Origin: Patescibacteria group bacterium
GTDB lineage: Bacteria; Patescibacteriota; Microgenomatia; UBA1400; PJMF01
Direction: 5' to 3'
DNA: 64,000 nucleotides
Assembly: GCA_049322655.1 (NCBI GenBank)
Contig: JBMORP010000002.1
Coordinates: 172,915-236,914, forward strand
Part shown: piece after piece, positions 1 to 64,000 of the stretch
Numbering within the stretch: the first letter of the stretch is position 1
Layout of the letters: each line of letters starts with the position of its first letter
Made by a program: the position numbers and the translations under genes
The notes under the pieces: model-generated
What the model saw: only the letters and a program-made list of their open reading frames with translations
Told to the model about the DNA's origin: nothing
Databases searched by the model: none

Positions 1-1
1 A

Positions 2-427
2 TGGAAAACCTACTCTTTAGCTGCTGACAATGATTTCCCTACTCCATTCCTAAATATTTTTAATCAAATAGAGTTAGTTGGTTTTACTGAATCTGATCAG
101 CCAACCGAAGCTGGCAGAATGATTATCTACTGTACTGATAACCCAGATGGAAAAGCTGTTTTAGATTTAAAAAATAAAATTACCACCGAGCTTGAAACTA
201 ACGAAGATCTTAAAGAAATTACTATTGTTTCTAGTTTAGAAAAAAAACTTTGGGGTAAAGCTAGTTTAGAGTTAGTTTTTTCTGGTAGAAATCTTGATGG
301 CCAAATTTTTTATGCAACTGCGACTAATAAGCATTTCTACTTAATTGGTAAACAAGTTACTAATCCTGATGAAAATGTTAAAAAAGATCTTGAGCGTATG
401 TTTAACGGTATTATCTTTTTGGACTAG
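2..427 (+). CDS. hypothetical protein, probably 5'-partial (frame open from window start; first in-window Met at 119)
   Basis: The ORF track gives 119..427. The same frame has no stop codon back to nt 2, which is unlikely by chance in AT-rich DNA. I recognise no motif. Confidence 0.4.
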   Translation, partial: WKTYSLAADNDFPTPFLNIFNQIELVGFTESDQPTEAGRMIIYCTDNPDGKAVLDLKNKITTELETNEDLKEITIVSSLEKKLWGKASLELVFSGRNLDGQIFYATATNKHFYLIGKQVTNPDENVKKDLERMFNGIIFLD

Positions 428-429
428 TG

Positions 430-502
430 TGGACCACAGGAGAATCGAACTCCTGACCTTTGCAATGCGAATGCAACGCTCTACCAACTGAGCTAGTGGC
501 CC
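430..502 (-). tRNA. tRNA-Ala (anticodon CGC), no encoded CCA
   Basis: The reverse complement folds as a cloverleaf: GGGCCAC acceptor stem with a G3:U70 pair, GCTCAGTTGGTAGAGC D-arm, anticodon loop TTCGCAT and a GGTTCGATTCC T-arm. Confidence 0.85.
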
Positions 503-569
503 GAATGTTGTTATTTTAACACTCTCATCTGCTTGACTAATCACTTGTTTTTTTATAGGATATATTAGT

Positions 570-672
570 TATGACAAAAGTAGCTGTTAAACTAGCTCAC
601 CATCATTCCCTCCGCTAAAGTGTGGGTAATGGTTGTTATTGTCTAAAATACCCGCACCAAGCGGGTTTTTTC
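570..672 (+). promoter_or_regulatory. candidate hisS attenuator: leader ORF MTKVAVKLAHHHSLR (570..617) plus antiterminator and terminator
   Basis: An AGGA motif sits 9 nt upstream of the ATG at 570. Codons CAC CAT CAT occupy 597..605 and the stop is at 615..617. gtgtgggta (619..627) can pair with tacccgcac (648..656), which is the 5' half of the terminator hairpin acccgc-accaa-gcgggt followed by TTTTT (649..670). This lies 55 nt before the hisS ATG. Confidence 0.4.
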
Positions 673-727
673 ATGGCAAACTGCCAACAAAACAATTTTA
701 AAAATCAGTACAATACAGAAAGAAGAT

Positions 728-1972
728 ATGACAAAACCACAAATACAAACCCTCAAAGGCTTTAGAGATTTTTTACCCAGAGAAAAAAGAGCTCGTAACT
801 TTGTGATGGCCAAAGTAACCGAAACATTTGAAACCTTTGGTTTTCAACCTTTGGAAACACCAACTTTGGAGTATGCTGCCCTATTACTTGGTAAATATGG
901 CGATGAAGCAGACAAACTAGTCTACAATTTTGAGGATCGTGGCGGACGAAAAATTGGCTTGCGTTATGACCAAACCGTCCCTAGCGCTAGAGTTTTGGCT
1001 CAATATCAAAGCCAGTTACCAAAATACTTTCGTCGTTACCAAATTCAAAATGTTTTCCGAGCAGAAAAACCTCAAAAAGGCAGATTCAGAGAATTTACTC
1101 AATGTGATATCGATATCTTTGGTAGTAATTCTCCCCTAGCCGATGCTGAAATCATGACTTGTACTTATCAAGCTTTCAAAAATGTTGGTTTTAAAAATGT
1201 CATTTTGAAGTTTAATGATCGAGAAACTCTGATTAAAACCTTAACTCCTTTTTCCAACACCCAAGTTAACGTCTTTTCGATCATTCAAAGTATTGATAAA
1301 TTAGATAAAATTAAACCCGAAGATGTAATCACTGAATTAGTTAAAAAAGGCCTAGAAAAAAACACCGCAGAAAAAACTTTGACATCAATAAAAGGTGCTG
1401 AAAAATCAGCAAATTTAAAAGAAATTGAACAAATTTCCATTAATTTGGGTATACCTAAAGAAGCTATCCAATTTACACCCACTTTGGCTCGTGGTTTAGA
1501 TTACTATACTGGCATGATTTTTGAAGTGATCATCCCAGAGTACTCAGCTGGCTCTTGTGGTGGTGGTGGTCGTTATGACAACCTAATTAAAGATTTGGGC
1601 GGCCCTCAAATTCCAGCCACTGGGATTGCTTTCGGGTTTGACCGCATGGTTGAAGCAGCCCAATCCCTACAAATCATTCCTGAAAATCAAGGCGTTGAGG
1701 TCTTGATGGCTAACTTTGACCAGCAAGCCCTTGCCACTGCCCTACAAGTAACAAATAAATTAAGACAGCTAAGCATTAAAACCGAGCTTTACCCAAACAT
1801 TGATAAGCTAGGTAAACAATTTAAATACGCTGATCAAAATAAAATACCTTATGTTTTTATCGTAGGTGAAGAGGAAATAAAAAACCAAACTATCTCGATT
1901 AAAAACATGCAAACAGGTGAACAAAAAGTTATTAGTGTTGAACAACTTGATTCATTCAGACAGGCTTGGTAA
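728..1972 (+). CDS. hisS: histidyl-tRNA synthetase
   Basis: Class II aaRS motifs (LRYDQT, GGGGRYD) with end-to-end HisRS-like sequence. Confidence 0.95.
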   Translation: MTKPQIQTLKGFRDFLPREKRARNFVMAKVTETFETFGFQPLETPTLEYAALLLGKYGDEADKLVYNFEDRGGRKIGLRYDQTVPSARVLAQYQSQLPKYFRRYQIQNVFRAEKPQKGRFREFTQCDIDIFGSNSPLADAEIMTCTYQAFKNVGFKNVILKFNDRETLIKTLTPFSNTQVNVFSIIQSIDKLDKIKPEDVITELVKKGLEKNTAEKTLTSIKGAEKSANLKEIEQISINLGIPKEAIQFTPTLARGLDYYTGMIFEVIIPEYSAGSCGGGGRYDNLIKDLGGPQIPATGIAFGFDRMVEAAQSLQIIPENQGVEVLMANFDQQALATALQVTNKLRQLSIKTELYPNIDKLGKQFKYADQNKIPYVFIVGEEEIKNQTISIKNMQTGEQKVISVEQLDSFRQAW

Positions 1973-1986
1973 AAACAGTTGGTCCA

Positions 1987-1995
1987 TGATATAAT
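1987..1995 (+). promoter_or_regulatory. extended -10 element TGATATAAT upstream of rpmE
   Basis: Perfect TGnTATAAT about 40 nt upstream of the rpmE ATG. AAGGAAA lies before the start. Confidence 0.4.
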
Positions 1996-2034
1996 CTCTT
2001 TCTTCGAGATAGATATCTTATTTTAAGGAAAAAA

Positions 2035-2391
2035 ATGAAAACAAATATACATCCTCAGTGGCACCATGACACTACCGTTACTTGTAGTTGTGGTAACACT
2101 TTTACCACTGGTTCCACCAAACAAAACATCACTGTAGATATTTGTAGTGCTTGTCACCCTTTCTTTACCGGTGAAATGAAGTTTGTTGATCGTCAAGGTC
2201 GTGTGGATCGCTTTATGGCAAAAATGAGGTTGGCTCAAGATAAACAAGCTACTGCCAAAAAGAAAACTAAAGCTGCTAATGACAAAACCAATCAACCAAA
2301 ATCTTATCAAGAGATTTTGCGTGAACAAAAATCAACTCTTCAACAATCAGCTAAAGCTACTGCCGAAGAAATCAAAGCTTCCCAAAATTAG
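2035..2391 (+). CDS. rpmE: ribosomal protein L31 with Lys-rich C-terminal tail
   Basis: CxxC...CxxC zinc ribbon and the HPFFTG motif typical of L31. Confidence 0.9.
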
Positions 2392-2437
2392 CTCATCAAA
2401 CTAGGCTTAAACTCATCTCTACCAATTAAGAGGTATA

Positions 2438-3406
2438 ATGAGTTTTATCTTTTCTATGCATAATCCCTATCTTGAACAAATTAACCAGCTATCAACAAAA
2501 ATTGCTGAAAATCAGGCTTTACTTACTGATCCTGATTTAGGTGAATTGGCTCAAGCGGAAATTACTGAGCTTGAAATTCAAAAAAAAGCCTTAGAAGACG
2601 CCGCTGAAGAGCTATTACAAGGCTCCAAAGGTAGTGAGAGTGGTGAGACAGATACTTCTAAATCTAGTGCTATTTTGGAAATAAGAGGTGGAGCTGGTGG
2701 TGATGAGGCTAAAATCTGGGCCAATGATTTGTTGCGCATGTATCTAAGGTTTATTGAGAACAATAACCTTAAAATGGAATACATCGATGACCTGGTAATC
2801 AAGATTCGTGGTCGTATCGAGTTAGGTGAAGAAACTCTTTATGCTTATGATTTATTCAAATATGAGTCAGGAGTTCACCGAGTCCAAAGAGTCCCTGAAA
2901 CAGAAGCCCAAGGTAGAATTCATACTTCGACAGCTTCAGTGGCTGTTTTGCCAGAAATTAAGGAGAATGCGATTGAAATTAGAGATGAAGATTTAGACTG
3001 GCAATTTATGCGAGCCGGTGGAGCTGGTGGCCAATCAGTGAATAAGACTAGTAGTGCTGTCCGTTTAACCCATACCCCCTCTGGAATTGTCGTAACTTCC
3101 AGTCAAGAGAGAAAACAAGCTCAAAATCGCCAAATTGCTTTGGAGTTACTTAGAGCCCAACTCTGGGAAATTGAAGAAGAAAAGAAACAAGCTGCTTTAG
3201 GAAATGCTCGAAAAGCCATCGGTCGTAACATGAGAGCTGAGAAGATTCGTACTTACAACTACCCTCAAAATCGAGTCACTGATCACCGGATTAATGTTTC
3301 TTGGCATAGCTTAGAAACTATTATTGAAGGCGACATTAAAAAAATGTTGCTAGAGGTGAGGCAAAAGCTAGAAACTCCAGAAGAAGAAACTAATCAGAGT
3401 GAGTAG
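2438..3406 (+). CDS. prfA: peptide chain release factor 1
   Basis: GGQ motif (RAGGAGGQSVNKT) and an RF1-type PxT tripeptide (PET) in VQRVPETEAQGRIHTS. Confidence 0.9.
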   Translation: MSFIFSMHNPYLEQINQLSTKIAENQALLTDPDLGELAQAEITELEIQKKALEDAAEELLQGSKGSESGETDTSKSSAILEIRGGAGGDEAKIWANDLLRMYLRFIENNNLKMEYIDDLVIKIRGRIELGEETLYAYDLFKYESGVHRVQRVPETEAQGRIHTSTASVAVLPEIKENAIEIRDEDLDWQFMRAGGAGGQSVNKTSSAVRLTHTPSGIVVTSSQERKQAQNRQIALELLRAQLWEIEEEKKQAALGNARKAIGRNMRAEKIRTYNYPQNRVTDHRINVSWHSLETIIEGDIKKMLLEVRQKLETPEEETNQSE

Positions 3407-3931
3407 TAAACTAAAAAAAACCTTTTCCTCACCCTAATCTCCCATTTTCTCCTAAAAAATCAACAAAGTCTTACCATAACTCAGACTGGCCTAACTGTAG
3501 CTAAAAAAACCATAAAAAATAACTTTTTAATATTTTTCCTGACCCAAACAACTTGACTAAGTCCTAATAATATGATATTATAGGATAATATTTTAAACTG
3601 CTCTTTAACATCCTACTGTAGGAAGACATTGGTTGTGATTAAGCCAAAAATCAATGCGATTTTTTACTTTTAATCACTCCCAAAAATCACAATCGATTTG
3701 CTTCCTACAATTTTACAGACCATATATTTCAGCGTCTGCTTTTCTTGAAGAGGATGTTTTTCTAACTTATAGATTTTTAAATGACTATTACTTATTATAT
3801 TTTTTATTTCATTTAAATCTAAGTTTTTTCATTGTCTTCAATAAAGCGGACGCTGAGATCTAGCTATTCGGCCAGATCACAGTCAGTGTAACCTGGAAGT
3901 CCGACTAAAAAACCAAGAAAGTATTTCAATC

Positions 3932-4984
3932 ATGAAACATCAGCTTAAAGTTGTAGGAATTCTGTTCCTCACTTTAGCCGTTTTCCTCTCCGCCTGTGCC
4001 CCTAGCGCTGGCGTTGCTCCGGCTGCTCCCGCGACCGGTAATGTCGAATCCTCCCCTGTTCTACCCGATGGGTCAGTTGGCCAACCGGCCGGCGTGTATG
4101 TTTACGCCGACCTCAAGCCGTATTTCGCCGACCCAATGGTCTCGGCTTGTATCGAAGCTATCGCCTACACAAGCATGACTTATGAAGAGCGCGGCGCTTA
4201 CTGCGTCCCACGCTACCTCAAGCCCAAAGCCCAAACCATGACGGCGGCAGAACTGTCCCAGTCCATGGGACTGGCCACGGTTTACGCCATCCGGCAGAAC
4301 GCCTGGCAAATTGCCACTCCTGAATCTGTAGCCCTGCCTTCCCTGTCCTGGCTGGGCCCAACTTTAATCGGTCTGGGGTATGCGCTTGGTGTAGGTACCA
4401 CCTATGCCTACATCGCTACTTCAGAAACCTATGCCGCGAAAGTGGCAAGTTGGGAAATGGAGGCGCTGACTCCGGAAACTCAAGTCATCGTCCTTGGGTA
4501 TGAAGGAGTCATCACTACCTCCTACCCCATGACTGGCGAAATCCCCAGCATTACTAGCTGGGAACAGGCAAATGCTGAGTGGGATAAGTTGTACGCAACC
4601 GCGTCAACTATTCCGTTGACAGCAACTGCCAACATCGGAATGGACCAAAAAACCTTCAAAGGTCCAGCTGGTTCAACCTTTACCCTGACCTATATCGGTT
4701 TATCCAGCATGTGCTACATGAACCTTTTCACCCATCTGATGTGGTGGGACGGGAACCAGTGGCAACATAAGATGTTCGAATCCAACATCAACCGGTCTGA
4801 TGGCCCTTGCAAGCCGTGGGACTTTGTGGACATTTTCAGACAACTAGCTGACAAAATCAGCGAATTTGCCAAAAAACTAACCACAGAGCAATGGTTTTCT
4901 AGCAATGCCTACAAGGTCATTGAAGACCTGATGTACTTCGCCTTTAAGATGATTACAACCATCCTCAAGGGCATGGTCCCGTAA
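3932..4984 (+). CDS. lipoprotein of unknown function encoded on a high-GC island
   Basis: Signal peptide with lipobox FLSAC. The coding DNA is visibly GC-rich (gcc/ggc/ccg-rich) unlike all neighbours. Confidence 0.7.
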   Translation: MKHQLKVVGILFLTLAVFLSACAPSAGVAPAAPATGNVESSPVLPDGSVGQPAGVYVYADLKPYFADPMVSACIEAIAYTSMTYEERGAYCVPRYLKPKAQTMTAAELSQSMGLATVYAIRQNAWQIATPESVALPSLSWLGPTLIGLGYALGVGTTYAYIATSETYAAKVASWEMEALTPETQVIVLGYEGVITTSYPMTGEIPSITSWEQANAEWDKLYATASTIPLTATANIGMDQKTFKGPAGSTFTLTYIGLSSMCYMNLFTHLMWWDGNQWQHKMFESNINRSDGPCKPWDFVDIFRQLADKISEFAKKLTTEQWFSSNAYKVIEDLMYFAFKMITTILKGMVP

Positions 4985-5057
4985 AGCAAATCGAGCGTGA
5001 ATCAGAAGTCTCGCTGTCGGTATCAACTGACAGCGGGGCTTCCCGCTCATATAAAAT

Positions 5058-5083
5058 ACACCACTTTAATAAGTGGTTTTTTT
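5058..5083. terminator. bidirectional rho-independent terminator between the convergent lipoprotein and MFS genes
   Basis: accact-ttaata-agtggt followed by a T7 run. Two further hairpins lie at 5012..5050. Confidence 0.6.
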
Positions 5084-6278
5084 AAGTCAATTTACCCAAT
5101 GAAGACAGTTGTTTATATCTGATTAATTGTGGCACCAATAACCCAATCATCACTAACCCCAGAATCCACGCAAACTCATTAGGAGAACTTTGTTCAATCA
5201 TGTCACCAATAAAATAAGCTAATAAAACAAATGGTAAATCAGATAATAACGCCATTGTTGATAAAGCAGTCGCTCGGTTTTTTGAGTCAATAAACTCATT
5301 TAATAATAAAGATTTCGAATTATTAAAAGTAGTCGAGCTACTAATTCTGATAAAGATCAAAAACATGCCCCCAATTGCTCCCACCCATTTGGCACCCAAG
5401 AAAGAAACCACCAAAAATAATGAAGCCAAAACAGCCAGTTTACCAGCAGAAAACCTAGCTTTTACTCTGGGATAGTAGTGAGCGGCTAAAGCCGCTACTA
5501 AATAACCAAAACCAAATAATAAGCCGACTTCTTTACCACCCAAACCGTATTCTCTAGCTTGAGAGATTCCCAAGATTTTAGCTGCAATCACATAACCTGC
5601 CGCAATAGTAATTAAAATGAAAGTAATTGAGCGGTTTTTTTTCTGAGCAAAAAGTTCTTTAAAACCAGTTAAGTTTTGTTTCAGATAGGTTTTAAAAGAA
5701 AAAACTTGTGAATCAATTTTTGGTTCAACTAAAAAGAAACTCAAACCGAGTGCCACCAAAGTAAAGATTAAAGTAACTACATAAGGTAAGGTTGGATCAA
5801 GATCGAACATCAAGCCACCCAAAATTGCCGAGATAAACAGTGCTAACCAACTAAGAGTCTCATTTTTAGCTACAACCTGCACAAATTGACCTTCATTTTT
5901 TTCGTCCTTTAAAGTGTCATATTGCAAAGATTCCAACGCACCTGACCATAAAGCCTGAGACAAACCTTGGATTAATCTAGCCACTAAAAACCACCAAAAA
6001 GTCTTGCCCACAATAATTAGTAAAAAAGAAATTGCACCAAAAACTCTTGATAGAATCAGGGTTTTCTTTCTGCCAACCACATCAGCAATTGCCCCGGTAG
6101 GAATTTCTAACAAGCTCCCAGCAATCGTGGTAGCAGCACCAATTAAAGCGACTTCTTTAAAATCTAGAAAACGCAAAAAATAAAATATCCAGATAGCAAT
6201 CGGAAAATAAAGTTCCCACTGAAACACTAATAACCAAGAAATCAGGATATTTCTTGAATACTTTAGTTTGGCAGTCAT
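5082..6278 (-). CDS. MFS transporter
   Basis: Twelve-TM-like hydrophobic profile and MFS-like loop motifs. Confidence 0.8.
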   Translation of the reverse strand: MTAKLKYSRNILISWLLVFQWELYFPIAIWIFYFLRFLDFKEVALIGAATTIAGSLLEIPTGAIADVVGRKKTLILSRVFGAISFLLIIVGKTFWWFLVARLIQGLSQALWSGALESLQYDTLKDEKNEGQFVQVVAKNETLSWLALFISAILGGLMFDLDPTLPYVVTLIFTLVALGLSFFLVEPKIDSQVFSFKTYLKQNLTGFKELFAQKKNRSITFILITIAAGYVIAAKILGISQAREYGLGGKEVGLLFGFGYLVAALAAHYYPRVKARFSAGKLAVLASLFLVVSFLGAKWVGAIGGMFLIFIRISSSTTFNNSKSLLLNEFIDSKNRATALSTMALLSDLPFVLLAYFIGDMIEQSSPNEFAWILGLVMIGLLVPQLIRYKQLSSLGKLT

Positions 6279-6282
6279 GTTT

Positions 6283-7590
6283 TTATAAAGATTCGATACC
6301 CTTTAACAACACCTCATCTTGTTCTGTCTCTGGATTATTTTTGATCTCAACATCCACAGGAATTCCCTCTTCATGAATCCATTCTCCTTCAGGCATTAAC
6401 CAACGACCAATTGTGATGTGAACTCCTCCACCATTAGACAATTCTCTTCTGTCCTGCACAGTTCCCTTGCCAAAAGTTCTTTCTCCCACTAGTTTTGCCC
6501 CAACATTGTCCTTTAATGCTCCAGCTACAATCTCAGAAGCAGAGGCGCTGCCTTTATTGACAAGCACCACTGTTGGAATGCCGACTAATCTAGCCTTACC
6601 TCTAGCACTAAAATCTCTGGTTTGAACTTTACCTTTTTGCGAAACAACTATCCCACTTTTAAAAAACTCACTAGCTACTGTAATAGAAGTATCAAAGAAA
6701 CCACCGGGATTATTTCTGACATCCAATACTATGCCTGAGAGAGTCGATTTATTGGCCAAAATCTTCTCGACAGCGTCATCCCATTCAGCCTCGGTTCTTT
6801 CACCAAACCTAGTTAATTTAAGATGAGCAACTTTTTTACCAGCATGTTCCACAAATTCTAATTCTACTGATTTAACAACAATCTCATCTCTGATGATTTC
6901 GATCTCAAAAGTCCCTCTTTCTTTATCGGTAGGTCGATAAAGAGTTAAAATAACTGGTTCTCCCTTGCCACCTCTAATACTATTAACTGCTTTATTTAAA
7001 GACCAACCAGTCGTATCTTCATCCAAACCAGTTTGCTGATCTTCAACATGAATAATCAAGTCTCCAGCTTCTACTCCAGCTTTTTGAGCTGGACTATCAT
7101 CAAGCGGAGCCACTACTGCCAAAGTATTATCAATATAACCAAGTTCAATACCCACTCCATAAAAACTACCAGCTAAATCCTCTCCGTTTCGTTGATTATC
7201 CTCTGGAGGTAAATAAGCAGTATAGGGATCACCCAATGAAGCAGTCATCCCAGCAATTGCTCCATGAACCATTTTTTCAGCATCAAGTTTTTCTGGTTCT
7301 AGGTATTCTTTTTCAAGATAACCCCATACTTCCCAAAAAGTATTAAAATTAACAGAATCATCTTGTGGCTTAGGATCTCCAGTTAGCCTTGAAGACTGCC
7401 TAGTTTGTTCTTTGGAAATTGAGCTAGCAATAAAAGCAACTTTTTCCAAACTAAAAGGTAATTTACCTGTTTTAGAAAATTGGAAACCAATTAACGCTCC
7501 TACCCACAACAATAAAATAACCACCACTGTATTGAGTAGGTTTTGCAGATTAAAAATCTGATTTTTTTTGGGTAAAGTAATTGATTTCAT
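6283..7590 (-). CDS. ctpA: carboxyl-terminal processing protease (S41)
   Basis: PDZ segment and S41 catalytic block GSASASEIVAGAL. Confidence 0.85.
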   Translation of the reverse strand: MKSITLPKKNQIFNLQNLLNTVVVILLLWVGALIGFQFSKTGKLPFSLEKVAFIASSISKEQTRQSSRLTGDPKPQDDSVNFNTFWEVWGYLEKEYLEPEKLDAEKMVHGAIAGMTASLGDPYTAYLPPEDNQRNGEDLAGSFYGVGIELGYIDNTLAVVAPLDDSPAQKAGVEAGDLIIHVEDQQTGLDEDTTGWSLNKAVNSIRGGKGEPVILTLYRPTDKERGTFEIEIIRDEIVVKSVELEFVEHAGKKVAHLKLTRFGERTEAEWDDAVEKILANKSTLSGIVLDVRNNPGGFFDTSITVASEFFKSGIVVSQKGKVQTRDFSARGKARLVGIPTVVLVNKGSASASEIVAGALKDNVGAKLVGERTFGKGTVQDRRELSNGGGVHITIGRWLMPEGEWIHEEGIPVDVEIKNNPETEQDEVLLKGIESL

Positions 7591-7637
7591 ATGAACGACT
7601 TATTGTAACCCTTCAGCCTCATCAGGTACAGAGAAAT

Positions 7638-9419
7638 TTATTTGACAGTCACACTTTTAGCTAGATTTCTTGGTTTATCAGGATCATTGCCTAATTTAAT
7701 CGCCAAGTAGTAAGCCAAAAGCTGAAAAGGAATAACCTTAGTAATTGGGTCAAGTTCTCCAAGCTCAGGTGCAACCAAATGCACATCAAAAAAATCATTG
7801 TTTTCTTGAGCAATACCGACTACCTTAGCACCTCTAGCCTTAACTTCCGCCAAAGCACTAATAACTTCATGTTGTTCCTGAATATCTCCTCCCACAATAC
7901 CAATTACAAAAGTGCCTTTTTCAATCAAAGCAATTACCCCATGTTTTAGTTCTCCAGCTGAAAAACCTTCAAAGTGCTTATAACTGATCTCCTTGATTTT
8001 TAAAGCACCCTCCAAAGCAGTATAAAAATGCTGATTTTTACCCAAAACAAAGACGTGTTCTTGATTGGCTAATTGTTGGGCTAGTTTTTTAAATACTGTT
8101 TGGTGATGGTGATCTGAAAAGTATGCTTGAAGTTGGTCAGCCAGTTGACGAATATTTTGTTGAGCTTGATCATATCTTCCCATGACTGTTTGAGCTAATA
8201 AATAACCCCAAACCAACTGAGACGTATAAGCTTTAGTGGAAGCAACACAAATTTCTGGACCTGATCTGGAAAAAAATTGGTAATCAGAAAATCTAGTCAA
8301 AGTTGAACCAACCATATTAACAATACTAGCCACCTCAACTTGTTTTTCTTTCAATTGTTCAATAACTGCTAACGTATCGGCTGTTTCTCCACTTTGACTA
8401 ACCGCAATCACCAAATCTTTTTGGGTAATTAGGGGCAAATAATTTGCTGATTCATAAGCTTTAAGTTCAAAAGCATTAATCCCAACCATCCTTAAAAACC
8501 TAGCAATTTGCCCAGCAGCGAAAGCCGCTGTACCAGCTCCCAGTGTATAAACTTTGTCAGCCATCTTGATTTTATTAACCAACTTAGAAAAATCTTGCTC
8601 ACTATAACTAGCTGCTTCGATTACCGTGTGTTGTTGCTCAAAAATCTCCTTGACCATAAAGTGCGGAAAGCCATCTTTATCTATCTTTTCTGCTTGTTGG
8701 GTTAAGAGATGTTTCTTAAAATTAAGTTTTTTGCCTGTTTTGACAGCAAACAATTGCACATTCCCATGACTAATTTTCACTAATTGGCCATCTAATACAT
8801 AAATTAGTTCAGGCACATTGCCCAATAAAGGCATCGTGTCAGAAGCCAAATAAACTTCTTGTCGGCCGACTCCCACTACCAACGGAGAACCTTGCCGAAC
8901 AGCAATAATTGTTTCGGTTAATTTATCCAAAACTACAAAAGTATTTCTGCCTGTTAACTGCAAAAAAGTTTGGCTAACAGCAACTCTCAAATCTTTAGTC
9001 TGCTGTAGCTGATAGTGCAGTAAATGTACAATTACCTCGGTATCGGTTTGGGTGGTAAATTTATAGCCAAGTTTTTTAAGTTGGTCTTTGAGTGGCAAAA
9101 AATTTTCAACAATACCATTTTGTACTACTGCAAATCTGCCATCAATTGATAAATGAGGGTGAGCATTATTCTTAGTCACGCCACCATGAGTTGCCCACCG
9201 AGTGTGACCAATCCCAAGCAAAGAAGGTTTTTTGTTTTTAGCAGCCAAACCAGTAATTTGGCCAGTTTTTTTATCAATAAAAATACCATGATCAGTAGTT
9301 AGAGCTACGCCCCAAGAGTCATAACCACGATACTCCATAGTCTTAAGCCCCGTAATAATTTTATTTGCTACTTGGGTTTGGTTGTTGAGATTACTACTGT
9401 AACCAATAATGCCACACAT
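7638..9419 (-). CDS. glmS: glutamine--fructose-6-phosphate aminotransferase
   Basis: MCGIIGY N-terminus and SIS domains. I trimmed the start to the Met preceding the catalytic Cys, because the longer ORF would bury Cys1. Confidence 0.95.
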   Translation of the reverse strand: MCGIIGYSSNLNNQTQVANKIITGLKTMEYRGYDSWGVALTTDHGIFIDKKTGQITGLAAKNKKPSLLGIGHTRWATHGGVTKNNAHPHLSIDGRFAVVQNGIVENFLPLKDQLKKLGYKFTTQTDTEVIVHLLHYQLQQTKDLRVAVSQTFLQLTGRNTFVVLDKLTETIIAVRQGSPLVVGVGRQEVYLASDTMPLLGNVPELIYVLDGQLVKISHGNVQLFAVKTGKKLNFKKHLLTQQAEKIDKDGFPHFMVKEIFEQQHTVIEAASYSEQDFSKLVNKIKMADKVYTLGAGTAAFAAGQIARFLRMVGINAFELKAYESANYLPLITQKDLVIAVSQSGETADTLAVIEQLKEKQVEVASIVNMVGSTLTRFSDYQFFSRSGPEICVASTKAYTSQLVWGYLLAQTVMGRYDQAQQNIRQLADQLQAYFSDHHHQTVFKKLAQQLANQEHVFVLGKNQHFYTALEGALKIKEISYKHFEGFSAGELKHGVIALIEKGTFVIGIVGGDIQEQHEVISALAEVKARGAKVVGIAQENNDFFDVHLVAPELGELDPITKVIPFQLLAYYLAIKLGNDPDKPRNLAKSVTVK

Positions 9420-9800
9420 GGTGTTCCCTTCTTTTTTGCAGACAAAACCTGCAAAAAACATTTGTTAAAAATGCTAGAACAAAGTAACTCCACCAAAAGC
9501 AGTGAATTCACTTAATACCTAGCTATAAAGGGAAAAATGAAGGGGTGTGAAGTTGTCTTTGGCCCAAAATTTACAGATTGGTTTTAAACTTCTTCTTGAG
9601 GTATACCCATACCTGAGGGTTTCCGCAGATGCTCTCTTTTGTGATTAGTAAAAGAAGCCCGATTGTTACCTTTTAAGGCAACCCCTCTTCCTCGTTTTCC
9701 GGGTTTCTATACAAAACCTGGACCACACGCTCTTTTTTGCAAGCAACATTTGCTCACCTTTGAAAGAAGCATAACAACCTCCAAGCAAAATGTCAAAAAC
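9420..9800 (-). promoter_or_regulatory. unusually long glmS 5' leader with GC-enriched structured core; possible glmS-ribozyme-like element
   Basis: The leader is about 380 nt in a compact genome. The segment cccggaaaACGAGGAaGAGGGG...CCCUC resembles the ACGAGGA / GGAGG...CCUCC core of the glmS ribozyme. A 10-bp hairpin lies just 5' of the RBS (9431..9457). Confidence 0.3.
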
Positions 9801-9807
9801 TCTGACT

Positions 9808-9839
9808 AAAATAAATTCCGCACCATCAAGGGTGCGGAA
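9808..9839 (-). terminator. rho-independent terminator after rpsR
   Basis: ttccgcacc-cttgat-ggtgcggaa followed by TTTATTTT on the minus strand. Confidence 0.6.
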
Positions 9840-9868
9840 CTCATTACTTACAAAATTGAAACAAACTT

Positions 9869-10066
9869 TTAAACAGTTTGAGTAAATGGTAACATCGCTA
9901 AGTGTCTAGCTCTCTTAATTGCCTTTTCCAAACGACGTTGTTGTTTTTGAGTTAAACCAGTCTTTGAACGTGGCACAATCATGCCTTGCTCAGTGACAAA
10001 TCTCTTCAACTCTTCTGGTCGAGTATAAGAGAAATCGGTTACTCTTGGTCTTCTTTTATTTAACAT
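9869..10066 (-). CDS. rpsR: ribosomal protein S18
   Basis: Sequence typical of S18. Confidence 0.9.
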
Positions 10067-10085
10067 AATTTATTCTTTCTAAAAT

Positions 10086-10544
10086 TTAAAATGGGATGTC
10101 GTCAGCAACATCTTCAACCTCTGCCACTTGGTCTTCAGCGACAGATCCTTCTGCTGGAGCAACAACAGCCTCACTACCTTCATCACTACTGGTGGAACCA
10201 CCCCTAGAATTACTAAGTAGCATCATGTTGTCGATTACAATCTCGGTGACTCTTCTATCTTCACCACTTTCGGTTTTCCAATCTCTAGTTTGAATTCTAC
10301 CTTCGACGTAAACCTTATCACCTTTGTGGAGTAATTGACCACAAATTTCAGCTAATTTTGACCAAGCAACGATATTATGAAAATCAACTCGTTCCTGTTT
10401 TTCGCCACCTTCAGCTGAAGTCCAGGATCTATTGGTAGCCAAACCAAAAGAACAAACAGCGGTGCTGTTTGGCGTAAAACGAAGATTTGGATCTCTGGTA
10501 AGATTTCCGATAAGCATAACTTTGTTTAAAGATCTAACTGACAT
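10086..10544 (-). CDS. ssb: single-stranded DNA-binding protein
   Basis: OB-fold SSB sequence with an acidic DDIPF tail. Confidence 0.9.
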   Translation of the reverse strand: MSVRSLNKVMLIGNLTRDPNLRFTPNSTAVCSFGLATNRSWTSAEGGEKQERVDFHNIVAWSKLAEICGQLLHKGDKVYVEGRIQTRDWKTESGEDRRVTEIVIDNMMLLSNSRGGSTSSDEGSEAVVAPAEGSVAEDQVAEVEDVADDIPF

Positions 10545-10625
10545 ATTTTCCTTTCGCTCTCTTGTGTCTATTAATGGTTTTTAGTTTAACTTGCCAAAAT
10601 GACACAAAAGTAACTTTTCCCTATC

Positions 10626-10982
10626 TTAATTTTCTGGTGAGGCTTGTACCTCTGTTGCCTCGCTACTACCTACTACCATGAGATGTCGAATAATTGAGTT
10701 ATGGAGATAAACTCCTTGTTCAAATTCTGGAGCTTGTTCTGCCACTAAACTCAATCTAAGGTGAACGTAATAAGCTTCATCATAAGATTTGCCAGCTTTA
10801 CGAACTGTATAAGCTAAGGGTTTTTTACCCCACATTGTTTCGGAGATAACTTCTCCTTTATATTTTTTGACCAATGCTAAGACTTCTTCTTGAACTTTTT
10901 TGAGTTCGCTGTCGGTATAACCTCCAGAGACCAAATAGGTCAATTCGTAAGTATTAGTCTTGGTTTCGGTCTTCAGCTTCAT
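10626..10982 (-). CDS. rpsF: ribosomal protein S6
   Basis: S6-like sequence in the conserved rpsF-ssb-rpsR order. Confidence 0.85.
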   Translation of the reverse strand: MKLKTETKTNTYELTYLVSGGYTDSELKKVQEEVLALVKKYKGEVISETMWGKKPLAYTVRKAGKSYDEAYYVHLRLSLVAEQAPEFEQGVYLHNSIIRHLMVVGSSEATEVQASPEN

Positions 10983-11074
10983 GTTTTCCTTTCGCTGTGA
11001 GCCCTCTGTTTACCTAACTAGAGAGGGAACCAAGTTTTTACTAGGGGTGTATTATAGCAGATCATTTAGAATAA

Positions 11075-11731
11075 TTATCGTTGAAACCAAAAATTAATTC
11101 CTTTTTTGATTTGCTCAACATTATCAACATCAACATGCCAAGCTCCATCCATCCTTCTTACGGTTTCAGTATCCTCACCACCCAAATCATCAGTGAGTGG
11201 AAAAAGCTTATGTTCATGGACAGCATATTCAACTAAGTTCTTAAAATAGGAATCAGCATCTAACCCAGGAGAAATAATTATGAAAACTCTTGTTGCCTTT
11301 GAAACAAAATATTTCATAGCTGCTTCTTTAAATTTCAGCTCAACATCTCTTAAAAAAAGATCTTCAACATTAATAAATTCAACATTATTATCAAGCAAAA
11401 TTTTCTCCATTTTTTTACCTGACAATCTAGCTTCATCAGCGTATAAAACTAAACCAAACTGACCAGAAACTCTAACTTTTTCAGCTGTGGCCATAATTCC
11501 GACTTCATTTGGAGCAGCCCCACATTGAGCACAAGTGCCGTCTGGAAAAATGGTTTCATAATTTATATTACCAGCACCACAACTTGGACAAACAAATAAA
11601 TTTCTTTTAATCTCCATTTCTTTATGGTCTGGTGGTGCTCCACAATGAGAACAGGTATTATTTGCATAAAGGGTAACAGCTCTTCCATCTGATCCGCAGT
11701 TTGGACAAAACTTTTTTGAAAATTCAACCAT
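11075..11731 (-). CDS. tandem zinc-ribbon protein with C-terminal TIR-like domain
   Basis: Two CPxCG...C(S/A)xCG ribbons. The C-terminal about 130 aa follow the TIR strand/helix pattern: GLVLYADE, KILLDNNVEFI, RVFIIISPGLDADSYFKNLVEYAVHE with a candidate catalytic Glu, then KLFPLTDD. Confidence 0.55.
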   Translation of the reverse strand: MVEFSKKFCPNCGSDGRAVTLYANNTCSHCGAPPDHKEMEIKRNLFVCPSCGAGNINYETIFPDGTCAQCGAAPNEVGIMATAEKVRVSGQFGLVLYADEARLSGKKMEKILLDNNVEFINVEDLFLRDVELKFKEAAMKYFVSKATRVFIIISPGLDADSYFKNLVEYAVHEHKLFPLTDDLGGEDTETVRRMDGAWHVDVDNVEQIKKGINFWFQR

Positions 11732-11746
11732 AAAAATCCTTTATTT

Positions 11747-12841
11747 TTACTTACCAATCATGAACTCAACCACGTCACCCTCGTGCATCACATAATCACG
11801 ACCTTCTTGACGAATTTTGCCAGCATCTTTCAATCCTGACCAACCTTTTAAGTTCACAAAATCATCATAATTTGCCACTCTGGCAGTAATAAAATGTTTT
11901 TCAAAATCAGTATGAATTACACCAGCAGCTTGTGGAGCAGTCATTCCTTGTTTAATGGTCCAGGCTCTAACTTCTTTTTCTCCAGCAGTTAAGAAACTTT
12001 GCAAATTAAGTGTTTGATAGGCAACTTTTGCCAATCTTTCTAGACCGCTTTCAGTTAAACCAAGTTCTGATAAATAAAGTTCTTGATCTTCAGTGGTTAA
12101 AACAGCAATTTCACTTTCAATCTTTGCACTTACCATCACTATTTGTTCTGCTTTTACCTCTAAAATCTTAGCCCACTCACTTGCTTTATTAAGTTCATCT
12201 TTCAAAACATCTTCATCAACATTAAGTACAAAAATTTCTGGTTTAGAGGTTAATAAATTAAGCTCTCTAGCATATTTAACTGCATTTTTTTCATCACCAT
12301 AAGTTGTCATATCTGCACTTAACATTCGACCTGCTGCCAAAGTTTTTTGGAACTTCTGGACATACTCCCAACGAATAAATAATTCTTTGTCTACTCCTCC
12401 CTTTGGTGGTTTTTGTTTTTCCAAAGTCGCCAAGTCAGCTAGTTGTAACTCTGTTCTAATTGTCTCCAAGTCTTCCTCTGGAGAAACTGCTCCTTCACGA
12501 ATTACATTCTTATCACTAAAAGCTCTTAACACATGACAAATAGCATCGGTTTCTCTGATGTGAGAAAGAAATTGATTGCCTAAACCCTCACCCTTTGAAG
12601 CACCCCTAACTAAGCCAGCGATATCAGTAAACTCCACCACGGCTGGTTTAATCACCGTAGTTTTAACTACTTCTGCCAATACAATCAATCTTTTGTCTGG
12701 TACTTCAGCAATCCCATTATTGGGTTCAATCGTCGCAAAAGGATAGTTAGCTGCTAAAGCTACCTGTTTTTTCAATAAAGCATTAAATAAAGTAGACTTA
12801 CCGACATTAGGTAAACCAACAATTCCAATTGATAAAGACAT
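11747..12841 (-). CDS. ychF: ribosome-binding ATPase YchF
   Basis: GxPNVGKST P-loop with Obg-like, TGS-domain architecture. Confidence 0.9.
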   Translation of the reverse strand: MSLSIGIVGLPNVGKSTLFNALLKKQVALAANYPFATIEPNNGIAEVPDKRLIVLAEVVKTTVIKPAVVEFTDIAGLVRGASKGEGLGNQFLSHIRETDAICHVLRAFSDKNVIREGAVSPEEDLETIRTELQLADLATLEKQKPPKGGVDKELFIRWEYVQKFQKTLAAGRMLSADMTTYGDEKNAVKYARELNLLTSKPEIFVLNVDEDVLKDELNKASEWAKILEVKAEQIVMVSAKIESEIAVLTTEDQELYLSELGLTESGLERLAKVAYQTLNLQSFLTAGEKEVRAWTIKQGMTAPQAAGVIHTDFEKHFITARVANYDDFVNLKGWSGLKDAGKIRQEGRDYVMHEGDVVEFMIGK

Positions 12842-12871
12842 ATGTGTATTGTACTTGATGTTTAGAAAAAA

Positions 12872-13963
12872 TTATTGAGAAAATAATTGCAAATACTTAG
12901 CAAAATCTTGAACAAACAAGTGAGGCTCTTTAGTGAACCACTGTCTCAACTCTTCAAGCTTTAACCACTTGATCTTAGCGATTTCATTTTTATTAAAATT
13001 AATTTCACTATTCTCTACTGAACTTATAAACCACTGACAAAAAAATTGATTGTCTCCTGATAAAAACAACTTTGTCTTTTTCTCTAAAGCTAAGTTTTTT
13101 AAATCTAATTCATTTTCAGCAGCCTTAACTATCGCTTGTTCATAAGTTTGGTCACTCTCCACAAAACTGGCAGCCGCTGGTCCCCATTTTCCTGGATCAT
13201 TCTTTTTATGAAAAGCTCTTTGAGCTAACAATACTTCACCTGTTTGATTCTTTAACCACAAACTTGAGACCCTAAAAATATCTTTTTCTGCTACTGCCTC
13301 TTTTAGTTTTTCGGCAACTACTTCATCCTGATGGTTAACTATGGCATATTTCTTTTTGGTATCAACATCTAGAATAATATCTAGTTTTTCAGCAACAGCT
13401 TGAAAAATTTTCTCATGACCAACCACATTGGGATGTAAACCATCAGCAAAGTCTGTATCAGTCAAAATAGCTTGTAAATCAATAAAGGTAAAATTTTCTT
13501 TTTCACAAACTTTTTTTATTACCTGTGAGTACTGATTAAGATTCGCTTTATCGTAACTCTTTCCAGTCGTACTCTGAGGCAAAGGGTTAGTTATTTGGTC
13601 ATCACCTTTGGCCAAACCAACAAAAATAATTCTAGAAGTATGTTTTTTTGCCAACCCACTCAATAAGTTTAGGTTTTCTCTGAAAATATTTATTGGAGTA
13701 ATAGGTTGTTCTTTGACTCTGATGAAGGCAGCATCATTAGTCCCTATAGCAAAAATAATCACTGCTGGGTTTCTAGCCTGAGCTTCTTGATCAAAACGTT
13801 TTAATAAATCCGTTGAAGTATTTTTATCTATTCCCAAATCATAAACAGAGAAAAATTCATCACTGACTTTTTCTAAATGGTTACGTAATAAATTAGCCCA
13901 ACCAACTCTAAAAGGTAGTTTAGCTCCCCAAGTAATACTGTCACCAAAGACACAAATGTTCAT
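12872..13963 (-). CDS. SGNH/GDSL hydrolase fused to a Nudix-like domain with degenerate Nudix box
   Basis: FGDSIT, GTNDA and DGLHPN blocks. The C-terminal PGKWGPAAASFVESDQ...AAENELDL matches the Nudix fold but lacks the GG/E residues of the box. Confidence 0.7.
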   Translation of the reverse strand: MNICVFGDSITWGAKLPFRVGWANLLRNHLEKVSDEFFSVYDLGIDKNTSTDLLKRFDQEAQARNPAVIIFAIGTNDAAFIRVKEQPITPINIFRENLNLLSGLAKKHTSRIIFVGLAKGDDQITNPLPQSTTGKSYDKANLNQYSQVIKKVCEKENFTFIDLQAILTDTDFADGLHPNVVGHEKIFQAVAEKLDIILDVDTKKKYAIVNHQDEVVAEKLKEAVAEKDIFRVSSLWLKNQTGEVLLAQRAFHKKNDPGKWGPAAASFVESDQTYEQAIVKAAENELDLKNLALEKKTKLFLSGDNQFFCQWFISSVENSEINFNKNEIAKIKWLKLEELRQWFTKEPHLFVQDFAKYLQLFSQ

Positions 13964-14523
13964 TATTTACTCTTTTTTAAAGTTTTTTTGAATTCTAATT
14001 TTAATAAATCTTGACTAAAATGAGACAAACCAAATCTAATAGCAAAATCATCCCCGCTAAATTTTTGTTTAGCAAAAGCAACCATTTTGGCATAGGCCCT
14101 TAAAAAATTGTCTACACCAGTAAGTGGTGAAATTTGATTCAAACCAACAGATAAAATTGCTTCATCTTCAGATTGGACAACTTGCCAGTTTTGTTCGGGT
14201 TGAACTTCTTTATTGTCATCAAACAACAAAAATAAACCATAAACTTTGGCTCCAGAAAAACCAAACCTTATTCTCGAGGGATGTTTTTGAATTCCAGAAA
14301 GAAATGTCTCCACCTCAAGACCTAATTTTCTGGCAACAGCATATAACTTACTGGTAATTTCTACTGAATCTTCTTTTCTAACCGGACTTCCCCATGACAC
14401 TACCAAACCAACACCATGCTCGATAACTACCTCATAGTCAAAACCTGTTAATTCTCGTTCTAACGCTTGTAAAAAATTATGCTTAATGGCTTCTTGTTGT
14501 TCTATTGGTAAAACTTCATGCAT
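13963..14523 (-). CDS. hypothetical protein
   Basis: Intact ORF translationally coupled (TAATG overlap) within the operon. I recognise no motif. Confidence 0.55.
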   Translation of the reverse strand: MHEVLPIEQQEAIKHNFLQALERELTGFDYEVVIEHGVGLVVSWGSPVRKEDSVEITSKLYAVARKLGLEVETFLSGIQKHPSRIRFGFSGAKVYGLFLLFDDNKEVQPEQNWQVVQSEDEAILSVGLNQISPLTGVDNFLRAYAKMVAFAKQKFSGDDFAIRFGLSHFSQDLLKLEFKKTLKKSK

Positions 14524-14539
14524 AGTTTAATTATAACTT

Positions 14540-15100
14540 TTAAATAACCTTTGCTGCTTTTTTAATTAATCTCATCAAAGCATAATCTAGTTTATCACCT
14601 AATTCATATCCTTCTGAAAAACTAAGAAACTTTAAGTCTTGTGATTCATGTTCTGCTGGCTTAGGTAGCTTTTCTGCTTGGGTAAAAATTAAATAACGAA
14701 AATCCAGATGTAAGTGGGCTGGAATTCCTTTTTTTTCTGGAATAATTTGTACTTCTATATCTATCGGTTTATCTGTATAAAACTCCAAATCAGTTAAACC
14801 ACTTTCTTCCTTTGCTTCTTTCATCGCTACTTTAGCTAAATCAGTTTCCCCGTCTGCATGCCCACCAAACTGCAACCACTTATTGAGTTTTTTATGGTTA
14901 TGTAAAAGTATTTTTTGGGTGGTTGGATTAACCACTAATGCCGAACCAGTCAAATGAGCCTCTAAACAATCTCTAATAAAAATATTTTCATGCTTGGTTA
15001 CCAACTCTATAATTTTTTTAACGTCAGCTAATTCTCTAGAATCACTAGTTTCAAACCAATTCAATAATTCAATTATTTTATTTCTTGGTTGGCTCAACAT
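14540..15100 (-). CDS. Nudix hydrolase
   Basis: Nudix box GGHADGETDLAKVAMKEAKEESGL. Confidence 0.8.
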   Translation of the reverse strand: MLSQPRNKIIELLNWFETSDSRELADVKKIIELVTKHENIFIRDCLEAHLTGSALVVNPTTQKILLHNHKKLNKWLQFGGHADGETDLAKVAMKEAKEESGLTDLEFYTDKPIDIEVQIIPEKKGIPAHLHLDFRYLIFTQAEKLPKPAEHESQDLKFLSFSEGYELGDKLDYALMRLIKKAAKVI

Positions 15101-15713
15101 AAGTTCTTAAAAATAATTTTTCTACTTTATCTTTAAGATAATCTAAATCAAAGATATTAGGAATAAACAAAACATTGACTGGATATTTATGAACTGCCTG
15201 TAAAAAATCATCATGAACAAAGAACCGCTCAAAAGCTTCGTTTGGGCAAAAGAAAGACTCAAACACAGTAGCATCTTTACTGAGAGGTGGTCGCTGTTGA
15301 TTCCTCTGTCTTCTTGCTTCAACCGGTGAATAAATATAAACAAATAACGATGTTTTTTTTAGGTTTTCAGATAATTGAGAAAACAAGTGATGGTAAGAAA
15401 AATCAACTACGCCTTGTTCATCAAAACCTCTGGAAATTTCTATTACTTTGTTTTTATCTGAAAGTTGAGCTTTTTCAACCAGTTGAGCTACAGAATAATA
15501 AACTGGCTCTGAATCTTTCAAGACAAAACTATCCGGAGTCGGTTTATGGTGATGTTTTTGTTCAACATCACGTTTAATAAACTCAACCATTTCCAATGAA
15601 TCATTCAAGTAATTTACCTTTTTGCCCAAAGATTGATTGACCAATCTTAAAACAGTTGTTTTTCCTGAAGCGGCTAACCCGCAAAACCAAATATTTTGAT
15701 AGGCATCAAACAT
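15078..15713 (-). CDS. P-loop kinase (AAA_33/KTI12-PSTK-like)
   Basis: Walker A GLAASGKTT near the N-terminus. Arg-rich lid RRQRNQQR. Confidence 0.6.
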   Translation of the reverse strand: MFDAYQNIWFCGLAASGKTTVLRLVNQSLGKKVNYLNDSLEMVEFIKRDVEQKHHHKPTPDSFVLKDSEPVYYSVAQLVEKAQLSDKNKVIEISRGFDEQGVVDFSYHHLFSQLSENLKKTSLFVYIYSPVEARRQRNQQRPPLSKDATVFESFFCPNEAFERFFVHDDFLQAVHKYPVNVLFIPNIFDLDYLKDKVEKLFLRTYVEPTKK

Positions 15714-15718
15714 TTTTT

Positions 15719-16450
15719 CTATTGGCCAAGATACTGCCCTCCTGTTGCATTGATAATCGAACCTGTCAAAAATCCAGATTGCTTATCATCAGTCAGAAAA
15801 GCCACGATTTGGGCTATTTCCGCAGGGGCAGCGATTCTCCCAATAGGAGTATTTGAAGCAATTTTATTTCTAGTTTCCTCATCCCAGTCAGCAGTCATGG
15901 GTGTATCCATGGCTCCTGGGTAAATGGCGTTACAACGAAGATTGGGCCCAACTTGTAAAGCAACTGCTTTGGTTAAACCCAATAAACCAGCCTTTGATGC
16001 AGCATAGCCGGGTTTTTTGGTTCCAATTACGCCAACCATTGAAGAAATATTAACAATTGAGCCTTTAATATTGAACTCTGCTGAGTTTTGAGCAAACAGC
16101 TGACTCAAAACAAAAGGAGCTGTCAAGTTAATATTCATCATTAAATTCCAGTGATCCAAAGTACCATCAATTAGTTTTCCACCAACACTTAAACCAGCAT
16201 TATTAACCAATACAGTCCAGTTTTTATTGGGTAAAAATTTGGCCAAAGAATTTTTTATTGTTTCTGGTTTAGAAAAATCAACTCCACCAATTGCTAATTC
16301 TAAATTATCTTTCAATTCAGCTAGATTCTGTTTAAGAGTTTCTGTTTCTAATAAATCAACCGCAACAATTTTGAAACCTTTTTCAACCAAAGCTTTACAA
16401 ACCTCTTTACCCAAACCGCCTGATGCTCCAGTAACTAAAGCTAATTTCAT
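15719..16450 (-). CDS. short-chain dehydrogenase/reductase (FabG-like)
   Basis: TGASGGLG, NNAG and YAASKAG motifs. Confidence 0.85.
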   Translation of the reverse strand: MKLALVTGASGGLGKEVCKALVEKGFKIVAVDLLETETLKQNLAELKDNLELAIGGVDFSKPETIKNSLAKFLPNKNWTVLVNNAGLSVGGKLIDGTLDHWNLMMNINLTAPFVLSQLFAQNSAEFNIKGSIVNISSMVGVIGTKKPGYAASKAGLLGLTKAVALQVGPNLRCNAIYPGAMDTPMTADWDEETRNKIASNTPIGRIAAPAEIAQIVAFLTDDKQSGFLTGSIINATGGQYLGQ

Positions 16451-17451
16451 TATTCAAATCTCCTTTCATAAGCCATATCAATCACTCTCATGATTCTCAT
16501 GTTGTGACTAATATTCTGTGACCAAATTGATTTATCATTGGCTAAAAACTGCTCAAAAGCCTTGATAACAGCATCAGTACCGTCACTAGCAAAACTGTAG
16601 TGGTTTAATTCTTTCCCTTGAACATCATAAACCGTTAAATCTGACTTAGTTACTACAAACCTACCCTTAGTTCCCCTAACTTCAATTGATTCTTCTTTGG
16701 GACCGCTTAGCACTGCCAATTGAAAAACTCCTTGAACGCCAGTAGGATGCCAGTTGTGTAAGCTAGCAGCATCTTCAACCTCATAAGTATAATTTGGTTT
16801 GGCAATATTTGACCAATGAAGATTGGCCTCACTCACTTCACCAAAATATCTCATAATTACATCAAGTAAATGGTAACCCATATCAATTAATGCACCACCA
16901 CCAGCAGCTTGAATAGCACTTCTCCAACCCTCATAAAGATTGCCATGAGGAATAAAATGACGAGCATTATACATATAAGGTGTACCAATCACTCCATCAT
17001 GTAATAATTGCAAACCCATGGCATATGATGGATAGAACTGTCTTTTGGTGACAGTGTAAATTTGAACATTATCTTTCATTGCCAAAGTGCTAAGTGCTTT
17101 AGCTTCTTCTAGATTAAGAGCAAATGGCTTCTCTTTAAAAACAGTCACATTATTGGCTACTGCTAATTCAATAATATCCTTGTACAAGAAGTGAGGAACC
17201 GACAACACTGCTCCATCAAGCTTAAGCTCTTTTTTACTAACCTTAGCAAATAAATCTTTATAGTCACTATAAACTTTAACCTGTTCTGAATTGGGCAATA
17301 ATTCTTGAGCCAAAGTAATAAATTCTTGACTAATGTCACAAATAGCTGCAATCTCACATTGATCAGCCAATCTTAATAAAGCGGGAATAAGCTCACTCCT
17401 AGACTGACCTCCAAGGCCAATGATTGCGAGTCTCTTTTTTTTGTTTTCCAT
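16450..17451 (-). CDS. Gfo/Idh/MocA family oxidoreductase
   Basis: N-terminal Rossmann IIGLGG with a C-terminal Gfo/Idh/MocA-like domain. Confidence 0.85.
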   Translation of the reverse strand: MENKKKRLAIIGLGGQSRSELIPALLRLADQCEIAAICDISQEFITLAQELLPNSEQVKVYSDYKDLFAKVSKKELKLDGAVLSVPHFLYKDIIELAVANNVTVFKEKPFALNLEEAKALSTLAMKDNVQIYTVTKRQFYPSYAMGLQLLHDGVIGTPYMYNARHFIPHGNLYEGWRSAIQAAGGGALIDMGYHLLDVIMRYFGEVSEANLHWSNIAKPNYTYEVEDAASLHNWHPTGVQGVFQLAVLSGPKEESIEVRGTKGRFVVTKSDLTVYDVQGKELNHYSFASDGTDAVIKAFEQFLANDKSIWSQNISHNMRIMRVIDMAYERRFE

Positions 17452-17572
17452 TGTTCCCTCCTTCGATGTGTTTAGGAAAACGAATATTATACCACATTAT
17501 GGGACAAGCTTTGTAAAAAAATGTACAGAGTTTATTTAAAAGCCAAACTAAAAGGTGTATAACTGTTGATAT

Positions 17573-17995
17573 ATGCAATGGATGATTTATGCTCTATTGG
17601 CTGCTGTTTTTGCTGCTGCTACTTCCATCTTGGCTAAAATTGGGATCAAAGATGTTGACTCCAACCTGGCCACAGCGATTAGAACAACAGTGATTCTAAT
17701 TTTTACCTGGGGAATCGCTTTTGCCCAAAAATCTACGAGTCAACTGGGATCAATAAATAAAAACTCAATGCTTTTTTTAATTTTATCTGGAATTGCCACT
17801 GGCTTATCCTGGTTATTTTATTTTAGAGCTCTCCAACTAGGACCAGCCAGTAGAGTGGTTCCGATTGATAAGTTAAGTTTAGTGATTACGCTTGTGCTGG
17901 CTGCTATTTTTCTTAAAGAGAATCTAACTTTACCAGTAATTATCGGTGCGCTACTGATGACAGCAGGAACACTGATTATTGCAACAGCAAAATAA
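17573..17995 (+). CDS. small EamA-like (DMT family) membrane protein
   Basis: Four predicted TM helices and an EamA-like half-transporter sequence. Confidence 0.6.
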   Translation: MQWMIYALLAAVFAAATSILAKIGIKDVDSNLATAIRTTVILIFTWGIAFAQKSTSQLGSINKNSMLFLILSGIATGLSWLFYFRALQLGPASRVVPIDKLSLVITLVLAAIFLKENLTLPVIIGALLMTAGTLIIATAK

Positions 17996-18028
17996 ACCTA
18001 GTATTTAACTAAGAAAGAAAGGACTTTC

Positions 18029-18415
18029 ATGACTGGATATTATGCGCCTATAGAAAAAGAGACTTTGACAAATGAAAATTTTCGTCAAGTTTTATTTACT
18101 GGCAAAAACATGCAATTGGTCTTGATGACTCTTCAGCCACAAGAAGAAATTGGTTTGGAAACCCATGAAGGTCACGACCAATTTTTCCGTTTCGAAGCTG
18201 GTTTCGGTAAAGTGATAATTAATGATAATGAATATGAAGTTAAAGATGGAGATGCTGTTATCGTTCCAGCAGGAACACAGCACAATGTGATTAATACCTC
18301 AGTAACAGAAACTTTAAAACTTTATACCATCTATGCTCCACCAGAACATGCCGATGGTACTATTCATCTTACTAGGGCTGATTCCTTGGCTGATGATGAG
18401 CACTATGATGGTTAA
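18029..18415 (+). CDS. cupin domain protein
   Basis: Cupin motifs G(X)5HxH...G and PxGxxHxxxN. Confidence 0.7.
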   Translation: MTGYYAPIEKETLTNENFRQVLFTGKNMQLVLMTLQPQEEIGLETHEGHDQFFRFEAGFGKVIINDNEYEVKDGDAVIVPAGTQHNVINTSVTETLKLYTIYAPPEHADGTIHLTRADSLADDEHYDG

Positions 18416-18501
18416 ATTTAACCTAAAATAACCTAGCTTTATCTTGTAACTAGTGGTTTTTTATTAATGAAGAAAGTTATTTTTCAGGTACAATTGGCTT
18501 C

Positions 18502-19887
18502 GTGGCAAAACCCACTTTACAGCCAACTATCTTGATTTTAGGTTCTGGACCAACTGGCTTAGGAGCAGCTTATAGACTCCAAGAGTTGGGTTATGAGAAT
18601 TTCTTAGTTCTAGAAAAAAATAATTTTGTTGGCGGTTTGGCGACTTCATTTGTTGATGACAAAGGGTTTACTTGGGATATTGGGGGTCACGTAGTTCACT
18701 CTCATTACCAATATTTTGATCAGGTTTTTGCTAAACATGTGTTAAAAAAAGCAAACACTCTTCAACGTGAGGCCTGGGTCTGGTTGTATAACACCTTTGT
18801 TCCCTACCCCTTTCAATATAACCTTCATTATTTACCAAAAAAAATTCAGCAAGAATGTGTTGCTGAATTAAAAAAAATTAAAACTAAACATAAACCAGCA
18901 AACTTTCTGGAATGGATCAATTATAACTTTGGCCAAGGCATTGCCAAACACTTTATGATCCCTCAAAATCTTAAAACCTGGGGTTATGATTTAAAAACCA
19001 TTAATGCTGATTGGGTGGGAGACCGTGTAGCTACCGTAGATCTAGCTAGGACTTTGAAAAATATTGCCAATAAAAGAGATGATGTCTCCTGGGGACCAAA
19101 TAATGTCTTTCATTTTCCTAAAAAAGGAGGTACTAGTTATATTTGGCAACAAATTGCCAAAACTATTGCCAAAGAAAAAATTAAACTAGGCAAACAAGTT
19201 ACTAAAGTAGATTACAAAAAAAAGATCGTTACTACCAGAGATGGTAAAACTTACCAGTATGATTTTTTAATCTCTTCATTACCAGTTACTAAACTCCTAG
19301 AAATTGCTGCTCATCCATTAACTACAACAGCCAAAAACCATCTCTTTTCTTCGGCAGTCCATATAGTTGGACTTGGATTAAAAGGCAAAACACCAACAAA
19401 ACTTAAGACAAAATGTTGGATGTACTTTCCAGAAAAAGATATTCCTTTTTTTAGAGCTACAGTTTTCTCTAATTATTCAAAAAACAATGTACCAGACTAT
19501 AAAACTCAATGGTCCTTAATGTGTGAAGTAGCACAAACACCTCATACTACTTTTCAGAATTCAAAAGGAGTTATCAATGAAGTCATCAAAGGAGTTATTA
19601 AAGCTCAATTAATTAAAAATAAACAACAAATTATTCATTCATGGAGTCACTCTGAACAACTTGGCTACCCCACGCCAACTATTTCCAGAAATAAAGTCAT
19701 TGATAAAATCTTGAAAAATTTACTGAAAGAAAAAATCTACTCTAGAGGTAGATTTGGTGCTTGGAAATATGAAGTTTCCAATATGGACCATACTTTTATG
19801 CAAGGCGTAGAAGCAGTTGATCATATTCTTCACCAGAAACCTGAAATTACCGTCTGGCAACCAAATAAAGTTAATCAAAAAAAATAA
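18502..19887 (+). CDS. FAD-dependent oxidoreductase, UDP-galactopyranose mutase-like
   Basis: GSGPTGLGAAYRL dinucleotide-binding motif. The C-terminal SRGRFGAWKYEVSNMDH resembles the UGM signature. Confidence 0.55.
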   Translation: MAKPTLQPTILILGSGPTGLGAAYRLQELGYENFLVLEKNNFVGGLATSFVDDKGFTWDIGGHVVHSHYQYFDQVFAKHVLKKANTLQREAWVWLYNTFVPYPFQYNLHYLPKKIQQECVAELKKIKTKHKPANFLEWINYNFGQGIAKHFMIPQNLKTWGYDLKTINADWVGDRVATVDLARTLKNIANKRDDVSWGPNNVFHFPKKGGTSYIWQQIAKTIAKEKIKLGKQVTKVDYKKKIVTTRDGKTYQYDFLISSLPVTKLLEIAAHPLTTTAKNHLFSSAVHIVGLGLKGKTPTKLKTKCWMYFPEKDIPFFRATVFSNYSKNNVPDYKTQWSLMCEVAQTPHTTFQNSKGVINEVIKGVIKAQLIKNKQQIIHSWSHSEQLGYPTPTISRNKVIDKILKNLLKEKIYSRGRFGAWKYEVSNMDHTFMQGVEAVDHILHQKPEITVWQPNKVNQKK

Positions 19888-19891
19888 TTTT

Positions 19892-21001
19892 TCAAACTGA
19901 CAGTGCTTGATTAATTACTGCCAATAATAATTCTTTCGAGTTGATGTTAGTAGTTTTTACTTTTTGTAAATTTGGTTTATAAGAAAGTAATAAACTTGGT
20001 TTGTCAATGAATTTTTCTAGTTTTTGCCAAGCTTTTTCTAATTGATTTTCAACCAAACCCAACTGGTAATTAATTATTAGTTCCTGATTGCCTTTTTCTT
20101 GAGCTCCACCATAGTTAATTGCCATAAAAGGTGTTAACGTCGCAGTGGCCTCAAACAAAGTATTTGGTCCTGATTTACCAATCACTAAGTCAGCAGCTTT
20201 CATATATTTATCCATTTCATCAGTAAAACCAAACACCTTAAAGGTTAAGTTTTTATTTTTAAGAAATGAACTTTTAAAACCATTAGCGATATCTTTCAAA
20301 AACTCATTACTACCACAAATCATTACTACTTGGAGTGGTTTTTTAATAGTCAAAAACTTAGGTAAAAATTGAGCTGGACCGATATTTCCCAAAGATCCAG
20401 AACTCAATAAAAACAAAGGTATCTCTGGTTTAAAACCCAATTCTTTTTTTAACTTCTGTTGCTGGTAAACCTCTTCAAAAATAGGTTTAACAAACCAACC
20501 AACTACTTTAGTTTTAGCCTGCGGATACATTTGAACTATTTTTTCGGCTTGCCACCGATCAAAAACAAAATTAACATCAGCTTGAGGTGAAGGATTCATT
20601 AAAATCATTGTTTTAGGATCAGTAATTAAGTTAATAAAATAAAAATTATATTTCTTTTTGAGTCTTTCAAGTGCTGGATTAAGCAAATAAAAAGTTGAAA
20701 TTACTACTTTGGGTTGATGTTTTTTAAGTTGCTTTTCCACCAAAGCTTCAAACATCCAGCCAGTCACAAATCTGGAAAGTTTCAATACATGTTTATTTGC
20801 TATTGGTTTGGATAATAGTCTCATCAGCCTGGGAGCATAACGATGCAACAGCACATGAAGACTTAAGTCTGGAAAATACTTAAAAATTCCAACCGTAAAC
20901 TTGGTCTTGGTAGTAATTGTTTCTGCCACAACTTTAGCCAAAGACTCATGACCCTGACCAGTAGTAAAAATTAATATGTCAGTATTTTTCATCAAACTCA
21001 C
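19892..21001 (-). CDS. GT28 glycosyltransferase (MGDG synthase/UgtP-like)
   Basis: N-terminal GQGH and C-terminal IGKSGPNTLFEATA(T)L...P motif as in MGD/UgtP. Confidence 0.7.
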   Translation of the reverse strand: MSLMKNTDILIFTTGQGHESLAKVVAETITTKTKFTVGIFKYFPDLSLHVLLHRYAPRLMRLLSKPIANKHVLKLSRFVTGWMFEALVEKQLKKHQPKVVISTFYLLNPALERLKKKYNFYFINLITDPKTMILMNPSPQADVNFVFDRWQAEKIVQMYPQAKTKVVGWFVKPIFEEVYQQQKLKKELGFKPEIPLFLLSSGSLGNIGPAQFLPKFLTIKKPLQVVMICGSNEFLKDIANGFKSSFLKNKNLTFKVFGFTDEMDKYMKAADLVIGKSGPNTLFEATATLTPFMAINYGGAQEKGNQELIINYQLGLVENQLEKAWQKLEKFIDKPSLLLSYKPNLQKVKTTNINSKELLLAVINQALSV

Positions 21002-21033
21002 AGATTTTATTCTAGCAGGTTATAATTCTCCTC

Positions 21034-22149
21034 ATGAATTCAAAAACAACGCTCACCAAAACTAAAATCTTGGGCAAAGAATACCAATTTCCAATTTACT
21101 TGCCTGATGCCACTTTGGGGGTGGTAAGAGGTTTAGATAGTAAAACTGTGGCCAAAACCGGCATCAACGGAGTGGTTATCAACACTTATCATTTAATGAC
21201 TAATCCTGGTACGGAAGTCTTAGATCAAGTTGGTGGCATTAAAAAATTCATGAACTGGAATGGTTTAACAGCTTCTGATTCCGGTGGTTTTCAATTATTT
21301 TCTTTGCTTCACAAAAACCCCAAGCTAGGCAAAATTACTGATGATGGAGTTGTACTTTATAGTGGCGAAAAACAACAGAAAAAGATTTTATTTACCCCAG
21401 AAGACTCCATTCGCATTCAGTTCTCAATCCAAAGTGACATTATGATTTGTTTGGATGATTTTTCACCAATCGATGCTTCAGCAAAAAGACTACGTGAAAG
21501 TATTGATCGGACTGTTGCTTGGGCAAAGCGTTGCAAAGCAGAATTTACCAAACAATGCCACCAACTTGGCTATAATGATGAAAATAGACCATTATTAATT
21601 GGAGTCGTACAGGGTCATAATAATCATGAATTGAGAAAAGAATGTGCTCAAAAATTAGAAGCGATTGGCTTTGATGGTTATGGTTTGGGTGGCTGGCCTT
21701 TCAAAGCCGATGGTTCATTTGACTATGACATGTGTCAAATCACCGCTGACGTCACACCCAACAATAAAATTAGATTTGCTCTGGGAATTGGTAGTCCAGA
21801 AAATATCGTGAGACTTTATCAAATGGGCTATAACATTTTCGACTGTGTGCTCCCCACTAGAGATGCTAGACATCAAAGACTCTACACTTTTACCAAAAAT
21901 CCAACAACCATAGACTTTAACCGAGCTGAAAATTGGTATGACTACTTGTACATTGGTCGTGGATCATTCAAGCAAGATATCCAACCAATTGACCAATATT
22001 GTGACTGTCATACTTGTCAAAACTACTCTAGATCATACTTAAACCACTTATTTAAAGTTAAAGATAACTTGGCCTTTCATTTGGCAACCATTCACAACCT
22101 TCGCTTTTATGCCAAATTGATGGAGCTATTAAAAAACTTGTCAGTTTAA
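21034..22149 (+). CDS. tgt: queuine tRNA-ribosyltransferase
   Basis: TGT fold with the C-terminal zinc site CDCHTC...H. Confidence 0.9.
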   Translation: MNSKTTLTKTKILGKEYQFPIYLPDATLGVVRGLDSKTVAKTGINGVVINTYHLMTNPGTEVLDQVGGIKKFMNWNGLTASDSGGFQLFSLLHKNPKLGKITDDGVVLYSGEKQQKKILFTPEDSIRIQFSIQSDIMICLDDFSPIDASAKRLRESIDRTVAWAKRCKAEFTKQCHQLGYNDENRPLLIGVVQGHNNHELRKECAQKLEAIGFDGYGLGGWPFKADGSFDYDMCQITADVTPNNKIRFALGIGSPENIVRLYQMGYNIFDCVLPTRDARHQRLYTFTKNPTTIDFNRAENWYDYLYIGRGSFKQDIQPIDQYCDCHTCQNYSRSYLNHLFKVKDNLAFHLATIHNLRFYAKLMELLKNLSV

Positions 22150-22169
22150 CTGGTTAAACTTGTGATTTA

Positions 22170-22811
22170 GTGAAACCAAAACTAAGAGAAAAACTTGAAC
22201 TTTTTGGAGCAAGGAACTTAACTAATAGCGAGCTCCTAACTATTTTACTGAGTACTGGCAACAAACAACTTTCAGCCAATCAAACTGCGCAAAGATTATT
22301 AAAAAAATTCCCACTGAAAAAATTACAACTCCTCAAACCCAGTGAACTAACTGAACACCAAGGAATTGGAGTTGCTAAAGCCAGTCAAATTATTTCAGCC
22401 ATTGAGTTGGGTAGAAGAAATGCCTTGCCAATTACAGATAAAATCACCTCGCCAACCACAGCATTACCTTATCTAACCAAACTTAGAAAAAAACAAAAAG
22501 AATGGGCTATTTGCTTATACCTCAATGCTCTTTCAGAGTTAATTCATAGTGAAATGATTGCTTTGGGTGGCTTAAATTATTTGCTGCTAGAACCAAAAGA
22601 TCTTCTTTATCCTGCCATTACTCTGCCTGCTGCTAGCTTTATTTTGGCTCATAATCACCCTTCAGGCAGTACCGAACCAAGCTTAGCTGACAAAAAAACC
22701 ACGCAAAAAATTAGTCAAGTTTGTCAGTTGTTGGGGGTTAATTTTTTGGATCACTTAATCATTAGCAAAAAGGCCCACTTCTCTTTTAAAGAAGCAGGCC
22801 TAATGAAATGA
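22170..22811 (+). CDS. radC: RadC-like JAB/MPN domain protein (GTG start)
   Basis: HNHPSG JAMM motif with an HhH N-terminus. Ends with TGA. Confidence 0.85.
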   Translation: MKPKLREKLELFGARNLTNSELLTILLSTGNKQLSANQTAQRLLKKFPLKKLQLLKPSELTEHQGIGVAKASQIISAIELGRRNALPITDKITSPTTALPYLTKLRKKQKEWAICLYLNALSELIHSEMIALGGLNYLLLEPKDLLYPAITLPAASFILAHNHPSGSTEPSLADKKTTQKISQVCQLLGVNFLDHLIISKKAHFSFKEAGLMK

Positions 22812-22817
22812 TAAATT

Positions 22818-23564
22818 TTATTTTTTAACCTGTTTACTAAATGAGTCAAAGGCTTTTAAAACCTCGACCGGTAAAGCAAAAATAACTGTGTTTGATTGAT
22901 CAGAAGAAATATCATTGATTGAGTTAAGCGTTCTCAAGTGTAAAGCACCAGGGCTTGAGCTCATCAACTCTGCTGCTTTTTTGAGGTTACCAGCTGCAAC
23001 AACTTCTCCTTCAGAATTAATAATGGTAGCTCTTTTTTCTCTCTCTGCTTCAGCCTGTTTGGCCATGGTTCGCACCATTGTTTCTGGTAACTCAATATCC
23101 TTTAACTCAACTGTTTCTACCTCTATTCCCCACTTATCAGTGACTGGGTCAATTGTTTCTAAAATTTCTTTGGCGATTTTTTCCCGGTTAGAGAGTAGTT
23201 CATCTAAGGTAACTTCACCAGCAATTCTTCTCATAGTGGTTTGAGCTAACTGAGAGACAGCCCAAAAAACATTCTCTACCTCATTAATAGCTTTACCAGC
23301 ATCAGATACTTTGTAGTAAATCACCGCATTCATTTTGCAAGAAACATTATCTTTGGTAATCGTTTCTTGTTTGGGTACATCAACAGCTTTAGTACGAATA
23401 TCGACTTTTCTAAAACTTTGAAAAACAGGCAAGATAAAGACCCAACCCGGACCAACTACACCAGAAAACTTACCCATGGTATAAACTACCCCCCGTTCAT
23501 ACTGGTTGATTTGCTTCAAAGAGATTAAAAACAAAATAATAATAAAAATAATTAATCCAGACAT
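22818..23564 (-). CDS. SPFH/band-7 (stomatin/prohibitin-like) membrane protein
   Basis: N-terminal TM segment followed by an SPFH domain sequence. Confidence 0.85.
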   Translation of the reverse strand: MSGLIIFIIILFLISLKQINQYERGVVYTMGKFSGVVGPGWVFILPVFQSFRKVDIRTKAVDVPKQETITKDNVSCKMNAVIYYKVSDAGKAINEVENVFWAVSQLAQTTMRRIAGEVTLDELLSNREKIAKEILETIDPVTDKWGIEVETVELKDIELPETMVRTMAKQAEAEREKRATIINSEGEVVAAGNLKKAAELMSSSPGALHLRTLNSINDISSDQSNTVIFALPVEVLKAFDSFSKQVKK

Positions 23565-23575
23565 TTGCCCTTTCT

Positions 23576-24991
23576 TTACTTTTTAGTAATTTCTTGACCC
23601 GTTACTCCATCTTTAACTTGATAACCAAATTGTTCTAGCTGGTTTCTCAACTCATCTGCTAACTGCCAATTTTGGGTCATTCTAGCGTTAACTCTTTCGT
23701 TTGCTAATTCTTGAATATTTTCTGGTAAAGTCTCTTCTACTAAAAGATCTATTCTTGCCAACCCCAACCCCAGAATTTCGTCGAAACTAAGCAATAAACG
23801 ATACTTCTGTTGAGCTAACAAATCACTTGATAACACTTCCCACATTAATGCTACTGCTTCTGGTGTATGCAGATCGTTTTCGATGGCAGTAAAAAATCTC
23901 TTCTTAAACTCTTGTTCTTTGGCTAAAGCTTCAGCAGTTGGTTCAACCTCAGTTTCTTTATCTTTGATTAATTTTCTGATTTTGTCAGTTAGTTTTTCCC
24001 AAGAAACTTGAGCCCCCTCCATATTATCCCAAGTAAAATTCATTTCAGAACGATAGTGAGCTGAGAGCAATAAAAGTCTAAAAGCCATCGGGTCATAACC
24101 TTTTTTCTCTAAATCATCTAGAGTAAAAAAATTATTGAGCGACTTACTCATTTTTTGACCTTCGACTGACAAGAAGTTATGGTGAACCCAATATTTAACA
24201 AAAGGTTTTTTACCTGTAGCCGCTTCACTCTGAGCAATCTCATTAGTGTGATGAACTGGGATATGATCGATACCACCAGTATGAATATCGATTTGCTCAC
24301 CCAAGTGCTCCATGCTAATTGCCGAACACTCGATGTGCCAACCAGGAAAACTTCTGGGATGCCAAGGACTGGCCCAAGCCATAGCTCGATTCTCACCTGA
24401 TCTTTCAAATTTCCATAAAGCAAAATCAGTGGGATTTTTCTTTCCGGCTACTTTCTCTACTCTAGCTCCTTCTTGCAAGTGTTCTCGATCTAAGTGAGCC
24501 AATTTGCCATAGTCAGGCAGTTTGCTAGTATCAAAATAAACTCCATCATCTGGAATAACATAAGTGAAACCCCTTTCTTCCAGTTTTTTAACTAACTCTA
24601 ACTGATTTTGAATGTGTTCGGTCACTCTGCTGGTAATATTTGGCCTAACATTACCAACTTTATCCATACTGTGATGAAAATAGTCTTCAAACTTTCTAGC
24701 AATATCCCAAGCAGTCATACCATATTTTTTGGCACCTTTTTCTAATTTATCCTCACCTGTGTCGGCATCTGAAGACAAATGACCAACATCAGTAATATTA
24801 CGCACAAACTTCACTTCATAACCAGCATGACGTAAAGCTCTCACCAAAACATCATCCATAGTATATTTTCTGACGTGACCAATATGGGTGTAGTCATAAA
24901 CAGTGGGGCCACAAGCATAAAGCGTCACTAAATCAGGATTTCTGGGAGAAAATTCTTCTACTTTTCTGGAAAGAGTGTTGTAGAGTTTCAT
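23576..24991 (-). CDS. cysS: cysteinyl-tRNA synthetase
   Basis: HIGH (YTHIGH) and KMSKS motifs with zinc-binding cysteines. Confidence 0.95.
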   Translation of the reverse strand: MKLYNTLSRKVEEFSPRNPDLVTLYACGPTVYDYTHIGHVRKYTMDDVLVRALRHAGYEVKFVRNITDVGHLSSDADTGEDKLEKGAKKYGMTAWDIARKFEDYFHHSMDKVGNVRPNITSRVTEHIQNQLELVKKLEERGFTYVIPDDGVYFDTSKLPDYGKLAHLDREHLQEGARVEKVAGKKNPTDFALWKFERSGENRAMAWASPWHPRSFPGWHIECSAISMEHLGEQIDIHTGGIDHIPVHHTNEIAQSEAATGKKPFVKYWVHHNFLSVEGQKMSKSLNNFFTLDDLEKKGYDPMAFRLLLLSAHYRSEMNFTWDNMEGAQVSWEKLTDKIRKLIKDKETEVEPTAEALAKEQEFKKRFFTAIENDLHTPEAVALMWEVLSSDLLAQQKYRLLLSFDEILGLGLARIDLLVEETLPENIQELANERVNARMTQNWQLADELRNQLEQFGYQVKDGVTGQEITKK

Positions 24992-25080
24992 AATTTTTTA
25001 GCTAGCTTTTATTGTGATTAATGGTGAGAGATATCATACCGTAAAAACAAACAATCTGGAACGAAATAAGTCACAAAAAA

Positions 25081-25728
25081 CTAGTTAGCGCTCTGAACTT
25101 TACCAATAGTCTGTCGACTTTGTTGAATTAACTGTGCTGTTTGTTGCTTCTTGGAACCAGCTGGTCCCACCGCTCCTTTTTTGGGGCTAGATGGTGGCGC
25201 AATCGAAGAAGACTGCTTAGCAGCCTCTTCTTTTTGTTTCTGAGCTTGCTTGGCTTCCTCTTCAGCTTTCTGCCGTTGCATTTTCTCCTGATATTTTTTT
25301 TGAGCTACTTGTTTTTGCTCATCAGTAAGTTTGTTGAATCTTTCTAAAACAGATTGCTTTTGTTGTTTTTCTTCTGGAGTATCCTCGTTTTTAATCTCTA
25401 GTAAACTATGAAGACTAAAAAATCCTTTCAGTTCATCAAGCACATCTTTAACTGCTCTTTTGCCTTCTTCTTTAATGGTATCAACTTCTCTTGGCGGTTG
25501 TTTTTGGTGTGGTGTTTCCTGAGAAACACCACCTTGTTGAATGGCTGAACCACCAGTCGTTTGTTGAGCTGCATTGCTGGTTTGTTGAGTCAATTGATGT
25601 TGCTGAGAAGCTCCAGCTAAAGCCTGTTGCTCTAGGTGTTCTTCGTTAAAATGGCCAAATCCAGAACGAAAGCCCCCTCCTTGCCTAGCAGCCATCCCTG
25701 GTTTTGATCCTGGCCCCGAACTCATCAT
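25081..25728 (-). CDS. Gln/Lys/Glu-rich low-complexity (disordered/coiled-coil) protein
   Basis: Intact ORF, translationally coupled to the upstream partner via a TAA-A-ATG junction. Confidence 0.5.
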   Translation of the reverse strand: MMSSGPGSKPGMAARQGGGFRSGFGHFNEEHLEQQALAGASQQHQLTQQTSNAAQQTTGGSAIQQGGVSQETPHQKQPPREVDTIKEEGKRAVKDVLDELKGFFSLHSLLEIKNEDTPEEKQQKQSVLERFNKLTDEQKQVAQKKYQEKMQRQKAEEEAKQAQKQKEEAAKQSSSIAPPSSPKKGAVGPAGSKKQQTAQLIQQSRQTIGKVQSAN

Positions 25729-25729
25729 T

Positions 25730-26080
25730 TTAAACCTTGGTATGTCCCAACTGTCTAATTTGGTACTGACTCTGTTCCTCTTGTTGATGGTGTTCTGTCT
25801 CGACTCGTTGTTCGTTTTGGGCTAACCGAGCCTGTTCTTGGGGAGTGTCACTAATTTTTTTCAAATTCTCGATTTGAGCTTGAATTTCCTCAGCATCTCT
25901 TTGCTTTTGCTGTTCTTCCAAAGCAATTATTTCTTGTTTTTTTTGTTCTTCGGCCACCGCTTCTGCTTGTTGCGATTCTTGATCACCATCAGCAGCTGGT
26001 TGACTGGCTCCAGCTCCCTTGGAATCTTGAAGTAGTTCTTCTAAAGCAGCTAATGGATCTTGTTGTTGTGGATCTGACAT
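25730..26080 (-). CDS. Gln/Glu-rich acidic low-complexity protein
   Basis: Intact ORF immediately upstream of 25081..25728 on the same strand. Confidence 0.5.
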   Translation of the reverse strand: MSDPQQQDPLAALEELLQDSKGAGASQPAADGDQESQQAEAVAEEQKKQEIIALEEQQKQRDAEEIQAQIENLKKISDTPQEQARLAQNEQRVETEHHQQEEQSQYQIRQLGHTKV

Positions 26081-26156
26081 ATGTATCTACGATACTAAAG
26101 AGCTTGCCCCAGAACAAGGAGCTAATCAAATTTTGCCAGCTAAAAACTTGCTTAAA

Positions 26157-26507
26157 CTATTCTTCTAAATCTCTAACCATCTCCCGCTGTCTTTTTCTGA
26201 GTCTAGTAACTTGCTTTTCTTTTCTTTTTCTCACTTGTCTTAAGACATCTTGGGAAACCTCTATTACAGCCTGATAAAGATCATAGGCATGACTTTTAAC
26301 AGAAACTTTTTTCTTACCCTTAATTTCAACATCTACTACGGCTGTTGCCCGATGTGGGTCACTATCTTTTCTAGCAATATTTTCCAAAAATACCCTCACT
26401 TGTCTAATTGGCACACCTAACTTTTCAACTTTGATGAGTTGATTTTTAATAAAAGAACGTAGGGCCTGAGAAGCTTCTCCATTTTTGGCTTGAACAATAA
26501 TGTCCAT
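26157..26507 (-). CDS. hpf: ribosome hibernation promoting factor (RaiA/HPF family)
   Basis: Sequence pattern MDIIVQAKNGEASQALRSFIKNQLIKVEK. I set the start at the second Met, which has an AAAGGAA RBS 6 nt upstream. Confidence 0.8.
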   Translation of the reverse strand: MDIIVQAKNGEASQALRSFIKNQLIKVEKLGVPIRQVRVFLENIARKDSDPHRATAVVDVEIKGKKKVSVKSHAYDLYQAVIEVSQDVLRQVRKRKEKQVTRLRKRQREMVRDLEE

Positions 26508-26633
26508 TACATTCCTTTCTGGCTCCCGATCCAACCGTTAATCGAGAACAAAAAAACCGACCCTTTCTCAATCGAGAAAAAATCGGCATATTTTCACTAC
26601 TCGGCTGTTAACCATGTTGTACTAATCAGTATA

Positions 26634-27251
26634 TCACGAAGCTACTTCTCTTCTACCCTCCAAAGCTCTGGCCAAAGTTACGCCATCTGCATACTCAATA
26701 TCGGCTCCAATGGGCAAACCATGACCAATTCTAGTAATTTTAATCTGGCTAATTGCCGGTTGGCTACTTTTTTTAATCAACTCAGTCAAATAGAGAGCAG
26801 TAGCCTCCCCTTCCATAGTGGGATTAGTGGCTAAAATTAGCTCTTCCACCCCCTCCAAACGCTTAAGAATATCTTTTAAATAAAGTTGATCTGGTCCAAT
26901 ATTATTTAAAGGAGAAATCGCCCCATGAAGCACATGATATTGACCAGCAAAAATATCAGATCTTTCTATCGCCAATAAATCTAGTGGTTGCTCTACTACA
27001 CACATCACTTGTTTATTTCTAGTTTCATCAGCGCAAATTGAGCAAGGTGATTCTTCCGCCACATTGTGACACTGTTCGCACATTACGGTATTTTTTTTCA
27101 AGGCAACAAGCTTGTCAGCAAAATCAGTTAACTCATGATCAGGATTATGAAGTAAATAAAAAACTAATCTCTGAGCAGACTTGGGACCAATGCCAGGTAA
27201 ACGTTCAAATTTTTCAATTAATCTAGTAACTGCTTTGGGAAGTTTTTGCAT
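26634..27251 (-). CDS. recR: recombination protein RecR
   Basis: HhH, C4 zinc finger (CEQCHN...CSIC) and Toprim segments. Confidence 0.9.
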   Translation of the reverse strand: MQKLPKAVTRLIEKFERLPGIGPKSAQRLVFYLLHNPDHELTDFADKLVALKKNTVMCEQCHNVAEESPCSICADETRNKQVMCVVEQPLDLLAIERSDIFAGQYHVLHGAISPLNNIGPDQLYLKDILKRLEGVEELILATNPTMEGEATALYLTELIKKSSQPAISQIKITRIGHGLPIGADIEYADGVTLARALEGRREVAS

Positions 27252-27256
27252 AAAGC

Positions 27257-27898
27257 TTAGGCTAAGTCATCGATTTTGGCTTTAACTTCTTTCCATAGAG
27301 CTTTAGCCACTTGGTCAACAGTTTTTTCTGCATTAATAATTCGCCAACGACCTGTTTGGTCCTCTTTAGCCAAAGTTAAGTAGGCAGTTCTTACTTGTTG
27401 GTGAAAATCAGCTGCTTCCAGATCTAACCTGTCCATCTTGCCAGAGTCAGCTCTTCTAGCTAGACCTGTCTTAACCGATACATCCAAAAGCAACGTTAAA
27501 TGTGGAACGGTTTTTTGAGTAGAAATATCATTGAGTTTTTCGATTTTACTTCGACCAACACCTCTCACCAGGCCTTGGTAAACCACACTACTATCACGAG
27601 TTCGGTCCATAATTACTACTTTACCAGTTTCCAAGGCCGGAATAACGACTTCTTGGTAAATTTGAGCTCTAGCTGCTTGAAAAAGCAAAACTTCAGTTAA
27701 ATCGGTAATACCTTGGTTTTTACTAGATAACACTACTTCTCTGATCTGCTCACTAATCACCGTCCCACCAGGCTCACGAACAGCTACTACTTCTCTACCT
27801 GCTTGTTCCAGCTTTTCTTTCAAAAGGATAGTTTGAGTTGTTTTTCCACCACCCTCACCACCTTCCAGTGAAATAAGAATACCCTTAAGATTTTTCAT
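27257..27898 (-). CDS. tmk: thymidylate kinase
   Basis: P-loop ISLEGGEGGGKTTQ with a DR(Y/T)-like block. Confidence 0.9.
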   Translation of the reverse strand: MKNLKGILISLEGGEGGGKTTQTILLKEKLEQAGREVVAVREPGGTVISEQIREVVLSSKNQGITDLTEVLLFQAARAQIYQEVVIPALETGKVVIMDRTRDSSVVYQGLVRGVGRSKIEKLNDISTQKTVPHLTLLLDVSVKTGLARRADSGKMDRLDLEAADFHQQVRTAYLTLAKEDQTGRWRIINAEKTVDQVAKALWKEVKAKIDDLA

Positions 27899-27916
27899 AA
27901 CCTCCCCACTCTATAT

Positions 27917-29008
27917 TTATTCAGCTTCAAAAACAACAACCTCTTTTTGGGTAAGTGTTGCTCTTTTAGTCTCTGCCCAATCTTCAATTTGGCGCAAAAT
28001 ATTCATTGCTGGCATGCCAGAAATTTGAAAAATAACCAAAAACTTAAAAAAGGCTGGATCGGTTTCCTTGATTGTTGCTAAAACTTGTTGACTCTCTTTG
28101 TCTAAAGAAGAAAAAATCTCTTCAGCAGACTCCCAATTTTGATTTTGTTGAGAAGCTCCACCACCACCCTGGTCAAACACCGGCCGATAGTTGGCAAAAA
28201 ATTCTTCATCAATAGTACTCTTAATTATGGCCTGCCAAATCCTAACTAACTCTTCCTCACCAGTACTTAATAATTCCAGAATAGCGATCGCATTAGTATG
28301 AACTAAATCAAAACCCTCAATAAAGTTTTCTTTGGTGTAAGCTGCAAAAAAACTAGCCTCTTGCCAACTAAAAACTTTTTCTCCTAGTTTTCTAATAAGA
28401 TCTATCTTGGAGTTCATTAACCAATTTTGCTGGGGATAATCAGGGTGATTCATTGGTTTACCAAGCCCATCTTCTCCATTAGAGATCTCACCATTTTTAT
28501 CTCTGTCCAAAAAATCTACAGTGTCAGTTGAAACAATCAAGACATTTCTACCTTTATAGTCTCTTTGACCTGACATCCATAAAGCTTTGTTGACTGCTTC
28601 TGCCTTGGGATTATTACCCGCTGTTTCTCCAGCAGCGGCAGACTCAGCAAACACAGGTACACCATGAAATTCTCCCAAAAAAGTCTTGCCTTTTAATGAC
28701 CCATCACCGTTATAAATTGAGCGAACAATAAAATCCTGAAAATCCATCGCTTGTCTGAGTGGAATCTCTATCTCATTAAGTACCACACTCATCATAAAAG
28801 CTTTTCTGGTACTACCAGTAGCAATAATGATTTCTTCAGGTGCCTTTTCACCCCAAAAATCAACCTCAGGGGTTAATTTTCCTGGGTCAACCAACTCTGT
28901 TGCCCCTTTGCCAGCCAAGATATCTTTAACTAAGTTATAAAAAGGATGATCAACCTCTCGCCAATTTTCTGGAAAAGCTGGTATCGCTGGTAATTTTTCT
29001 CTACTCAC
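27917..29008 (-). CDS. divergent Maf-like (Maf/Ham1 superfamily) nucleotide pyrophosphatase homolog with N- and C-terminal extensions
   Basis: IIIATGSTRKAFMM matches the Maf LILASxSPRR block. VLIVSTDTV...GLGKP matches the Maf VIGADTVV...ILGKP block. The region between them is about 25 aa longer than in Maf. Confidence 0.5.
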   Translation of the reverse strand: MSREKLPAIPAFPENWREVDHPFYNLVKDILAGKGATELVDPGKLTPEVDFWGEKAPEEIIIATGSTRKAFMMSVVLNEIEIPLRQAMDFQDFIVRSIYNGDGSLKGKTFLGEFHGVPVFAESAAAGETAGNNPKAEAVNKALWMSGQRDYKGRNVLIVSTDTVDFLDRDKNGEISNGEDGLGKPMNHPDYPQQNWLMNSKIDLIRKLGEKVFSWQEASFFAAYTKENFIEGFDLVHTNAIAILELLSTGEEELVRIWQAIIKSTIDEEFFANYRPVFDQGGGGASQQNQNWESAEEIFSSLDKESQQVLATIKETDPAFFKFLVIFQISGMPAMNILRQIEDWAETKRATLTQKEVVVFEAE

Positions 29009-29350
29009 AAATTTTATCTATAAAACACAACATGTTGTGTTTGTGTAACGCAAAGCGCTACTACTACTTGTATCTATGGTGATTATTCATACAGGAAAAA
29101 AAAACAGCACACAATACAAAGAATTCCCAAAAATAAAAACTTGGTTTCTAAATAAAAAAACTAAGATCAGCAAATCAGTCTTTTCTTGTAAAAAGAACAA
29201 AAAAAGTGTTTATTGAAAAAAATAAAACTAAAAAAATTACCACCACACCCCGCTTCCCCCGTGGGTAAGTGTCTCACCTCAAACTGAATCAAAACTGACA
29301 ATCCAACTAGCCAGTTATTTTTTATCACAGAAACCAAAGTAAACACGAAG

Positions 29351-29779
29351 TTACTTGCCAGTACTCCCAAAACCGCCTCTATTTTCAGCTCCAAATTGAT
29401 CAAGCTCTTCAAACTCGACGCTCTCTCTAGACATAATAATCATCTGCACCAATCTATCTCCTTTTTTAACCACAACTTCTTGATCAGTAAAATTGAGTAA
29501 AGCTGCTTTGTATTCGTCGCCATCTCCTCGATAATCATAATCACCCACCCCAATCCCGTTCGCTACCATCAAACCCATCTTATGAAGTGAGCTCCTAGCA
29601 GATAATAAAGCCCAGTGGTCTACTGGTAACTGGATAGCAATATTTAATGGCACTAACTTTACTTGATGAGCTGGAATAAGTGTCTCTTCTCTGGCATAGA
29701 GATCAAAAGCAGCGGCTCCCTCAGTTTTGTATTCTGGCAAAGGCAAACTTTTATCAAAACGCTTAATTAAAACCTTCAT
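29351..29779 (-). CDS. dut: dUTPase
   Basis: Trimeric dUTPase motifs AAFDLYA, GLMVANGIGVGDYDYRG and RGGFGSTG. Start set at the internal ATG (MKVLIKRF). The hand count is off by 1 nt against the ORF track here. Confidence 0.9.
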   Translation of the reverse strand: MKVLIKRFDKSLPLPEYKTEGAAAFDLYAREETLIPAHQVKLVPLNIAIQLPVDHWALLSARSSLHKMGLMVANGIGVGDYDYRGDGDEYKAALLNFTDQEVVVKKGDRLVQMIIMSRESVEFEELDQFGAENRGGFGSTGK

Positions 29780-30372
29780 CTTGTTTCCTTTCCTCTGGCT
29801 CGCCACTCTTGAAGCAGCGTTCCTTGATTATTGAGGGGCTTTTCCTGAGCCAGTTTAAAACTATCAGCCAAAACTTGCTCTAAATCTTGACCAGCAAACA
29901 AAGGAATTCCTTCACCAAGCTTCACGTTAGTTTCTCTAGTTAAATATAGCGTCTCTAATAAACCTGCCAATAAAAATTGAGTATAAATACTGGTTCCACC
30001 ACAGATAGCCAGTTCACTAAAACCAAGTTCTTGAGCATCTTGCTCGGCCTTGGCTAATAACTCTGCCGGGGCTAGGTTTGTGTACTCCAATTTAGCTAGT
30101 GGATATTGACTTTCAGCCTGCCACTTGGTTGGATCACCAGTCAAAACATAGTTCTTTCTGTTGGGTAGCGGCGTATAAGGTCTTCGAGTCGCCCCAAAAG
30201 TCTTTCTCCCCATCACAATTGCTCCAGCTTGCTCAGTTCTAGTCCAAAACCACTCACTATCTTCCTTACTAGTCCATTCCATCGAGTTGTGAGCTTCATC
30301 ACGACCCAAAAAACCATCACCACTTAAAGCCGCAATTAAAAAAACATTCACTTTGACCCTCCTTTTTTCCAC
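29776..30372 (-). CDS. folA: dihydrofolate reductase family protein (GTG start, TGA stop)
   Basis: VFLIAALSGDGFLG and IVMGRKTF...NRKNYVLT blocks. Confidence 0.7.
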   Translation of the reverse strand: MEKRRVKVNVFLIAALSGDGFLGRDEAHNSMEWTSKEDSEWFWTRTEQAGAIVMGRKTFGATRRPYTPLPNRKNYVLTGDPTKWQAESQYPLAKLEYTNLAPAELLAKAEQDAQELGFSELAICGGTSIYTQFLLAGLLETLYLTRETNVKLGEGIPLFAGQDLEQVLADSFKLAQEKPLNNQGTLLQEWRARGKETR

Positions 30373-31103
30373 TCTGCATTCATTAACACTGGAGCATAAA
30401 CATCATCTGCTAACTCAATAACTAGTTCTTGTAGTTCTTGAGCTGTGGGCGGTCTGTCTTGCCAGACAATTGGTTGATGAAAATCAGTTACTACTGCCAA
30501 AGGTCGTTGTTCATTGCCTTCCCCCATCTCAAACACACCAGCAATCGCCACTGCTTCTGCTACCTGAATTTGAGTCATTTCCAGTTTTTTACCAAAAATA
30601 TCTTTGCCCCCTCTTTTATCGATCAAAGCCTTAAAGCCACAGTGGGCAATCGCTGTCCCAGTCACCCCCCAACGTAGAGGCATGGTTTTACTATCAGTCA
30701 CTACTACTCCTAATTTTCTGACTTTAAATGTTTTTCTTAAGTATTGCCAAAGTTCATCAGTTACTTGTTGTAAGTTCTCTGGCCAAAGAATATATTTACC
30801 AGCTGAATTTGACTCATCTATACCAGCATTAACTGCTAATAACGAGTTTTTAATCGTTAACATCACTCCATATTTAGAAAGATTTGGCTCCAAATATAAA
30901 TCTGCTTCATTTCTAGCTAATTGCTGTTTTTCAGCCCTAGTACCTTGCTGAATGTTGGCTGTGCGTTGTTGAGCAAAACTAATAATTTTAGACGTAACTA
31001 CAACAATAGTTTCTTCCTCTAAAGAGCCGACCTGATTTTTAATAAAAGAAAAAAGGTCGTCACCAAACTGAAAAATATTTGTTCTAATAGCCTTTACTTT
31101 CAT
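30348..31103 (-). CDS. CofE-like (F420-0:gamma-glutamyl ligase family) protein
   Basis: N-terminal pattern MKVKAIRT...GDDLFSFI...VVVTSKIISFAQQR resembles CofE. Confidence 0.5.
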   Translation of the reverse strand: MKVKAIRTNIFQFGDDLFSFIKNQVGSLEEETIVVVTSKIISFAQQRTANIQQGTRAEKQQLARNEADLYLEPNLSKYGVMLTIKNSLLAVNAGIDESNSAGKYILWPENLQQVTDELWQYLRKTFKVRKLGVVVTDSKTMPLRWGVTGTAIAHCGFKALIDKRGGKDIFGKKLEMTQIQVAEAVAIAGVFEMGEGNEQRPLAVVTDFHQPIVWQDRPPTAQELQELVIELADDVYAPVLMNAEWKKGGSK

Positions 31104-31173
31104 CTTGTTCAGATTGTACCGTAAAAAAGTATATTTTTAATGGGTTATCAGTTACAATCTGCTCATTCAGTCT

Positions 31174-31749
31174 ATGACAAAAAAACAAAATGGCCATAAA
31201 ATTGCCAGAGATTACCAACTAGTTGCTGATTACGTCAAACAACAACGTCAAAGAAACAAAAAAATAGTTTTAACTCAAGGCTCTTTTGATATGCTCCATA
31301 TTGGTCATGCTAGATACTGCAAAGAAGCCAAGAGCTATGGCAACATCTTGATTGTGGGAGTTGATAGTGACCAAAAAATCAAAGCCAGAAAAGGCGAAGA
31401 TCGACCGATTGTTCCTGAAGATGAAAGACTTGAAATGCTCACTTACCTATCTTCGGTCGACTTAGTTGTTCTTAAAAAACTCACCGCTCCCAAATGGGAA
31501 TTAATTAAAATCATTAAACCAGACGTGCTAATTGCCACCAAAGAAACTTACCAACCTGACCAGATTGCCAAACTAGAAAAAATTTGTGGCCAAGTGGTCA
31601 TCTTAGATCCCATGGCAGTAACTTCTACCAGTGCCAAAATTAGATTACTGCAAATGGGAGCAGCCAAAAAAATCAAATCTGTCTTAACCAATAAATTAAT
31701 TAACACTATTGAGGAGGTTCTCAGTGAACTCAAAGGCGAAAAAAAGTAG
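31174..31749 (+). CDS. cytidylyltransferase-like nucleotidyltransferase
   Basis: (H/T)xGH-type motif GSFDMLHIGH, as in TagD/HldE-C. Confidence 0.7.
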   Translation: MTKKQNGHKIARDYQLVADYVKQQRQRNKKIVLTQGSFDMLHIGHARYCKEAKSYGNILIVGVDSDQKIKARKGEDRPIVPEDERLEMLTYLSSVDLVVLKKLTAPKWELIKIIKPDVLIATKETYQPDQIAKLEKICGQVVILDPMAVTSTSAKIRLLQMGAAKKIKSVLTNKLINTIEEVLSELKGEKK

Positions 31750-32590
31750 CTTGATTTTAGTGAGCTATGTTCCAGTTCTACACCAAGGCTATCTGGATTT
31801 TTTTATTAAAAATATCAAAAAAAATAAAATTACTGAACTCTGGCTTATTAGTAATCAGTTAGCTCATGAACTAAGAGCTTTACAAAAAGATATTCGAGCA
31901 ATCGATGTCAATCTTACCAAAGACTTAATCGAAACATTAAGATTATTTAAATCAGTCAAGATCTTAAACCAGGATAATTTAAAAAATTTACAATCTTCTC
32001 AAAATGCCTTGATTTTTTCTGACGAGACTCTCAGCCACTACCTAGTAGAAAAATATTTTCCTAAAAACAAGGTCAAATTTGACTCCACCTTTTTAATGTG
32101 GGATGAAAAATCATCAATAAAAGAGATTGATTTAGCAAAATATAAAGTTAAAAAGAACAAAAAAAGTATTCTTGACGTTGTGGTTAAAGCTAATACGGAA
32201 AAAACCCAAAGCGATGATTGGTGGCGACACGTTGGAGCGGTTGCTTTCAAGGGTTCCAAAGTTCTATTAGCCCACCACAATCAACATGTACCCACTGAGT
32301 ATCAAACCGCCTATGAAGGTGATCCTAGAGCTAATTTTCACAAGGGCGAATACCTCAAAGTTTCAACCGCCATCCATGCTGAAGCTTTACTGATTGCTGA
32401 TGCGGCTAAACAAGGCATTTCACTCGATGGAGCTGAACTCTTAGTCACCACTTTTCCCTGTCCAGTTTGTGCCAAACAAATCGCTTACAGTGGTGTCAAA
32501 AAAGTTTACTTTATTGATGGTTATAGCGTTCTAGACGGCGAAAGAATCTTGAAAGATAACAATATTAAGATCGAGAAGATTGAACTCTAA
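31709..32590 (+). CDS. fusion protein: degenerate cytidylyltransferase-like N-domain plus dCMP deaminase C-domain
   Basis: The C-terminus has the zinc site HAE...PCPVC of CMP/dCMP deaminases. The N-terminal LILVSYVPVLHQGY echoes the preceding gene's GSFDMLHIGH. The genes overlap by 41 nt. Confidence 0.7.
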   Translation: MRRFSVNSKAKKSSLILVSYVPVLHQGYLDFFIKNIKKNKITELWLISNQLAHELRALQKDIRAIDVNLTKDLIETLRLFKSVKILNQDNLKNLQSSQNALIFSDETLSHYLVEKYFPKNKVKFDSTFLMWDEKSSIKEIDLAKYKVKKNKKSILDVVVKANTEKTQSDDWWRHVGAVAFKGSKVLLAHHNQHVPTEYQTAYEGDPRANFHKGEYLKVSTAIHAEALLIADAAKQGISLDGAELLVTTFPCPVCAKQIAYSGVKKVYFIDGYSVLDGERILKDNNIKIEKIEL

Positions 32591-32618
32591 ATTTTTTGCT
32601 CCAGTTTGGAAAAACCAA

Positions 32619-33089
32619 TTAACCTTTACCAATTTTAAATCTGACTGGTTTGAAGTCAGTTTTTTCGATATCTGGCACAATAAATTGAGCGTGAATGTGC
32701 TTGACTGTCCCAGCTGAGTAATTAGTATCACCAAATCTCATAGCAAAACCACCACCAGGCAATTTATAGGTTTGCTCAACCCACCGAAATAGTTCAATTA
32801 ATTCTTCTCCAGCCCCAGCTGGAATTTCTTGCAAATTCTCAGCGTGAGTCTTGAGAATCGCCAAAAAATGGTACTTGGTATTCTCATAAGGCCAACGATT
32901 AGGCGTAATCAACCAGAATTGACCTTCTTTTAGGACGTCTTGTTGATGGTATTTTTGGAAGTTTTCTAAACAAAATGGACAACCACCATCTTCAATAATC
33001 TGCTCCATCACTACTACTTGTTCTGCTTCTCGAGAGTTATCGATATCAACAAAAGTGGCTGGTCCAGTGTATCTTTGTGATTTTGCCAT
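32619..33089 (-). CDS. HIT-superfamily protein, GalT/Ap4A-phosphorylase branch (HxHxQ)
   Basis: HIHAQ motif with an N-terminal CPFC. Confidence 0.7.
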   Translation of the reverse strand: MAKSQRYTGPATFVDIDNSREAEQVVVMEQIIEDGGCPFCLENFQKYHQQDVLKEGQFWLITPNRWPYENTKYHFLAILKTHAENLQEIPAGAGEELIELFRWVEQTYKLPGGGFAMRFGDTNYSAGTVKHIHAQFIVPDIEKTDFKPVRFKIGKG

Positions 33090-33101
33090 AGTAAAAACTT
33101 T

Positions 33102-34004
33102 CTAAATCGCGACTGGAATATTCCAAATCCCAGGATGTGGTTCATAGTCAGCTAAGGTAAAGTCTTCCACTCGATAATCAAAGAAGTCTTCATGTTTCTT
33201 CATCTTCATCGTGGGTAAAACCTTATCTTCTCTTGCCAACATTTCTTCGACGTAAGGTAATTGATCAACATAAATATGGGCATCAGAAAAGCTATGGACG
33301 TACTCATACGCTTCGTAACCAGTGGCTTCCGCAATCATCATGGTCAAAGCAGCATATTGGGCCAAGTTAGCTGGCAAGCCAATCGGCGTATCACTACTTC
33401 TCTGGAACATATGCAAAGTCAGTTTATTATTGATAATTCTAATATGAATCCAACCGTGACAAGGACAAACCACCACTTTTTGTTGTTTGCCTTTGCCCCG
33501 GATTGTATACTGAGGCACCCAAGGACTAATAAAATGAGTTCTTAGATGTGGTCTTTCCTTAATTTGTTCAATAATGTTTTGAAATTGGTTATAAGTTGGA
33601 CCTTCAGTGGTGGGAAAATCGTGAAAGGCTGCTCCATAACTACCTGGACCCATGTCACCAGTCTCTAAACCTCTCTTTTTACACTTAGCCTCGGTCACCC
33701 AATCCTTCCACCAATGACAACCATAACTGGACAGTTCTTCCTGAGTTCTAGCTCCATTAACAAAACCAATAATCTCACCAATTGCTTGTTGCCAAATCTT
33801 GTCACTAATCTTGCGTTCAGTGATAATCGGAAAACCATTTTCTAGTTTGAAGTGCAGTGAATGTGGAGCAATCAAAGTCAGTGCATCAACACCCTGTTGA
33901 GATTTGGTTCTCACTCCCTCTTTTAGAATCTGTCTCAATAAATCTTTGTACTGATGATCTGGAGTTCTTTTATCTAAAGGTAAATAGCTAAACATATTAG
34001 TCAA
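33102..34004 (-). CDS. thyA: thymidylate synthase
   Basis: Aligns along its full length to ThyA (CPCH, QRSSD, GLPANLAQYA with Asn retained, C-terminal DYEPHPGI...PVAI). Confidence 0.9.
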   Translation of the reverse strand: MTNMFSYLPLDKRTPDHQYKDLLRQILKEGVRTKSQQGVDALTLIAPHSLHFKLENGFPIITERKISDKIWQQAIGEIIGFVNGARTQEELSSYGCHWWKDWVTEAKCKKRGLETGDMGPGSYGAAFHDFPTTEGPTYNQFQNIIEQIKERPHLRTHFISPWVPQYTIRGKGKQQKVVVCPCHGWIHIRIINNKLTLHMFQRSSDTPIGLPANLAQYAALTMMIAEATGYEAYEYVHSFSDAHIYVDQLPYVEEMLAREDKVLPTMKMKKHEDFFDYRVEDFTLADYEPHPGIWNIPVAI

Positions 34005-34195
34005 TGTAACGAAAAAAGAAAAAAAAATCTAGTCTGTTGTGAAAACAATGAAAAATTAAACTTCTTATACTAAAATTTTTTGAGTAAATTTGAGGAGATC
34101 AGTTAGTTGTGATTTCAACTAAAAATAACTTTTATCGACGAGATTATGCAACACAAAACAATTTTAATATAAGAAGTTTAAAATTATAGTTGTTT

Positions 34196-34951
34196 TTACA
34201 AACAATAAGGCACCTCTTGTTTAAACTGCATAGCCCTGATTCGATCAATAATTTTTTTAACTTTATCGAGATCAACTCCAATAATTTCTTCTATCGTTTT
34301 ATGTTGATCCAAATATTGTGCCATCACTAGATCAGCCTCTTGGTAAGAAAAACCTAATTCCTGTTCATCTGTTTGCTGTGACCATAGACCAGCACTAGGA
34401 GCTTTGGTTAAAAAAACTGTTGGTAAACCAAATGTTTCAGCCACTATTCTCACTTGAGTTTTGTATAAACTAGTAATTGGCTCGATGTCTGAAGCTCCAT
34501 CACCAAACCGAGTAAAATAGCCTAAGTATTTCTCTGATTTGTTTTCCGTCCCACAAACTAAAGCATCGAGTTTTTTGGCCAAATCAAAAACAGCAATCAT
34601 TCTAGTTCTAGCCATGACATTACCTAGACGAACTTGATCAGTAATCTCAAGAGCTTGAGCAATTTGCTCAACAATTGGTTTAATCTGTACCGTAGTGAGA
34701 TTTGTTTGTGGAATATCGTTCCAATCAATCACAGTCTGAGCATCAGTCATATCCTGATCTTGATAAGGCAGTAAAATTGGGAAAACATTTTCTGGCCCGA
34801 TTGCTTTAACCACCAAAGATAAAGCCACAGCACTATCAATCCCACCAGAAACAGCAATCACTGCTTTGGTTTTACCAGCCTTGGCAAAAGTCTCTCGAAG
34901 AGAAACAACTAAACGATTAATAGTTTGAGAAGCGTTAAATTCTGACATCAT
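34196..34951 (-). CDS. nadE: NAD+ synthetase (ammonia-dependent)
   Basis: PP-loop SGGIDS. Start trimmed to the internal Met. Confidence 0.85.
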   Translation of the reverse strand: MMSEFNASQTINRLVVSLRETFAKAGKTKAVIAVSGGIDSAVALSLVVKAIGPENVFPILLPYQDQDMTDAQTVIDWNDIPQTNLTTVQIKPIVEQIAQALEITDQVRLGNVMARTRMIAVFDLAKKLDALVCGTENKSEKYLGYFTRFGDGASDIEPITSLYKTQVRIVAETFGLPTVFLTKAPSAGLWSQQTDEQELGFSYQEADLVMAQYLDQHKTIEEIIGVDLDKVKKIIDRIRAMQFKQEVPYCL

Positions 34952-34988
34952 AGGAAGTATTATAAACAAGATTTTTACCAACTTTTAA

Positions 34989-35300
34989 CTAGTTGATAGT
35001 TTTCTTCACTCTCACCCCAACTTTATCAATCAAAGGAAATGTTTTTCTAGCTTCAGCCCAAAATTTTTCTGAAAGTTTTTGTGAATACTGACTAAATGCT
35101 CCTCGACCCATCGCCGAACACAAGCGCCGATCCCAATCCCTGATCAAATCCACTACTTGTTGACCAACTTGATGAAATTTAGCTTCATGTTTGGCTCCTT
35201 CTAACTCAAATAGTTGGTGAATACGAAAAAAATCAGCAAATAACTGCTTATTTTGTTCTTCCATCAAGATGAAATATTGTTTGTATTTGGCTTGAGACAT
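34989..35300 (-). CDS. hypothetical protein
   Basis: Intact ORF between nadD and nadE. No motif recognised. Confidence 0.5.
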   Translation of the reverse strand: MSQAKYKQYFILMEEQNKQLFADFFRIHQLFELEGAKHEAKFHQVGQQVVDLIRDWDRRLCSAMGRGAFSQYSQKLSEKFWAEARKTFPLIDKVGVRVKKTIN

Positions 35301-35306
35301 TTTGGA

Positions 35307-35885
35307 CTACCTATACAAATTGTTATTTTTAATATATTCAATAATTTCGTCTTTAACCACAGCAGAAATATCTTCTCCATTAGCTACTTTTTGTCTGACT
35401 AAAGTTGAAGAAACCTCTATTTCTTGCATATTTGTCAAAGAAGTCATGTTGTCATAAAGAGGTGAAAAAGGATAACCTTTCCTGGGATAAACAAAAAAAT
35501 GATATTTAGCTAACATTTGCTTGAAATCACGACCTAGACTATCTCCCCAGAGGTGAAACTTAGCTAGATTATCTGAACCAATTAACCATGAAAACTCATG
35601 TTCTGGATATTTTTGAGCCAAAGCATCTAGCGTTTCATGGGAGTAACTAATACCTGCTTTATCAAGTTCATAAGTTTCGATTTTAGTTCTAGGATCATCA
35701 GCTACTAGGAACTCTAACATTGCCAAACGATGATGGTCGGCAGTAAGCTTTTTGGCAAAGGGATGAGTCTTGGCCGGGACATACCAAACCTGATCAGCAA
35801 TAACCAAATCAAGAATATTTTTAGTAATTGAATGATGACCTAAATGAGGTGGATCAAAAGCTCCTCCAAAGAGAATTATTTTCAT
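35307..35885 (-). CDS. nadD: nicotinate-nucleotide adenylyltransferase
   Basis: GGAFDPPHLGH motif. Confidence 0.9.
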   Translation of the reverse strand: MKIILFGGAFDPPHLGHHSITKNILDLVIADQVWYVPAKTHPFAKKLTADHHRLAMLEFLVADDPRTKIETYELDKAGISYSHETLDALAQKYPEHEFSWLIGSDNLAKFHLWGDSLGRDFKQMLAKYHFFVYPRKGYPFSPLYDNMTSLTNMQEIEVSSTLVRQKVANGEDISAVVKDEIIEYIKNNNLYR

Positions 35886-35900
35886 GATATTGAAACTATT

Positions 35901-38069
35901 TTAAGCCTTTTTTTTCTTGCTAGTTTTTCTTGCTTTGGTCTTAGCTGGTTTTGATTTAGGAGCATTTTTTTTGTCACCAAAACGTTTTTTCTTACGTTCT
36001 TCTCTGGCTTTTTTCATCTCTTCCCAGGCTTGTTTAGAGATCTTTAGGTCTGGCTCTGGCTTAGACCAACTAGCCCAATCACACTTTGGGTAATTGCCAC
36101 AACCATAGAAAGATTTGCCCCAACGACTTGGCTTGATAATGATTTCTCCTTGACCACAAACAGGACACATTTGACCAGATAATTTTTCAACGATGTTCTC
36201 GGTGAATTTACACTCAGGGTAACGGCTACAACTCTTGAAACGGCCAAACCGACCATCTCGAATCACAATCTCACCTTTTTCTGTTTTACCACAATCTGGA
36301 CAAGGCTCACCAGTTTTCTCTACTGGAATTTCAGCTCTGTCAGCAGCTTTTTCTACTTCTTTAATCTTGGTGGCTAATGGGTTAAAAAAAGTTTTAACTA
36401 CTTTTTTCCATTCTTTCTCACCCCGAGCAATACGATCCAAATCCTCTTCTATCTCTGCAGTAAAGTCATAGTTCATGATTTCTGGAAAGTTTTTTAACAA
36501 GAAATCACTCACCACCATCCCAATTTTAGTAGCAAAAAATCTTTTTTCTTCTCGATTAACATAACCACGATCAACAATCACTGAGATAATACTGGCATAG
36601 GTACTAGGCCGACCAATTCCTCTTTTCTCTAGCTCTTTGACCAAAGAAGCATCATTATATCTAGCAGGAGGTTGAGTGAATTTTTGATTAGCTCGTAAAT
36701 CAGACTCAAATAAGCTTTGGCCTTTGGTTAAATTTGGTAATAAGGTGTCACCATTGCCGGCAAATAGTTCTGTCCAACCGGCGAATTCTTTAATCGAACC
36801 ATTAGCTTGTAACAAAGCTTGATATTGGTCATTTTTTGCTACAACTATTACCTTAGTTTGCTGATAAACAGCAGACTCCATTTGTGAAGCCACAAATCTC
36901 CTCCAAATTAAGTCATAGAGTTTTTGTTGTTGTGGAGTTAAATTAGTCACTTGTTCCGGCAAGTGACTAGCATGAGTTGGCCTAATTGCTTCGTGAGCTT
37001 CTTGAGCATTTTTTGATTTAGTGGCAAAAATTCTTGGCTGAGTTGGTAAATATTTATTGCCAAATTTACTTGTAATTAACTCTCGAGCAGCTGCAATCGA
37101 TTCACTGGCCAGATTGACTGAGTCAGTGCGATGATAAGTAATCAAACCTTCTTCATAAAGTTGTTGGGCTAAAGACATGGTTTGTTTGGCTGAATAACCA
37201 AACTTATTAGCAGCAGCTTGTTGCAAAGTAGAAGTTGTAAATGGAGGTAAACTTTGACGCTTTCGTTGTTTTTGTTCAATGTCTTGAACAAGATAGCTGG
37301 CTTTTGCTAAAAATTTAGTCACATCAACTACATCAGCTTCTGTTTTGGGTTCATACTTCTTTTTTTGCCAATCGGTAACTTGAGCTATAAAAACATTTTC
37401 TGGAAGCTCTTTGAGTTCCCTACCTTCTTGATCAAAAGTCTTCAGCTGTTTATTCTCAGTATTTAGTCCAACCATTACTTCCCAATATTCTTCTGGAACA
37501 AAAGCAGCGATTTCTTTTTCTCTTTCAGCAATTAATCTCAACGCTACTGATTGAACTCGACCAGCAGACAAACCTCGACGAACTTTTTTCCACAAAACAG
37601 GAGAAACCTTATAACCAACCAAACGATCAACTACTCTTCTAGCTTGCTGAGCATCTACCAAATCCAAAACAATCTTACCTGGCTGCTCAATTGCTTTTAA
37701 AACCGCCTCTTTGGTGATCTGATGGAAAGTCGATCTTAAAAACTTTAAATTGAGTTTTTTGTCATCTAACAAATGTTTGACATGCCAAGCAATTGCTTCC
37801 CCTTCTCGGTCAGGATCCATAGCCAGATAAACAGTATCTGATTGTTTGGCTGCTTTTTTTAATTGAGCCAGAACCTTTTTTTTGTTAGGGCTGACTTCAT
37901 ATTCTGGTTCAAAATCATTTTTAAGATCAACACCCAAACTTTTAGAGGGCAAATCTCTAATATGACCAACTGAAGCCTCAATAATAAAATCTTTACCCAA
38001 ATACCCACGAAGCTTTCTTGCCTTGGTGGGAGACTCAACAATCACTAGTTTAGCTTTTTTACTCGCCAT
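35901..38069 (-). CDS. topA: DNA topoisomerase I with C-terminal zinc ribbons and Lys-rich tail
   Basis: Toprim domain, catalytic Tyr region and multiple CxxC ribbons. Confidence 0.95.
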   Translation of the reverse strand: MASKKAKLVIVESPTKARKLRGYLGKDFIIEASVGHIRDLPSKSLGVDLKNDFEPEYEVSPNKKKVLAQLKKAAKQSDTVYLAMDPDREGEAIAWHVKHLLDDKKLNLKFLRSTFHQITKEAVLKAIEQPGKIVLDLVDAQQARRVVDRLVGYKVSPVLWKKVRRGLSAGRVQSVALRLIAEREKEIAAFVPEEYWEVMVGLNTENKQLKTFDQEGRELKELPENVFIAQVTDWQKKKYEPKTEADVVDVTKFLAKASYLVQDIEQKQRKRQSLPPFTTSTLQQAAANKFGYSAKQTMSLAQQLYEEGLITYHRTDSVNLASESIAAARELITSKFGNKYLPTQPRIFATKSKNAQEAHEAIRPTHASHLPEQVTNLTPQQQKLYDLIWRRFVASQMESAVYQQTKVIVVAKNDQYQALLQANGSIKEFAGWTELFAGNGDTLLPNLTKGQSLFESDLRANQKFTQPPARYNDASLVKELEKRGIGRPSTYASIISVIVDRGYVNREEKRFFATKIGMVVSDFLLKNFPEIMNYDFTAEIEEDLDRIARGEKEWKKVVKTFFNPLATKIKEVEKAADRAEIPVEKTGEPCPDCGKTEKGEIVIRDGRFGRFKSCSRYPECKFTENIVEKLSGQMCPVCGQGEIIIKPSRWGKSFYGCGNYPKCDWASWSKPEPDLKISKQAWEEMKKAREERKKKRFGDKKNAPKSKPAKTKARKTSKKKKA

Positions 38070-38122
38070 ACAACCAACGACTATACACTATCCGGCAAGT
38101 ATTTCCCAACAACGACTCTTTA

Positions 38123-39205
38123 TTAAAGCTTGGAAAACCACCATATGCCTTGCTCCTTAACCAAATTTTTTAGTTGTAAATTCAACAAACTTGTTTGTAA
38201 ATCAACTATAGAGAGACGAGTTGCCATAAGTAACTCATCAAAACAACAGCGCTTAGTTTGTAAAACTGCTAAAGTTTTCTGTTCATGTTCATTCAAAATC
38301 GAGACCAATTGATGATTTTTATCTGGAAAACCTAATAAAGTTTGTTCAATATCAGCTGGAACCCTCACCAAGCCAGCTCCTTGTTTAAGTAACTCTTGAA
38401 CTCCTTCAGAGAAAGGACTAAAAATCGAACCTGGTACAGCCCAAACATCTCGTCCTAGCTCAGCAGCAACTGTTGCTGTTAACAAACTACCACTATTAAT
38501 AGCTGCCTCAATTACACACAAATCTTGTGAAAGACCAGCCACCAAGATGTTTCTAGCAGGAAAATTACCCGGTCTTGGTGCAACATGGGGAGCAAAAGGA
38601 GAAATAAAACTAGCTCCTCGATTCAAAAAATCAACAAAAGGTCGTCGATGAGTAGCTGGATACATAAAATCAAAACCAAAACCTAAAACTCCAACTGTTT
38701 TCCCTCCAGAATCAAGTGCTGTTTGTTGAGCAATAACATCAACTCCATACATAAAACCAGAAATAATAACCCTGGTCATTGCCAAGTCAGGGATCAAGAA
38801 CTTAATTACTTGTTCACCATAAGGAGTAATCTTTCTTGTGCCCACCACTCCTAAAGTTTGGTTTAACTCTAGTTTTCCACCTTTAACAAATAAAACTGGC
38901 GGATAAAAATCGAGATTCTTAAGTAAAACTGGATATTCTTGATCGTGATGAAACACTACCCGAATATTTTTGGCTAATAATTGCTGATAATATGAGTAAC
39001 TATTATTTTCTTTTTTAAATCTAAAGATTGAATTTTCAATATTTTTATTTATAGATAAATTCTGCCAGACTGCACCCTTGTTAACCCAAAAATCGGCCTC
39101 AGTTACTTCGTGTTTAGTTAGGTAATTTAAAATTTTTAAATAACGCTTAACACCCACTCCATCTAAAGAGTAAAGAGCTGTTCTAAATTCTCTGGAATAA
39201 ACCAT
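38123..39205 (-). CDS. dprA: DNA processing protein DprA/Smf
   Basis: DprA Rossmann core VVGTRK...G(V/I)D. Conserved dprA-topA synteny. Confidence 0.85.
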   Translation of the reverse strand: MVYSREFRTALYSLDGVGVKRYLKILNYLTKHEVTEADFWVNKGAVWQNLSINKNIENSIFRFKKENNSYSYYQQLLAKNIRVVFHHDQEYPVLLKNLDFYPPVLFVKGGKLELNQTLGVVGTRKITPYGEQVIKFLIPDLAMTRVIISGFMYGVDVIAQQTALDSGGKTVGVLGFGFDFMYPATHRRPFVDFLNRGASFISPFAPHVAPRPGNFPARNILVAGLSQDLCVIEAAINSGSLLTATVAAELGRDVWAVPGSIFSPFSEGVQELLKQGAGLVRVPADIEQTLLGFPDKNHQLVSILNEHEQKTLAVLQTKRCCFDELLMATRLSIVDLQTSLLNLQLKNLVKEQGIWWFSKL

Positions 39206-39240
39206 TTAAACTCAAGATAGCAGATAAAAATGACAAGAAT

Positions 39241-41109
39241 TTAGTTTTCTAAACCAAGTAGCCACTGCCAAATTCCGTAGGCCACTGGTGCAGCATCTCT
39301 GGAGCCTTCCATAAAAGGTTGGTTATCATCACTCTCTACCAAAACCACTATGGCAATAGTATCTGGAAAACCATGTAGCTTAATTTGCTGTAACCAGTGT
39401 TGTTTTTCTTGAGCTAAATCTTTTTCTTCTTCTGAAGTGATATCAATAACTGGGGATTGTTTTGGACTAGTTTCTCCTAAAACTTTAAGTTGGGCTGCCA
39501 CTAAATCATTAATCCCTCCCACTGTCATCGCAAACCAAGCATGAGTTCGACGATAACCTCTTTCATCTTCTCCACCAAACTCTGCTGTCCCTGTCTTACA
39601 AGCCACCACTCCATTACTAATTAATTTGTTGGCTGGTAAATCACCCACTTCGGCCAAACGTTGCTGATTCCAAGAAAAAAACGGGTAGGCTGTTCCGCCA
39701 GGGGAACAAGCTTCAATCATACCTTGTTCAATCGTTAAGAGATGGGTTTCAGTCGCTCCCAAAGTACTACATTTACTAGTGGCATCAGTAAATAAAGTAG
39801 GTTTACATAATTTACCACCATTGCCAAAAGCTTGAACCATTTGCGCTTGTTGTAAAGGTGTAACCAACAAATCACCTTGCCCAATTCCCATATGAAAAGT
39901 ATTGCCCAAAAACCATCTTTCACCCAAAGTTTTTTCTTTCCAAATCGGGCTAGGAACCAAACCAGCTTTTTCACCTTTTAATTCAATGCCTGTTAATTGA
40001 CCGAAACCGAGCTCTTCAGCTTGCTCCACCAAAGCCTCTACCCCCGTCCATTCAGCAGCTCGATAGAAGAAAGTGTCATTACTCCTAGCGATTGCCTTAA
40101 CTAAGGAGATTAAGCCTTCTGTTCGGCCATATTGAGTGTAGTACCAGTTGGCATAACGATACTCACCCACTTCCAAGATTCCCTGATCATCAACCGAAGT
40201 TTCAGCATCGAAAGCCCCTGTCTCTAAACCTGCTAAAGCAGTCACCAATTTAAAAATTGATCCAGGAGGGTAAGTCCCATTGATGGCTCGATTGAAAAAT
40301 AATTTTTTTTCATCTGCCAAAGCCAGTCTAAGTTGATTGAGCTTTTGTTTTTGTTCAGTCTCAATATTAGAGGGACTAAATAAATTGCTATTAAATGATG
40401 GTGTACTGAGTAAGGTTAAAACTTGACCAGTATTAGCATCCAAAATCACCACCGCTCCAGTTTTATTTTCCATTTTTTTCCAGGCCACTGTTGATAAATA
40501 AGGATCCAATGACGTAGTCAGATTTTTGCCTCTGACTGGTTCAACCACCGTTGCTTCAGTTAGTTTTTTGCCTAAAGCATTAATTTCAAACTCTCGATAG
40601 CCTTTTCTTCCTTTAATCACCTCATCATAAGCAGCTTCCAAACCTAGCCGACCAACTTGATCAGTCAGTTGGTAATTTTTCTGCTTTAAATCTTCGGCTG
40701 TTACGCTAGTGACATAACCCAAAACATGCGATAAGGAAAATGGTCTTAAATAGTATCTTTGTAGGCTATAACTTACTTCATAAGGGTTAGCAACTTGCAA
40801 GGCCAAAGCTTCCTGTTTACTGAGGGGCTTTTTTTCTGGATAAATAGCGGTTGGATCCAACAGTTGGTAATATGATCGTTGATTAATTAATAGTGGCTGA
40901 CCAAACCTATCAAGGAAAACTCCTCTTTCAGCCGGCATTTCTGCCCTAAAAACTCGATTTTGATGAGAAATATCAGCAAATTGACTGCCTTGAAAACCTT
41001 GCAAGTCAATCACCCTAAAAACTAATAAGCTTAAAGCAAATAATAAACTCAAAAAAACAAACTGAACTAACTGATTTTTTCGTTGTTTTTCCATATTCTC
41101 GGCCACCAA
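39241..41109 (-). CDS. mrdA: penicillin-binding protein 2 (elongasome transpeptidase)
   Basis: SxxK (SIFK), SxN (SND) and KTGT motifs with an N-terminal TM segment. Confidence 0.9.
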   Translation of the reverse strand: MVAENMEKQRKNQLVQFVFLSLLFALSLLVFRVIDLQGFQGSQFADISHQNRVFRAEMPAERGVFLDRFGQPLLINQRSYYQLLDPTAIYPEKKPLSKQEALALQVANPYEVSYSLQRYYLRPFSLSHVLGYVTSVTAEDLKQKNYQLTDQVGRLGLEAAYDEVIKGRKGYREFEINALGKKLTEATVVEPVRGKNLTTSLDPYLSTVAWKKMENKTGAVVILDANTGQVLTLLSTPSFNSNLFSPSNIETEQKQKLNQLRLALADEKKLFFNRAINGTYPPGSIFKLVTALAGLETGAFDAETSVDDQGILEVGEYRYANWYYTQYGRTEGLISLVKAIARSNDTFFYRAAEWTGVEALVEQAEELGFGQLTGIELKGEKAGLVPSPIWKEKTLGERWFLGNTFHMGIGQGDLLVTPLQQAQMVQAFGNGGKLCKPTLFTDATSKCSTLGATETHLLTIEQGMIEACSPGGTAYPFFSWNQQRLAEVGDLPANKLISNGVVACKTGTAEFGGEDERGYRRTHAWFAMTVGGINDLVAAQLKVLGETSPKQSPVIDITSEEEKDLAQEKQHWLQQIKLHGFPDTIAIVVLVESDDNQPFMEGSRDAAPVAYGIWQWLLGLEN

Positions 41110-41510
41110 ATAACTCCCTTTGTATAAAAAATCAAAAAAAGAAGGCTTAAAATCGACTGAACTACTATCCCCATCGAATAGTGAGTCAAACTAGTCACAC
41201 TAGTTGCTACCACAATACTCAAATAAATTAGCCACCACCAAAAACTTCTGATGTTTTGGTAAAGCCATAATACAATCAAAAAACTAAAGATTAACAGTAG
41301 TGAGTTAGAAAAAGCAGTACTTAGTAAAAAACTACTTATAATAATAATTGCCCAAGCTGAAACCACTGATGATCTAACAATAATTTGTTGAAGAAAAAAG
41401 ACACTTAACCAAGGAAAACCAAACGTCGCTTCAAAAGAAACCAAAATCACCAATAAAAACAAATGAATTGATAAACGATAAAAGCTATTTAATTTCATTG
41501 AATTGATCAT
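41067..41510 (-). CDS. mreD: rod shape-determining protein MreD-like membrane protein
   Basis: Small polytopic membrane protein sitting between mreC and PBP2. Confidence 0.55.
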   Translation of the reverse strand: MINSMKLNSFYRLSIHLFLLVILVSFEATFGFPWLSVFFLQQIIVRSSVVSAWAIIIISSFLLSTAFSNSLLLIFSFLIVLWLYQNIRSFWWWLIYLSIVVATSVTSLTHYSMGIVVQSILSLLFLIFYTKGVIWWPRIWKNNEKIS

Positions 41511-42286
41511 CTTATCTCCACAACTGAACTTTCAAAAAAAGACACATACTGTTCAATAATTGCTGTTTGGACTGAACTTGCTAAATCTTGATTAATAAAC
41601 GAAATTTGACCAAGCAAAACCCCTTGTTCAACTTGACTTTGTCCCAAAGTATAAATTTTTTCTCCCACCCTAAGTTGATCGGTTTTATTTACTTCAGTAA
41701 ATAAAATCTTTCTACCATCTCCCCTTATAATCCCTTCAACTCCTGATTCAGTTTTGGCCAAGATTGGAGTGGCTTCTTTTTCATGAAGCAAAACAACCTG
41801 AGACTCGTGCTCATTGATTTTACTTAATTGGCCAAGTAGTGTCTCTCGACTAATAACTAAAGCACCTGTTTCTAAATTAAGGTCTTTCCCGCCAGCTACA
41901 GCTGGTTTGGCCAATGAAACTACTGGTCTTGTTAAAATTGTTCTAGTTTGAGGTCGATCAGTATTTTCTAGTAAAAATCTAAGTTCTTGGTTCTCTCTTT
42001 TTAAGGTTTCCAACTCTGTTAGTGAAGCTGAAGCCGCCGCCAATTTCAATTCTAAATCCTGAATATGAACAGCATAGTTAAAAACCTTTTTAACTGAACT
42101 TGATTTTGCAATAAACTGATTAGTAAGCTGAACCCACCAATTTTTACTTGGTTCAATTAAACCATGATAAATAGTTTGTTGAACCGGCCTAACCAAACCA
42201 GTAAGTTCCATAATCAAGATTACCCCACCAATTAAAAGAATCTGCTCCCAAGTAGTAGTCAGAAACAAATTCTTCTTCATAACCAC
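41507..42286 (-). CDS. mreC: rod shape-determining protein MreC
   Basis: N-terminal TM segment, coiled coil and MreC beta-domain pattern. Confidence 0.8.
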   Translation of the reverse strand: MVMKKNLFLTTTWEQILLIGGVILIMELTGLVRPVQQTIYHGLIEPSKNWWVQLTNQFIAKSSSVKKVFNYAVHIQDLELKLAAASASLTELETLKRENQELRFLLENTDRPQTRTILTRPVVSLAKPAVAGGKDLNLETGALVISRETLLGQLSKINEHESQVVLLHEKEATPILAKTESGVEGIIRGDGRKILFTEVNKTDQLRVGEKIYTLGQSQVEQGVLLGQISFINQDLASSVQTAIIEQYVSFFESSVVEIR

Positions 42287-43149
42287 TCTACTCCTTGCAT
42301 CAAGTCAAACTCAGTTTTTAATCTTAATGATTTTTCACCCAAATGATCTAGGCTTTTCTTGAAAAAATCATCTCCCAAAATCACCCATTTATCTGCGCCA
42401 ATTTGTTTAAAAAGATTATTTTGCACGATAGAATCTAACTCTTTGGTAATTTTTCGTTGCAAAGAACTAGCAAGCGGTTCAACATCTTTAAAAAGAAAAC
42501 TCATTGTTTGTAAATCTTTAGTACGACTATTTCTACCGCGAACAACTAAAGAAAATTTTTCTCCTTGATTACCAATCTCTTGATACAAAGCAAAAGCTAC
42601 TTTTTCTGCAAGTTCAAATAAATGTTTCTCTCTAAAAAAATAAATCGTTTCATCAATCGCTTCTCTCAGTGAATAGTAAACTATAAAACTTTGCTGAGCA
42701 GCCCGATCAAAAACTCCAATTTCACTAATTTCTTGGCCAATATACACAAAACTACCTTTGTCTAGGTCTTGCTTGGCTAAAAAAGCTCTAAATGCCGTAG
42801 CATAATTAATTAACTCAACACCAAAAAATCCAGCTTGTTTGAATAGTTTGGTAAAAAGCTCTCTTTCCAGAGGAGAGCTATTGGTAGGAATAAAAATAAT
42901 TGCTTTATTTCTAACTAATAAATTACCAAAATCGATGTTGTTTTCTCGACAAATTTTTTTAATACTAGCCAAAGCTTGAGTAAAATCTGCAACCTTGTTT
43001 TCAATAAAACCAGTGGCAGTATTAAATTGGTGAACCTTACGTTTTTTTGCAGTAACTACCAAAATACTCTGACCATTAATCCAAAATAGAGTCTGGGGGC
43101 TCTGATTATTTTGAGTAGAAAAAAACTTAAAACTAGGTAACTTTCTCAT
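42277..43149 (-). CDS. MreB homolog with degenerate nucleotide-binding motifs
   Basis: Aligns to MreB (VADF, IFIPTNSSPLERELF...AGFFGVELINYATAAF, VRGRN). Phosphate-1 DLGTAN is replaced by INGQSI, phosphate-2 DIGGGTT by YIGQEIS, and the adenosine motif GGGALL by GDDFFK. Confidence 0.7.
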   Translation of the reverse strand: MRKLPSFKFFSTQNNQSPQTLFWINGQSILVVTAKKRKVHQFNTATGFIENKVADFTQALASIKKICRENNIDFGNLLVRNKAIIFIPTNSSPLERELFTKLFKQAGFFGVELINYATAFRAFLAKQDLDKGSFVYIGQEISEIGVFDRAAQQSFIVYYSLREAIDETIYFFREKHLFELAEKVAFALYQEIGNQGEKFSLVVRGRNSRTKDLQTMSFLFKDVEPLASSLQRKITKELDSIVQNNLFKQIGADKWVILGDDFFKKSLDHLGEKSLRLKTEFDLMQGVEWL

Positions 43150-43195
43150 CTATCTGAGATTAGCAGACTTGAAACAAAATAACAAACCAACCAGC

Positions 43196-44122
43196 CTAAA
43201 AAGAATTTAGCAGTTTTGTGCCACTGTGCCAACGACCAGCCTTAAAATGCTGCTCGGCTTCATCTAATTTTGTTTGATCCTGGTTGTTCTGCTTGAAGCT
43301 TTCCCTAATTCCTGCCAACCTTTCCCAGAGCATATCTTCTTTTAAAGCTAAAGCCTTCTCTAACATGATCTCCTCAATATCTGGAACAAACTGCTCAATC
43401 TTCTCAATTAAAGCAGCCTGCTTCTTCTCCTCAGCCAAACTAACATCATTTTTAACCTTCTCGATTTCAGCTAATTCTGATTCAGTAACTAACAAAGCCA
43501 AATCTTTGGCCAAAAAATCATCCCACAAGGCTTGTTGTAGCTCATCTAAAAATGATTCTTTTTCCTGATCAGTGGCATCACTTACTCCAAGTAAATCAAA
43601 AATGTTTTGTTCTTCAATACTTTCAGTTTCACTAGCTGGCTGGTCAACTTTAGTTGATTCAGAAACAACCGGCTGCTCAGCTTTGACTTTATTTTCCTCA
43701 GTAGCCAAAGCTTGTTCGAAGCTAGCTAAAGAGACCTTGTCTGAGACTGACTTCCCTTCTGGTGTAGTAGGTTGAGACTGTTTGGCCTCTGCAACTCGTT
43801 GTTTATATTTTTGTTCGTATGCTTCAAGAGCTTTTTCTAACTCAGCCAAAGGATCAACTTGTTGAGCGGTCTGAATGGCCTCTTTAGTTTTATTTTCAGC
43901 CAATTGTTGCAAATTTTCGACATCAGCCAATTGCTGTGATTTTTGTTCATCTTTTTTAGTTTCAAATTCCGTCACTAACTCTTCTAGTTTTTTTAGTGGA
44001 TCAAAATCAACTTGCTTAGTGCTAGTCATTGGTTGAGAAGTGGAAGGCTGACTACCACTGGTAGGTGGAACATAAGAATCGACGTAAGATTGGTTTTGAT
44101 TGTTTAAGGCAGGATCTGACAT
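43196..44122 (-). CDS. acidic coiled-coil protein of unknown function
   Basis: Intact ORF upstream of the mreB-like gene on the same strand. Glu/Gln/Lys-rich. Confidence 0.5.
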   Translation of the reverse strand: MSDPALNNQNQSYVDSYVPPTSGSQPSTSQPMTSTKQVDFDPLKKLEELVTEFETKKDEQKSQQLADVENLQQLAENKTKEAIQTAQQVDPLAELEKALEAYEQKYKQRVAEAKQSQPTTPEGKSVSDKVSLASFEQALATEENKVKAEQPVVSESTKVDQPASETESIEEQNIFDLLGVSDATDQEKESFLDELQQALWDDFLAKDLALLVTESELAEIEKVKNDVSLAEEKKQAALIEKIEQFVPDIEEIMLEKALALKEDMLWERLAGIRESFKQNNQDQTKLDEAEQHFKAGRWHSGTKLLNSF

Positions 44123-44218
44123 AGTTGTTGAAATAAACCTAGTTTTTAATGACTAACTAAATATAGCAGAAAATAGAACATTAGCTAAAGGCTCAATTGT
44201 GAGGTTACAATATAATCA

Positions 44219-46285
44219 ATGTTTGTAAAAATCTTTAGTTTCCTCTATCACTGCCTGTTTTTAGTTACTCCTTTACTTTTTTTCTGGGGTAACAGTGAAC
44301 TTTTCGAGTTAAATAAAATGTTATTTATTTATGTGGTAGCTGTTTTAGTTGCTGGTTTATGGTTAATCAGATCAGTTATCAATAAAAAAATTTATTGGAA
44401 AAATCACCCTCTAATCTGGTTAATTCTTACTTTTTTGGCTGGACAAGTTATTTCCACTCTATTTTCTATCCACTGGCCAACTTCTTTGTGGGGTTACTAT
44501 AGCCGACTTAATGGTGGCCTAATTTCTGCTCTAGCTTTTACTGTTCTAACTTTGGGTCTTTGGAATAATATTCCCAAAGAAAAACTACTTACTTTCTTTA
44601 TTAGTCATGGTTTGGGTTTACTGTTAGTCAGTTTATATGCTCTACCAGAACACTTTGGTTTTTCTCCAAGCTGCGTCCTACTTCAACAAACCTTTGATAC
44701 CACTTGTTGGAAACAAGATGTCCAAACTAGAGTTTTTGGTACTTTTGGCCAACCAAATTGGCTAGCCAGTTACATTATTGGTGTTTTCCCTTTAGTGATT
44801 TTTCTTAGAGAACAATATAAAAACAAATTGCCCTGGTTAACAGAAATAACTTTAGTTATAGCTGGTTTAGTTGTTTGGTACACCAAATCTAGATCAGGTA
44901 TTTTTGGTTTGATCTTAGTTGGTTTGCTAGTTGCTTTTCTTTATTCATACAAAAAAATTAAAGTGATCAAAAAAATTTGGCAAAACAAACTCTTTTTGCC
45001 TTTTACCTTAACTTTCTCTATATTAGTAATAATCGTTGGCGGCTCTCTACTCCACCAGAGAACACAAGACGATTTGCAGCACCTTGACTTAGCACAAGGC
45101 ACTGATTCTTTTTCTATTAGGACTATTGTTTGGGAAGGCGCCCTCAAAGTTTGGCAACGCTATCCTTTAGTTGGTTCCGGACCGGCTACTTTTGCCTATA
45201 GTTTTTACCAAGATCGGCCCGCTCTACACAACCTAGTCTCAGAATGGGATTTTTTGTACAACAAAGCTCACAACGAATTCCTCAACTATTTGGCTGAGAC
45301 AGGTTTGCTTGGCTTCTCTACTTACTTAATTTTTTTATTAGGAACTCTCTACTTACTCTGGAAAAACGGTCATAAATATAAATCTTGGGCTAACTCTAGC
45401 TGGCTGGTAATGGTGAGTTTACTGGGCTTATCTGCTGTGCATTTTTTTGGTTTTTCGATCGCCATCACTAACCTCTTACTCTTTACTTTGCCAGTGATTA
45501 CGCTCAGTGAAGACAAACAACCAGCAAAAAAAATAACAAACCAACTTTCCAAAAAAGAAAGTTGGCAAATTACTAGCTGGTGGCAATATCTAGCTATCGT
45601 GCTAGTAGGCATAGTTGCTCTTAAATCACTAGTTTCACTGTTGAATTTTTGGCAAGCTGACCGACTTTATAAAAAAAGCAAAGAGCAACAAGCAACCGCA
45701 CAATATTTGGCTGCTGCCAAATCTTTGGAAAAAGCATTAGCACTATCACCCAAAGAAGCACTTTTTTATGATGAGTTCGCAGATGTCTATAGTATCCTAT
45801 CTTTTCAATACGGAGTAGTTAATAATCAAGAGGTTGCTAATCAATTAGCTAAGGCTGCCATTGATAATTCTAACTACGCCATCCTACTCAATCCTAGACA
45901 TCTAAACTTTTACAAAACTAGAGCTAGAATTTTTTTGGTTTTGGCACAAAATAATCCCAAATATTATGCTGATGCAGAACATACGCTGATTTCTGCCTTA
46001 GAACTATCACCAACTGATGCCAAACTCTACTACAACTTAGGTCTAGTCAGAAAAGAAATGATCAAAATGACTGAGGCTCAACAATCTTTAGAAAAAGCCG
46101 TAGAACTAAAACCTAATTATCTTAAAGCTCGAGAAGAATTGGCCTCGCTCTATGCTGAAACCAATCAGCCCACTAAGTCTCTCGAACAATTTTCCTTTAT
46201 CCTTAAGCACTTAGCTGTCGATGAGCCTGCTTTTTGGCAAAAATACTATCAAGTGGAAGCTACTGCTTCAGGAACAACTAACTAG
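44219..46285 (+). CDS. O-antigen ligase-like (Wzy_C) membrane protein with C-terminal TPR repeats
   Basis: Polytopic N-terminus with the AHNEFLNYLAETGLLG motif. The C-terminus carries TPR-like repeats. Confidence 0.8.
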   Translation: MFVKIFSFLYHCLFLVTPLLFFWGNSELFELNKMLFIYVVAVLVAGLWLIRSVINKKIYWKNHPLIWLILTFLAGQVISTLFSIHWPTSLWGYYSRLNGGLISALAFTVLTLGLWNNIPKEKLLTFFISHGLGLLLVSLYALPEHFGFSPSCVLLQQTFDTTCWKQDVQTRVFGTFGQPNWLASYIIGVFPLVIFLREQYKNKLPWLTEITLVIAGLVVWYTKSRSGIFGLILVGLLVAFLYSYKKIKVIKKIWQNKLFLPFTLTFSILVIIVGGSLLHQRTQDDLQHLDLAQGTDSFSIRTIVWEGALKVWQRYPLVGSGPATFAYSFYQDRPALHNLVSEWDFLYNKAHNEFLNYLAETGLLGFSTYLIFLLGTLYLLWKNGHKYKSWANSSWLVMVSLLGLSAVHFFGFSIAITNLLLFTLPVITLSEDKQPAKKITNQLSKKESWQITSWWQYLAIVLVGIVALKSLVSLLNFWQADRLYKKSKEQQATAQYLAAAKSLEKALALSPKEALFYDEFADVYSILSFQYGVVNNQEVANQLAKAAIDNSNYAILLNPRHLNFYKTRARIFLVLAQNNPKYYADAEHTLISALELSPTDAKLYYNLGLVRKEMIKMTEAQQSLEKAVELKPNYLKAREELASLYAETNQPTKSLEQFSFILKHLAVDEPAFWQKYYQVEATASGTTN

Positions 46286-46933
46286 ATGACTACTCAACAA
46301 ATATTTGACCATTTTAATATTCCACCAGGCTTACAACAGCACATGTATACCGTGGCTGGAGTTGGTAAATATATTACAGATAACTGGCTTGGAGAAAAAA
46401 TTAATCAACAAGCAATAGTAACTGCGCTACTAATCCACGATTTAGGCAATTTAGTTAAGTTCGATTTATCACCTGGAGCCAAAGTTTATGACCCAACTTT
46501 GGCTACTGATCAATGGCGTAAAAACCAACAAATAACGATTGAGCAATATGGTTCAGACGCTCACCAAGCCACCTTAATTATGGCCAAAAAAATAGTCAGT
46601 GACCCGTTAGTTTTAAAGTTAATTAATAGTATGGATGCGACTAATCTAGTTAAAACTTTCAACCAAAGCTGGGAAGAGAAAATTTGTGAATACGCCGACT
46701 TAAGAGTAACCCCATTTGGAATTACCTCTTTAGAAAACCGCTTAAACGACATACACCAAAGATATAAACAACATTCCCAAGCCTGGGCTGATGAACAACT
46801 TTTAACCCAGAATAAATCTTTTGGACAAAAAATTGAGCAACAGCTACAAACTAATACTAAAGTTGATATCATCACTATTCCAGCAGAAAAAATAGCCACT
46901 TATCTGGTAGAATTACCAGATTACCAAATTTAA
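46286..46933 (+). CDS. HD-domain phosphohydrolase
   Basis: H...H...LLIHDLG motif. The ATG directly abuts the preceding stop codon. Confidence 0.7.
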   Translation: MTTQQIFDHFNIPPGLQQHMYTVAGVGKYITDNWLGEKINQQAIVTALLIHDLGNLVKFDLSPGAKVYDPTLATDQWRKNQQITIEQYGSDAHQATLIMAKKIVSDPLVLKLINSMDATNLVKTFNQSWEEKICEYADLRVTPFGITSLENRLNDIHQRYKQHSQAWADEQLLTQNKSFGQKIEQQLQTNTKVDIITIPAEKIATYLVELPDYQI

Positions 46934-46935
46934 AT

Positions 46936-47493
46936 ATGAAAATCATTACTATTCCCCATCCAACTTTGCGAGAAAAGGCTAGCTTGGTGGAGAAAAATAC
47001 CGATCAATTTAGCAAGTTCCTTGGTGATTTAAAAGAAACTTTGCTCAATGCTGATAATCCCAAGGGAGTTGGCTTGGCCGCCCCTCAGGTTGATACTCTT
47101 TATCGAGTTTTTTTGACTTTGGTGGATGATCACCAAAAAACTCCTCAAGAGTTCATCAATCCAGTCATCACCAAACATAGTGACAAACAAACTTTCGGGC
47201 CAGATCCCGAAAATCCAAGATTAGAGGGCTGCTTATCAATGCCGGGTCTCTATGGACCAATCCCTCGTTGGGAATGGGTGGAACTTGAGTTTGAAAAAAT
47301 CGAGCATGGTTTGTTTGTTCCAGACAAACAAAAATTTTTTGGCTTTCATGCTCGGGTCATTCAACATGAGATAGATCATTTAGACGGCATTTTATTTACT
47401 GACTATTCTCTCCAATATGGCCTCCCGGTTTATCTTGAAAAGAAAAAACAACTAATTGAAATCGAAGATCGTAGGGCTCTAGAGCTGTACTAA
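46936..47493 (+). CDS. def: peptide deformylase
   Basis: GVGLAAPQ, EGCLS and HEIDHLDG motifs. Confidence 0.9.
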   Translation: MKIITIPHPTLREKASLVEKNTDQFSKFLGDLKETLLNADNPKGVGLAAPQVDTLYRVFLTLVDDHQKTPQEFINPVITKHSDKQTFGPDPENPRLEGCLSMPGLYGPIPRWEWVELEFEKIEHGLFVPDKQKFFGFHARVIQHEIDHLDGILFTDYSLQYGLPVYLEKKKQLIEIEDRRALELY

Positions 47494-47513
47494 AATAAAA
47501 CTGACAACCAAAT

Positions 47514-48401
47514 ATGTATAAAATCTGGATCGCCGGTTCTACCCATCGCACCAAACAAGTTGCAGCAACAATTAAAGCTGACAAAAAATTCAAAATCGAG
47601 TTAATCATTACTCCCCAGCCTAGACAAGTGGGTCGTAAACAAACAACCGTAATTAATCCTCTTCACCAATTTGCTCTCGATCACCAAATTAAAAATATTT
47701 TGGTCGATAAAAAAATTGACCAACAAGTTAACCAACAGTTAAAACGACTAGCTCCACCAGATTTACTAATCGTTGTAGACTTTGGTTTTTTGATTCCGGA
47801 CTGGTTATTAACATTACCTCAAAAAGCCTCTCTCAACATTCACCCTTCTTTGCTCCCCAAATGGCGAGGGAGCTCTCCAGGTCAAAATGTCATCTTGCAT
47901 GGAGAAACTGACTCAGCTGTAACTTTGATGCAGATTGTTAAACAAATGGATGCCGGTCCAATTTTAGTGCAACTCCCCTTTGAAGTTAAAGAAAGTTGGC
48001 ATAGTAATGATTATTATCAACATGCCTTTGACTTAATCTGCCGCCAACTCACTACCTATTTAGTCGATTTTTTAGAAGGAAAAATCACTCCCCAACCTCA
48101 GCCACTTCATTCACCAACTCCTTTGGCCACTAAAATCACCAAAGATCAAGCTTTTTTTAGCTGGGATGATTTAAAAAAGGCGATGGAAACAGGTGAAAAA
48201 GCCAAAACAATAGAACGAGCTAGTAAAGCTTACTATCCATGGCCAAAACTATGGACCAAAGTACCAACCAGCCAAGGTGAAAAAAGATTAATCATTCATC
48301 AAGCTGCTATAAACAATCGCAAACTAGTTTTGGATCAAGTTCAGTTGGAAGGTAAAGATCCTACCCATTGGCAAACCATTAAAGCTAACATCTTGAAATA
48401 G
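47514..48401 (+). CDS. fmt: methionyl-tRNA formyltransferase
   Basis: NIHPSLLPKWRG motif plus the C-terminal domain. Confidence 0.9.
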   Translation: MYKIWIAGSTHRTKQVAATIKADKKFKIELIITPQPRQVGRKQTTVINPLHQFALDHQIKNILVDKKIDQQVNQQLKRLAPPDLLIVVDFGFLIPDWLLTLPQKASLNIHPSLLPKWRGSSPGQNVILHGETDSAVTLMQIVKQMDAGPILVQLPFEVKESWHSNDYYQHAFDLICRQLTTYLVDFLEGKITPQPQPLHSPTPLATKITKDQAFFSWDDLKKAMETGEKAKTIERASKAYYPWPKLWTKVPTSQGEKRLIIHQAAINNRKLVLDQVQLEGKDPTHWQTIKANILK

Positions 48402-48403
48402 AA

Positions 48404-48433
48404 AAACAGGCCCATGGTAGGGCCTGTTTAGTT
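48404..48433. terminator. bidirectional rho-independent terminator
   Basis: aacaggccc-atggtag-ggcctgtt 9-bp stem with T-runs on both strands. Confidence 0.6.
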
Positions 48434-48445
48434 CACTTCTTAGAT

Positions 48446-48628
48446 TTAATGACCCTTGGTTAAACTTGCTATTTCTTCTTCTGTAGCAAGTCTGTAGTGC
48501 AATGGATGTTGGTCGCACTCCAGGTAAACCCTAGGTGGAACTTCCCGGATACGCAGAATCCCAACACTACAAAATGGACAAAAGTCATTTTCTTTCGAAG
48601 TTTTTGGTAATTCCCTGACCTTAGTCAT
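48446..48628 (-). CDS. small (60 aa) putative zinc-binding protein
   Basis: Strong RBS AAAAGGAGG 6 nt upstream. CPFC...CDQHPLH motif. A nested hairpin lies in the 5' UTR (48635..48700). Confidence 0.5.
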   Translation of the reverse strand: MTKVRELPKTSKENDFCPFCSVGILRIREVPPRVYLECDQHPLHYRLATEEEIASLTKGH

Positions 48629-48785
48629 GAACTACCTCCTTTTGTTGTCACATGATTAGCAACGCCTTGTTGCTGGTGACAAGGCTAATATTCTAACAAA
48701 TAACTTAAATAAAGCAAATTATGGGATAAAAAAACACCACTCTTGTTTAAGTGGCGTTTCAAATTACAGTAAAAAAACTACCTAA

Positions 48786-49040
48786 TTACTCAGCAACTTG
48801 CTCTTTTTTATAGTGAGAAGTAACACCAGACTTTTTGAGCATTCTCAACATCTTGGTTGGTACTCTAAAGCGTTTTTTGACACCATCAATATTAACAGTC
48901 ACAGTGTGTAAGTTATACTTAAATCCACGCTTCTTTCTGTTTTTAGCGTGTGATACAGAGTGACCAACATGAGACACTCTTGGAAATTTAAACGAAAATC
49001 TTTTCATAGCCAGAGTGGGATTGTAACATTTATCAATCAA
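48786..49040 (-). CDS. rpmB: ribosomal protein L28 (true start may be the internal Met at 49007)
   Basis: VSHVGHSVSHAKNRKKRGFKYNLH matches the L28 core. A terminator lies downstream (48744..48772). Confidence 0.75.
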   Translation of the reverse strand: MIDKCYNPTLAMKRFSFKFPRVSHVGHSVSHAKNRKKRGFKYNLHTVTVNIDGVKKRFRVPTKMLRMLKKSGVTSHYKKEQVAE

Positions 49041-49111
49041 ATGAGCAAATAGCAGTTGGATTGGACTTTAATATAAAACTTTATTTCGTATAATAGTTAT
49101 CCATCTTAATT

Positions 49112-49729
49112 ATGTTAGAAATTTTATTTTCATCACCAATTGCCTTTATTATTATTTTTGGTGGCCTGTTGATGTCGATTACCATCCATGAGTTTGCTCA
49201 CTGCTGGGTAACTGATAAACTCGGTGACCCCACTCCTAGAGCTCGAGGCAGATTGACTTTAGATCCTAGAGCTCACTTAGAACCACTGGGGGTAATTGCT
49301 ATCCTTTTAACTAGATTTGGTTGGGGTAAACCAGCTCCTTTTGACCCTTATAATTTGAAAAATCCTGTTAAAGATGCAGCTTTGATTGCTGCTGCCGGGC
49401 CTCTATCTAACATTATCGTAGCAGTCTTACTCTCTAGTTTGCTCCAACTAGGCCTTATTCCCTTTTTATGGTTACAGTTGGCTATTTTCCAGATTATGGC
49501 TATTAATATTATGTTGGCAGTTTTCAATTTACTGCCAGTCTATCCTCTAGATGGGAGCAAGATTTTAATGGCTATTTTGCCTCAATCAACAGCCATGGAA
49601 TATGAAAACATTATGACTAGATACGGAACAATCATTCTTCTTTTCTTGATCTTACCTTTTGGTGGTGTTTCTCCAGCATCGCAACTTTTATCACCGATCA
49701 TTAACCTAATAATGGGGTTACTAATTTAA
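49112..49729 (+). CDS. M50-family (site-2 protease-like) zinc metallopeptidase
   Basis: HEFAH plus LDG motifs in a polytopic membrane protein. Confidence 0.7.
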   Translation: MLEILFSSPIAFIIIFGGLLMSITIHEFAHCWVTDKLGDPTPRARGRLTLDPRAHLEPLGVIAILLTRFGWGKPAPFDPYNLKNPVKDAALIAAAGPLSNIIVAVLLSSLLQLGLIPFLWLQLAIFQIMAINIMLAVFNLLPVYPLDGSKILMAILPQSTAMEYENIMTRYGTIILLFLILPFGGVSPASQLLSPIINLIMGLLI

Positions 49730-50491
49730 AACCGTACCAATAAAATCTTGACCAGCTTTGAGTTTCTCTAAGTTGGCCAGATCTTTACTCACTAAAATTA
49801 AAGTAATTCCATTTTCTTGAGCTAATTGAGCGGCTTTTAAATCAAAAGGAGTATTAACTCCTGGTCGATGCTCTACTGCAAATTTTTCAAGATATTCTGT
49901 TAAAGGAAGTTCTTTGATCAATTGACTTCTATCAAGTTCACCGGCTGGTGTTAAAGCAAACAATCCTGGAGTATTACTAATATTAACCACTACTTTAGCG
50001 CCGGTTTTGATGGCTGCTTCTACAGCTACATAATCAGTGCTATGACCAGGCTCTGTTCCACCTCTTACATAGATTTTACCTGACTCAAACTTAGCTTTTT
50101 TACTCTTTAGTTTTTTGCTTTTTAGTCTTTCGGCTGGAATACCATTCCTCAATAAAACAGCTAATAAAGCTGCTGAGTTAGTTTCGCTTACGCCAATCCC
50201 AATATAATCAAGTTGTCGATCATCAACATCATGCTCTCCACCGAAACTTCTTGCATCATCTACTCTAACTCTAGCCACAGCTCCACCACCCACAATGATT
50301 GCAGTGGTGTAGTCTTCTTCAGCTAAATTTCTAAGGAAATCTAACATTCCTGAGACAAAAACTCTGTCAAATTCAACTAAACTAGTTGTATCACACTCTT
50401 CTAGCTCTCCAAACAAAACACTTCCGCCAATACTAGCTGTAAATCTTTTTTCCTTGTCAAACGAAGGAATTGGTTTCTTTTTTTCTGCCAT
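49721..50491 (-). CDS. pyrH: UMP kinase, archaeal type
   Basis: IGGSVL, VVGGG, GGTEPGHSTD and further blocks align to archaeal PyrH. Start set at the MAEKKK Met, which has an upstream GAAGGAAA. Confidence 0.75.
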   Translation of the reverse strand: MAEKKKPIPSFDKEKRFTASIGGSVLFGELEECDTTSLVEFDRVFVSGMLDFLRNLAEEDYTTAIIVGGGAVARVRVDDARSFGGEHDVDDRQLDYIGIGVSETNSAALLAVLLRNGIPAERLKSKKLKSKKAKFESGKIYVRGGTEPGHSTDYVAVEAAIKTGAKVVVNISNTPGLFALTPAGELDRSQLIKELPLTEYLEKFAVEHRPGVNTPFDLKAAQLAQENGITLILVSKDLANLEKLKAGQDFIGTVLN

Positions 50492-50605
50492 ATCCATTTT
50501 TCCTTCTGAGTATTTTAATCCTAAAAACCAAAAAAAACAGAGAGATTTATTACAACTCAATAAATTATTTTAATTCATCGATAAATAGTAGTAAAAAAAA
50601 TATCT

Positions 50606-51313
50606 TTGCTGGTTGGTGTGAAAATCTGTGTTTTTACTGAACAAAAACTTAGTAACTATTACTGGCAAAAATTAAACAAAAAATTTAACTGTCAATTTTT
50701 TAGCTTTAATCACTGTGCTTTTAAATATCTCAAAAATAACAATTTCAACTGTGATTTGACTATTATCAAAGTAAACAAATCATCTTTATATTTAAAAAAA
50801 TGCCTAACAAGTTTAAAAATGAAACAGATTAATTTGCCGATTTTCCTTCATCTCAAAAAAAGCCACTCATCAGAAAGAGCTAACTATCTAAAAATGGGAA
50901 TTAAAGATTGTTTTTCTGGTCAAGTTTGTTTTGAAGAGCTTTTGATTAGAATTAAACTTTTTTCCGAAAATAAGGCAAACTTATTTGAACTTCATGACAC
51001 TTTTTTTTGGCAAGATTTTCATTTTTGTTTTAAATCAAAAATAGCTACATATAAAGAAAAAGAAATAAAATTGAACAAAAAAGAATTACTATTACTGACA
51101 GAGTTATTAAAAAAATCAAATCGGGTCGTACCCAGAAATGTTCTTTACGAAAAAATTTGGCAAAATGGTCAGCTACCAAAATCAAACTCTCTAGAAACTT
51201 ATATCTGTAGTTTGAGAAAAAAATTAAACAAAAAATGTGGCTTTCAATTAATAAAAACCGTTTGTGGTATTGGTTACAGAATCAAAATCCCTCCCAAAAA
51301 GGCCTCCCATTAA
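50606..51313 (+). CDS. atypical orphan OmpR/PhoB-family response regulator (receiver lacks phospho-acceptor Asp)
   Basis: C-terminal winged helix LTELLKKSNRVVPRNVLYEKIW...SLRKKL...IKTVCGIGYRI. The receiver-like N-terminus has no DD pair or D57 equivalent. The gene is markedly AT-rich. Confidence 0.6.
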   Translation: MLVGVKICVFTEQKLSNYYWQKLNKKFNCQFFSFNHCAFKYLKNNNFNCDLTIIKVNKSSLYLKKCLTSLKMKQINLPIFLHLKKSHSSERANYLKMGIKDCFSGQVCFEELLIRIKLFSENKANLFELHDTFFWQDFHFCFKSKIATYKEKEIKLNKKELLLLTELLKKSNRVVPRNVLYEKIWQNGQLPKSNSLETYICSLRKKLNKKCGFQLIKTVCGIGYRIKIPPKKASH

Positions 51314-51329
51314 TAAGGAGGCCTTTTAT
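51301..51329. terminator. rho-independent terminator overlapping the regulator stop codon
   Basis: ggcctcc-cattaataa-ggaggcc followed by TTTTAT. Confidence 0.5.
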
Positions 51330-51350
51330 AAAATCAACTAAAAACTTATT

Positions 51351-52646
51351 TTACTGCTGAAGCAACTGCATAAAATTCATGGGCATATTACTGCCTGGTA
51401 CACTGCCAGCTGGTAAAGTTTGAGGCGGATAAGTTGGTAACTCTACTCCACCATTGTTAACTGGATAAGTTCCTTGATTCATTCTAGGCTGAGTTTGTTG
51501 TTGCATCATCATATATTGGTACATCAATGGAGCCATTTCAGACTCAATGTAAGTTAAGACCTGATCCCACTCAACCACTGGGTATGGGGCTACCACTTTA
51601 GCTGCGGAACCGTAATCATCAAAAGTAATCGTCATAAACTTAACAGATTCACCTTCTTTAACCCCTTTGTCTGGTTGAAAATAACTGGTCAGTTGGGAAA
51701 GCTGAGCCATTAACGGAGATTTAGCCTGAGATTCTTGTTCAATAACCTCTTGGAATGATTCACTAGTACCTTGAGGAGCATATAAATCCACCATGCGGAG
51801 GTAACCATCCATATCTAGATAAACAACCGCCAAGGTCTCTTTTAACTCTCCCATGTCTTCAATAGCTTTTTTAAAGTTATTAATATCAGAGACCTCAGTA
51901 CTAAGATCCAAATTCTTTAACTCGTCGATTGCCTCCAAAAGCTTCTCTTTTTCCACTCCAAGAGAAATGACATTGTATTTTTCACCACTCACTTGAACTT
52001 TTTTTTGAAAGTCTTTAATGACTAGAGCAGCTGCCAGTTTCTCACCAAATTTTTCATATTCTGCTGCATATTCTTCTGGATCTGTAGTAACTTGATCTTC
52101 TGCTGGCACCAACATATGCAACCATGATTTTCCGGTGATAACAGGCTTTAGTAAAGCATAAGTCTGGGTAGAACTAATTCCAGGAACCATTAAATCAGCC
52201 TGGGAGAGTATAGCTTCCATCAACGAATAATTCATTTGAAAATAAACATCATCTATGTCAACGATAAAATTTAAGTCAAATTCATGCCAAACTCCTTCTT
52301 CTTCAAGACCAATTTTAAAATCCATTTGTGAAAAATCCTCTTCATGAGCAATCATCATTCCAGAAACAGTTACTCCTTCTGCTTCTGCTTCAAAACCTAG
52401 CTTAATTGAATCAACATCCATTTTTTCAAAGGCTTCTTTGATCATTCTCTCTGGAGGCATGAAATAGTTAGCATAAACCCAATAGCCAGCAAAAGCCAAG
52501 AGAACTACCCCCAAAACTCCACCAAGAACACGTTTGAGATTTTTGAATTTACTAAACAAAGGATTGCCTTGAGAAATTTCCTGATTTAAATCATCAGGCA
52601 CCGGAGGTGGGGTCATGTTCATGGCTGGGGTTTGGCTTTCAGACAT
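51351..52646 (-). CDS. membrane-anchored protein of unknown function
   Basis: Single N-terminal TM segment with a Gln/Met/Pro-rich C-terminus. Intact ORF. Confidence 0.5.
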   Translation of the reverse strand: MSESQTPAMNMTPPPVPDDLNQEISQGNPLFSKFKNLKRVLGGVLGVVLLAFAGYWVYANYFMPPERMIKEAFEKMDVDSIKLGFEAEAEGVTVSGMMIAHEEDFSQMDFKIGLEEEGVWHEFDLNFIVDIDDVYFQMNYSLMEAILSQADLMVPGISSTQTYALLKPVITGKSWLHMLVPAEDQVTTDPEEYAAEYEKFGEKLAAALVIKDFQKKVQVSGEKYNVISLGVEKEKLLEAIDELKNLDLSTEVSDINNFKKAIEDMGELKETLAVVYLDMDGYLRMVDLYAPQGTSESFQEVIEQESQAKSPLMAQLSQLTSYFQPDKGVKEGESVKFMTITFDDYGSAAKVVAPYPVVEWDQVLTYIESEMAPLMYQYMMMQQQTQPRMNQGTYPVNNGGVELPTYPPQTLPAGSVPGSNMPMNFMQLLQQ

Positions 52647-52712
52647 TGAAAATATCCATTCTGTATAAACAAAATACTGACAATAAATATAACAGAATCT
52701 AGGAAATTAATA

Positions 52713-53414
52713 CTACTCTGGTTTTACAACTAGATATTTTCTCATTTCAGCCAGGTGTTTGATCACTATATGGTTGTTCATAATTCCCTCTAACTCTGGA
52801 TCAACTAAAAAAGTTAAAAAACCAAGCTCTGCTGCAACATCAGCTTCCCGCCAGTTATTATCAACATAGATAGTCTCTTGTGGATTAATTGCTAGCCGTT
52901 CAGCCATTTCTTCATAGGCAGCCCGCTGTGGTTTTCTAGCTTTTTTCATCTTGTCTCCAGAAAGAATATTGTTCTCTAATTCATGGGCCAATTCACCAAC
53001 AACTGCTTCCAAAGCCTTAAAAACTCTATCCATGGCGGACGAAGAAAATAAATAAACAGGTACATGCTGCATTAGTTCCTGAATAAAATCAGCTAGCTGT
53101 TGGTCAAATTGCAAATATTCAGCTAAATTTACATCATTAATAATGGCATCAAACTCTTCATCATTTCCTCCATATTTTTTAAAAGTAACTCGCCAACCAT
53201 TAACCAAAGCCTCATCAACAAAATCTTGTAATCTTCGACCAAAAACCATGCCATTAACACTGGTTTTACCTTCTGCCTCAAAGGTTTTTTGTACCAATCT
53301 TAATCTGGCATCTTTCCAAACTTTCTTTTGAAATTCTTTATTGGGAACGTAAAAAGTACCGTTAAAATCAAAAACTGCCGCCGAAATGGTTTTTCCATCA
53401 ATCTCAATCGACAT
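52713..53414 (-). CDS. HAD-superfamily hydrolase-like protein with non-canonical motif I (DFNGT)
   Basis: DFNGT, LFSSS, K...P and VDNN blocks in HAD order. Confidence 0.55.
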   Translation of the reverse strand: MSIEIDGKTISAAVFDFNGTFYVPNKEFQKKVWKDARLRLVQKTFEAEGKTSVNGMVFGRRLQDFVDEALVNGWRVTFKKYGGNDEEFDAIINDVNLAEYLQFDQQLADFIQELMQHVPVYLFSSSAMDRVFKALEAVVGELAHELENNILSGDKMKKARKPQRAAYEEMAERLAINPQETIYVDNNWREADVAAELGFLTFLVDPELEGIMNNHIVIKHLAEMRKYLVVKPE

Positions 53415-53467
53415 TCAGAGAAATTATATATACAAAAAAGTAAATTTCTATATCAAAATAAAAAAAT

Positions 53468-53641
53468 TTAGTTTTCACCAGTTACTGGTTCGTCGGCCTC
53501 ACCTTTGTAAAGCAAATAAGCCGTAATAACTTCTGGTTTCAAAACTTTTAACCAATATTGTCGCCAATTCTCCCCTAAAATCGGTCTCGTTGAGTCGATG
53601 GCTGTAAAAACAGCCGTTCTATCTGGTTTGGTTTCTGCCAT
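53468..53641 (-). CDS. small protein (57 aa), not in the ORF track
   Basis: ATG preceded by AAAGGAGG with 6-nt spacing. Translates to MAETKPDRTAVFTAIDSTRPILGENWRQYWLKVLKPEVITAYLLYKGEADEPVTGEN. Confidence 0.45.
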   Translation of the reverse strand: MAETKPDRTAVFTAIDSTRPILGENWRQYWLKVLKPEVITAYLLYKGEADEPVTGEN

Positions 53642-53694
53642 AACAAACCTCCTTTAAAAGAATATTATAGCAAGGCTGAAATTTTTTGTATTTG

Positions 53695-53766
53695 CAGGGC
53701 CACGAGGACTTGAACCCCGGCGAAAGGTTTTGGAGACCTTCATGCTACCAACTACATCATGGCCCT
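53695..53766 (-). tRNA. tRNA-Trp (anticodon CCA)
   Basis: Cloverleaf with AGGGCCA acceptor stem, anticodon loop CTCCAAA and TTCAAGT T-loop. Confidence 0.85.
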
Positions 53767-53829
53767 AACTAAGTAGAGCCTTATTATAACTGAAAATCAC
53801 TAAGATTAAGGAGAAATTTACTCTCACTC

Positions 53830-55254
53830 TTGCCTCAAAACCAAAAAACATCTAGGCTAATATATATGCCCATGCTGAATAGTTCTCTCAGAAAAACCAA
53901 GAAATTAGATAGAAAATATTTAGCCAAAACTAAATTTCCTTTCATTACTGTTTCTGGAACTTATCGTGAAGACCTTAAAGGCCTTCACCAACTTAAAGAA
54001 AATGATCTTACTAGAGATATTGTCCTCTCCAGAGCCCATTACTCAATGACCATTGGTGTAGCAGTAGAGGCCTGGAAGAACAAACTAGACCCTCATCAGG
54101 CTTGGATTGTTGATCCTACAAATTATGTGACCAACCAAAACTGGAAAACTATTATTATTACTGAAACAATCGGTAAAATCTTGGCTCGCTTTCCTTTGCT
54201 AAAAAAACTTAAAGACTTTGTCGATAAATTCGGTCGCCAAAAACTACCTATTTTGGAAAGCATTAGACAACCATTAATCACTTTGACTAAAGATATTAAT
54301 AAGCCGATTCTGTCTTTCCACATTGCTGCTGGAAATATTCTTTTAGATAAAGGAAAAACTGTTTTTCAAATGATTACCGACCCTCACGTCAGAGAAGACT
54401 ACCTGGCTAATTGTGATAAAGAACATGCTTTCTATGGAGTTTTTGACGAAAAAACTAAACAAGAATTCCTGGAAAAAGCCGAAAAACTAGGTAAAACAGC
54501 CAATCCTAAAAGAGTGATTGTCACTGGTCCTCCAATTGATCCCAGAGTAATTGAGTCCAGAAACCACAAATCTCCCTGGAATAACAAAAAGCCACTTAGA
54601 ATTTGTCTAACTACTGGTGGTTTAGGTACTAATAAGCCAGAAATCAAACAAATCTTGACACAACTTTTACCAGAATTGAAAAAAGATCAACCTAGATTTG
54701 AATTGGTAGTTTATGCAGGCACTCAAGCAGATATCAAAAACATGGTTATTGATCTAGCCAGGAGAGAAGAAGTTAATTATGCAGAAATCAATCCTGTCGA
54801 TCCGGCTCAGTTTGAGATAGGTAAGAAAGTCGCTCTAAAACCAGAATTATATAAACATTTTACTCAACCACTGAGAATCCTTTATCATCCGCAAATAATT
54901 GATGCTAACGAACTACTCATTGCGTACGGTTTCCCTTGGGCAGATCTATTTATTAGTAAACCTTCTGGAGATATGGCTTATGATGCTGTGGCTAGTGGAG
55001 CTGCGTTGCTAACTTTGGCTGAGTGGGGTGAATGGGAACACAATATTAAAGTTAAGTTTCAAGGTCATGAAGTAGCACAAGAAGCAAATGTTGAACAGAT
55101 TGTTAAACAACTGGAAAAAATTACTCACGCCACTCCAACAAAATCAGCCTGGATTCAACACGCTCAACATTTGGCTAGAACGATTGAAAAACATGACCAA
55201 TACTTTATGGTTGGTGCCAAAAATATCTTAAAAACAGCCGCAAAACTAAAATAA
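53830..55254 (+). CDS. GT28-like glycosyltransferase (MGDG synthase/UgtP-like), start uncertain (TTG 53830 or ATG 53866)
   Basis: C-terminal LFISKPSGDMAYDAVASGAALLTL matches the UgtP/MGD ITKPGG...EALA motif. Confidence 0.65.
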   Translation: MPQNQKTSRLIYMPMLNSSLRKTKKLDRKYLAKTKFPFITVSGTYREDLKGLHQLKENDLTRDIVLSRAHYSMTIGVAVEAWKNKLDPHQAWIVDPTNYVTNQNWKTIIITETIGKILARFPLLKKLKDFVDKFGRQKLPILESIRQPLITLTKDINKPILSFHIAAGNILLDKGKTVFQMITDPHVREDYLANCDKEHAFYGVFDEKTKQEFLEKAEKLGKTANPKRVIVTGPPIDPRVIESRNHKSPWNNKKPLRICLTTGGLGTNKPEIKQILTQLLPELKKDQPRFELVVYAGTQADIKNMVIDLARREEVNYAEINPVDPAQFEIGKKVALKPELYKHFTQPLRILYHPQIIDANELLIAYGFPWADLFISKPSGDMAYDAVASGAALLTLAEWGEWEHNIKVKFQGHEVAQEANVEQIVKQLEKITHATPTKSAWIQHAQHLARTIEKHDQYFMVGAKNILKTAAKLK

Positions 55255-55305
55255 AACTAAAAACCCCGCCATTTGGCGGGGTTTAGATTAACAATTTAAC
55301 AACTC

Positions 55306-55509
55306 TTATTTGAGTTTTTTCATCATTTTGTGTTCAGTATGTTTTCTACATACATTACAGTATTTATTGATAGGAAATGTTCCTTGACCTTCTGATTGCT
55401 TCTTTAAAATGTCATTGTTTTTATTGTATTCGGTCACATAACCAAAGTGTTTACACACGGTACATTGCAAACCTGCAATCTGTCTTGGTCCTTTTTTCTT
55501 TTTTGCCAT
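55306..55509 (-). CDS. rpmG: ribosomal protein L33
   Basis: MAKKKKG N-terminus with CxxC...CxxC zinc ribbon. Confidence 0.85.
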   Translation of the reverse strand: MAKKKKGPRQIAGLQCTVCKHFGYVTEYNKNNDILKKQSEGQGTFPINKYCNVCRKHTEHKMMKKLK

Positions 55510-55559
55510 ATATCTCCTCTGAATTTGCTAGGCAGGTATTATATCACAACCTAATTCTG

Positions 55560-55632
55560 AGCCAACTGTGGGACTCGAACCCACGACCTACGGTTTACAA
55601 AACCGTTGCTCTACCAACTGAGCTAAGTTGGC
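55560..55632 (-). tRNA. tRNA-Thr (anticodon UGU)
   Basis: GCCAACT acceptor stem, anticodon loop TTTGTAA and GGTTCGAGTCC T-arm. Confidence 0.85.
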
Positions 55633-55659
55633 GGTAGAGTCGGCTCTAATGAGAGCCAA

Positions 55660-55684
55660 TCATGTGCCAAGGGAAGGATTCACT
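55660..55684 (-). repeat. direct repeat of the last about 20 nt of tRNA-Tyr (atgtgccaagggaaggattc); att-like scar
   Basis: The 20-mer is identical at 55663..55682 and 55796..55815. Confidence 0.5.
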
Positions 55685-55765
55685 GACTCAGGCTCGTTCT
55701 ATACTTTAAAAATATAGGGCTCGCTTGAGGCAGTATAAACTTCTCATCCCACCTTTATATTATTT

Positions 55766-55793
55766 TAAAAATCACCAATGGTGATTTTTAAAA
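55766..55793 (-). terminator. hairpin plus T-run immediately 3' of tRNA-Tyr
   Basis: aaaaatcacc-aat-ggtgattttt 10-bp stem followed by TTTTTAATAAT on the minus strand. Confidence 0.4.
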
Positions 55794-55798
55794 CAATG

Positions 55799-55881
55799 TG
55801 CCAAGGGAAGGATTCGAACCTACGAAGGCGAAAGCCAGCAGTTTTACAGACTGCCCTGTTTGACCACTTCAGTACCTTGGC
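55799..55881 (-). tRNA. tRNA-Tyr (anticodon GUA), class II with long variable arm
   Basis: GCCAAGG acceptor stem, anticodon loop CTGTAAA and GGCTTTCGCC variable arm. One mismatch in the T-stem. Confidence 0.75.
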
Positions 55882-55895
55882 ATAACTAATTCTTG

Positions 55896-55968
55896 AGCCT
55901 TTGTCGGGGTTCGAACCCGAGACCTCAGTCTTACCAAGACTGCGCTCTGCCACCTGAGCTACAAAGGC
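55896..55968 (-). tRNA. tRNA-Thr (anticodon GGU)
   Basis: GCCTTTG acceptor stem, anticodon loop TTGGTAA and GGGTTCGAACCCC T-arm. Confidence 0.85.
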
Positions 55969-56082
55969 ATTTCAATCTCTATATTGTACCTCAAAAAAAG
56001 ACCCACAGAGATCTGTATATTATATGAATAAATAGGAAACGAACAAGTAATAACTTAAAACTCTTTATAAATAAGTTTTTTG

Positions 56083-56241
56083 CCTTAACAACCCAGCGCG
56101 AGGGGGAGAACAGTTTTCCCCGGTAAAACCAAGGTGGGCAGAGTGACTGAAACTCCACGAAGCCCCAATACGCCTCATAAGCCCTTAAACAAGCTGTTGA
56201 GAAATTTTTTGGTTCTCTCCCCTCCCGCAGGATTGTTAAGG
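56083..56241. ncRNA. GC-rich structured element (candidate small ncRNA or MITE-like inverted-repeat element); strand unknown
   Basis: An imperfect helix of about 25 bp (ccttaacaa..gagggggagaac pairing with gttctctcccctc..ttgttaagg) encloses roughly 100 nt of GC-rich sequence with internal hairpins, in an otherwise AT-rich spacer. Confidence 0.35.
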
Positions 56242-56360
56242 TTCTACTAATAAAGATACTACAAAATAGTGACAACAACAAGTTCAATTCCAGAGGTAGA
56301 AACAAAAAAACCCACCCCAACCGATTATATCTTCGGGGTGGCTAAATTGCTGTATTTATT

Positions 56361-57278
56361 CTAACTTTTATCTGTTAGTTCTTGCAACCATCCTACTACC
56401 TTGGGACCATAGTCTTCATAATCAAGCACATATTTTAAATGTGCTTTAAAGTAATTTTCTGGGTCACCAGTAGTCATCCATTTGGTTGAGTTTTTAGCTA
56501 CTAAAACCTTCCCACCATCCTTGTTCAAATGACCAATTGCGTCTGCAGTCCAAAGTTCTCCATCTTTACCAGTATTACCTGCATCTAAATATTTAAAGAT
56601 TTTAGGAGTGAGTAAATACCGTCCATATGAGGCTAAAGTTGTTGGTGCTTCTTCTGCTTTTGGCTTTTCAACAATTCCAACCAATATATTTTCTTGATTT
56701 TCTCGATACTCATTATCTTTCAATGAAACAGCCGCATACTTACTGATTTGATCTCTTGGTAAATCCTCAACCATAATAACTGCATCAGCACTAGAGTATT
56801 TCTCATAAGTATCAACTAGCGTTCTAGCTGATCCTGGTTTACCAAACACCACATCATCACTGTACAAAGCAAGAAAAGCCTCTTCACCTTCAACAAAAGC
56901 TCTGGCTGAAGCAATTGGTGAACCGTTACCGTAAGGTAAGCTTGGGTCTTGAGTAATTACGATGATTTTAGGAAAATCTAAAACTTCCTGGACAGAAGCA
57001 TAACGATCTTCTTTTCCCTGAGCTGAAAGTTGTTTTCTGATACGATTAACATTGTTGTTGAAGTAATCTTCATAAATTGGCTTACCCTCTGGAGTAGCCA
57101 CAATAATGATTTCTTCAATCCCAGCCTCTACACATTCCTCAATTACAATCTGCATGATGGGTCTATTACCCAAAGGAAGCATCGCTTTAGGTACTGTTTT
57201 GGTAATGGGCAAATACCTGCTAGCAAAACCAGCGTCGGTAATGATTGCTTTACGCACTTTTTTGTTTGCTGAAAGCAT
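56361..57278 (-). CDS. galU: UTP--glucose-1-phosphate uridylyltransferase
   Basis: The N-terminal A(I)ITDAGFASRYLPITK matches the G(A)GxGTR(F)LP nucleotidyltransferase motif. Confidence 0.85.
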   Translation of the reverse strand: MLSANKKVRKAIITDAGFASRYLPITKTVPKAMLPLGNRPIMQIVIEECVEAGIEEIIIVATPEGKPIYEDYFNNNVNRIRKQLSAQGKEDRYASVQEVLDFPKIIVITQDPSLPYGNGSPIASARAFVEGEEAFLALYSDDVVFGKPGSARTLVDTYEKYSSADAVIMVEDLPRDQISKYAAVSLKDNEYRENQENILVGIVEKPKAEEAPTTLASYGRYLLTPKIFKYLDAGNTGKDGELWTADAIGHLNKDGGKVLVAKNSTKWMTTGDPENYFKAHLKYVLDYEDYGPKVVGWLQELTDKS

Positions 57279-57572
57279 TGTTTGTCCTTATTATTTCTTA
57301 TTACTAATCTTCTCTACCAGAAGAAAAACTCTTTCTTAATGAAAGAGGTAGTGACAGTATACTACATCATCAAAAATCTTTCCTTTTTTCTTAAAAAACA
57401 AGTAAAATACAAAGCCATATCAATAAAAAATCCATAAATACTCGAGCCATTTATAGATTCAAATTTATATATCTAAATGGTTGGCAAAGGTATGGCGGCG
57501 AATCTCTTAATAACCAGTTATTTCCAAAATAAGAAAATATTTAAAATTCCCTCTGAAAAAAAAGCTGTTTTC

Positions 57573-57581
57573 TGATAGAAT
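57573..57581 (+). promoter_or_regulatory. extended -10 TGATAGAAT about 10 nt before the secE ATG (leaderless mRNA)
   Basis: TGnTAnAAT ends 9 nt before the ATG at 57591. No SD is present. Confidence 0.35.
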
Positions 57582-57590
57582 GTTCTGTCT

Positions 57591-57773
57591 ATGCAACGAC
57601 TTCTCCAATACTTCAGAGAGGTAATCCAAGAAATCAAGAAGGTTTCTTGGCCAACCAAGGAACAAACTTATAACAAGACTTTCTTGGTGGTAGTAGTCTC
57701 CCTAGTTGCAGCTTTATATATAGGCGGGCTAGATTACGTTTTTGCCAGATTAATGGCTATTGTACTAAGGTAA
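57591..57773 (+). CDS. secE: preprotein translocase subunit SecE
   Basis: 60 aa with a single C-terminal TM segment, directly upstream of nusG. Confidence 0.8.
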   Translation: MQRLLQYFREVIQEIKKVSWPTKEQTYNKTFLVVVVSLVAALYIGGLDYVFARLMAIVLR

Positions 57774-57777
57774 AAAT

Positions 57778-58410
57778 ATGACAGATAACACACAACAACC
57801 AGAAGATAAGAATTTGATTCCTCCAGAGGAACAAGAAGTTAAGGTGGAATCACCCAACTTGGTTCGTATCTCTGAAGAAGAGAACAAAAAAGCTCGTTGG
57901 TACGTCGTTCATGCTTATTCTGGTCACGAAAAAAAAGTGGCTGAGGCATTGAAGCAACGTGCTCAAACTCTACATTTGACCAATAAAATCTTAACCGTCT
58001 TGATTCCAAGTCAAGAAAAAATTCAAATCAAGCGTGGCCAACGCAAAACCGTGAGAGAAAAAATCTTTCCAGGTTATATGTTGGTCCAAATGGAAATGAC
58101 CGATGATGCTTGGTTGGCAGTTAGAACTACTCAAGGTGTCACAGGCTTTGTAGGGATGAGTAGTAAACCAACTCCACTACCAAGACATGAAGTAGAAGCT
58201 ATCCAAAAATATATGGATCAAGCAGAGCCTCAATTCAAAGCAGACTTTGTTGAAGGTGAAGCCGTCAAGATTACCGATGGTCCATTTGCTGAATTTTTGG
58301 GTACGGTTGACTCCATTGATGAAGAAAAAGGCCAAGTTAAGGTCTTGATTAACATCTTCGGTCGTGAAACACCAGTGGAAATGGACTTCTTACAAGTACA
58401 GAAAGTCTAG
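57778..58410 (+). CDS. nusG: transcription antiterminator NusG
   Basis: NGN domain plus C-terminal KOW (GEAVKITDGPFAEFLGTV). Confidence 0.9.
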   Translation: MTDNTQQPEDKNLIPPEEQEVKVESPNLVRISEEENKKARWYVVHAYSGHEKKVAEALKQRAQTLHLTNKILTVLIPSQEKIQIKRGQRKTVREKIFPGYMLVQMEMTDDAWLAVRTTQGVTGFVGMSSKPTPLPRHEVEAIQKYMDQAEPQFKADFVEGEAVKITDGPFAEFLGTVDSIDEEKGQVKVLINIFGRETPVEMDFLQVQKV

Positions 58411-58449
58411 ACTGCTGTGTTAGAATAGCGAATCTATAATAAGGAAAAT

Positions 58450-58875
58450 ATGGCAAAAAAAGTACAACAAGTTTTAAAGCTCAATCTACAGGGTGGTAGT
58501 GCCACTCCTGCTCCTCCAGTTGGTCCAGCTCTTGGTCAAACTGGGATTAACATGATGGACTTTTTAAAACAATATAATGATGCTACCAAAGATAAGCGTG
58601 GTCAGGTTATTCCTGCAGAAATCACTGTTTATCAAGATAAATCATTTACTTTTGTTTTAAAACTACCTCCAGTTTCTGACATGATTAAGAAAACCCTTAA
58701 TCTTAAAAAGGGTAGCAGTAACCCAAGCAGAGAATCTGCTGGCACTTTAACTATGGATCAAGTAAGAGAAATTGCTCAAGAAAAACTTCCAGACCTCAAT
58801 ACCAATAGTATTGATAGTGCTATTAACTCTGTTAAAGGCGCTGCTAGAAGTATGGGAATTCAGATAAAGGAATAA
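58450..58875 (+). CDS. rplK: ribosomal protein L11
   Basis: PPVGPALGQ motif. Confidence 0.95.
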   Translation: MAKKVQQVLKLNLQGGSATPAPPVGPALGQTGINMMDFLKQYNDATKDKRGQVIPAEITVYQDKSFTFVLKLPPVSDMIKKTLNLKKGSSNPSRESAGTLTMDQVREIAQEKLPDLNTNSIDSAINSVKGAARSMGIQIKE

Positions 58876-58879
58876 AACT

Positions 58880-59575
58880 ATGGGTAGCACAAAAAATGTA
58901 GACATGTCTAGCCAAGAAACTGAAGTCAAAGTCGTCGAGGCTCCTGATCAGGCTGACAAAAAAATAACAACAAAAACTAAAACTAGAACTCACAGCAAAA
59001 AATACGTAGCTGTTAAATCTAAAGTCGATAAAACCAAAAAATATGATCTTTTGGCAGCTATTGAATTGGTCAAACAACTTTCTTACAGTTCTTTTGCTGG
59101 CACTATTTCTGCTGAACTAATGGTTAAAGAGGCCGGCGTTACTGCCGAGGTTACTTTGCCCCACCAAACAGGACAAAGCAAAAAAGTAGTAATCGCTAGT
59201 GATGAAGTCTTAAAAGATATTGAAGCAGGTAATATTAATTTTGATATTTTGATTAGTTCCCCAGATTTTATGCCCAAATTAGCCAAGTTTGCTAGAGTTT
59301 TAGGTCCAAAGGGTTTAATGCCAAATCCCAAAAATGGTACTTTAACTTCCAATCCAGAAAGAGCTATTAAAGAGTTGTCTGCTGGAAAAATGTTAATCAA
59401 AACCGAAAGAAAAGCTCCATTAATGCACGTTTCTGTTGGTAAAGTCTCAATGGATAGTAAAGACATTAAAGAAAATATTGAAGCTTTAGTAAAACCAATA
59501 AAAACTAAACTCGTTAGATTAGCACTCTCAGCCTCAATGAGTCCGGGTGTTAAAGTTGATTTAGAAACTGTTTAA
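58880..59575 (+). CDS. rplA: ribosomal protein L1
   Basis: L1 fold sequence following rplK. Confidence 0.9.
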   Translation: MGSTKNVDMSSQETEVKVVEAPDQADKKITTKTKTRTHSKKYVAVKSKVDKTKKYDLLAAIELVKQLSYSSFAGTISAELMVKEAGVTAEVTLPHQTGQSKKVVIASDEVLKDIEAGNINFDILISSPDFMPKLAKFARVLGPKGLMPNPKNGTLTSNPERAIKELSAGKMLIKTERKAPLMHVSVGKVSMDSKDIKENIEALVKPIKTKLVRLALSASMSPGVKVDLETV

Positions 59576-59600
59576 ATTGTTTTAATTTAATTGACATTGA

Positions 59601-59631
59601 AAGCCACCGTTTAAAATCGGTGGCTTTTTTT
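59601..59631 (+). terminator. rho-independent terminator after rplA
   Basis: aagccaccg-tttaaaat-cggtggctt followed by T6. Confidence 0.7.
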
Positions 59632-59688
59632 ATAAAAAACTTACTTATGTTGGATCAAATAACACCTTCGACCTGAAAAGAGAAAAAA

Positions 59689-60243
59689 TTGAAGTACAAT
59701 AGACCAGTGACAAATATTTATAATTATATTGTCGGAAAAAATAAAGACGAATATCTTGTTGGTAATGAATTAAATGGTGGGTTTTTATTACAAATGATTG
59801 AGTTTGCCCATACTGATCAACAGATTATAGATCACACTTCTGATACTCAACGGTTTTCTTCTCTGGAAAACGCTCAAAAGTGGTTAAAAAAAGCTTCAAA
59901 ATACTTTTTTACTCTTTCCCCTATTAAAAATCGAAATCATTTAGCCGGAATCATTTGGTTTGAAAACTTGGAGTTGCCCAAAATACTAAAAGATAAATAT
60001 TCTACTAGTAATTGGACCTTTGGAATTAGAATTTATCAGTTTCACCGGGGCAATGGTTTGGCACTCCCATTTATGCAAACTGCTTTCAAAAAGTTCTTGA
60101 AACAATTTCCTCATCAACCAGTTTGGTTAAGCACTCAACTTAGCAATCAAACTGCTACAAATCTTTATCAAAAATTTGGTTTTAAAAAAATCGGTGAAGT
60201 TAACAATAAGGCTTACTTTTTATATGAACTGGATAATCGCTAG
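59689..60243 (+). CDS. GNAT family N-acetyltransferase
   Basis: C-terminal YQKFGFKKIGE acetyl-CoA binding pattern. Confidence 0.7.
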   Translation: MKYNRPVTNIYNYIVGKNKDEYLVGNELNGGFLLQMIEFAHTDQQIIDHTSDTQRFSSLENAQKWLKKASKYFFTLSPIKNRNHLAGIIWFENLELPKILKDKYSTSNWTFGIRIYQFHRGNGLALPFMQTAFKKFLKQFPHQPVWLSTQLSNQTATNLYQKFGFKKIGEVNNKAYFLYELDNR

Positions 60244-61090
60244 TGGACTAATGTTCCTATCCTCAGTCATTACCTACTTATTCGTGAGGTTGGCTAATAA
60301 CCAAAACATAGATAACTCTTTCAAGAATTTAGCTATGTTTTTGATCCCTGTCATAATTTATTTAGGAATCTCTGCCAAACAGCTAGAAACTCTTAATGTC
60401 ACTGGTTATCAACTGTTAGTGATCATAATCATGTCAATTTTCTTTTCTTACTTGGGCAATAAACTATCATTGAAGAGTATTGAATTGGCTCCAAACCCCG
60501 GCTTCAGTTTGGTTGTTTCCAAAAGTTATGTAGTTTTTACCACTCTAGCCGCTATCTTTCTTTTCAGCTCACCACTCTCAATAAAAGCTGCTCTAGCTAT
60601 TGGTTTAATTATTGTTGGCTCTGCCTTAATTATGGTTGAAAAGAAAAAAAATAACCAAGAACAGAATAATCTCACCTGGTTCTGGTTAGCTTTAGGAGCT
60701 TTTTTTTGCTGGGGTATGTTAGCCCTAACTTCAAAATACTTACTAGATTTGGGAGTTTCCATTTTGGGTAGATTAATTTACTCCATGATTATCGTTTCTG
60801 GAATCATTTTTGTTGAAATTTATCAAAAAAAAGTAAGCTTAAAAATTACAAAAAAACAACTACTTACATTGATAACCATTGGCATTTTTGGTGCCGGATT
60901 TAACTACTTTATGCAACTAGCCTATCAGCTAACTCCCAATATTGGTTACGTTAATGCGCTCAATGCCTCATCGATTGCCGCCGTTACTTTATTGTCTGGG
61001 TTGATTTTTAAAGATGAGCTAAAAATTAGAAAACTACTTGGAGTAGGAGTGGTTATTTTAGGCATGATCTTATTAGTCCTTACAAAGTGA
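60224..61090 (+). CDS. EamA/DMT family transporter
   Basis: About 10 TM helices with EamA repeats. Start set at the internal ATG. Confidence 0.7.
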   Translation: MNWIIASGLMFLSSVITYLFVRLANNQNIDNSFKNLAMFLIPVIIYLGISAKQLETLNVTGYQLLVIIIMSIFFSYLGNKLSLKSIELAPNPGFSLVVSKSYVVFTTLAAIFLFSSPLSIKAALAIGLIIVGSALIMVEKKKNNQEQNNLTWFWLALGAFFCWGMLALTSKYLLDLGVSILGRLIYSMIIVSGIIFVEIYQKKVSLKITKKQLLTLITIGIFGAGFNYFMQLAYQLTPNIGYVNALNASSIAAVTLLSGLIFKDELKIRKLLGVGVVILGMILLVLTK

Positions 61091-61131
61091 CAGCCTGCCT
61101 AACTCCGGGTACAATGGCTGTTACCTAGATT

Positions 61132-62319
61132 ATGAACAACCCAGAAACAATGACTTCAAACATTTCTCAAGATAATAAAGTTAGCAACTTTATTAAAATT
61201 CCCTCTCTGGGTACGATCGCTTCTGCTTTGGCAATTATTTTTCTAGTTTATGCTTTTTTCTCTGGAATTTTGCATCAATTCTATGCTAGCTTTTTGTTTT
61301 TCTTTTACTCATTCACCAATAGAATGTGGATTTCGGTGATGATGCTGGGTGTTTTTCAAACATTATTAATGATCCCATTCAGAGTAATTAGAATTGCCAA
61401 ATCAAATAATATTCAAGAGTTTCAACACACAGTAGAAAAACTTAAAAAAGATTCAGAACAAACTTTTGTTTTAAAGAAAAAATTCCGTCAAGGTAATCCA
61501 ACTTTTTTATTCTATGCCGTTGATTTTGTCATGCAGATTGTCTCATATGTTTCACTTGGTCGATTGTTCTTAACAGACTTTTACGCTAATAAAATCAATC
61601 CCAATCACCTTTACAGCTGGGTTGAATATCCAAATTACCCCATCCAAGATACTTGGTTTAAAATTCCCTATCCTTATGTTACTGAAACTGTTGATTTTGG
61701 CTGGAAAGTGGTTGTTCCAGTTTGGATTGCCTTAGTAGTAATCCAATTGATTGTTATTATCTTCAAAAGAGCTAGTAAAAACAAACCGGTAGTTGATCCA
61801 GCAGAACAAACCCAAGAAGAACAAAAATTCAACGAAGTTACCGAAAAAATCAATAAATACACGACTGGCTATCTACTCTTATTCATGTTGATGGCTTGGT
61901 TTTTGGTTAGAAGTTTCCCTGTGGAGTGGCAAATTAATATTTTCAGTGGTGATGTTTCTATTCCCAACAGAACTTTTAATACCGTAACAGCAATTGCCAC
62001 TTTTATTACTATGATGTGGCATGGCATCCCTAGAATTGTGAGGAAAGGCGCTTTAGCAGAAAAACTAGGCATCCCAACCAAGATTATTGAAAAAACTCAA
62101 AAACAAATGTTTAAAGACTCTCTATTTACCGCTACTTTGGTTGGCTTAGGTGCATTTTTTATTACTAACCAAATTCCCAGTGCCTTTGAGTTATCGATTT
62201 TTACCCTTGAGGTTATCTCTCTTTTGTCTCCTTTTACTCTAGATAAAGTGGTACTGGGTAGTTTGTCGGTCAAGAAAAACGAAGTCACAGAAGAAGAAGT
62301 GAAAAAACAATTTAAGTAA
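61132..62319 (+). CDS. divergent YidC/Oxa1-like membrane insertase
   Basis: GVFQTLLMIPFRVIRI...NPTFLFYAVDFVMQIVSYVSL follows the YidC core pattern G..I.LLTI.VR...PL...NP...G.LP...Q.P.F.ALY. Confidence 0.55.
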   Translation: MNNPETMTSNISQDNKVSNFIKIPSLGTIASALAIIFLVYAFFSGILHQFYASFLFFFYSFTNRMWISVMMLGVFQTLLMIPFRVIRIAKSNNIQEFQHTVEKLKKDSEQTFVLKKKFRQGNPTFLFYAVDFVMQIVSYVSLGRLFLTDFYANKINPNHLYSWVEYPNYPIQDTWFKIPYPYVTETVDFGWKVVVPVWIALVVIQLIVIIFKRASKNKPVVDPAEQTQEEQKFNEVTEKINKYTTGYLLLFMLMAWFLVRSFPVEWQINIFSGDVSIPNRTFNTVTAIATFITMMWHGIPRIVRKGALAEKLGIPTKIIEKTQKQMFKDSLFTATLVGLGAFFITNQIPSAFELSIFTLEVISLLSPFTLDKVVLGSLSVKKNEVTEEEVKKQFK

Positions 62320-62329
62320 AAAAAGTTAG

Positions 62330-62475
62330 ATATGTTTAAAGATTTGTGGTCTTTTTTAATGGAAAACAAAAAATGGTGGCTTATTCCACCAGTAATTATT
62401 TTTACCATCTTTGGTTTGTTAATTGTTTTTTCATCATCTAATGCAGTGAGCCCTTTTATTTATATGATATTTTAG
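62330..62475 (+). CDS. small membrane protein (46 aa), DUF5989/SxtK-like partner of carbamoyltransferases; not in ORF track
   Basis: Translation MFKDLWSFLMENKKWWLIPPVIIFTIFGLLIVFSSSNAVSPFIYMIF has W.F...KKWWL.P.I...GLLIV....AV.PFIY as I recall for the family. Confidence 0.5.
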
Positions 62476-62479
62476 TAAC

Positions 62480-62695
62480 ATGATCTTTTTGACAAAAATA
62501 AAAATAGTCATAAAAAATATCCAGTTAATAGTATTTAAAATACTAAATATTGTTTCCTCACTGGCTTTTTACTTTCTGGGGATTGGTTCCACCAAAATTT
62601 TTGCAGTTATTTTTAGAAAGAAATTTTTAGAAAAGTCATTTTCAGCTTCTGCTTGGAAAAAATCGAGTAACTTTAGCCTGGAAAAACAATATTAA
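62480..62695 (+). CDS. small hydrophobic ORF between DUF5989 and the carbamoyltransferase (possibly an SxtJ-like remnant)
   Basis: ORF-track entry, tightly packed between two real genes. Weak evidence only. Confidence 0.3.
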   Translation: MIFLTKIKIVIKNIQLIVFKILNIVSSLAFYFLGIGSTKIFAVIFRKKFLEKSFSASAWKKSSNFSLEKQY

Positions 62696-62696
62696 T

Positions 62697-64000
62697 ATGA
62701 ATATTCTTGGAATTTCTTGTTATTACCATGATTCGGCAGCCTGCTTAATAACAGATGGATTAATCAAAGCGGCTGTTGCCGAAGAGAGGTTCACTAGAAA
62801 AAAACATGATAATAGTTTTCCTTTTAAAGCTATTGACTATTGCTTAAAAGAATTTAAAAAATCAATTAATGAGCTAGACGCCATAGTTTTTTATGAAAAA
62901 CCCATTATTAAATTTGAAAGAATAATTCATCAACATTTAGAAAATTTTCCTAAAAGTCTTCCGGCTGCTATAGAATCAATTCCTCAATGGTTTGATCAAA
63001 AACTTAGAATAGAAAAAATTTTGAAAGAAAAACTAAATTACTATGGAAAAATATATTACTCATCACACCACTTGTCTCACGCTGCTAGTACTTACTATTT
63101 ATCAGGATTTGAAAAATCTATAATCTTAACCATTGATGGTGTTGGAGAATGGGCAACTACCACATTGGGAGTTGGCAAAAACAAAAATATTAAAATTGAC
63201 CAAGAAATTAATTTTCCTCACTCTCTTGGCTTACTTTATAGCACTCTTACTACTTATCTTGGTTTTTCTGCCAATGATGCTGAATATAAGGTAATGGGTT
63301 TAGCTGCTTATGGAAATCCAGATAAATACATGGATAAATTTGATCAATTGATAACTCAATTTCCTGATGGTAGCTACCAGCTAAATCAAAAATACTTTGA
63401 TTTTGATTGGTCCAATAAAAAAATGTACTCCAAAAAACTTGTTAAGCTATTTGGTCATAAGCCTAGAAAACCAGAGAGTCATGCTTACAAGTATCACCAA
63501 GACATTGCTGCTTCACTGCAAAAAAAACTTGAAGAAATAGTGATTAATCTGCTGAACCAAGCTTATAAAAAATACAAGTTATCGAATCTTTGTTTATCTG
63601 GCGGAGTTGCCTTAAATTCTGTCTTGAATGGAAAAATACTTACATCAACTCCATTTAAAAGGTTGTATATCCCGCCTGATCCTGGTGATGCTGGTGGGGC
63701 CATGGGAGCAGCCCTTTATTTGGCCGCTCAAAAAGACAAACACCTCATTCAATGGAAAAAATTCACTCCATATTTGGGACCAGAATATGCTTGGTATGAT
63801 GTACAAAAAACTCTCAAAAAAATGAATATTGCTTACACCTTTTATCCAAATAAGGACAAGTTGATTAAAAGTGTTGCAAAAAAACTAAAAAAGCAAAAAA
63901 TCATTGGCTGGTTTCAAGGAAAAATGGAATGGGGTCCAAGGGCTCTAGGTAACAGAAGTATTTTGGCTTCTGCCACAAATATTAAGATGAGAGATATTAT
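62697..64000 (+). CDS. carbamoyltransferase (NodU/CmcH/TobZ family), 3'-partial at window end
   Basis: MNILGISCYYHDSAACLI, SHHLSHAAS, DGVGEWATT and GDAGG blocks. Runs off the window end. Confidence 0.85.
   Translation, partial: MNILGISCYYHDSAACLITDGLIKAAVAEERFTRKKHDNSFPFKAIDYCLKEFKKSINELDAIVFYEKPIIKFERIIHQHLENFPKSLPAAIESIPQWFDQKLRIEKILKEKLNYYGKIYYSSHHLSHAASTYYLSGFEKSIILTIDGVGEWATTTLGVGKNKNIKIDQEINFPHSLGLLYSTLTTYLGFSANDAEYKVMGLAAYGNPDKYMDKFDQLITQFPDGSYQLNQKYFDFDWSNKKMYSKKLVKLFGHKPRKPESHAYKYHQDIAASLQKKLEEIVINLLNQAYKKYKLSNLCLSGGVALNSVLNGKILTSTPFKRLYIPPDPGDAGGAMGAALYLAAQKDKHLIQWKKFTPYLGPEYAWYDVQKTLKKMNIAYTFYPNKDKLIKSVAKKLKKQKIIGWFQGKMEWGPRALGNRSILASATNIKMRDI

What the first reader, a model, noticed from the sequence alone, without database searches (positions are those of the whole stretch)
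506..727. Candidate ribosome-mediated His attenuator upstream of hisS
Directly upstream of hisS there is a 15-codon ORF (570..617, MTKVAVKLAHHHSLR) with an AGGA about 9 nt before its ATG and three consecutive His codons just before its stop. A 9-bp segment (619..627) can pair with the 5' half of a downstream GC hairpin (acccgc/gcgggt followed by T5, 649..670) that ends 55 nt before the hisS ATG. The geometry matches the classic his/trp model. A ribosome stalled at the His codons frees region 2 to form the antiterminator, while a ribosome at the stop codon masks it and allows termination. A leader-peptide attenuator on an aminoacyl-tRNA synthetase gene, where T-boxes are the usual solution, would be unusual. 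A fragment resembling the T-box UGGG bulge was considered, but the leader is too short for stem I.
Basis: partly seen in the sequence, partly recalled or inferred. Interest (0 to 1): 0.6.

Follow-up and report, generated by a model that had tools for sequence, protein, structure and literature searches.

The report
Histidine leader-peptide attenuator before hisS
A 15-codon mini-gene with three histidine codons, followed by a switchable terminator hairpin, sits in front of the histidyl-tRNA synthetase gene of a candidate-phyla-radiation bacterium; the same design recurs in dozens of relatives, so it is very probably a classic histidine-sensing attenuator in a lineage where none had been described.

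Summary
The leader ORF is 571..618 (MTKVAVKLAHHHSLR), with His codons at 598-606. The terminator stem is 650-666, followed by five more T (667-671). Segment 620-628 pairs with 649-657 as a 9-bp antiterminator. Segment 624-636 alternatively pairs with the His-codon region 599-610.

Rfam finds no T-box and no enterobacterial His leader.

Of 160 orthologous hisS loci from Microgenomates/Pacebacteria genomes and metagenomes, about 45 carry a 13-25 codon ORF that conserves only a His run, followed by a terminator. An HH mini-ORF plus terminator occurs in 23/131 hisS-upstream windows against 7/2976 control windows. Antiterminator complementarity is locus-specific, and the terminator stem covaries. 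Masking the RNA as a stalled ribosome would removes the terminator in the window and in 16/25 loci. A ribosome placed at the stop codon restores it in 25/25.

In some relatives the same leader heads operons containing hisG-like and hisD genes before hisS.

One correction: the "AGGA" is most likely the -10 promoter box, so the leader ORF is probably leaderless. hisS also seems to have its own proximal promoter.

Verdict: supported. This is a new member of a known kind. Precedents are E. coli pheST and a predicted Bacillus hisS-paralog His leader.

The parts
533..561 (+). Promoter P1 (inferred): -35 TTGACT 533-538, 17-nt spacer, -10 TAGGAT 556-561.
   Evidence: Consensus scan. The same position holds TATAAT/TATACT/TACAAT in 21/26 related leaders, ending 6-10 nt before the leader ATG with no SD. 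The transcription start site has not been measured.
571..618 (+). Leader ORF, 15 codons plus stop, MTKVAVKLAHHHSLR. Probably translated from a leaderless or near-leaderless 5' end.
   Evidence: Sequence. Equivalent ORFs that conserve only the His run occur in about 45 related loci.
598..606 (+). Three consecutive His codons (CAC CAT CAT). This is the proposed sensing site, where ribosomes stall when charged tRNA-His is scarce.
   Evidence: CAY-CAY columns are invariant in alignment A1. His is the top doublet residue in mini-ORFs with a terminator upstream of hisS: 23 loci, against 13 for the next residue, Leu.
599..610 (+). Region 1, the 5' strand of the anti-antiterminator helix 1:2. It overlaps His codons 1-3 and the next codon.
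   Evidence: MFE fold. The helix is recovered in most relatives. WIN has U607-A628 where L001 has A-U, a compensatory change (sequences). On the CM alignment the cells are 64-69% paired.
620..636 (+). Region 2. Bases 624-636 pair with region 1; bases 620-628 pair with region 3 as the antiterminator. It starts 2 nt after the stop codon.
   Evidence: In 18 loci the antiterminator strand starts between 12 nt before and 5 nt after the first base of the stop codon, and at +2 to +3 in 11 of them.
649..657 (+). Region 3, the 3' strand of the antiterminator. It overlaps the whole 5' arm of the terminator plus two loop bases.
   Evidence: RNAduplex -15.5 kcal/mol. Same-locus against cross-locus permutation gives p<5e-5. 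Leaders have a median of -13.7 against -7.2 kcal/mol for 49 control terminators, p=3e-6.
650..671 (+). Intrinsic terminator (regions 3:4): stem 650-655/661-666, loop ACCAA, then T 667-671.
   Evidence: The helix is 95.3% paired across 43 sequences, and all 6 pairs show compensatory changes. On the MAFFT alignment it is 89.9% paired and 0/500 shuffles reach that value.
709..714 (+). TACAAT box 13 nt before the hisS ATG. Putative second, basal promoter P2 (-10 box) downstream of the terminator.
   Evidence: TAYAAT lies within 45 nt of the hisS ATG in 17/29 leader loci and 63/112 other loci, against 2.8% of random windows. Inferred only.
728..1972 (+). hisS, histidine--tRNA ligase (414 aa). This is the regulated gene.
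   Evidence: TIGR00442, 403.6 bits, cutoff 286.75.

Best explanation
This is a histidine-responsive, ribosome-mediated transcription attenuator.

**Start of the transcript.** Transcription from P1 (TTGACT-17-TAGGAT) starts at or within a few bases of the ATG at 571. The 15-codon leader ORF is therefore translated as a leaderless mRNA while RNA polymerase moves on.

**His-tRNA(His) plentiful.** The ribosome runs to the stop codon (616-618). Its footprint covers region 2 (620-628), so region 3 pairs with region 4. The terminator 650-666 plus its T-run forms, and transcription ends before hisS.

**Leader not translated.** Region 1 (599-610, the His codons) pairs with region 2 (624-636), and the terminator again forms.

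**Charged tRNA-His scarce.** The ribosome stalls on codons 598-606. This hides region 1 and leaves region 2 free. Region 2 pairs with 649-657 as the antiterminator before region 4 is made, and polymerase reads through into hisS.

**Basal expression.** A separate proximal promoter (-10 box at 709-714) probably supplies basal hisS expression. The attenuator would then add an inducible component.

**Shown:** the elements, their mutual exclusivity, their conservation and covariation, and their association with hisS and his genes.

**Inferred:** the transcription start, translation of the leader, stalling, and the in vivo response.
For: - **Anatomy in the window.** The ORF, His codons, 1:2 helix, 2:3 helix and terminator are all present.
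- **Ribosome-masking folds for the window.** With the A site on His1 or His2, 0 of 6 terminator pairs form (-22.3 and -16.7 kcal/mol). With the A site on the stop, 6/6 form. Untranslated, 6/6 form.
- **The same folds across 25 non-redundant loci.** The terminator is lost in 16/25 when the ribosome is stalled. It is present in 25/25 at the stop and in 18/25 untranslated.
- **Conservation of the mini-ORF.** Mini-ORFs of 13-25 codons share only a run of 2-5 His codons, 1-9 codons before the stop. Examples: MLLSNATTQVHHHTLL, MQKINEKTSVFHHHSST, MTTQIVITTHHHHTLD, MNTFLHTHHHHHYFRGLCF.
- **Enrichment.** 23/131 hisS-upstream windows against 7/2976 controls, and His is the top doublet residue.
- **Antiterminator specificity.** Same-locus mean is -13.6 against -9.5 kcal/mol cross-locus, permutation p<5e-5. 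It is stronger than at control terminators, p=3e-6.
- **Terminator covariation.** 95% of cells are paired, and 6/6 pairs show double changes.
- **Covariance model R1.** It finds one copy in the 64-kb window (72.9 bits). In the 160 loci, every hit with E<0.003 lies on the hisS strand and 5' of hisS.
- **Link to histidine metabolism.** In L033 the leader heads a HisG-like + HisD + hisS operon.
Against: - There are no expression data. The promoter, the start site and translation of the leader are inferred from consensus matches only.
- At equilibrium the terminator still wins in 8/25 loci when the stalled ribosome is modelled. Those cases would need kinetic (co-transcriptional) folding.
- A likely second promoter between the terminator and hisS means hisS does not depend on read-through. 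The size of the regulatory effect is unknown.
- On a plain MAFFT alignment the antiterminator columns are not clearly better than a +1 slide, because the register varies between subfamilies.
- One family member (L016/L115) has only a single His codon.
- In L010 the leader precedes an aromatic/histidine ammonia-lyase-family gene. Inducing it under His starvation would be counter-intuitive.
Confidence: 0.85

Rival explanations
1. It is an independent small transcription unit: a ~100-nt sRNA or a small-peptide gene with its own promoter and terminator. It merely neighbours hisS, which is expressed from its own proximal promoter. Read-through would play no regulatory role.
For: A TACAAT/TATAAT box sits between the terminator and the hisS ATG in the window (709-714) and in most relatives. 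The predicted default state is termination. Attenuator-derived RNAs can act in trans, as shown for rnTrpL (PMC6614838, listed).
Against: - The unit is always on the hisS strand and 5' of hisS or of an operon containing hisS.
- Only the His run of the peptide is conserved.
- The locus-specific antiterminator and the placement of the stop codon next to region 2 have no purpose in a plain sRNA or peptide gene.
- A trans role would not exclude the cis role.
Confidence: 0.07
2. The mini-ORF is a chance ORF. The hairpin is simply an insulating or bidirectional terminator in the divergent tRNA-Ala/hisS intergenic region.
For: The ORF is short and has only three His codons. The hairpin has an A-rich 5' flank, so it could also terminate on the minus strand. 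In the window the AGGA is not a convincing SD.
Against: - No gene reads into this hairpin from either side in the window. The tRNA-Ala gene points away, and hisS starts downstream.
- The combination of HH mini-ORF and terminator is about 75-fold enriched upstream of hisS.
- The His codons stay in frame with an ATG and a stop in about 45 loci, while the rest of the sequence diverges.
Confidence: 0.03
3. It is an RNA sensor that does not need translation: a miniature T-box-like tRNA-His sensor or a ligand- or protein-controlled antiterminator. The His codons would act as specifier-like or binding elements.
For: T-boxes are the usual control for hisS in Firmicutes (PMC2965389). Region 2 contains UGGG. 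An antiterminator/terminator pair is also the output module of T-boxes.
Against: - No T-box or any other Rfam cis-regulator is found, even at E<=10 over 1-3000 or at gathering threshold over the window.
- The whole leader is about 100 nt, with no stem I or specifier loop.
- The antiterminator is a plain helix without the 7-nt bulge.
- Two to five tandem in-frame CAY codons, an ATG directly after the -10 box, and a stop next to region 2 are all conserved. That pattern is expected only for translation-based sensing.
Confidence: 0.03

Closest known systems
Enterobacterial his operon leader (hisL; Rfam His_leader RF00514) and the trp/phe/thr/leu leader-peptide attenuators
   Same: A short leader ORF carries tandem codons for the cognate amino acid. 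Three mutually exclusive helices (1:2, 2:3, 3:4) end in an intrinsic terminator. Ribosome position decides between terminator and antiterminator.
   Different: - No sequence/structure match to the Rfam model.
- 3 His codons rather than 7.
- It controls the synthetase gene hisS rather than a biosynthetic operon, although relatives include hisG-like/hisD.
- No Shine-Dalgarno; the ORF is probably leaderless.
- The host is a candidate-phyla-radiation (Microgenomates/Pacebacteria) bacterium.
E. coli pheST operon attenuator with leader peptide pheM (own knowledge: Springer, Fayat and co-workers, 1980s)
   Same: A leader-peptide transcription attenuator controls an aminoacyl-tRNA synthetase gene, and starvation for the cognate amino acid increases synthetase transcription.
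   Different: A different amino acid (Phe), a different phylum, and an SD-led leader ORF. There is no sequence relationship.
Predicted His leader peptide upstream of the Bacillus hisS paralog (hisS*) and hisZ (Naville & Gautheret 2010, PMC2965389)
   Same: A short ORF with a stretch of His codons, followed by a premature terminator, lies upstream of a hisS-family gene. It was found by comparative genomics and has not been tested experimentally.
   Different: It is in Firmicutes, on a paralog rather than the sole housekeeping hisS. I could not compare the sequences here. Relatedness is unknown, and independent origin is likely.
Leaderless poly-Cys short-ORF attenuators of mycobacteria (Canestrari et al., bioRxiv 10.1101/834739)
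   Same: The sensory mini-ORF starts at or next to the transcript's 5' end and has no SD. Ribosome stalling on a run of cognate codons remodels the downstream RNA structure.
   Different: The mycobacterial elements act on translation, by unmasking the downstream ribosome-binding site. The element here ends in a canonical intrinsic terminator 56 nt before the gene, which indicates control of transcription.
T-box riboswitch (RF00230), the usual hisS regulator in Firmicutes
   Same: The same regulatory logic (uncharged tRNA-His leads to more HisRS) and the same terminator/antiterminator output.
   Different: No stem I, specifier loop or T-box bulge, and no covariance-model hit. Sensing here goes through translation of His codons.

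Membership tests
Ribosome-mediated (leader-peptide) transcription attenuators | Short ORF upstream of the regulated gene with tandem codons for the cognate amino acid | tested here: met
   ORF 571-618 with CAC CAT CAT at 598-606 upstream of hisS. Conserved as a His run in about 45 related loci.
Ribosome-mediated (leader-peptide) transcription attenuators | Intrinsic terminator between the leader ORF and the gene | tested here: met
   Stem 650-666 followed by T 667-671. 95.3% paired, with compensatory changes at all 6 pairs across 43 sequences.
Ribosome-mediated (leader-peptide) transcription attenuators | Antiterminator helix (2:3) mutually exclusive with the terminator | tested here: met
   620-628 pairs with 649-657, -15.5 kcal/mol. 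Same-locus against cross-locus p<5e-5. Stronger than at 49 control terminators, p=3e-6. The column-wise test on the MAFFT alignment was inconclusive.
Ribosome-mediated (leader-peptide) transcription attenuators | Anti-antiterminator helix (1:2) that overlaps the regulatory codons | tested here: met
   599-610 pairs with 624-636 in the MFE fold. Found in most relatives (permutation p=0.01). 64-69% of cells are paired. One compensatory change between WIN and L001.
Ribosome-mediated (leader-peptide) transcription attenuators | Geometry: a ribosome at the stop codon masks region 2, and a ribosome on the regulatory codons masks region 1 only | tested here: met
   Region 2 starts 2 nt after the stop. 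Footprint-masked folds: terminator 0/6 pairs when stalled, 6/6 at the stop. Across relatives, the terminator is lost in 16/25 when stalled and formed in 25/25 at the stop.
Ribosome-mediated (leader-peptide) transcription attenuators | The leader is translated, and read-through responds to charged tRNA levels | not testable with these tools
   This needs reporter, in vitro coupled transcription-translation, or transcriptome/ribosome-profiling data.
Rfam His_leader (RF00514) | Match to the family covariance model | tested here: not met
   No hit at E<=10 in 1-3000 or at gathering threshold over the window.
T-box riboswitch (RF00230) | Match to the covariance model, including stem I with specifier loop and the T-box antiterminator bulge | tested here: not met
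   No hit at E<=10 or at gathering threshold. The leader is about 100 nt, and the antiterminator is an unbulged helix.
Leaderless sensory short ORFs (actinobacterial type) | The start codon lies at or next to the transcription start, with no Shine-Dalgarno | tested here: inconclusive
   A -10-like box ends 6-10 nt before the ATG in most of the 26 leaders. 21/26 have no SD-like 4-mer. In the window's subclade the box reads TAGGAT. The start site itself is not measured.

The most novel reading that the evidence does not exclude
The window element would be one member of an undescribed family of leaderless His-leader attenuators specific to Microgenomates/Pacebacteria (Patescibacteria). The family forms a small histidine regulon: hisS alone, hisG-like/hisD/hisS operons, and peptidase- or lyase-containing operons. 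It would be the first amino-acid-sensing attenuator described in the candidate phyla radiation. Because this mechanism needs a ribosome closely following RNA polymerase, it would also imply coupled transcription and translation in these reduced, mostly uncultured bacteria.
Probability: 0.6. Interest if true: 0.6.

Novelty: new member of a known kind. Interest (0 to 1): 0.45.

Why it matters
Leader-peptide attenuation is a textbook mechanism, so the mechanism itself is not new. Three things are new:

- **Lineage.** Candidate-phyla-radiation bacteria have tiny genomes and almost no characterised gene regulation. Full-text searches found no paper combining Patescibacteria or CPR with leader-peptide or transcription attenuation.
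- **Target.** The element controls the housekeeping histidyl-tRNA synthetase gene, where T-boxes are the usual solution.
- **Start of the leader.** The leader ORF is apparently leaderless.

The family has about 45 loci, and a working covariance model now exists. That gives a sequence-level handle on how these organisms sense amino-acid supply, which most likely comes from hosts or the environment. It also offers a compact element that can be tested in heterologous or cell-free systems, and it could be added to RNA family databases to improve annotation of CPR genomes.

Tried and rejected
- **Rfam.** Only a sub-threshold isrK hit overlaps the leader (24.4 bits against a gathering score of 50, E=0.018). 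It is driven by the terminator and was rejected as chance. No T-box or His_leader was found.
- **Antiterminator covariation on the MAFFT alignment A1.** The result was uninformative: 70.6% paired against 67.4% for a +1 slide, because the register of region 2 differs between subfamilies. I replaced it with register-free duplex tests using cross-locus and control-terminator controls.
- **AGGA as a Shine-Dalgarno.** Rejected in favour of the -10 box after comparison with relatives.
- **Other attenuators of this type in the window.**
  - The terminator scan found no other terminator placed in a 5' leader.
  - The scan for ATG mini-ORFs with residue runs found no other one followed by a terminator.
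  - The cysS upstream region has no Cys leader.
  - The covariance model finds only one copy.
- **Literature.** The search for pheM/pheST returned mostly unrelated papers, so that precedent is cited from my own knowledge.
- **Not attempted.** Protein structure and homology tools, because the 15-residue peptide is not conserved apart from the His run.

Full report
**1. What is in the sequence**

The window comes from a low-GC (about 36%) candidate-phyla-radiation bacterium. Its closest HisS relatives (77% identity) are Candidatus Pacebacteria/Paceibacterota and other Microgenomates-group MAGs.

Between a tRNA-Ala(CGC) gene on the minus strand (429-502) and hisS lies a 225-nt intergenic region. 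hisS is 728-1972 on the plus strand (TIGR00442, 403.6 bits against a cutoff of 286.75).
- an ORF from ATG 571 to TAA 616-618, encoding MTKVAVKLAHHHSLR;
- His codons at 598-606;
- AGGA at 557-560;
- a hairpin ACCCGC-ACCAA-GCGGGT at 650-666, followed by T 667-671;
- 56 nt before the hisS ATG.

**2. Alternative structures**

The minimum-free-energy fold of 560-680 is -32.9 kcal/mol, with z = -3.06 and 0/200 shuffles as stable. It pairs the His-codon segment 599-610 with 624-636 (helix 1:2) and forms the terminator (helix 3:4).

Segment 620-628 is also fully complementary to 649-657 (9 bp, one G-U, -15.5 kcal/mol). That second segment covers the whole 5' arm of the terminator, so this helix (2:3) is an antiterminator.

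I then masked the RNA as a ribosome would, leaving free the bases from 13 nt past the first base of the A-site codon:
- With the A site on His1 or His2, the best fold has 0 of 6 terminator pairs (-22.3 and -16.7 kcal/mol).
- With the A site on the stop codon, the terminator is complete.
- With no ribosome, the terminator is complete.

This is the classic his/trp logic.

**3.

I fetched 80 hisS loci from GTDB species representatives and 80 from JGI metagenomes.

Many of them have a mini-ORF of 13-25 codons directly upstream of hisS. The only conserved feature of these ORFs is a run of 2-5 His codons, 1-9 codons before the stop. Examples: MLLSNATTQVHHHTLL, MLNIAVISAHHHTLLC, MQKINEKTSVFHHHSST, MQYKTTKNTESHHHPLSRGL, MLQNTILLATHHHSHI, MTTQIVITTHHHHTLD, MNTFLHTHHHHHYFRGLCF, MQKSIAQLLVAHHHLL. 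Each ORF is followed, 21-48 nt after its stop, by a GC-rich hairpin plus T-run.

Enrichment:
- A mini-ORF with HH near its end plus a terminator occurs in 23 of 131 non-redundant hisS-upstream 400-nt windows.
- The same combination occurs in 7 of 2976 control windows from the same loci.
- Among all 20 amino acids, His is the most frequent doublet (23 loci). The next is Leu with 13, and Leu occurs in the same leaders.

**4. Structure conservation**

*Terminator.* The stem sequence differs between subfamilies (ACCCGC, GATCCCC, AACTCCC, AACCCTCT, AACCGCT and others) but stays paired.
- On a MAFFT alignment of 25 leaders, 89.9% of cells are paired, 17 cells carry double changes, and 0/500 shuffles reach this.
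- On a 43-sequence alignment fitted to the model, 95.3% are paired and all 6 pairs show compensatory changes.

*Antiterminator.* It covaries with the terminator arm.
- Duplex energy between each locus's post-stop zone and its own terminator arm averages -13.6 kcal/mol.
- Against other loci's arms it averages -9.5 kcal/mol. None of 20,000 permutations was as low.
- The leader median is -13.7 kcal/mol. At 49 ordinary terminators from the same sequences the median is -7.2 kcal/mol (Mann-Whitney p = 3e-6).
- In 18 loci the antiterminator strand starts between 12 nt before and 5 nt after the first base of the stop codon. In 11 of them it starts at +2 to +3.

*Helix 1:2.* It generally includes the CAUCAUCAC run (permutation p = 0.01). 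Between the window and its closest relative L001 there is a compensatory change: U607-A628 becomes A-U (sequences).

*Inconclusive test.* A column-wise test of the antiterminator on the MAFFT alignment was inconclusive because the register shifts between subfamilies.

*Footprint-masked folds across 25 loci.*
- Stalled on His: the terminator is lost in 16.
- At the stop codon: the terminator forms in 25.
- Untranslated: the terminator forms in 18.

**5. A covariance model extends the family**

Model R1 has 110 positions and 16 pairs.
- It finds a single strong copy in the 64-kb window (571-675, 72.9 bits).
- In the 160 loci it gives 52 hits with E<0.003. All lie on the hisS strand and 5' of hisS.
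- About 15 of these lie 0.3-2.5 kb upstream, heading operons in which hisS is a later gene. Each again has a His-run mini-ORF, for example MRSLSLHHHHSHE, MINNYRQTLAIHHHSLHIMGVRSRV, MLIKDVQNQLRHHHHAI and MQKLFVTLAAHHHSLL.

The intervening genes were identified:
- L033: a HisG-like protein and histidinol dehydrogenase (476 bits).
- L077: an M20 peptidase.
- L014: a GNAT protein and an M15 dipeptidase.
- L010: an aromatic/histidine ammonia-lyase-family enzyme.

The association with histidine biosynthesis genes independently ties the element to histidine. The lyase case is not explained.

**6. Correction: promoter, not Shine-Dalgarno**

In 21 of 26 leaders there is no SD-like sequence. Instead a TATAAT-like box ends 6-10 nt before the ATG, often with TTGAC(T/C/A) 17 nt upstream.

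In the window's subclade (window, L001, L002, L005, L086) the same position reads TAGGAT, and TTGACT lies 17 nt upstream (533-538/556-561).

This is known for sensory short ORFs in Actinobacteria (bioRxiv 10.1101/834739). Here it is inferred from consensus matches, not measured.

**7. A second promoter**

Between the terminator and the hisS ATG most loci have another TACAAT/TATAAT box; in the window it is at 709-714.
- TAYAAT lies within 45 nt of the hisS ATG in 17/29 leader loci.
- It does so in 63/112 other loci.
- It does so in 2.8% of random windows.

hisS, an essential gene, therefore probably has basal expression from its own promoter, and the attenuator would add a His-starvation-inducible component. 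This feature also feeds the main rival reading, an independent small transcription unit. That rival does not explain the His codons, the stop-codon geometry, the locus-specific antiterminator or the strict association with hisS.

**8. Comparison with what is known**

By design this is a leader-peptide transcription attenuator of the his/trp/pheST kind, and every sequence-level defining feature that I could test is met.
- It is not a member of Rfam His_leader or T-box.
- Synthetase genes under leader-peptide attenuation are known: E. coli pheST/pheM (my own knowledge).
- A His leader peptide was predicted upstream of a Bacillus hisS paralog and hisZ (PMC2965389).
- I found no paper combining Patescibacteria or candidate phyla radiation with leader-peptide or transcription attenuation. 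That library is not exhaustive.

**9. Verdict**

- I rate it a new member of a known kind. It is a well-supported, apparently undescribed family of about 45 His-leader attenuators in Microgenomates-group CPR bacteria.
- Confidence that it works as a His-responsive attenuator is 0.85.
- Interest is moderate (0.45). The mechanism is textbook, but the lineage, the target gene and the leaderless layout are noteworthy, and the element is readily testable.

Noticed in passing
window 9539-9742 (-), upstream of ORF 7638-9461 (-): A glmS ribozyme (RF00234, 42.2 bits against a gathering score of 37) lies directly upstream of a glmS gene (TIGR01135, 562.8 bits). This is a second cis-regulatory RNA in the window.
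   Followed up: partly
window 709-714 (+); also L001, L005, L013, L041, L061, L086, L117, L120, L129 and others between terminator and hisS: A TACAAT/TATAAT box lies within 45 nt of the hisS start in 17/29 leader loci and 63/112 other loci, against 2.8% of random windows. hisS probably has its own basal promoter downstream of the attenuator.
   Followed up: partly
L033:446-577, L034:2134-2265, L078:1329-1447, L010:498-626, L014:668-803, L077:27-160, L093:574-673, L138:631-760: The same His-leader element heads operons in which hisS is a later gene. Intervening genes include a HisG-like protein and histidinol dehydrogenase (L033), an M20 peptidase (L077), a GNAT protein plus an M15 dipeptidase (L014), and several proteins without a Pfam hit.
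   Followed up: partly
L010:624-2249: In this locus the His leader precedes an aromatic/histidine ammonia-lyase-family gene (PF00221, 556 bits). Inducing a histidine-degrading enzyme under His starvation would be paradoxical, so the enzyme's real substrate or the direction of control is unexplained.
   Followed up: no
L016:2844-2947 (= L115:1344-1447): A family member by covariance model (40.6 bits) has a mini-ORF (MSKEKTNKINNSHSILPRGG) with only one His codon. It may be a decaying or re-purposed attenuator.
   Followed up: no
window 562-590 (-) and tRNA-Ala 429-502 (-): A promoter-like site on the minus strand (TTAACA-17-TAATAT) could drive the divergent tRNA-Ala(CGC) gene. It overlaps the start of the leader ORF on the other strand, so the two promoters may be back to back or overlapping.
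   Followed up: no
window 23576-24991 (-) and 21034-22149 (+): The window also encodes cysS, whose 89-nt upstream region has no Cys mini-ORF or terminator. It also encodes tgt (queuine tRNA transglycosylase), whose substrates are known from E. coli (my own knowledge) to include tRNA-His.
   Followed up: partly
hisS start regions of all 156 loci with a mapped hisS start: Only 38 of 156 hisS genes have an SD-like 4-mer within 16 nt of the start codon. This suggests weak reliance on Shine-Dalgarno pairing in this lineage.
   Followed up: no

What the first reader, a model, noticed from the sequence alone, without database searches (positions are those of the whole stretch)
3843..5060. Single-gene high-GC island encoding a lipoprotein inside a low-GC genome
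The region from about 3843 to 5060 is strikingly GC-rich, with runs such as ccggccggcgtg and gcgcggcgcttactgcgtcccacgc. Everything else in the 64 kb is AT-rich. The island carries one gene for a lipobox (LSAC) lipoprotein with no recognisable domain. It is inserted between prfA and an MFS transporter and is followed by three hairpins or terminators. The steep compositional discontinuity at both ends argues for recent horizontal acquisition from a high-GC donor. If this organism is an epibiont, as many Patescibacteria are, a donor related to its host is conceivable. A chimeric assembly is an alternative.
Basis: seen in the sequence. Interest (0 to 1): 0.65.

Follow-up and report, generated by a model that had tools for sequence, protein, structure and literature searches.

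The report
Old GC-rich orphan lipoprotein gene insertion
A single GC-rich gene for a fast-evolving surface lipoprotein of unknown fold really does sit in this AT-rich Patescibacteria genome, but it is an old, inherited insertion shared by a small clade of relatives, not a recent transfer or an assembly error.

Summary
The GC island is real. The CDS at 3932-4984 has 52% GC against 36% for the rest of the window, and GC3 is 0.59 against 0.28 +/- 0.04 for 64 other ORFs. The gene encodes a lipobox protein (LSAC) under purifying selection (dN/dS 0.10-0.20). Eleven other independently assembled contigs, representing five further diverged lineages, carry it between prfA and the MFS gene. In all of them it shows the same GC excess, so a chimera is excluded. 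The two nearest relatives without it (Ca. Pacebacteria) have a precise empty site. The unit of about 1.55 kb (promoter, 345-nt structured leader, CDS, 3' hairpin, terminator) is therefore a clade-specific insertion. Synonymous sites are near saturation between carriers, so the insertion is old, not recent. No donor can be named: in billions of proteins only six orthologue clusters and two distant C-terminal-domain relatives exist. A non-stationary model fits decay from an ancestral GC3 of about 0.8 towards 0.29. However, the decay looks slower than in flanking genes, and the amino-acid usage (K>R) does not fit a high-GC donor, so active maintenance of the GC is not excluded. The gene is also a recombination mosaic. 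Its function is unknown; I infer a variable surface protein. Moderate interest.

The parts
3410..3540 (+). Decayed remnant of a small conserved ORF (70-83 aa) that follows prfA. It marks the left side of the insertion site.
   Evidence: The ORF is intact in L001, L015 and L016. It is interrupted in L009, and only a remnant (KKPFPHPNLPFS...) survives in the window.
3553..3581 (+). Promoter of the cassette: TTGACT, 17 nt, TATTAT, with an upstream TG (extended -10).
   Evidence: It matches 10 of 12 consensus positions. The CTTGA...TGATATTATAGG core is invariant in all six lineages. It is absent from the empty-site relatives.
3589..3931 (+). Inferred 5' leader of about 345 nt. It is AT-rich upstream of 3843 and strongly structured.
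   Evidence: MFE z-score is -6.9 in the window and -7.8 in L001. Long invariant blocks persist across lineages whose synonymous sites are near saturation. No Rfam family matches. The transcription start site is inferred, not measured.
3617..3709 (+). Leader hairpin A: a 23-bp basal helix (3617-3640 with 3685-3709) and a variable apical stem.
   Evidence: 20 of 23 pairs are invariant and one is compensatory (G-C to A-U in L012). G-U pairs show that pairing works only on the sense RNA.
3728..3857 (+). Leader hairpin B: a 15-bp basal helix (3728-3742 with 3843-3857) plus 3 further pairs (3747-3749 with 3837-3839). It closes a long AT-rich, sequence-variable hairpin. Its 3' arm is where the GC-rich block begins.
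   Evidence: Four pairs show compensatory changes, and 97.6% of cells are paired against 31-51% when the partners are slid. The interior re-folds as an extended hairpin in both the window and L001.
3858..3877 (+). Short hairpin C (ATCTAGC / GCCAGAT).
   Evidence: Read directly from the sequences. L001 has CCACTC/GAGTGG, L009 has CCATTC/GAATGG and L012 has CCATTT/AAATGG at the same place. Not formally counted, because the register differs in the alignment.
3932..4984 (+). CDS of the 350-aa orphan lipoprotein (X). This is the GC-rich gene.
   Evidence: dN/dS is 0.10-0.20. GC3 is 0.59. Six orthologue clusters exist, at 70-100% identity.
3932..3997 (+). Lipoprotein signal peptide with lipobox L-S-A-C (Cys22).
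   Evidence: This is the only strongly hydrophobic stretch in the protein. A21 and C22 are invariant in all orthologues.
4598..4981 (+). C-terminal domain (about residues 223-350). It has two invariant cysteines (C261, C293) and is the exchangeable module.
4984..5000 (+). Invariant 3' box AAGCAAATCGAGCGTGA, directly after the stop codon.
   Evidence: The core AAGCAAATCGAG is invariant in all six lineages. The box is 15/17 complementary to the invariant leader segment 3687-3703 (I3). Its significance is unproven.
4993..5048 (+). Conserved long 3' UTR hairpin (outer stem 4993-4997 with 5044-5048; inner 17-bp stem 5006-5022 with 5027-5043).
   Evidence: 22 pairs are predicted, 7 of them with compensatory changes.
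5060..5084 (.). Intrinsic terminator (ACCACTT-TAAT-AAGTGGT plus T7). It is bidirectional between X and the convergent MFS gene.
   Evidence: Called on both strands. Conserved in L001, L004 and L014.

Best explanation
The island is the coding part of a self-contained, monocistronic cassette of about 1.55 kb (window about 3540-5081).

Origin (shown): the cassette was inserted between two convergent genes (prfA plus a small ORF, and an MFS transporter) in the ancestor of a small Candidatus Pacebacteria (Patescibacteria) clade. It has been inherited at that site ever since.

Product: the cassette encodes an orphan, secreted, lipid-anchored protein. The lipobox Cys22 and four conserved cysteines are seen directly; two extracytoplasmic disulfides are inferred from them. 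The protein evolves several times faster than its neighbours, and its alleles are shuffled by intragenic recombination. I therefore infer an exposed surface protein under diversifying pressure, such as an adhesin, receptor or phage/host contact protein.

Expression (inferred from sequence): a near-consensus promoter drives a 345-nt leader with two long conserved hairpins. The transcript ends with a conserved long 3' hairpin plus a terminator. I infer that this architecture controls or stabilises the mRNA.

Cause of the GC excess: it is mainly at synonymous sites. I consider it most likely the legacy of a foreign, more GC-rich origin, with GC3 of about 0.8 at the clade's common ancestor, that is still decaying slowly toward the genome's GC3 of about 0.29. 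The decay is possibly slowed by constraint on the mRNA.

Shown: reality of the island, age, insertion, purifying selection, mosaicism and RNA pairing. Inferred: foreign origin, surface role and function of the UTRs.
For: - Reality and position. Eleven other contigs from different samples and assemblers carry the gene between prfA and MFS. Gene GC is 0.49-0.52 against flanks of 0.36-0.40 (up to 0.44 in the short flanks of L012).
- Insertion. L015 (MFS 75% identical) and L016 (68% identical) keep the order hisS-rpmE-prfA-small ORF-MFS-S41-glmS with a 1-nt gap where the cassette would be.
- Age. dS between carriers is 1.3-1.7, equal to that of flanking genes. The S/W state at 4-fold sites correlates only 0.02-0.26 between deep pairs.
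- Coding. dN/dS is 0.10-0.20.
- Ongoing decay. Polarised synonymous changes on three shallow branches give S->W 47 against W->S 25 in X, compared with 31:35 and 45:49 in MFS and S41.
- Model fit. In a 2-state non-stationary ML model with six taxa, stationarity is rejected (2dlnL = 11.3). A model with equilibrium GC3 fixed at 0.29 and root GC3 of 0.81 fits as well as the free model. The most divergent lineage, L012, has the lowest GC3.
- Not the genome's own optimal codons. Ribosomal-protein genes avoid G3 (0.01-0.03), whereas X has G3 of 0.20 and C3 of 0.39 at 4-fold sites.
- Surface and variable character. The lipobox is conserved, and the only hydrophobic segment is the signal peptide. dN is 3-15 times that of the flanking genes among close strains. 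Codons 223-350 of L004 are 68% identical to the window, against 88-92% upstream. Divergence from L014 jumps from 1-4% to 9-13% at the start of the GC block.
- Transcription unit. Promoter and terminator. Leader structure and covariation. 3' hairpin.
Against: - No donor or any homologue in a GC-rich organism was found among 5.8 billion and 1.8 billion proteins, or in viral, phage, plasmid and metagenome scans.
- Amino-acid usage is not that of a high-GC genome. Lys is 15-17 against Arg 5-8 in every orthologue, and GC1 is 0.48-0.52.
- The promoter and leader are part of the same inserted unit but are AT-rich (about 0.30).
- The amelioration fit needs X's synonymous S/W turnover to be about 0.6-0.7 times that of the flanks.
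- The S->W excess (1.9:1) is smaller than the roughly 3.3:1 expected from flank-derived rates (binomial p of about 0.015, computed by hand).
- With five taxa, the stationary and decaying models cannot be told apart.
- Mosaic recombination violates the single-tree assumption of the ML model.
- No mobility gene, tRNA or target duplication flanks the cassette.
Confidence: 0.55

Rival explanations
1. The GC-rich codon usage is actively maintained rather than left over. The cause would be one of three: selection on the mRNA (stability, structure, avoidance of AU-rich cleavage or termination signals in an unusually structured transcript); GC-biased gene conversion in a recombination hotspot; or repeated re-import of alleles from an unsampled, more GC-rich pool. 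The insertion itself would still be old.
For: - GC3 is 0.54-0.60 in all six lineages and in all divergent allele classes, despite near-saturated synonymous divergence.
- Synonymous S/W turnover appears slower than in flanking genes, and the S->W excess is weaker than neutral flank rates predict.
- K>R and a normal GC1 argue against a very GC-rich donor.
- The AT-rich leader lies in the same inserted unit.
- The gene is demonstrably a recombination mosaic.
- The transcript has conserved long hairpins at both ends.
Against: - With six taxa a stationary composition is rejected, and pure decay toward 0.29 fits as well as the free model.
- There is a net S->W flux on all three shallow branches.
- The MFS and S41 genes also carry recombination tracts but have normal GC3, which argues against biased conversion.
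- Synonymous sites in X show no conserved blocks: third-position identity is a flat 0.45-0.58 along the gene. This argues against strong site-specific RNA structure constraint.
Confidence: 0.27
2. Recent horizontal acquisition from a high-GC donor, possibly the host.
For: The gene shows a strong compositional and codon-usage deviation and is absent from the nearest non-carrier relatives.
Against: - The same gene sits at the same site in lineages whose flanking proteins are only 79-86% identical and whose dS is 1.3-1.7.
- No donor homologue exists in any searched collection.
Confidence: 0.03
3. Assembly or binning chimera: a fragment of a GC-rich organism spliced into an AT-rich contig.
For: There is an abrupt GC change. 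One related MAG contig (L018) breaks inside the MFS gene next to where X would lie.
Against: - The junctions are reproduced in eleven other contigs from different runs and assemblers. These carry sequence-diverged copies together with co-diverged flanks.
- The conserved promoter and leader are continuous with the CDS.
Confidence: 0.01
4. The GC excess reflects translational selection in an extremely highly expressed major surface protein (optimal C-ending codons). No foreign origin would be needed.
For: - C-ending codons are preferred in all two-fold pyrimidine boxes (0.64 against 0.20-0.32), while GAA is retained.
- The promoter is strong, and the structured UTRs resemble those of abundant surface-protein mRNAs.
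Against: - Ribosomal-protein and ssb genes in the same window show no such shift. They avoid G-ending codons (G3 0.01-0.03), whereas X is enriched in CTG, CCG, CGG and GCG.
- The gene is an insertion with no ancestor at the site.
Confidence: 0.08

Closest known systems
Compositionally atypical, horizontally acquired single-gene islets undergoing amelioration (Lawrence and Ochman model; cited from my own knowledge)
   Same: - The deviation in GC3 and codon usage is confined to one gene.
- There is a presence/absence polymorphism with a precise empty site in relatives.
- There is a net S->W flux toward the host composition.
   Different: - There is no mobility gene, tRNA or direct repeat at the borders.
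- No donor homologue exists.
- The anomaly has survived near-saturating synonymous divergence.
- Part of the inserted unit (promoter and leader) has native AT-rich composition.
- Amino-acid usage is not donor-like.
Variable surface lipoproteins of AT-rich bacteria, such as Borrelia VlsE (GC-rich expression locus in a 28% GC genome) and OspC (mosaic alleles); cited from my own knowledge
   Same: - It is a lipobox surface protein whose gene is markedly more GC-rich than its AT-rich genome.
- Its alleles are recombination mosaics.
- It evolves faster than its neighbours.
   Different: - There are no silent cassettes or paralogues in the 64 kb, and only one copy was found per genome in protein searches.
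- The coding strand is C-rich rather than G-rich (GC skew -0.1 to -0.18).
- There is no sequence or fold similarity.
- Overall dN/dS is 0.1-0.2.
Long structured 5' leaders that stabilise mRNAs of abundant surface proteins (S-layer genes, ompA), and long double-stranded hairpins processed by RNase III; cited from my own knowledge
   Same: - It is a monocistronic surface-protein gene with a near-consensus promoter.
- The leader is several hundred nucleotides long and dominated by long stable hairpins.
- A protective 3' hairpin is followed by a terminator.
   Different: - No expression, half-life or processing data exist.
- Hairpin A is invariant in sequence on both arms, which suggests sequence-specific recognition and not only stability.
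- No Rfam family matches.

Membership tests
Bacterial lipoprotein (Lgt/LspA substrate) | N-terminal signal peptide with a basic n-region and a hydrophobic h-region | tested here: met
   In MKHQLKVVGILFLTLAVFL, residues K2 and K6 are basic. Kyte-Doolittle 19-residue means reach 2.3 only over residues 1-33.
Bacterial lipoprotein (Lgt/LspA substrate) | Lipobox [LVI][ASTVI][GAS]C at the end of the h-region, with a conserved Cys | tested here: met
   The lipobox is L19-S20-A21-C22. A21 and C22 are invariant in all six orthologue clusters.
Bacterial lipoprotein (Lgt/LspA substrate) | The genome encodes Lgt and LspA, and the protein is actually lipidated | not testable with these tools
   Only 64 kb of the genome is available. 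Eight membrane-protein ORFs scanned with Pfam were not Lgt or LspA. Lipidation needs experiment.
Horizontally acquired genomic islet | Composition and codon usage deviate from the host genome | tested here: met
   GC3 is 0.59 against 0.28 +/- 0.04.
Horizontally acquired genomic islet | Absent from close relatives at an otherwise syntenic site | tested here: met
   Empty sites are seen in L015 and L016.
Horizontally acquired genomic islet | Homologues in a plausible donor clade, with phylogenetic incongruence | tested here: not met
   Only six orthologue clusters plus P0007 and P0008 were found. P0007 and P0008 are short contigs with gene GC of 0.41-0.49. Nothing was found in phages, plasmids, viral or metagenome scans.
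Horizontally acquired genomic islet | Mobility signatures at the borders (integrase, tRNA, direct repeats) | tested here: not met
   No tRNA is nearby; the nearest is at 429-502. There are no convincing flanking direct repeats. The neighbours are housekeeping genes.
Cassette-based antigenic variation locus (vls-like) | Silent donor cassettes or paralogous copies for gene conversion | tested here: not met
   blastn and tblastn of X against the rest of the 64-kb window find nothing. There is one cluster per genome in the protein search. The rest of the genome was not available.
Any described RNA family (Rfam 15) for the leader or 3' UTR | Match to a covariance model at the gathering score | tested here: not met
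   There is no hit at the gathering score. The best sub-threshold hits are microRNA-precursor and sRNA models, well below their gathering scores, and are most likely chance or generic long-hairpin matches.
Any described protein family or fold | Significant profile or structural match | tested here: not met

The most novel reading that the evidence does not exclude
The GC-rich coding sequence and the invariant long hairpins at both ends of the transcript form one designed expression module. The module would include a possible pairing between the invariant leader segment 3687-3703 and the invariant box after the stop codon. In this reading, an AT-rich, ultra-small bacterium keeps one variable surface-lipoprotein mRNA compositionally 'foreign' by selection. 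The purpose could be an unusually long-lived or RNase-gated mRNA, or allele exchange. The leader would be a new cis-regulatory RNA class, with a counterpart upstream of the distant homologues P0007 and P0008.
Probability: 0.2. Interest if true: 0.65.

Novelty: new member of a known kind. Interest (0 to 1): 0.4.

Why it matters
This case shows that a sharp GC island in a metagenome-assembled genome need not be either an artefact or a recent transfer. The anomaly here has persisted across lineages separated by near-saturated synonymous divergence. It also flags a clade-restricted, rapidly evolving, recombining surface lipoprotein in Candidatus Pacebacteria. Such a protein is a natural candidate for contact with hosts, phages or surfaces in a group whose lifestyle is largely unknown. 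The gene also carries an uncharacterised, strongly conserved structured leader and 3' UTR. If the GC content proves to be actively maintained, the locus would be a compact natural test case for selection on synonymous composition in a genome with otherwise weak codon selection.

Tried and rejected
- Homology: I searched with the full protein, with a profile of the C-terminal domain and with an exhaustive HMMER pass. Only the orthologues and two short distant relatives came back. Scans of metagenome, viral, phage and plasmid collections found nothing.
- My own saturation argument: I first argued that saturation makes neutral amelioration impossible. The explicit non-stationary ML model showed this was too strong: decay from a root GC3 of about 0.8 fits. 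I therefore downgraded 'actively maintained GC' to a rival explanation.
- Translational selection: rejected as the main cause, because ribosomal-protein genes use the opposite third-base preferences.
- Amino-acid composition alone: rejected, because GC3 carries most of the excess.
- Overlapping ncRNA or antisense gene: rejected. dN/dS is 0.1-0.2, and synonymous divergence is flat and near-saturated along the gene.
- vls-like cassettes: none in the window.
- A terminator reading of CAGAC...GTCTG plus T-run in the leader: dropped, because that pairing is not conserved in L001, whereas the long-range helix B is.
- A 14-nt complementarity between the leader (3702-3715) and codons 5-10: not conserved in the orthologues, judged to be chance (I5).
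- Outgroup P0027 had lost synteny, and P0012's contig ends before the site. Neither was informative.

Full report
**Observation.** The compositional anomaly is real and unique in the window. Overall GC is 0.367. 300-nt windows have a mean of 0.367 (sd 0.043) and peak at 0.60 around 4001. Apart from one window at 25551 (0.48), every window above 0.47 lies between 3801 and about 4850. The region holds one ORF (3932-4984, 350 aa) with a classical lipoprotein signal peptide and the lipobox LSAC. It lies between prfA (PCRF + RF-1 domains) and a convergent MFS_1 transporter.

By codon position, the excess is mainly synonymous. GC3 is 0.59 against 0.28 +/- 0.04 in 64 other ORFs. GC2 is raised (0.46 against 0.34) because the protein is rich in Ala, Thr, Pro and Ser. 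GC1 is normal. GC3 is uniformly high along the CDS. The apparent 5'-to-3' decline in total GC comes from amino-acid composition.

**It is a real protein-coding gene, and it is not a chimera.** A search of 5.8 billion proteins found six clusters at 70-100% identity. One of them is the window's own record, a Patescibacteria-group MAG. Looking up their contigs gave eleven other loci from different samples and assemblers. Wherever flanks are present, the gene lies between prfA and the MFS gene, within the order hisS-rpmE-prfA-X-MFS-S41 protease-(glmS)-rpsR-ssb-rpsF. In every one the gene has 49-52% GC, against about 36-40% in most flanks and up to 0.44 in the short flanks of L012. Pairwise dN/dS is 0.10-0.20. 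Independent assemblies of diverged copies with co-diverged flanks exclude an assembly chimera.

**It is an insertion, but an old one.** MFS homologues name the clade Candidatus Pacebacteria. The two closest lineages without X (L015 with MFS 75% identical, L016 with 68%) keep the same gene order. In them, the small ORF that follows prfA abuts the MFS stop codon with a 1-nt gap. There is no X, no promoter and no leader. The inserted unit therefore runs from about 3540 to 5081 in the window. The small ORF is intact in carrier L001 but decayed in L009 and in the window.

Between carrier lineages, synonymous divergence is 1.3-1.7 in X, the same as in prfA, MFS, S41 and glmS. Flanking proteins are only 79-86% identical. 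The acquisition therefore predates a substantial radiation, and 'recent' is wrong.

**Why is it still GC-rich?** I first thought that saturation ruled out neutral amelioration. I then tested this explicitly, in three ways.

- Polarised changes. On the three shallow branches, synonymous changes are S->W 47 against W->S 25 in X. The flanks are balanced (31:35 and 45:49). X is therefore losing GC.
- Model fit. In a two-state non-stationary likelihood model with six taxa, stationarity is rejected (2dlnL = 11.3). Decay from a root GC3 of about 0.8 toward the genome value of 0.29 fits as well as the free model. With five taxa the models cannot be separated.
- Rate. The fit requires S/W turnover in X to be about 0.6-0.7 times that of the flanks. 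The observed S->W excess (1.9:1) is weaker than the roughly 3.3:1 expected from flank rates.

Several facts fit a high-GC donor poorly:

- Every orthologue has 15-17 Lys but only 5-8 Arg, and GC1 is about 0.5.
- The promoter and leader of the same inserted unit are AT-rich.
- No homologue exists in any GC-rich organism.
- The only distant relatives, P0007 and P0008 (C-terminal domain, 28-31% identity), lie on short contigs with gene GC of 0.41-0.49.

Translational selection is unlikely. Ribosomal-protein genes here prefer T and avoid G at four-fold sites (G3 0.01-0.03), whereas X is enriched in both C- and G-ending codons.

My reading is a legacy of foreign origin with slow decay (about 0.55). 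Active maintenance by selection, biased conversion or allele import is a serious rival (about 0.27).

Among close strains, X's dN is 3-15 times that of its neighbours. The gene is also a mosaic:

- L004 is 88-92% nucleotide-identical to the window over codons 23-222 but 68% over codons 223-350.
- L007 shows the reverse pattern, 85-90% and then 94%.
- Against L014, divergence jumps from 1-4% in the leader to 9-13% at the start of the GC block. It returns to 1-3% after the gene.

This is the behaviour of an exposed, diversifying surface protein. That role is inferred, not shown.

**The transcription unit.** A near-consensus promoter (TTGACT-17-TATTAT with an upstream TG, 3553-3581) is conserved in all carriers. 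The inferred 345-nt leader folds far better than shuffled sequence (z = -6.9 in the window, -7.8 in L001). It contains two long hairpins:

- Hairpin A (3617-3709) has a 23-bp basal helix that is almost invariant on both arms.
- Hairpin B (3728-3857) has a 15+3-bp basal helix that closes an AT-rich, sequence-variable but consistently paired hairpin.

Across the two hairpins, 97.6% of cells pair, against 31-51% when partners are slid. Five pairs show compensatory changes. G-U pairs place the structure on the sense RNA.

The sharp left edge of the 'island' at 3843 is the 3' arm of hairpin B, inside the cassette. After the stop codon come an invariant box, a 22-bp hairpin with seven compensatory pairs, and a bidirectional terminator. 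The invariant 3' box is 15/17 complementary to the invariant 3' arm of hairpin A. This could be chance and cannot be tested by covariation. No Rfam family matches.

**Verdict.** The gene is an inserted, compositionally foreign gene, but the insertion is ancient and vertically inherited, with no identifiable donor and no chimerism. It is a new member of a known kind: a laterally acquired orphan surface-lipoprotein islet. Two features deserve follow-up: the unusually persistent GC3 anomaly and the conserved, heavily structured UTRs.

Noticed in passing
window 3589-3931 and 4984-5084: The X mRNA has conserved long hairpins at both ends: hairpins A and B in the leader, and one 22-bp hairpin in the 3' UTR. 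None matches any Rfam family. The invariant leader segment 3687-3703 is 15/17 complementary to the invariant box 4984-5000, directly after the stop codon.
   Followed up: partly
window 9539-9742 (-): A glmS ribozyme (RF00234, 42 bits against a gathering score of 37) lies upstream of glmS (7638-9461) in this Patescibacteria genome. Carrier lineage L001 lacks glmS at this position.
   Followed up: no
window about 3410-3540; L001 9400-9651; L015 7199-7435; L016 7189-7401: A small conserved ORF (70-83 aa, no Pfam match) overlaps the prfA stop codon. It is intact in L001, L015 and L016 but decayed in the window and in L009. It is therefore being lost in some lineages that carry the insertion.
   Followed up: partly
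window 2400-10500 compared with L014 and L004: Divergence between close strains is mosaic. It is 1-3% over prfA, the leader and glmS, but 9-20% over X, most of MFS, S41 and the region after 9400. This indicates frequent homologous recombination tracts in this population.
   Followed up: partly
L010 1-240 and L011 188-351: The two distant homologues of the X C-terminal domain (P0007, P0008) also sit in monocistronic units. They share their own conserved leader of about 200 nt (CATTGGTTTC..., CTGC.GAGGCGGCGTTGCC..AAGCAG) and a GC-rich terminator.
   Followed up: no
L013 and L014 (CAYPPX010000002.1, CAYSQA010000001.1): These public MAG records are titled 'uncultured Pseudomonadales bacterium'. 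Their gene content, 36-37% GC and closest named homologues are Candidatus Pacebacteria, so the records are probably mislabelled.
   Followed up: no
L018 (JADLGG010000067.1) 5772-6745: This related Pacebacteria MAG contig ends inside the MFS gene, just before the position where X would lie. This may be an assembly or binning break at the compositional island.
   Followed up: no
window 429-502 (-): A tRNA-Ala(CGC), which reads only GCG, is present in a 37% GC genome where GCG makes up 5% of Ala codons.
   Followed up: no
window 25081-26080 (-): This is the second-highest GC spot in the window (0.48). It comes from two ORFs with very high GC1 (0.61 and 0.70) and Gly/Ala-rich, low-complexity N-termini. 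The cause is amino-acid composition, not GC3.
   Followed up: no

What the first reader, a model, noticed from the sequence alone, without database searches (positions are those of the whole stretch)
11075..17451. Zinc-ribbon/TIR-like protein terminating a co-directional Nudix-kinase-hydrolase-oxidoreductase operon
Nine tightly packed or overlapping minus-strand genes run from 17451 down to 11075. They are a Gfo/Idh/MocA oxidoreductase, an SDR, a P-loop kinase, a canonical Nudix hydrolase, a hypothetical protein, an SGNH hydrolase fused to a Nudix-like domain with a degenerate box, ychF, and finally a protein with two zinc ribbons plus a C-terminal domain. That domain's strand/helix pattern and SxxF..L.E.. 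motif look like a TIR domain (an NAD+ glycohydrolase / signal-generating fold). A TIR domain next to Nudix enzymes (ADP-ribose or cyclic-ADPR pyrophosphatase chemistry) and a small-molecule kinase suggests a module that makes and processes an NAD-derived nucleotide. This would be a signalling or defence-like system, or a salvage route, not matching any described operon I know.
Basis: partly seen in the sequence, partly recalled or inferred. Interest (0 to 1): 0.7.

Follow-up and report, generated by a model that had tools for sequence, protein, structure and literature searches.

The report
Orphan zinc-ribbon protein with TIR fold
The last gene of the run encodes a rare Patescibacteria protein whose C-terminal half is predicted to have a TIR fold, but it lacks a conserved catalytic glutamate and is not genetically tied to the neighbouring Nudix and kinase genes, so the proposed NAD-signalling operon is not supported.

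Summary
The genes exist as described, but there are eight, not nine. Their domain calls hold: GFO/IDH/MocA, SDR, P-loop AAA_33-like, Nudix, an orphan, SGNH plus degenerate Nudix, YchF, and a double zinc ribbon with an unannotated C-terminal domain.

The functional reading fails on two points.
- **No conserved glutamate.** The proposed catalytic Glu (E168) reads E,E,K,K,E in the five known family members. The whole αC helix is the least conserved part of the protein, with 0 of 12 residues invariant.
- **No conserved neighbourhood.** The three more distant homologues sit between dnaK and glycosyltransferase/dnaJ genes, with no Nudix, kinase, oxidoreductase or ychF nearby.

The upstream genes do contain a real conserved module: GFO–SDR–P-loop, with or without Nudix and an HD hydrolase. 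It recurs in other Patescibacteria in different flanking contexts, always without the zinc-ribbon protein.

Verdict: a stand-alone, lineage-restricted zinc-ribbon/TIR-fold protein, probably not a canonical NADase, sitting by chance next to an unrelated sugar-type metabolic module.

The parts
11075..11731 (-). Gene for the 218-aa double zinc-ribbon / TIR-fold protein (NCBI MFZ5437609.1, named 'zinc ribbon domain-containing protein', Patescibacteria MAG).
   Evidence: ORF. An AAAGGA ribosome-binding site lies 5-6 nt before the ATG, and the gene starts 15 nt after the ychF stop. Only five family members were found in 5.8 billion protein clusters, and only two clusters in an exhaustive HMMER search.
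11507..11731 (-). Residues 1-75: two zinc ribbons, with four CxxC pairs (C9/C12, C27/C30, C48/C51, C67/C70).
   Evidence: All eight Cys are invariant in five homologues. Mean pairwise identity is 62-67%. Pfam Zn_ribbon_3 and DZR hits are sub-threshold.
11462..11506 (-). Residues 76-90: linker helix with the invariant motif E-x-G-I-x3-AEKVR. It is the most conserved segment of the protein.
   Evidence: Mean pairwise identity is 73%, with 9 of 15 residues invariant. It is a helix in the model.
11078..11461 (-). Residues 91-218: TIR-fold domain (βA 93-96, αA 99-114, βB 119-121, αB 132-145, βC 148-153, αC 161-172, βD 176-180, αE 205-216).
11747..12841 (-). ychF (redox-regulated ATPase YchF), a housekeeping gene that is not part of either module.
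   Evidence: TIGR00092 scores 401 bits against a cut-off of 279. It is adjacent to the metabolic module only in the window, L001 and L009/10, and absent next to it in L011-L016.
12872..13963 (-). SGNH/GDSL hydrolase fused to an IDI/YfcD-like Nudix-fold domain with a degenerate Nudix box. This insertion is seen only in the window.
   Evidence: Pfam Lipase_GDSL_2 E 2e-22 and NUDIX E 8e-12; NCBIfam IDI and YfcD hits are below their cut-offs. It is absent from L001 and every other locus.
13963..14523 (-). Orphan 186-aa protein. It occupies the slot where relatives carry an HD-domain phosphohydrolase.
   Evidence: No Pfam, NCBIfam, PHROG or PDB hit. It is 38% identical to the L001 copy. It is unrelated to the HD proteins of L009/L011/L013 (hhalign probability 0.1%).
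14540..15100 (-). Nudix hydrolase, an accessory member of the conserved metabolic module.
   Evidence: Pfam NUDIX scores 29.7 bits against a cut-off of 21.1. PDB 3fcm matches at E 1.5e-18. It is present after the P-loop gene in L001, L009/10 and L011/12, and absent in L013-16.
15078..15713 (-). P-loop NTPase of the kinase-like AAA_33 class, a core member of the conserved module.
   Evidence: Pfam AAA_33 scores 26.0 bits. The family has 24 homologous clusters. The gene always follows GFO-SDR.
15719..16450 (-). SDR oxidoreductase, a core member of the module.
   Evidence: adh_short E 4e-40. It is 63-81% identical in all loci anchored on the P-loop gene.
16450..17451 (-). GFO/IDH/MocA oxidoreductase, the first gene and a core member of the module.
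   Evidence: Pfam hits. The nearest solved relatives are DgpA C-glycoside 3-oxidase and scyllo-inositol dehydrogenase. It is 58-79% identical in all loci anchored on the P-loop gene.
10983..11074 (-). Conserved rpsF promoter and leader: TATAAT at 11051-11056, and a hairpin CCCTCT 11022-11027 / AGAGGG 11002-11007. It marks the downstream boundary of the variable slot that holds the zinc-ribbon/TIR gene.
   Evidence: The alignment with L001 and L009 is conserved from just after the upstream stop codon, even though L009 has an MFS fragment in place of the zinc-ribbon gene. No Rfam match.

Best explanation
The region holds two unrelated things that happen to lie on the same strand in a compact Patescibacteria (Pacebacteria-like) genome.

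**(A) Genes 17451-14540.** These belong to a conserved small-molecule module: GFO/IDH/MocA dehydrogenase, SDR reductase and a P-loop kinase-like NTPase, usually followed by a Nudix hydrolase and an HD phosphohydrolase. In this genome the HD gene is replaced by an orphan. By inference the module oxidises, reduces and phosphorylates a sugar-like or glycoside-like substrate, and the phosphohydrolases trim the products.

**(B) Gene 11075-11731.** This is a stand-alone, lineage-restricted protein in a variable slot between ychF and the rpsF promoter. It consists of two zinc ribbons, a highly conserved linker helix (AEKVR) and a TIR-fold domain.
- The TIR fold is shown by modelling.
- The domain is most likely not a canonical Glu-dependent NADase, because the helix that should carry the catalytic Glu is the least constrained part of the protein.
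- My inferred mechanism is that the zinc ribbons and linker helix are the constrained working surface and bind a macromolecular partner (nucleic acid or protein).
- The TIR-fold domain would then act as a self-association scaffold or as a nucleotide-binding sensor module, as proposed for inactive members of the TIR/DrHyd/SLOG class (PMC9503650).

The protein does not work together with the Nudix and kinase genes.
For: **Fold.**
- The AF2 model of residues 76-218 has pLDDT 80.4 and pTM 0.78, and four of the five models scored pLDDT 76-80 (the fifth 42).
- The 33 best Foldseek PDB hits are TIR or SEFIR chains, with TM up to 0.68.
- hhalign against PDB-verified TIR sequences gives E 0.002 and aligns the family's SPG motif with SARM1 VLVLSPG.

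**Not a canonical NADase.**
- The E168 column reads E,E,K,K,E and the next column reads Y,Y,E,H,H.
- αC (residues 161-172) has 23% mean pairwise identity and 0 of 12 invariant residues. The zinc ribbons have 62-67% and the linker helix 73%.
- The Glu is required in AbTir, TcpO, BdTIR, ThsB and ThsB2 (PMC10022894).

**Stand-alone.**
- The P0003, P0004 and P0005 loci lie between hrcA-grpE-dnaK and a 1306-aa orphan, GT2, YfhO and dnaJ. None of the window's other seven genes is within 10 kb.
- In L009/10 the same ychF|rpsF slot holds an MFS fragment.

**Module.** GFO-SDR-P-loop occurs in every locus anchored on the P-loop gene, including loci between uvrB and uvrA (L011/12, L015/16) and another context (L013/14). 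Nudix and HD are variably present.

**Packing.** Tight co-directional packing is the genomic norm in this window.
Against: - The family has only five sequences, so conservation statistics are weak. Three of the five, including the window protein, do carry Glu at position 168, so an active subset is not excluded.
- I could not superpose the model on a TIR structure residue by residue. The structural equivalent of the catalytic Glu is therefore known only to within about 3 residues; hhalign puts SARM1 E642 on N165.
- The model rests on a five-sequence alignment.
- No partner, ligand or phenotype is known, so the scaffold/sensor mechanism is inference.
- The gene starts 15 nt after ychF and has its own ribosome-binding site, so it is probably co-transcribed with upstream genes. 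Co-expression with the Nudix genes in this genome therefore cannot be excluded.
- The substrate of the GFO-SDR-P-loop module is unknown.
Confidence: 0.55

Rival explanations
1. The TIR-like protein cleaves NAD+ into a signal nucleotide, and the neighbouring Nudix enzymes and P-loop kinase process it. Together they would form a new signalling, defence or salvage operon.
For: - The fold is TIR.
- E168 is present in the window protein.
- The genes are co-directional and tightly packed.
- TIR, Nudix and SLOG domains are known partners in NAD+/ADPr networks (PMC9503650).
Against: - The neighbourhood is absent in three of the five family members. The one relative that shares it is syntenic over all the housekeeping flanks and lacks the SGNH-Nudix gene.
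- The Nudix/kinase module recurs without any TIR gene.
- The Glu is not conserved.
- There are no PADLOC hits.
- The housekeeping gene ychF separates the TIR-fold gene from the Nudix genes.
Confidence: 0.05
2. The protein is a stand-alone active TIR NADase, acting as a toxin or as a minimal single-gene defence sensor-effector. The zinc ribbons sense a trigger and the TIR domain depletes NAD+. It would be active at least in the E168-bearing copies (window, P0002, P0005).
For: - The fold is TIR, with best matches including the NADases SARM1, AbTir, TIR-SAVED and SPARTA.
- Glu is present at position 168 in three of five members.
- The gene sits in variable slots in different genomic contexts. It also evolves faster than its neighbours: 60% identity against 73-93% between the window and L001. 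This is typical of accessory or defence genes.
Against: - K replaces E168 in P0003 and P0004. P0004 differs from its close relative P0005 at this position.
- αC is the least conserved segment.
- No TIR, ThsB or other defence HMM hit.
- No neighbouring defence genes.
- No viral or mobile-element relatives.
Confidence: 0.13
3. The domain is a nucleoside 2-deoxyribosyltransferase / DrHyd-like N-glycosidase that acts on nucleosides or nucleotides, serving salvage in an auxotrophic Patescibacteria cell.
For: - NDTs are prominent among the viral-library hits.
- The β1 motif LYA(G/D)(D/E)A loosely recalls the NDT YxAGP motif (read directly from the sequence).
Against: - There is no invariant acidic residue in the helix after strand 3, where the NDT and TIR nucleophile Glu sits.
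- No Pfam Nuc_deoxyrib_tr hit even at E<=10.
Confidence: 0.07
4. The protein is a housekeeping accessory factor of translation or proteostasis. It would be a zinc-ribbon protein that binds the ribosome, RNA or chaperones, with the TIR fold serving only as a structural domain.
For: - It lies between ychF and rpsF-ssb-rpsR here. In the other clade it lies among hrcA-grpE-dnaK, dnaJ, nusA and infB.
- The zinc ribbons and linker helix are the most conserved parts.
- There are weak zinc-ribbon similarities to eL43, TFS and Elf1.
Against: - Those similarities are far below threshold and generic for zinc ribbons.
- Housekeeping neighbours are simply what most of a small Patescibacteria genome consists of.
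- A family of five sequences is too narrowly distributed for a core factor.
Confidence: 0.15

Closest known systems
TIR domains (MyD88, MAL, SARM1, AbTir, TIR-SAVED, SPARTA TIR-APAZ; Pfam clan STIR)
   Different: There is no detectable HMM-level sequence similarity. No catalytic Glu is conserved and αC is hypervariable. I found no description of an N-terminal double zinc ribbon plus conserved linker helix combined with a TIR fold. No partner effector gene is present.
Thoeris ThsB (DUF1863 / TIR-like)
   Different: No ThsA (SIR2-SLOG or Macro) gene lies next to it in any of the five contexts. There is no PADLOC ThsB hit. ThsB needs its catalytic Glu (E85; PMC10022894), and that residue is not conserved here.
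SEFIR domains (IL-17R, Act1, bacterial SEFIR)
   Different: No Pfam SEFIR hit. The domain architecture and the taxon differ.
Nucleoside 2-deoxyribosyltransferase / DrHyd superfamily
   Different: They rank below TIRs. No conserved nucleophile Glu and no HMM hit.
NadR / NadM-type NAD salvage (P-loop kinase or Nudix fused to an adenylyltransferase)
   Same: A P-loop kinase-like gene and a Nudix gene lie adjacent and overlap by 23 nt.
   Different: No adenylyltransferase is present. The kinase-like protein is always preceded by two sugar-type dehydrogenases, and the GFO protein is nearest to DgpA and scyllo-inositol dehydrogenase. Nudix is dispensable in some genomes.

Membership tests
TIR domain superfamily | Flavodoxin-like α/β fold with TIR-specific geometry, so that the best structural neighbours are TIR domains. 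| tested here: met
TIR domain superfamily | Significant match to a TIR-family sequence profile (Pfam TIR, TIR_2, TIR-like/DUF1863, SEFIR; PADLOC ThsB). | tested here: not met
   No Pfam hit for the C-terminal domains of three members even at E<=10. Nothing in PADLOC. The only signal is a weak pairwise hhalign result, E 0.002, probability 13%.
Catalytic (NADase) TIR domains | Invariant catalytic glutamate in helix αC. | tested here: not met
   Column 168 reads E,E,K,K,E and column 169 reads Y,Y,E,H,H. No invariant residue in 161-172. The Glu requirement comes from PMC10022894.
Catalytic (NADase) TIR domains | NAD+ cleavage or cADPR-isomer production. | not testable with these tools
   This needs a biochemical assay.
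Thoeris | ThsB-type TIR gene adjacent to a ThsA effector (SIR2 or Macro with SLOG). | tested here: not met
   No such neighbour in the window or in L001, L004, L007 or L008. No PADLOC hit.
Proposed TIR + Nudix + kinase NAD-nucleotide module | Co-occurrence of the TIR-like gene with the Nudix, kinase and oxidoreductase genes across genomes. | tested here: not met
   The tblastn table shows co-occurrence only in the window and the syntenic L001/2 loci. It is absent in L004-L008. The module occurs without the TIR-like gene in L009-L016.
Nucleoside 2-deoxyribosyltransferase-like | Conserved nucleophile Glu, and a profile match. | tested here: not met
   No Pfam hit. No invariant acidic residue after βC. 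Fold similarity is only secondary to TIR.
YchF (gene 11747-12841) | Equivalog HMM TIGR00092 above its cut-off. | tested here: met
   401.1 bits against 279.2.
Nudix hydrolase (gene 14540-15100) | Pfam NUDIX above the gathering score, and a Nudix box. | tested here: met
   29.7 bits against 21.1. The box reads GGHADGE-x8-KEAKEESGL, with R replaced by K and the first E shifted by one residue (read from the sequence).
Conserved GFO-SDR-P-loop module | The same three genes in the same order in genomes with different flanking genes. | tested here: met
   L009/10 share the window's synteny. L011/12 and L015/16 lie between uvrB and uvrA. L013/14 lie in another context.

The most novel reading that the evidence does not exclude
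The double zinc-ribbon/TIR-fold protein is a new minimal single-protein TIR immune or toxin module of Patescibacteria. It is invisible to all current TIR HMMs. The Glu-bearing copies, including this one, would be trigger-activated NADases. In this lineage the gene may have been captured next to Nudix hydrolases that detoxify or process its product.
Probability: 0.1. Interest if true: 0.65.

Novelty: new variant of a known kind. Interest (0 to 1): 0.3.

Why it matters
If the model is right, this is a TIR-fold domain that no sequence profile recognises. It is fused to a double zinc ribbon and confined to a handful of ultra-small Patescibacteria genomes. It adds a data point on how far TIR-like domains have diverged, and on TIR folds that have probably lost or never had NADase chemistry.

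The practical lesson is negative: in these compact genomes, co-directional tight packing does not indicate an operon-level functional link.

The conserved GFO-SDR-P-loop(-Nudix-HD) module is an uncharacterised metabolic cassette in organisms with very little metabolism. It may deserve more follow-up than the TIR idea.

Tried and rejected
- **Full-length AF2.** A model from a two-sequence alignment was useless (pLDDT 42). Modelling only the C-terminal domain with five sequences worked.
- **AFDB.** The afdb50 fold library was unavailable.
- **Sequence searches with the C-terminal profile.** The PDB search gave only a chance CurF hit at E 0.27. Pfam at E<=10 found nothing. PADLOC and PHROGs gave nothing meaningful.
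- **More family members.** I searched for more without success:
  - An exhaustive HMMER search of 1.84 billion representatives found two clusters.
  - The genome-contig scan returned only the known L004 contig.
  - Two metagenome scans and two viral scans found none.
- **Window record.** The exact-sequence lookup of the window protein's own contig was not on record.
- **hyp186 and the HD gene.** I tested whether the 186-aa orphan is a degenerate HD phosphohydrolase. It is not (hhalign probability 0.1%).
- **Neighbours in the other clade.** The 138/142-aa zinc-ribbon orphan and the 1306-aa orphan have no Pfam or PADLOC family and no homologue in this window.
- **rpsF leader.** An Rfam search found nothing.
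- **Literature.** Searches found no description of a zinc-ribbon-TIR family in Patescibacteria.
- **Position of the catalytic Glu.** I could not map it residue by residue because model coordinates and structural alignments are not returned. I relied instead on the absence of any invariant residue in the whole αC helix.

Full report
**Observation.** They are separated by -23 to +30 nt. Profile searches confirm the domain assignments:
- GFO/IDH/MocA oxidoreductase (16450-17451).
- SDR (15719-16450).
- A P-loop NTPase of the AAA_33 kinase-like class (15078-15713). It scores 26.0 bits, just under the cut-off, and has the Walker A motif GLAASGKTT.
- A Nudix hydrolase above the Pfam threshold with a near-canonical box (14540-15100).
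- A 186-aa protein with no family (13963-14523).
- An SGNH/GDSL hydrolase fused to an IDI/YfcD-like Nudix fold with a degenerate box (12872-13963).
- YchF, by equivalog HMM (11747-12841).
- A 218-aa protein with four CxxC pairs and an unannotated C-terminal half (11075-11731).

NCBI names the last one 'zinc ribbon domain-containing protein' from a Patescibacteria MAG. The packing is not unusual for this genome. In the window 52 of 68 neighbouring gene pairs are co-directional, with a median gap of 25 nt. The same-strand run continues through rpsF-ssb-rpsR, the glmS ribozyme and glmS down to 5082.

**The C-terminal domain.** The family is tiny.
- A word-indexed search of 5.8 billion protein clusters found the protein itself and one 60% relative.
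- An exhaustive HMMER search of 1.84 billion representatives with a C-terminal profile found only two clusters.
- A profile search brought the total to five proteins at 45-60% identity.
- Scans of GTDB genomes, JGI metagenomes and IMG/VR added none.

No Pfam, NCBIfam, PADLOC or PHROG model hits the C-terminal domain, even at E<=10. A PDB sequence search is also empty.

A full-length AlphaFold run on two sequences failed (pLDDT 42). Residues 76-218 with the five-sequence alignment gave a confident model: pLDDT 80.4, pTM 0.78, with four of the five models scoring pLDDT 76-80 and the fifth 42. Its order of elements is helix, βA, αA, βB, short helix, αB, βC, αC, βD, αD, βE, αE.
- **Foldseek against the PDB.** It returns TIR or SEFIR chains for ranks 1-33, with E from 5.6e-4 and TM up to 0.68.
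- **Viral library.** It gives weaker TIR and NDT hits.
- **Weak sequence-level check.** hhalign gave E 0.002 (probability 13%) over a co-linear stretch of 116 columns. It aligns the family's FIIISPG with SARM1 VLVLSPG.

**Catalytic competence.** Prokaryotic and plant TIR NADases require a conserved glutamate in αC: AbTir E208, TcpO E279, BdTIR E127, ThsB E85, ThsB2 E124 (PMC10022894).
- In this family the proposed Glu (E168 in LVEYAV) reads E,E,K,K,E. The next column reads Y,Y,E,H,H. P0004 aligns without any indel in this segment and has K-H at these two positions.
- Irrespective of register, αC (161-172) is the least conserved segment of the whole protein, with 23% mean pairwise identity and 0 of 12 invariant residues. 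hhalign places SARM1 E642 on N165, whose column reads N,K,S,K,K.
- By contrast, the zinc ribbons have 62-67% identity and the linker helix (E76-x-G-I-x3-AEKVR) has 73%.
- The invariant polar residues of the domain are E109 (αA), N121 and D124 (βB/BB-loop), Y141 (αB) and S154 (end of βC).

This pattern does not fit a canonical Glu-dependent NADase family. An active subset is not excluded, because three of the five members carry E168. Inactive members of the TIR/DrHyd/SLOG class have been proposed to act as nucleotide sensors (PMC9503650).

**Gene neighbourhood.** The 60% homologue (L001/L002) lies in a region that is syntenic over more than 20 kb, including TGT, EamA, cupin, rpsF-ssb-rpsR, glmS and prfA. 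The shared order therefore reflects close relatedness, and even there the SGNH-Nudix gene is missing.

The three more distant homologues (L004-L008) lie between hrcA-grpE-dnaK and a 1306-aa orphan, GT2, YfhO, dnaJ, nusA and infB. In L004-L007 they are divergently paired with a 138/142-aa zinc-ribbon orphan. None of the window's other seven genes is within 10 kb. Those neighbours have no Pfam or PADLOC family.

The reverse test was anchored on the P-loop protein, which has 24 homologous clusters.
- GFO-SDR-P-loop is found in every locus examined.
- One locus is a Pacebacteria genome with the window's synteny, in which the ychF|rpsF slot holds an MFS fragment instead of the zinc-ribbon gene (L009/10).
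- Two other genomes have the module between uvrB and uvrA (L011/12, L015/16), and another has it in a different context (L013/14).
- Nudix and an HD phosphohydrolase follow in some of these loci and are absent in others.
- The window's 186-aa orphan sits in the HD slot but is unrelated to HD proteins.

The intergenic DNA upstream of rpsF is conserved from just after the upstream stop codon, whichever gene precedes it. It contains a TATAAT and a hairpin. The zinc-ribbon gene thus occupies a variable slot. It is also less conserved than its neighbours: 60% identity against 73-93% between the window and L001.

**Interpretation.** Two independent entities are juxtaposed.

The upstream genes belong to a conserved but uncharacterised Patescibacteria module. 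Its dehydrogenase is nearest to C-glycoside 3-oxidase DgpA and scyllo-inositol dehydrogenase. I infer a sugar or glycoside oxidation, reduction and phosphorylation route with accessory phosphohydrolases, not NAD-derived signalling.

The 218-aa protein is a stand-alone, lineage-restricted protein made of a double zinc ribbon, a linker helix and a TIR fold. My best mechanistic guess is inferred, not shown. The strongly constrained zinc ribbons and linker helix would bind a macromolecular partner. The TIR fold would serve as an assembly scaffold or nucleotide-sensing domain rather than a NADase.

Rivals:
- An active stand-alone NADase toxin or defence protein in the Glu-bearing copies (about 0.13).
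- A housekeeping zinc-ribbon factor (about 0.15).
- An NDT-like glycosidase (about 0.07).

**Novelty and score.** TIR folds and their NAD+/ADPr partners are well known. A TIR-fold domain that is undetectable by sequence, fused to a double zinc ribbon and confined to a few Patescibacteria, with a hypervariable αC, is a new variant of a known kind. The evidence is purely computational, the family is very small, and the proposed novel operon is not supported. Interest is modest (0.3).

Noticed in passing
window 9539-9742 (-): A glmS ribozyme (RF00234, 42.2 bits against a gathering score of 37) lies directly upstream of glmS (7638-9461, -).
   Followed up: no
window 10983-11074 (-); L001 10652-10757; L009 13553-13650: The rpsF 5' region is conserved. 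It has a TATAAT (11051-11056) and a hairpin CCCTCT/AGAGGG (11002-11027) whose loop varies between genomes. It is conserved regardless of which gene lies upstream. It may be an S6:S18 autoregulatory leader. No Rfam match at E<=1.
   Followed up: partly
window 14540-17451 (-); L009-L016: A conserved Patescibacteria cassette, GFO/IDH/MocA - SDR - P-loop (AAA_33-like), is variably followed by Nudix and an HD phosphohydrolase. It occurs in at least three different flanking contexts, for example between uvrB and uvrA. Its substrate is unknown. The GFO protein is nearest to DgpA and scyllo-inositol dehydrogenase.
   Followed up: partly
window 13963-14523 (-): A fast-evolving orphan of 186 aa has no family or PDB hit. 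It is 38% identical to the L001 copy, whereas neighbouring genes are 73-82% identical. It replaces the HD-domain gene found at this position in related genomes and is not homologous to it.
   Followed up: partly
window 12872-13963 (-): An SGNH/GDSL hydrolase is fused to an IDI/YfcD-like Nudix fold with a degenerate Nudix box. It is present only in this genome among all loci compared.
   Followed up: no
L004 9460-9888 (-), L007 9498-9914 (-); L004 10744-14664, L008 1625-5551: In the other clade the zinc-ribbon/TIR gene is divergently paired with a conserved 138/142-aa zinc-ribbon orphan (motifs NLPARNG..LFIK and WFQK.KN.FPRG). In three loci it is followed by an orphan of about 1306 aa. Neither has a Pfam or PADLOC family, and neither has a homologue in this window.
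   Followed up: partly
L004 / L017 (contig CAYWDM010000002.1, GCA_964457085.1): The record is titled 'uncultured Pseudomonadales bacterium', yet it carries a member of this family, whose only source-named member (the window protein) is from a Patescibacteria MAG. Its local gene order also resembles that of L007. The taxonomic label looks doubtful.
   Followed up: no
window 53695-55968 (-) and 430-502 (-): Five tRNA genes were found, four of them clustered at 53.7-56.0 kb.
   Followed up: no
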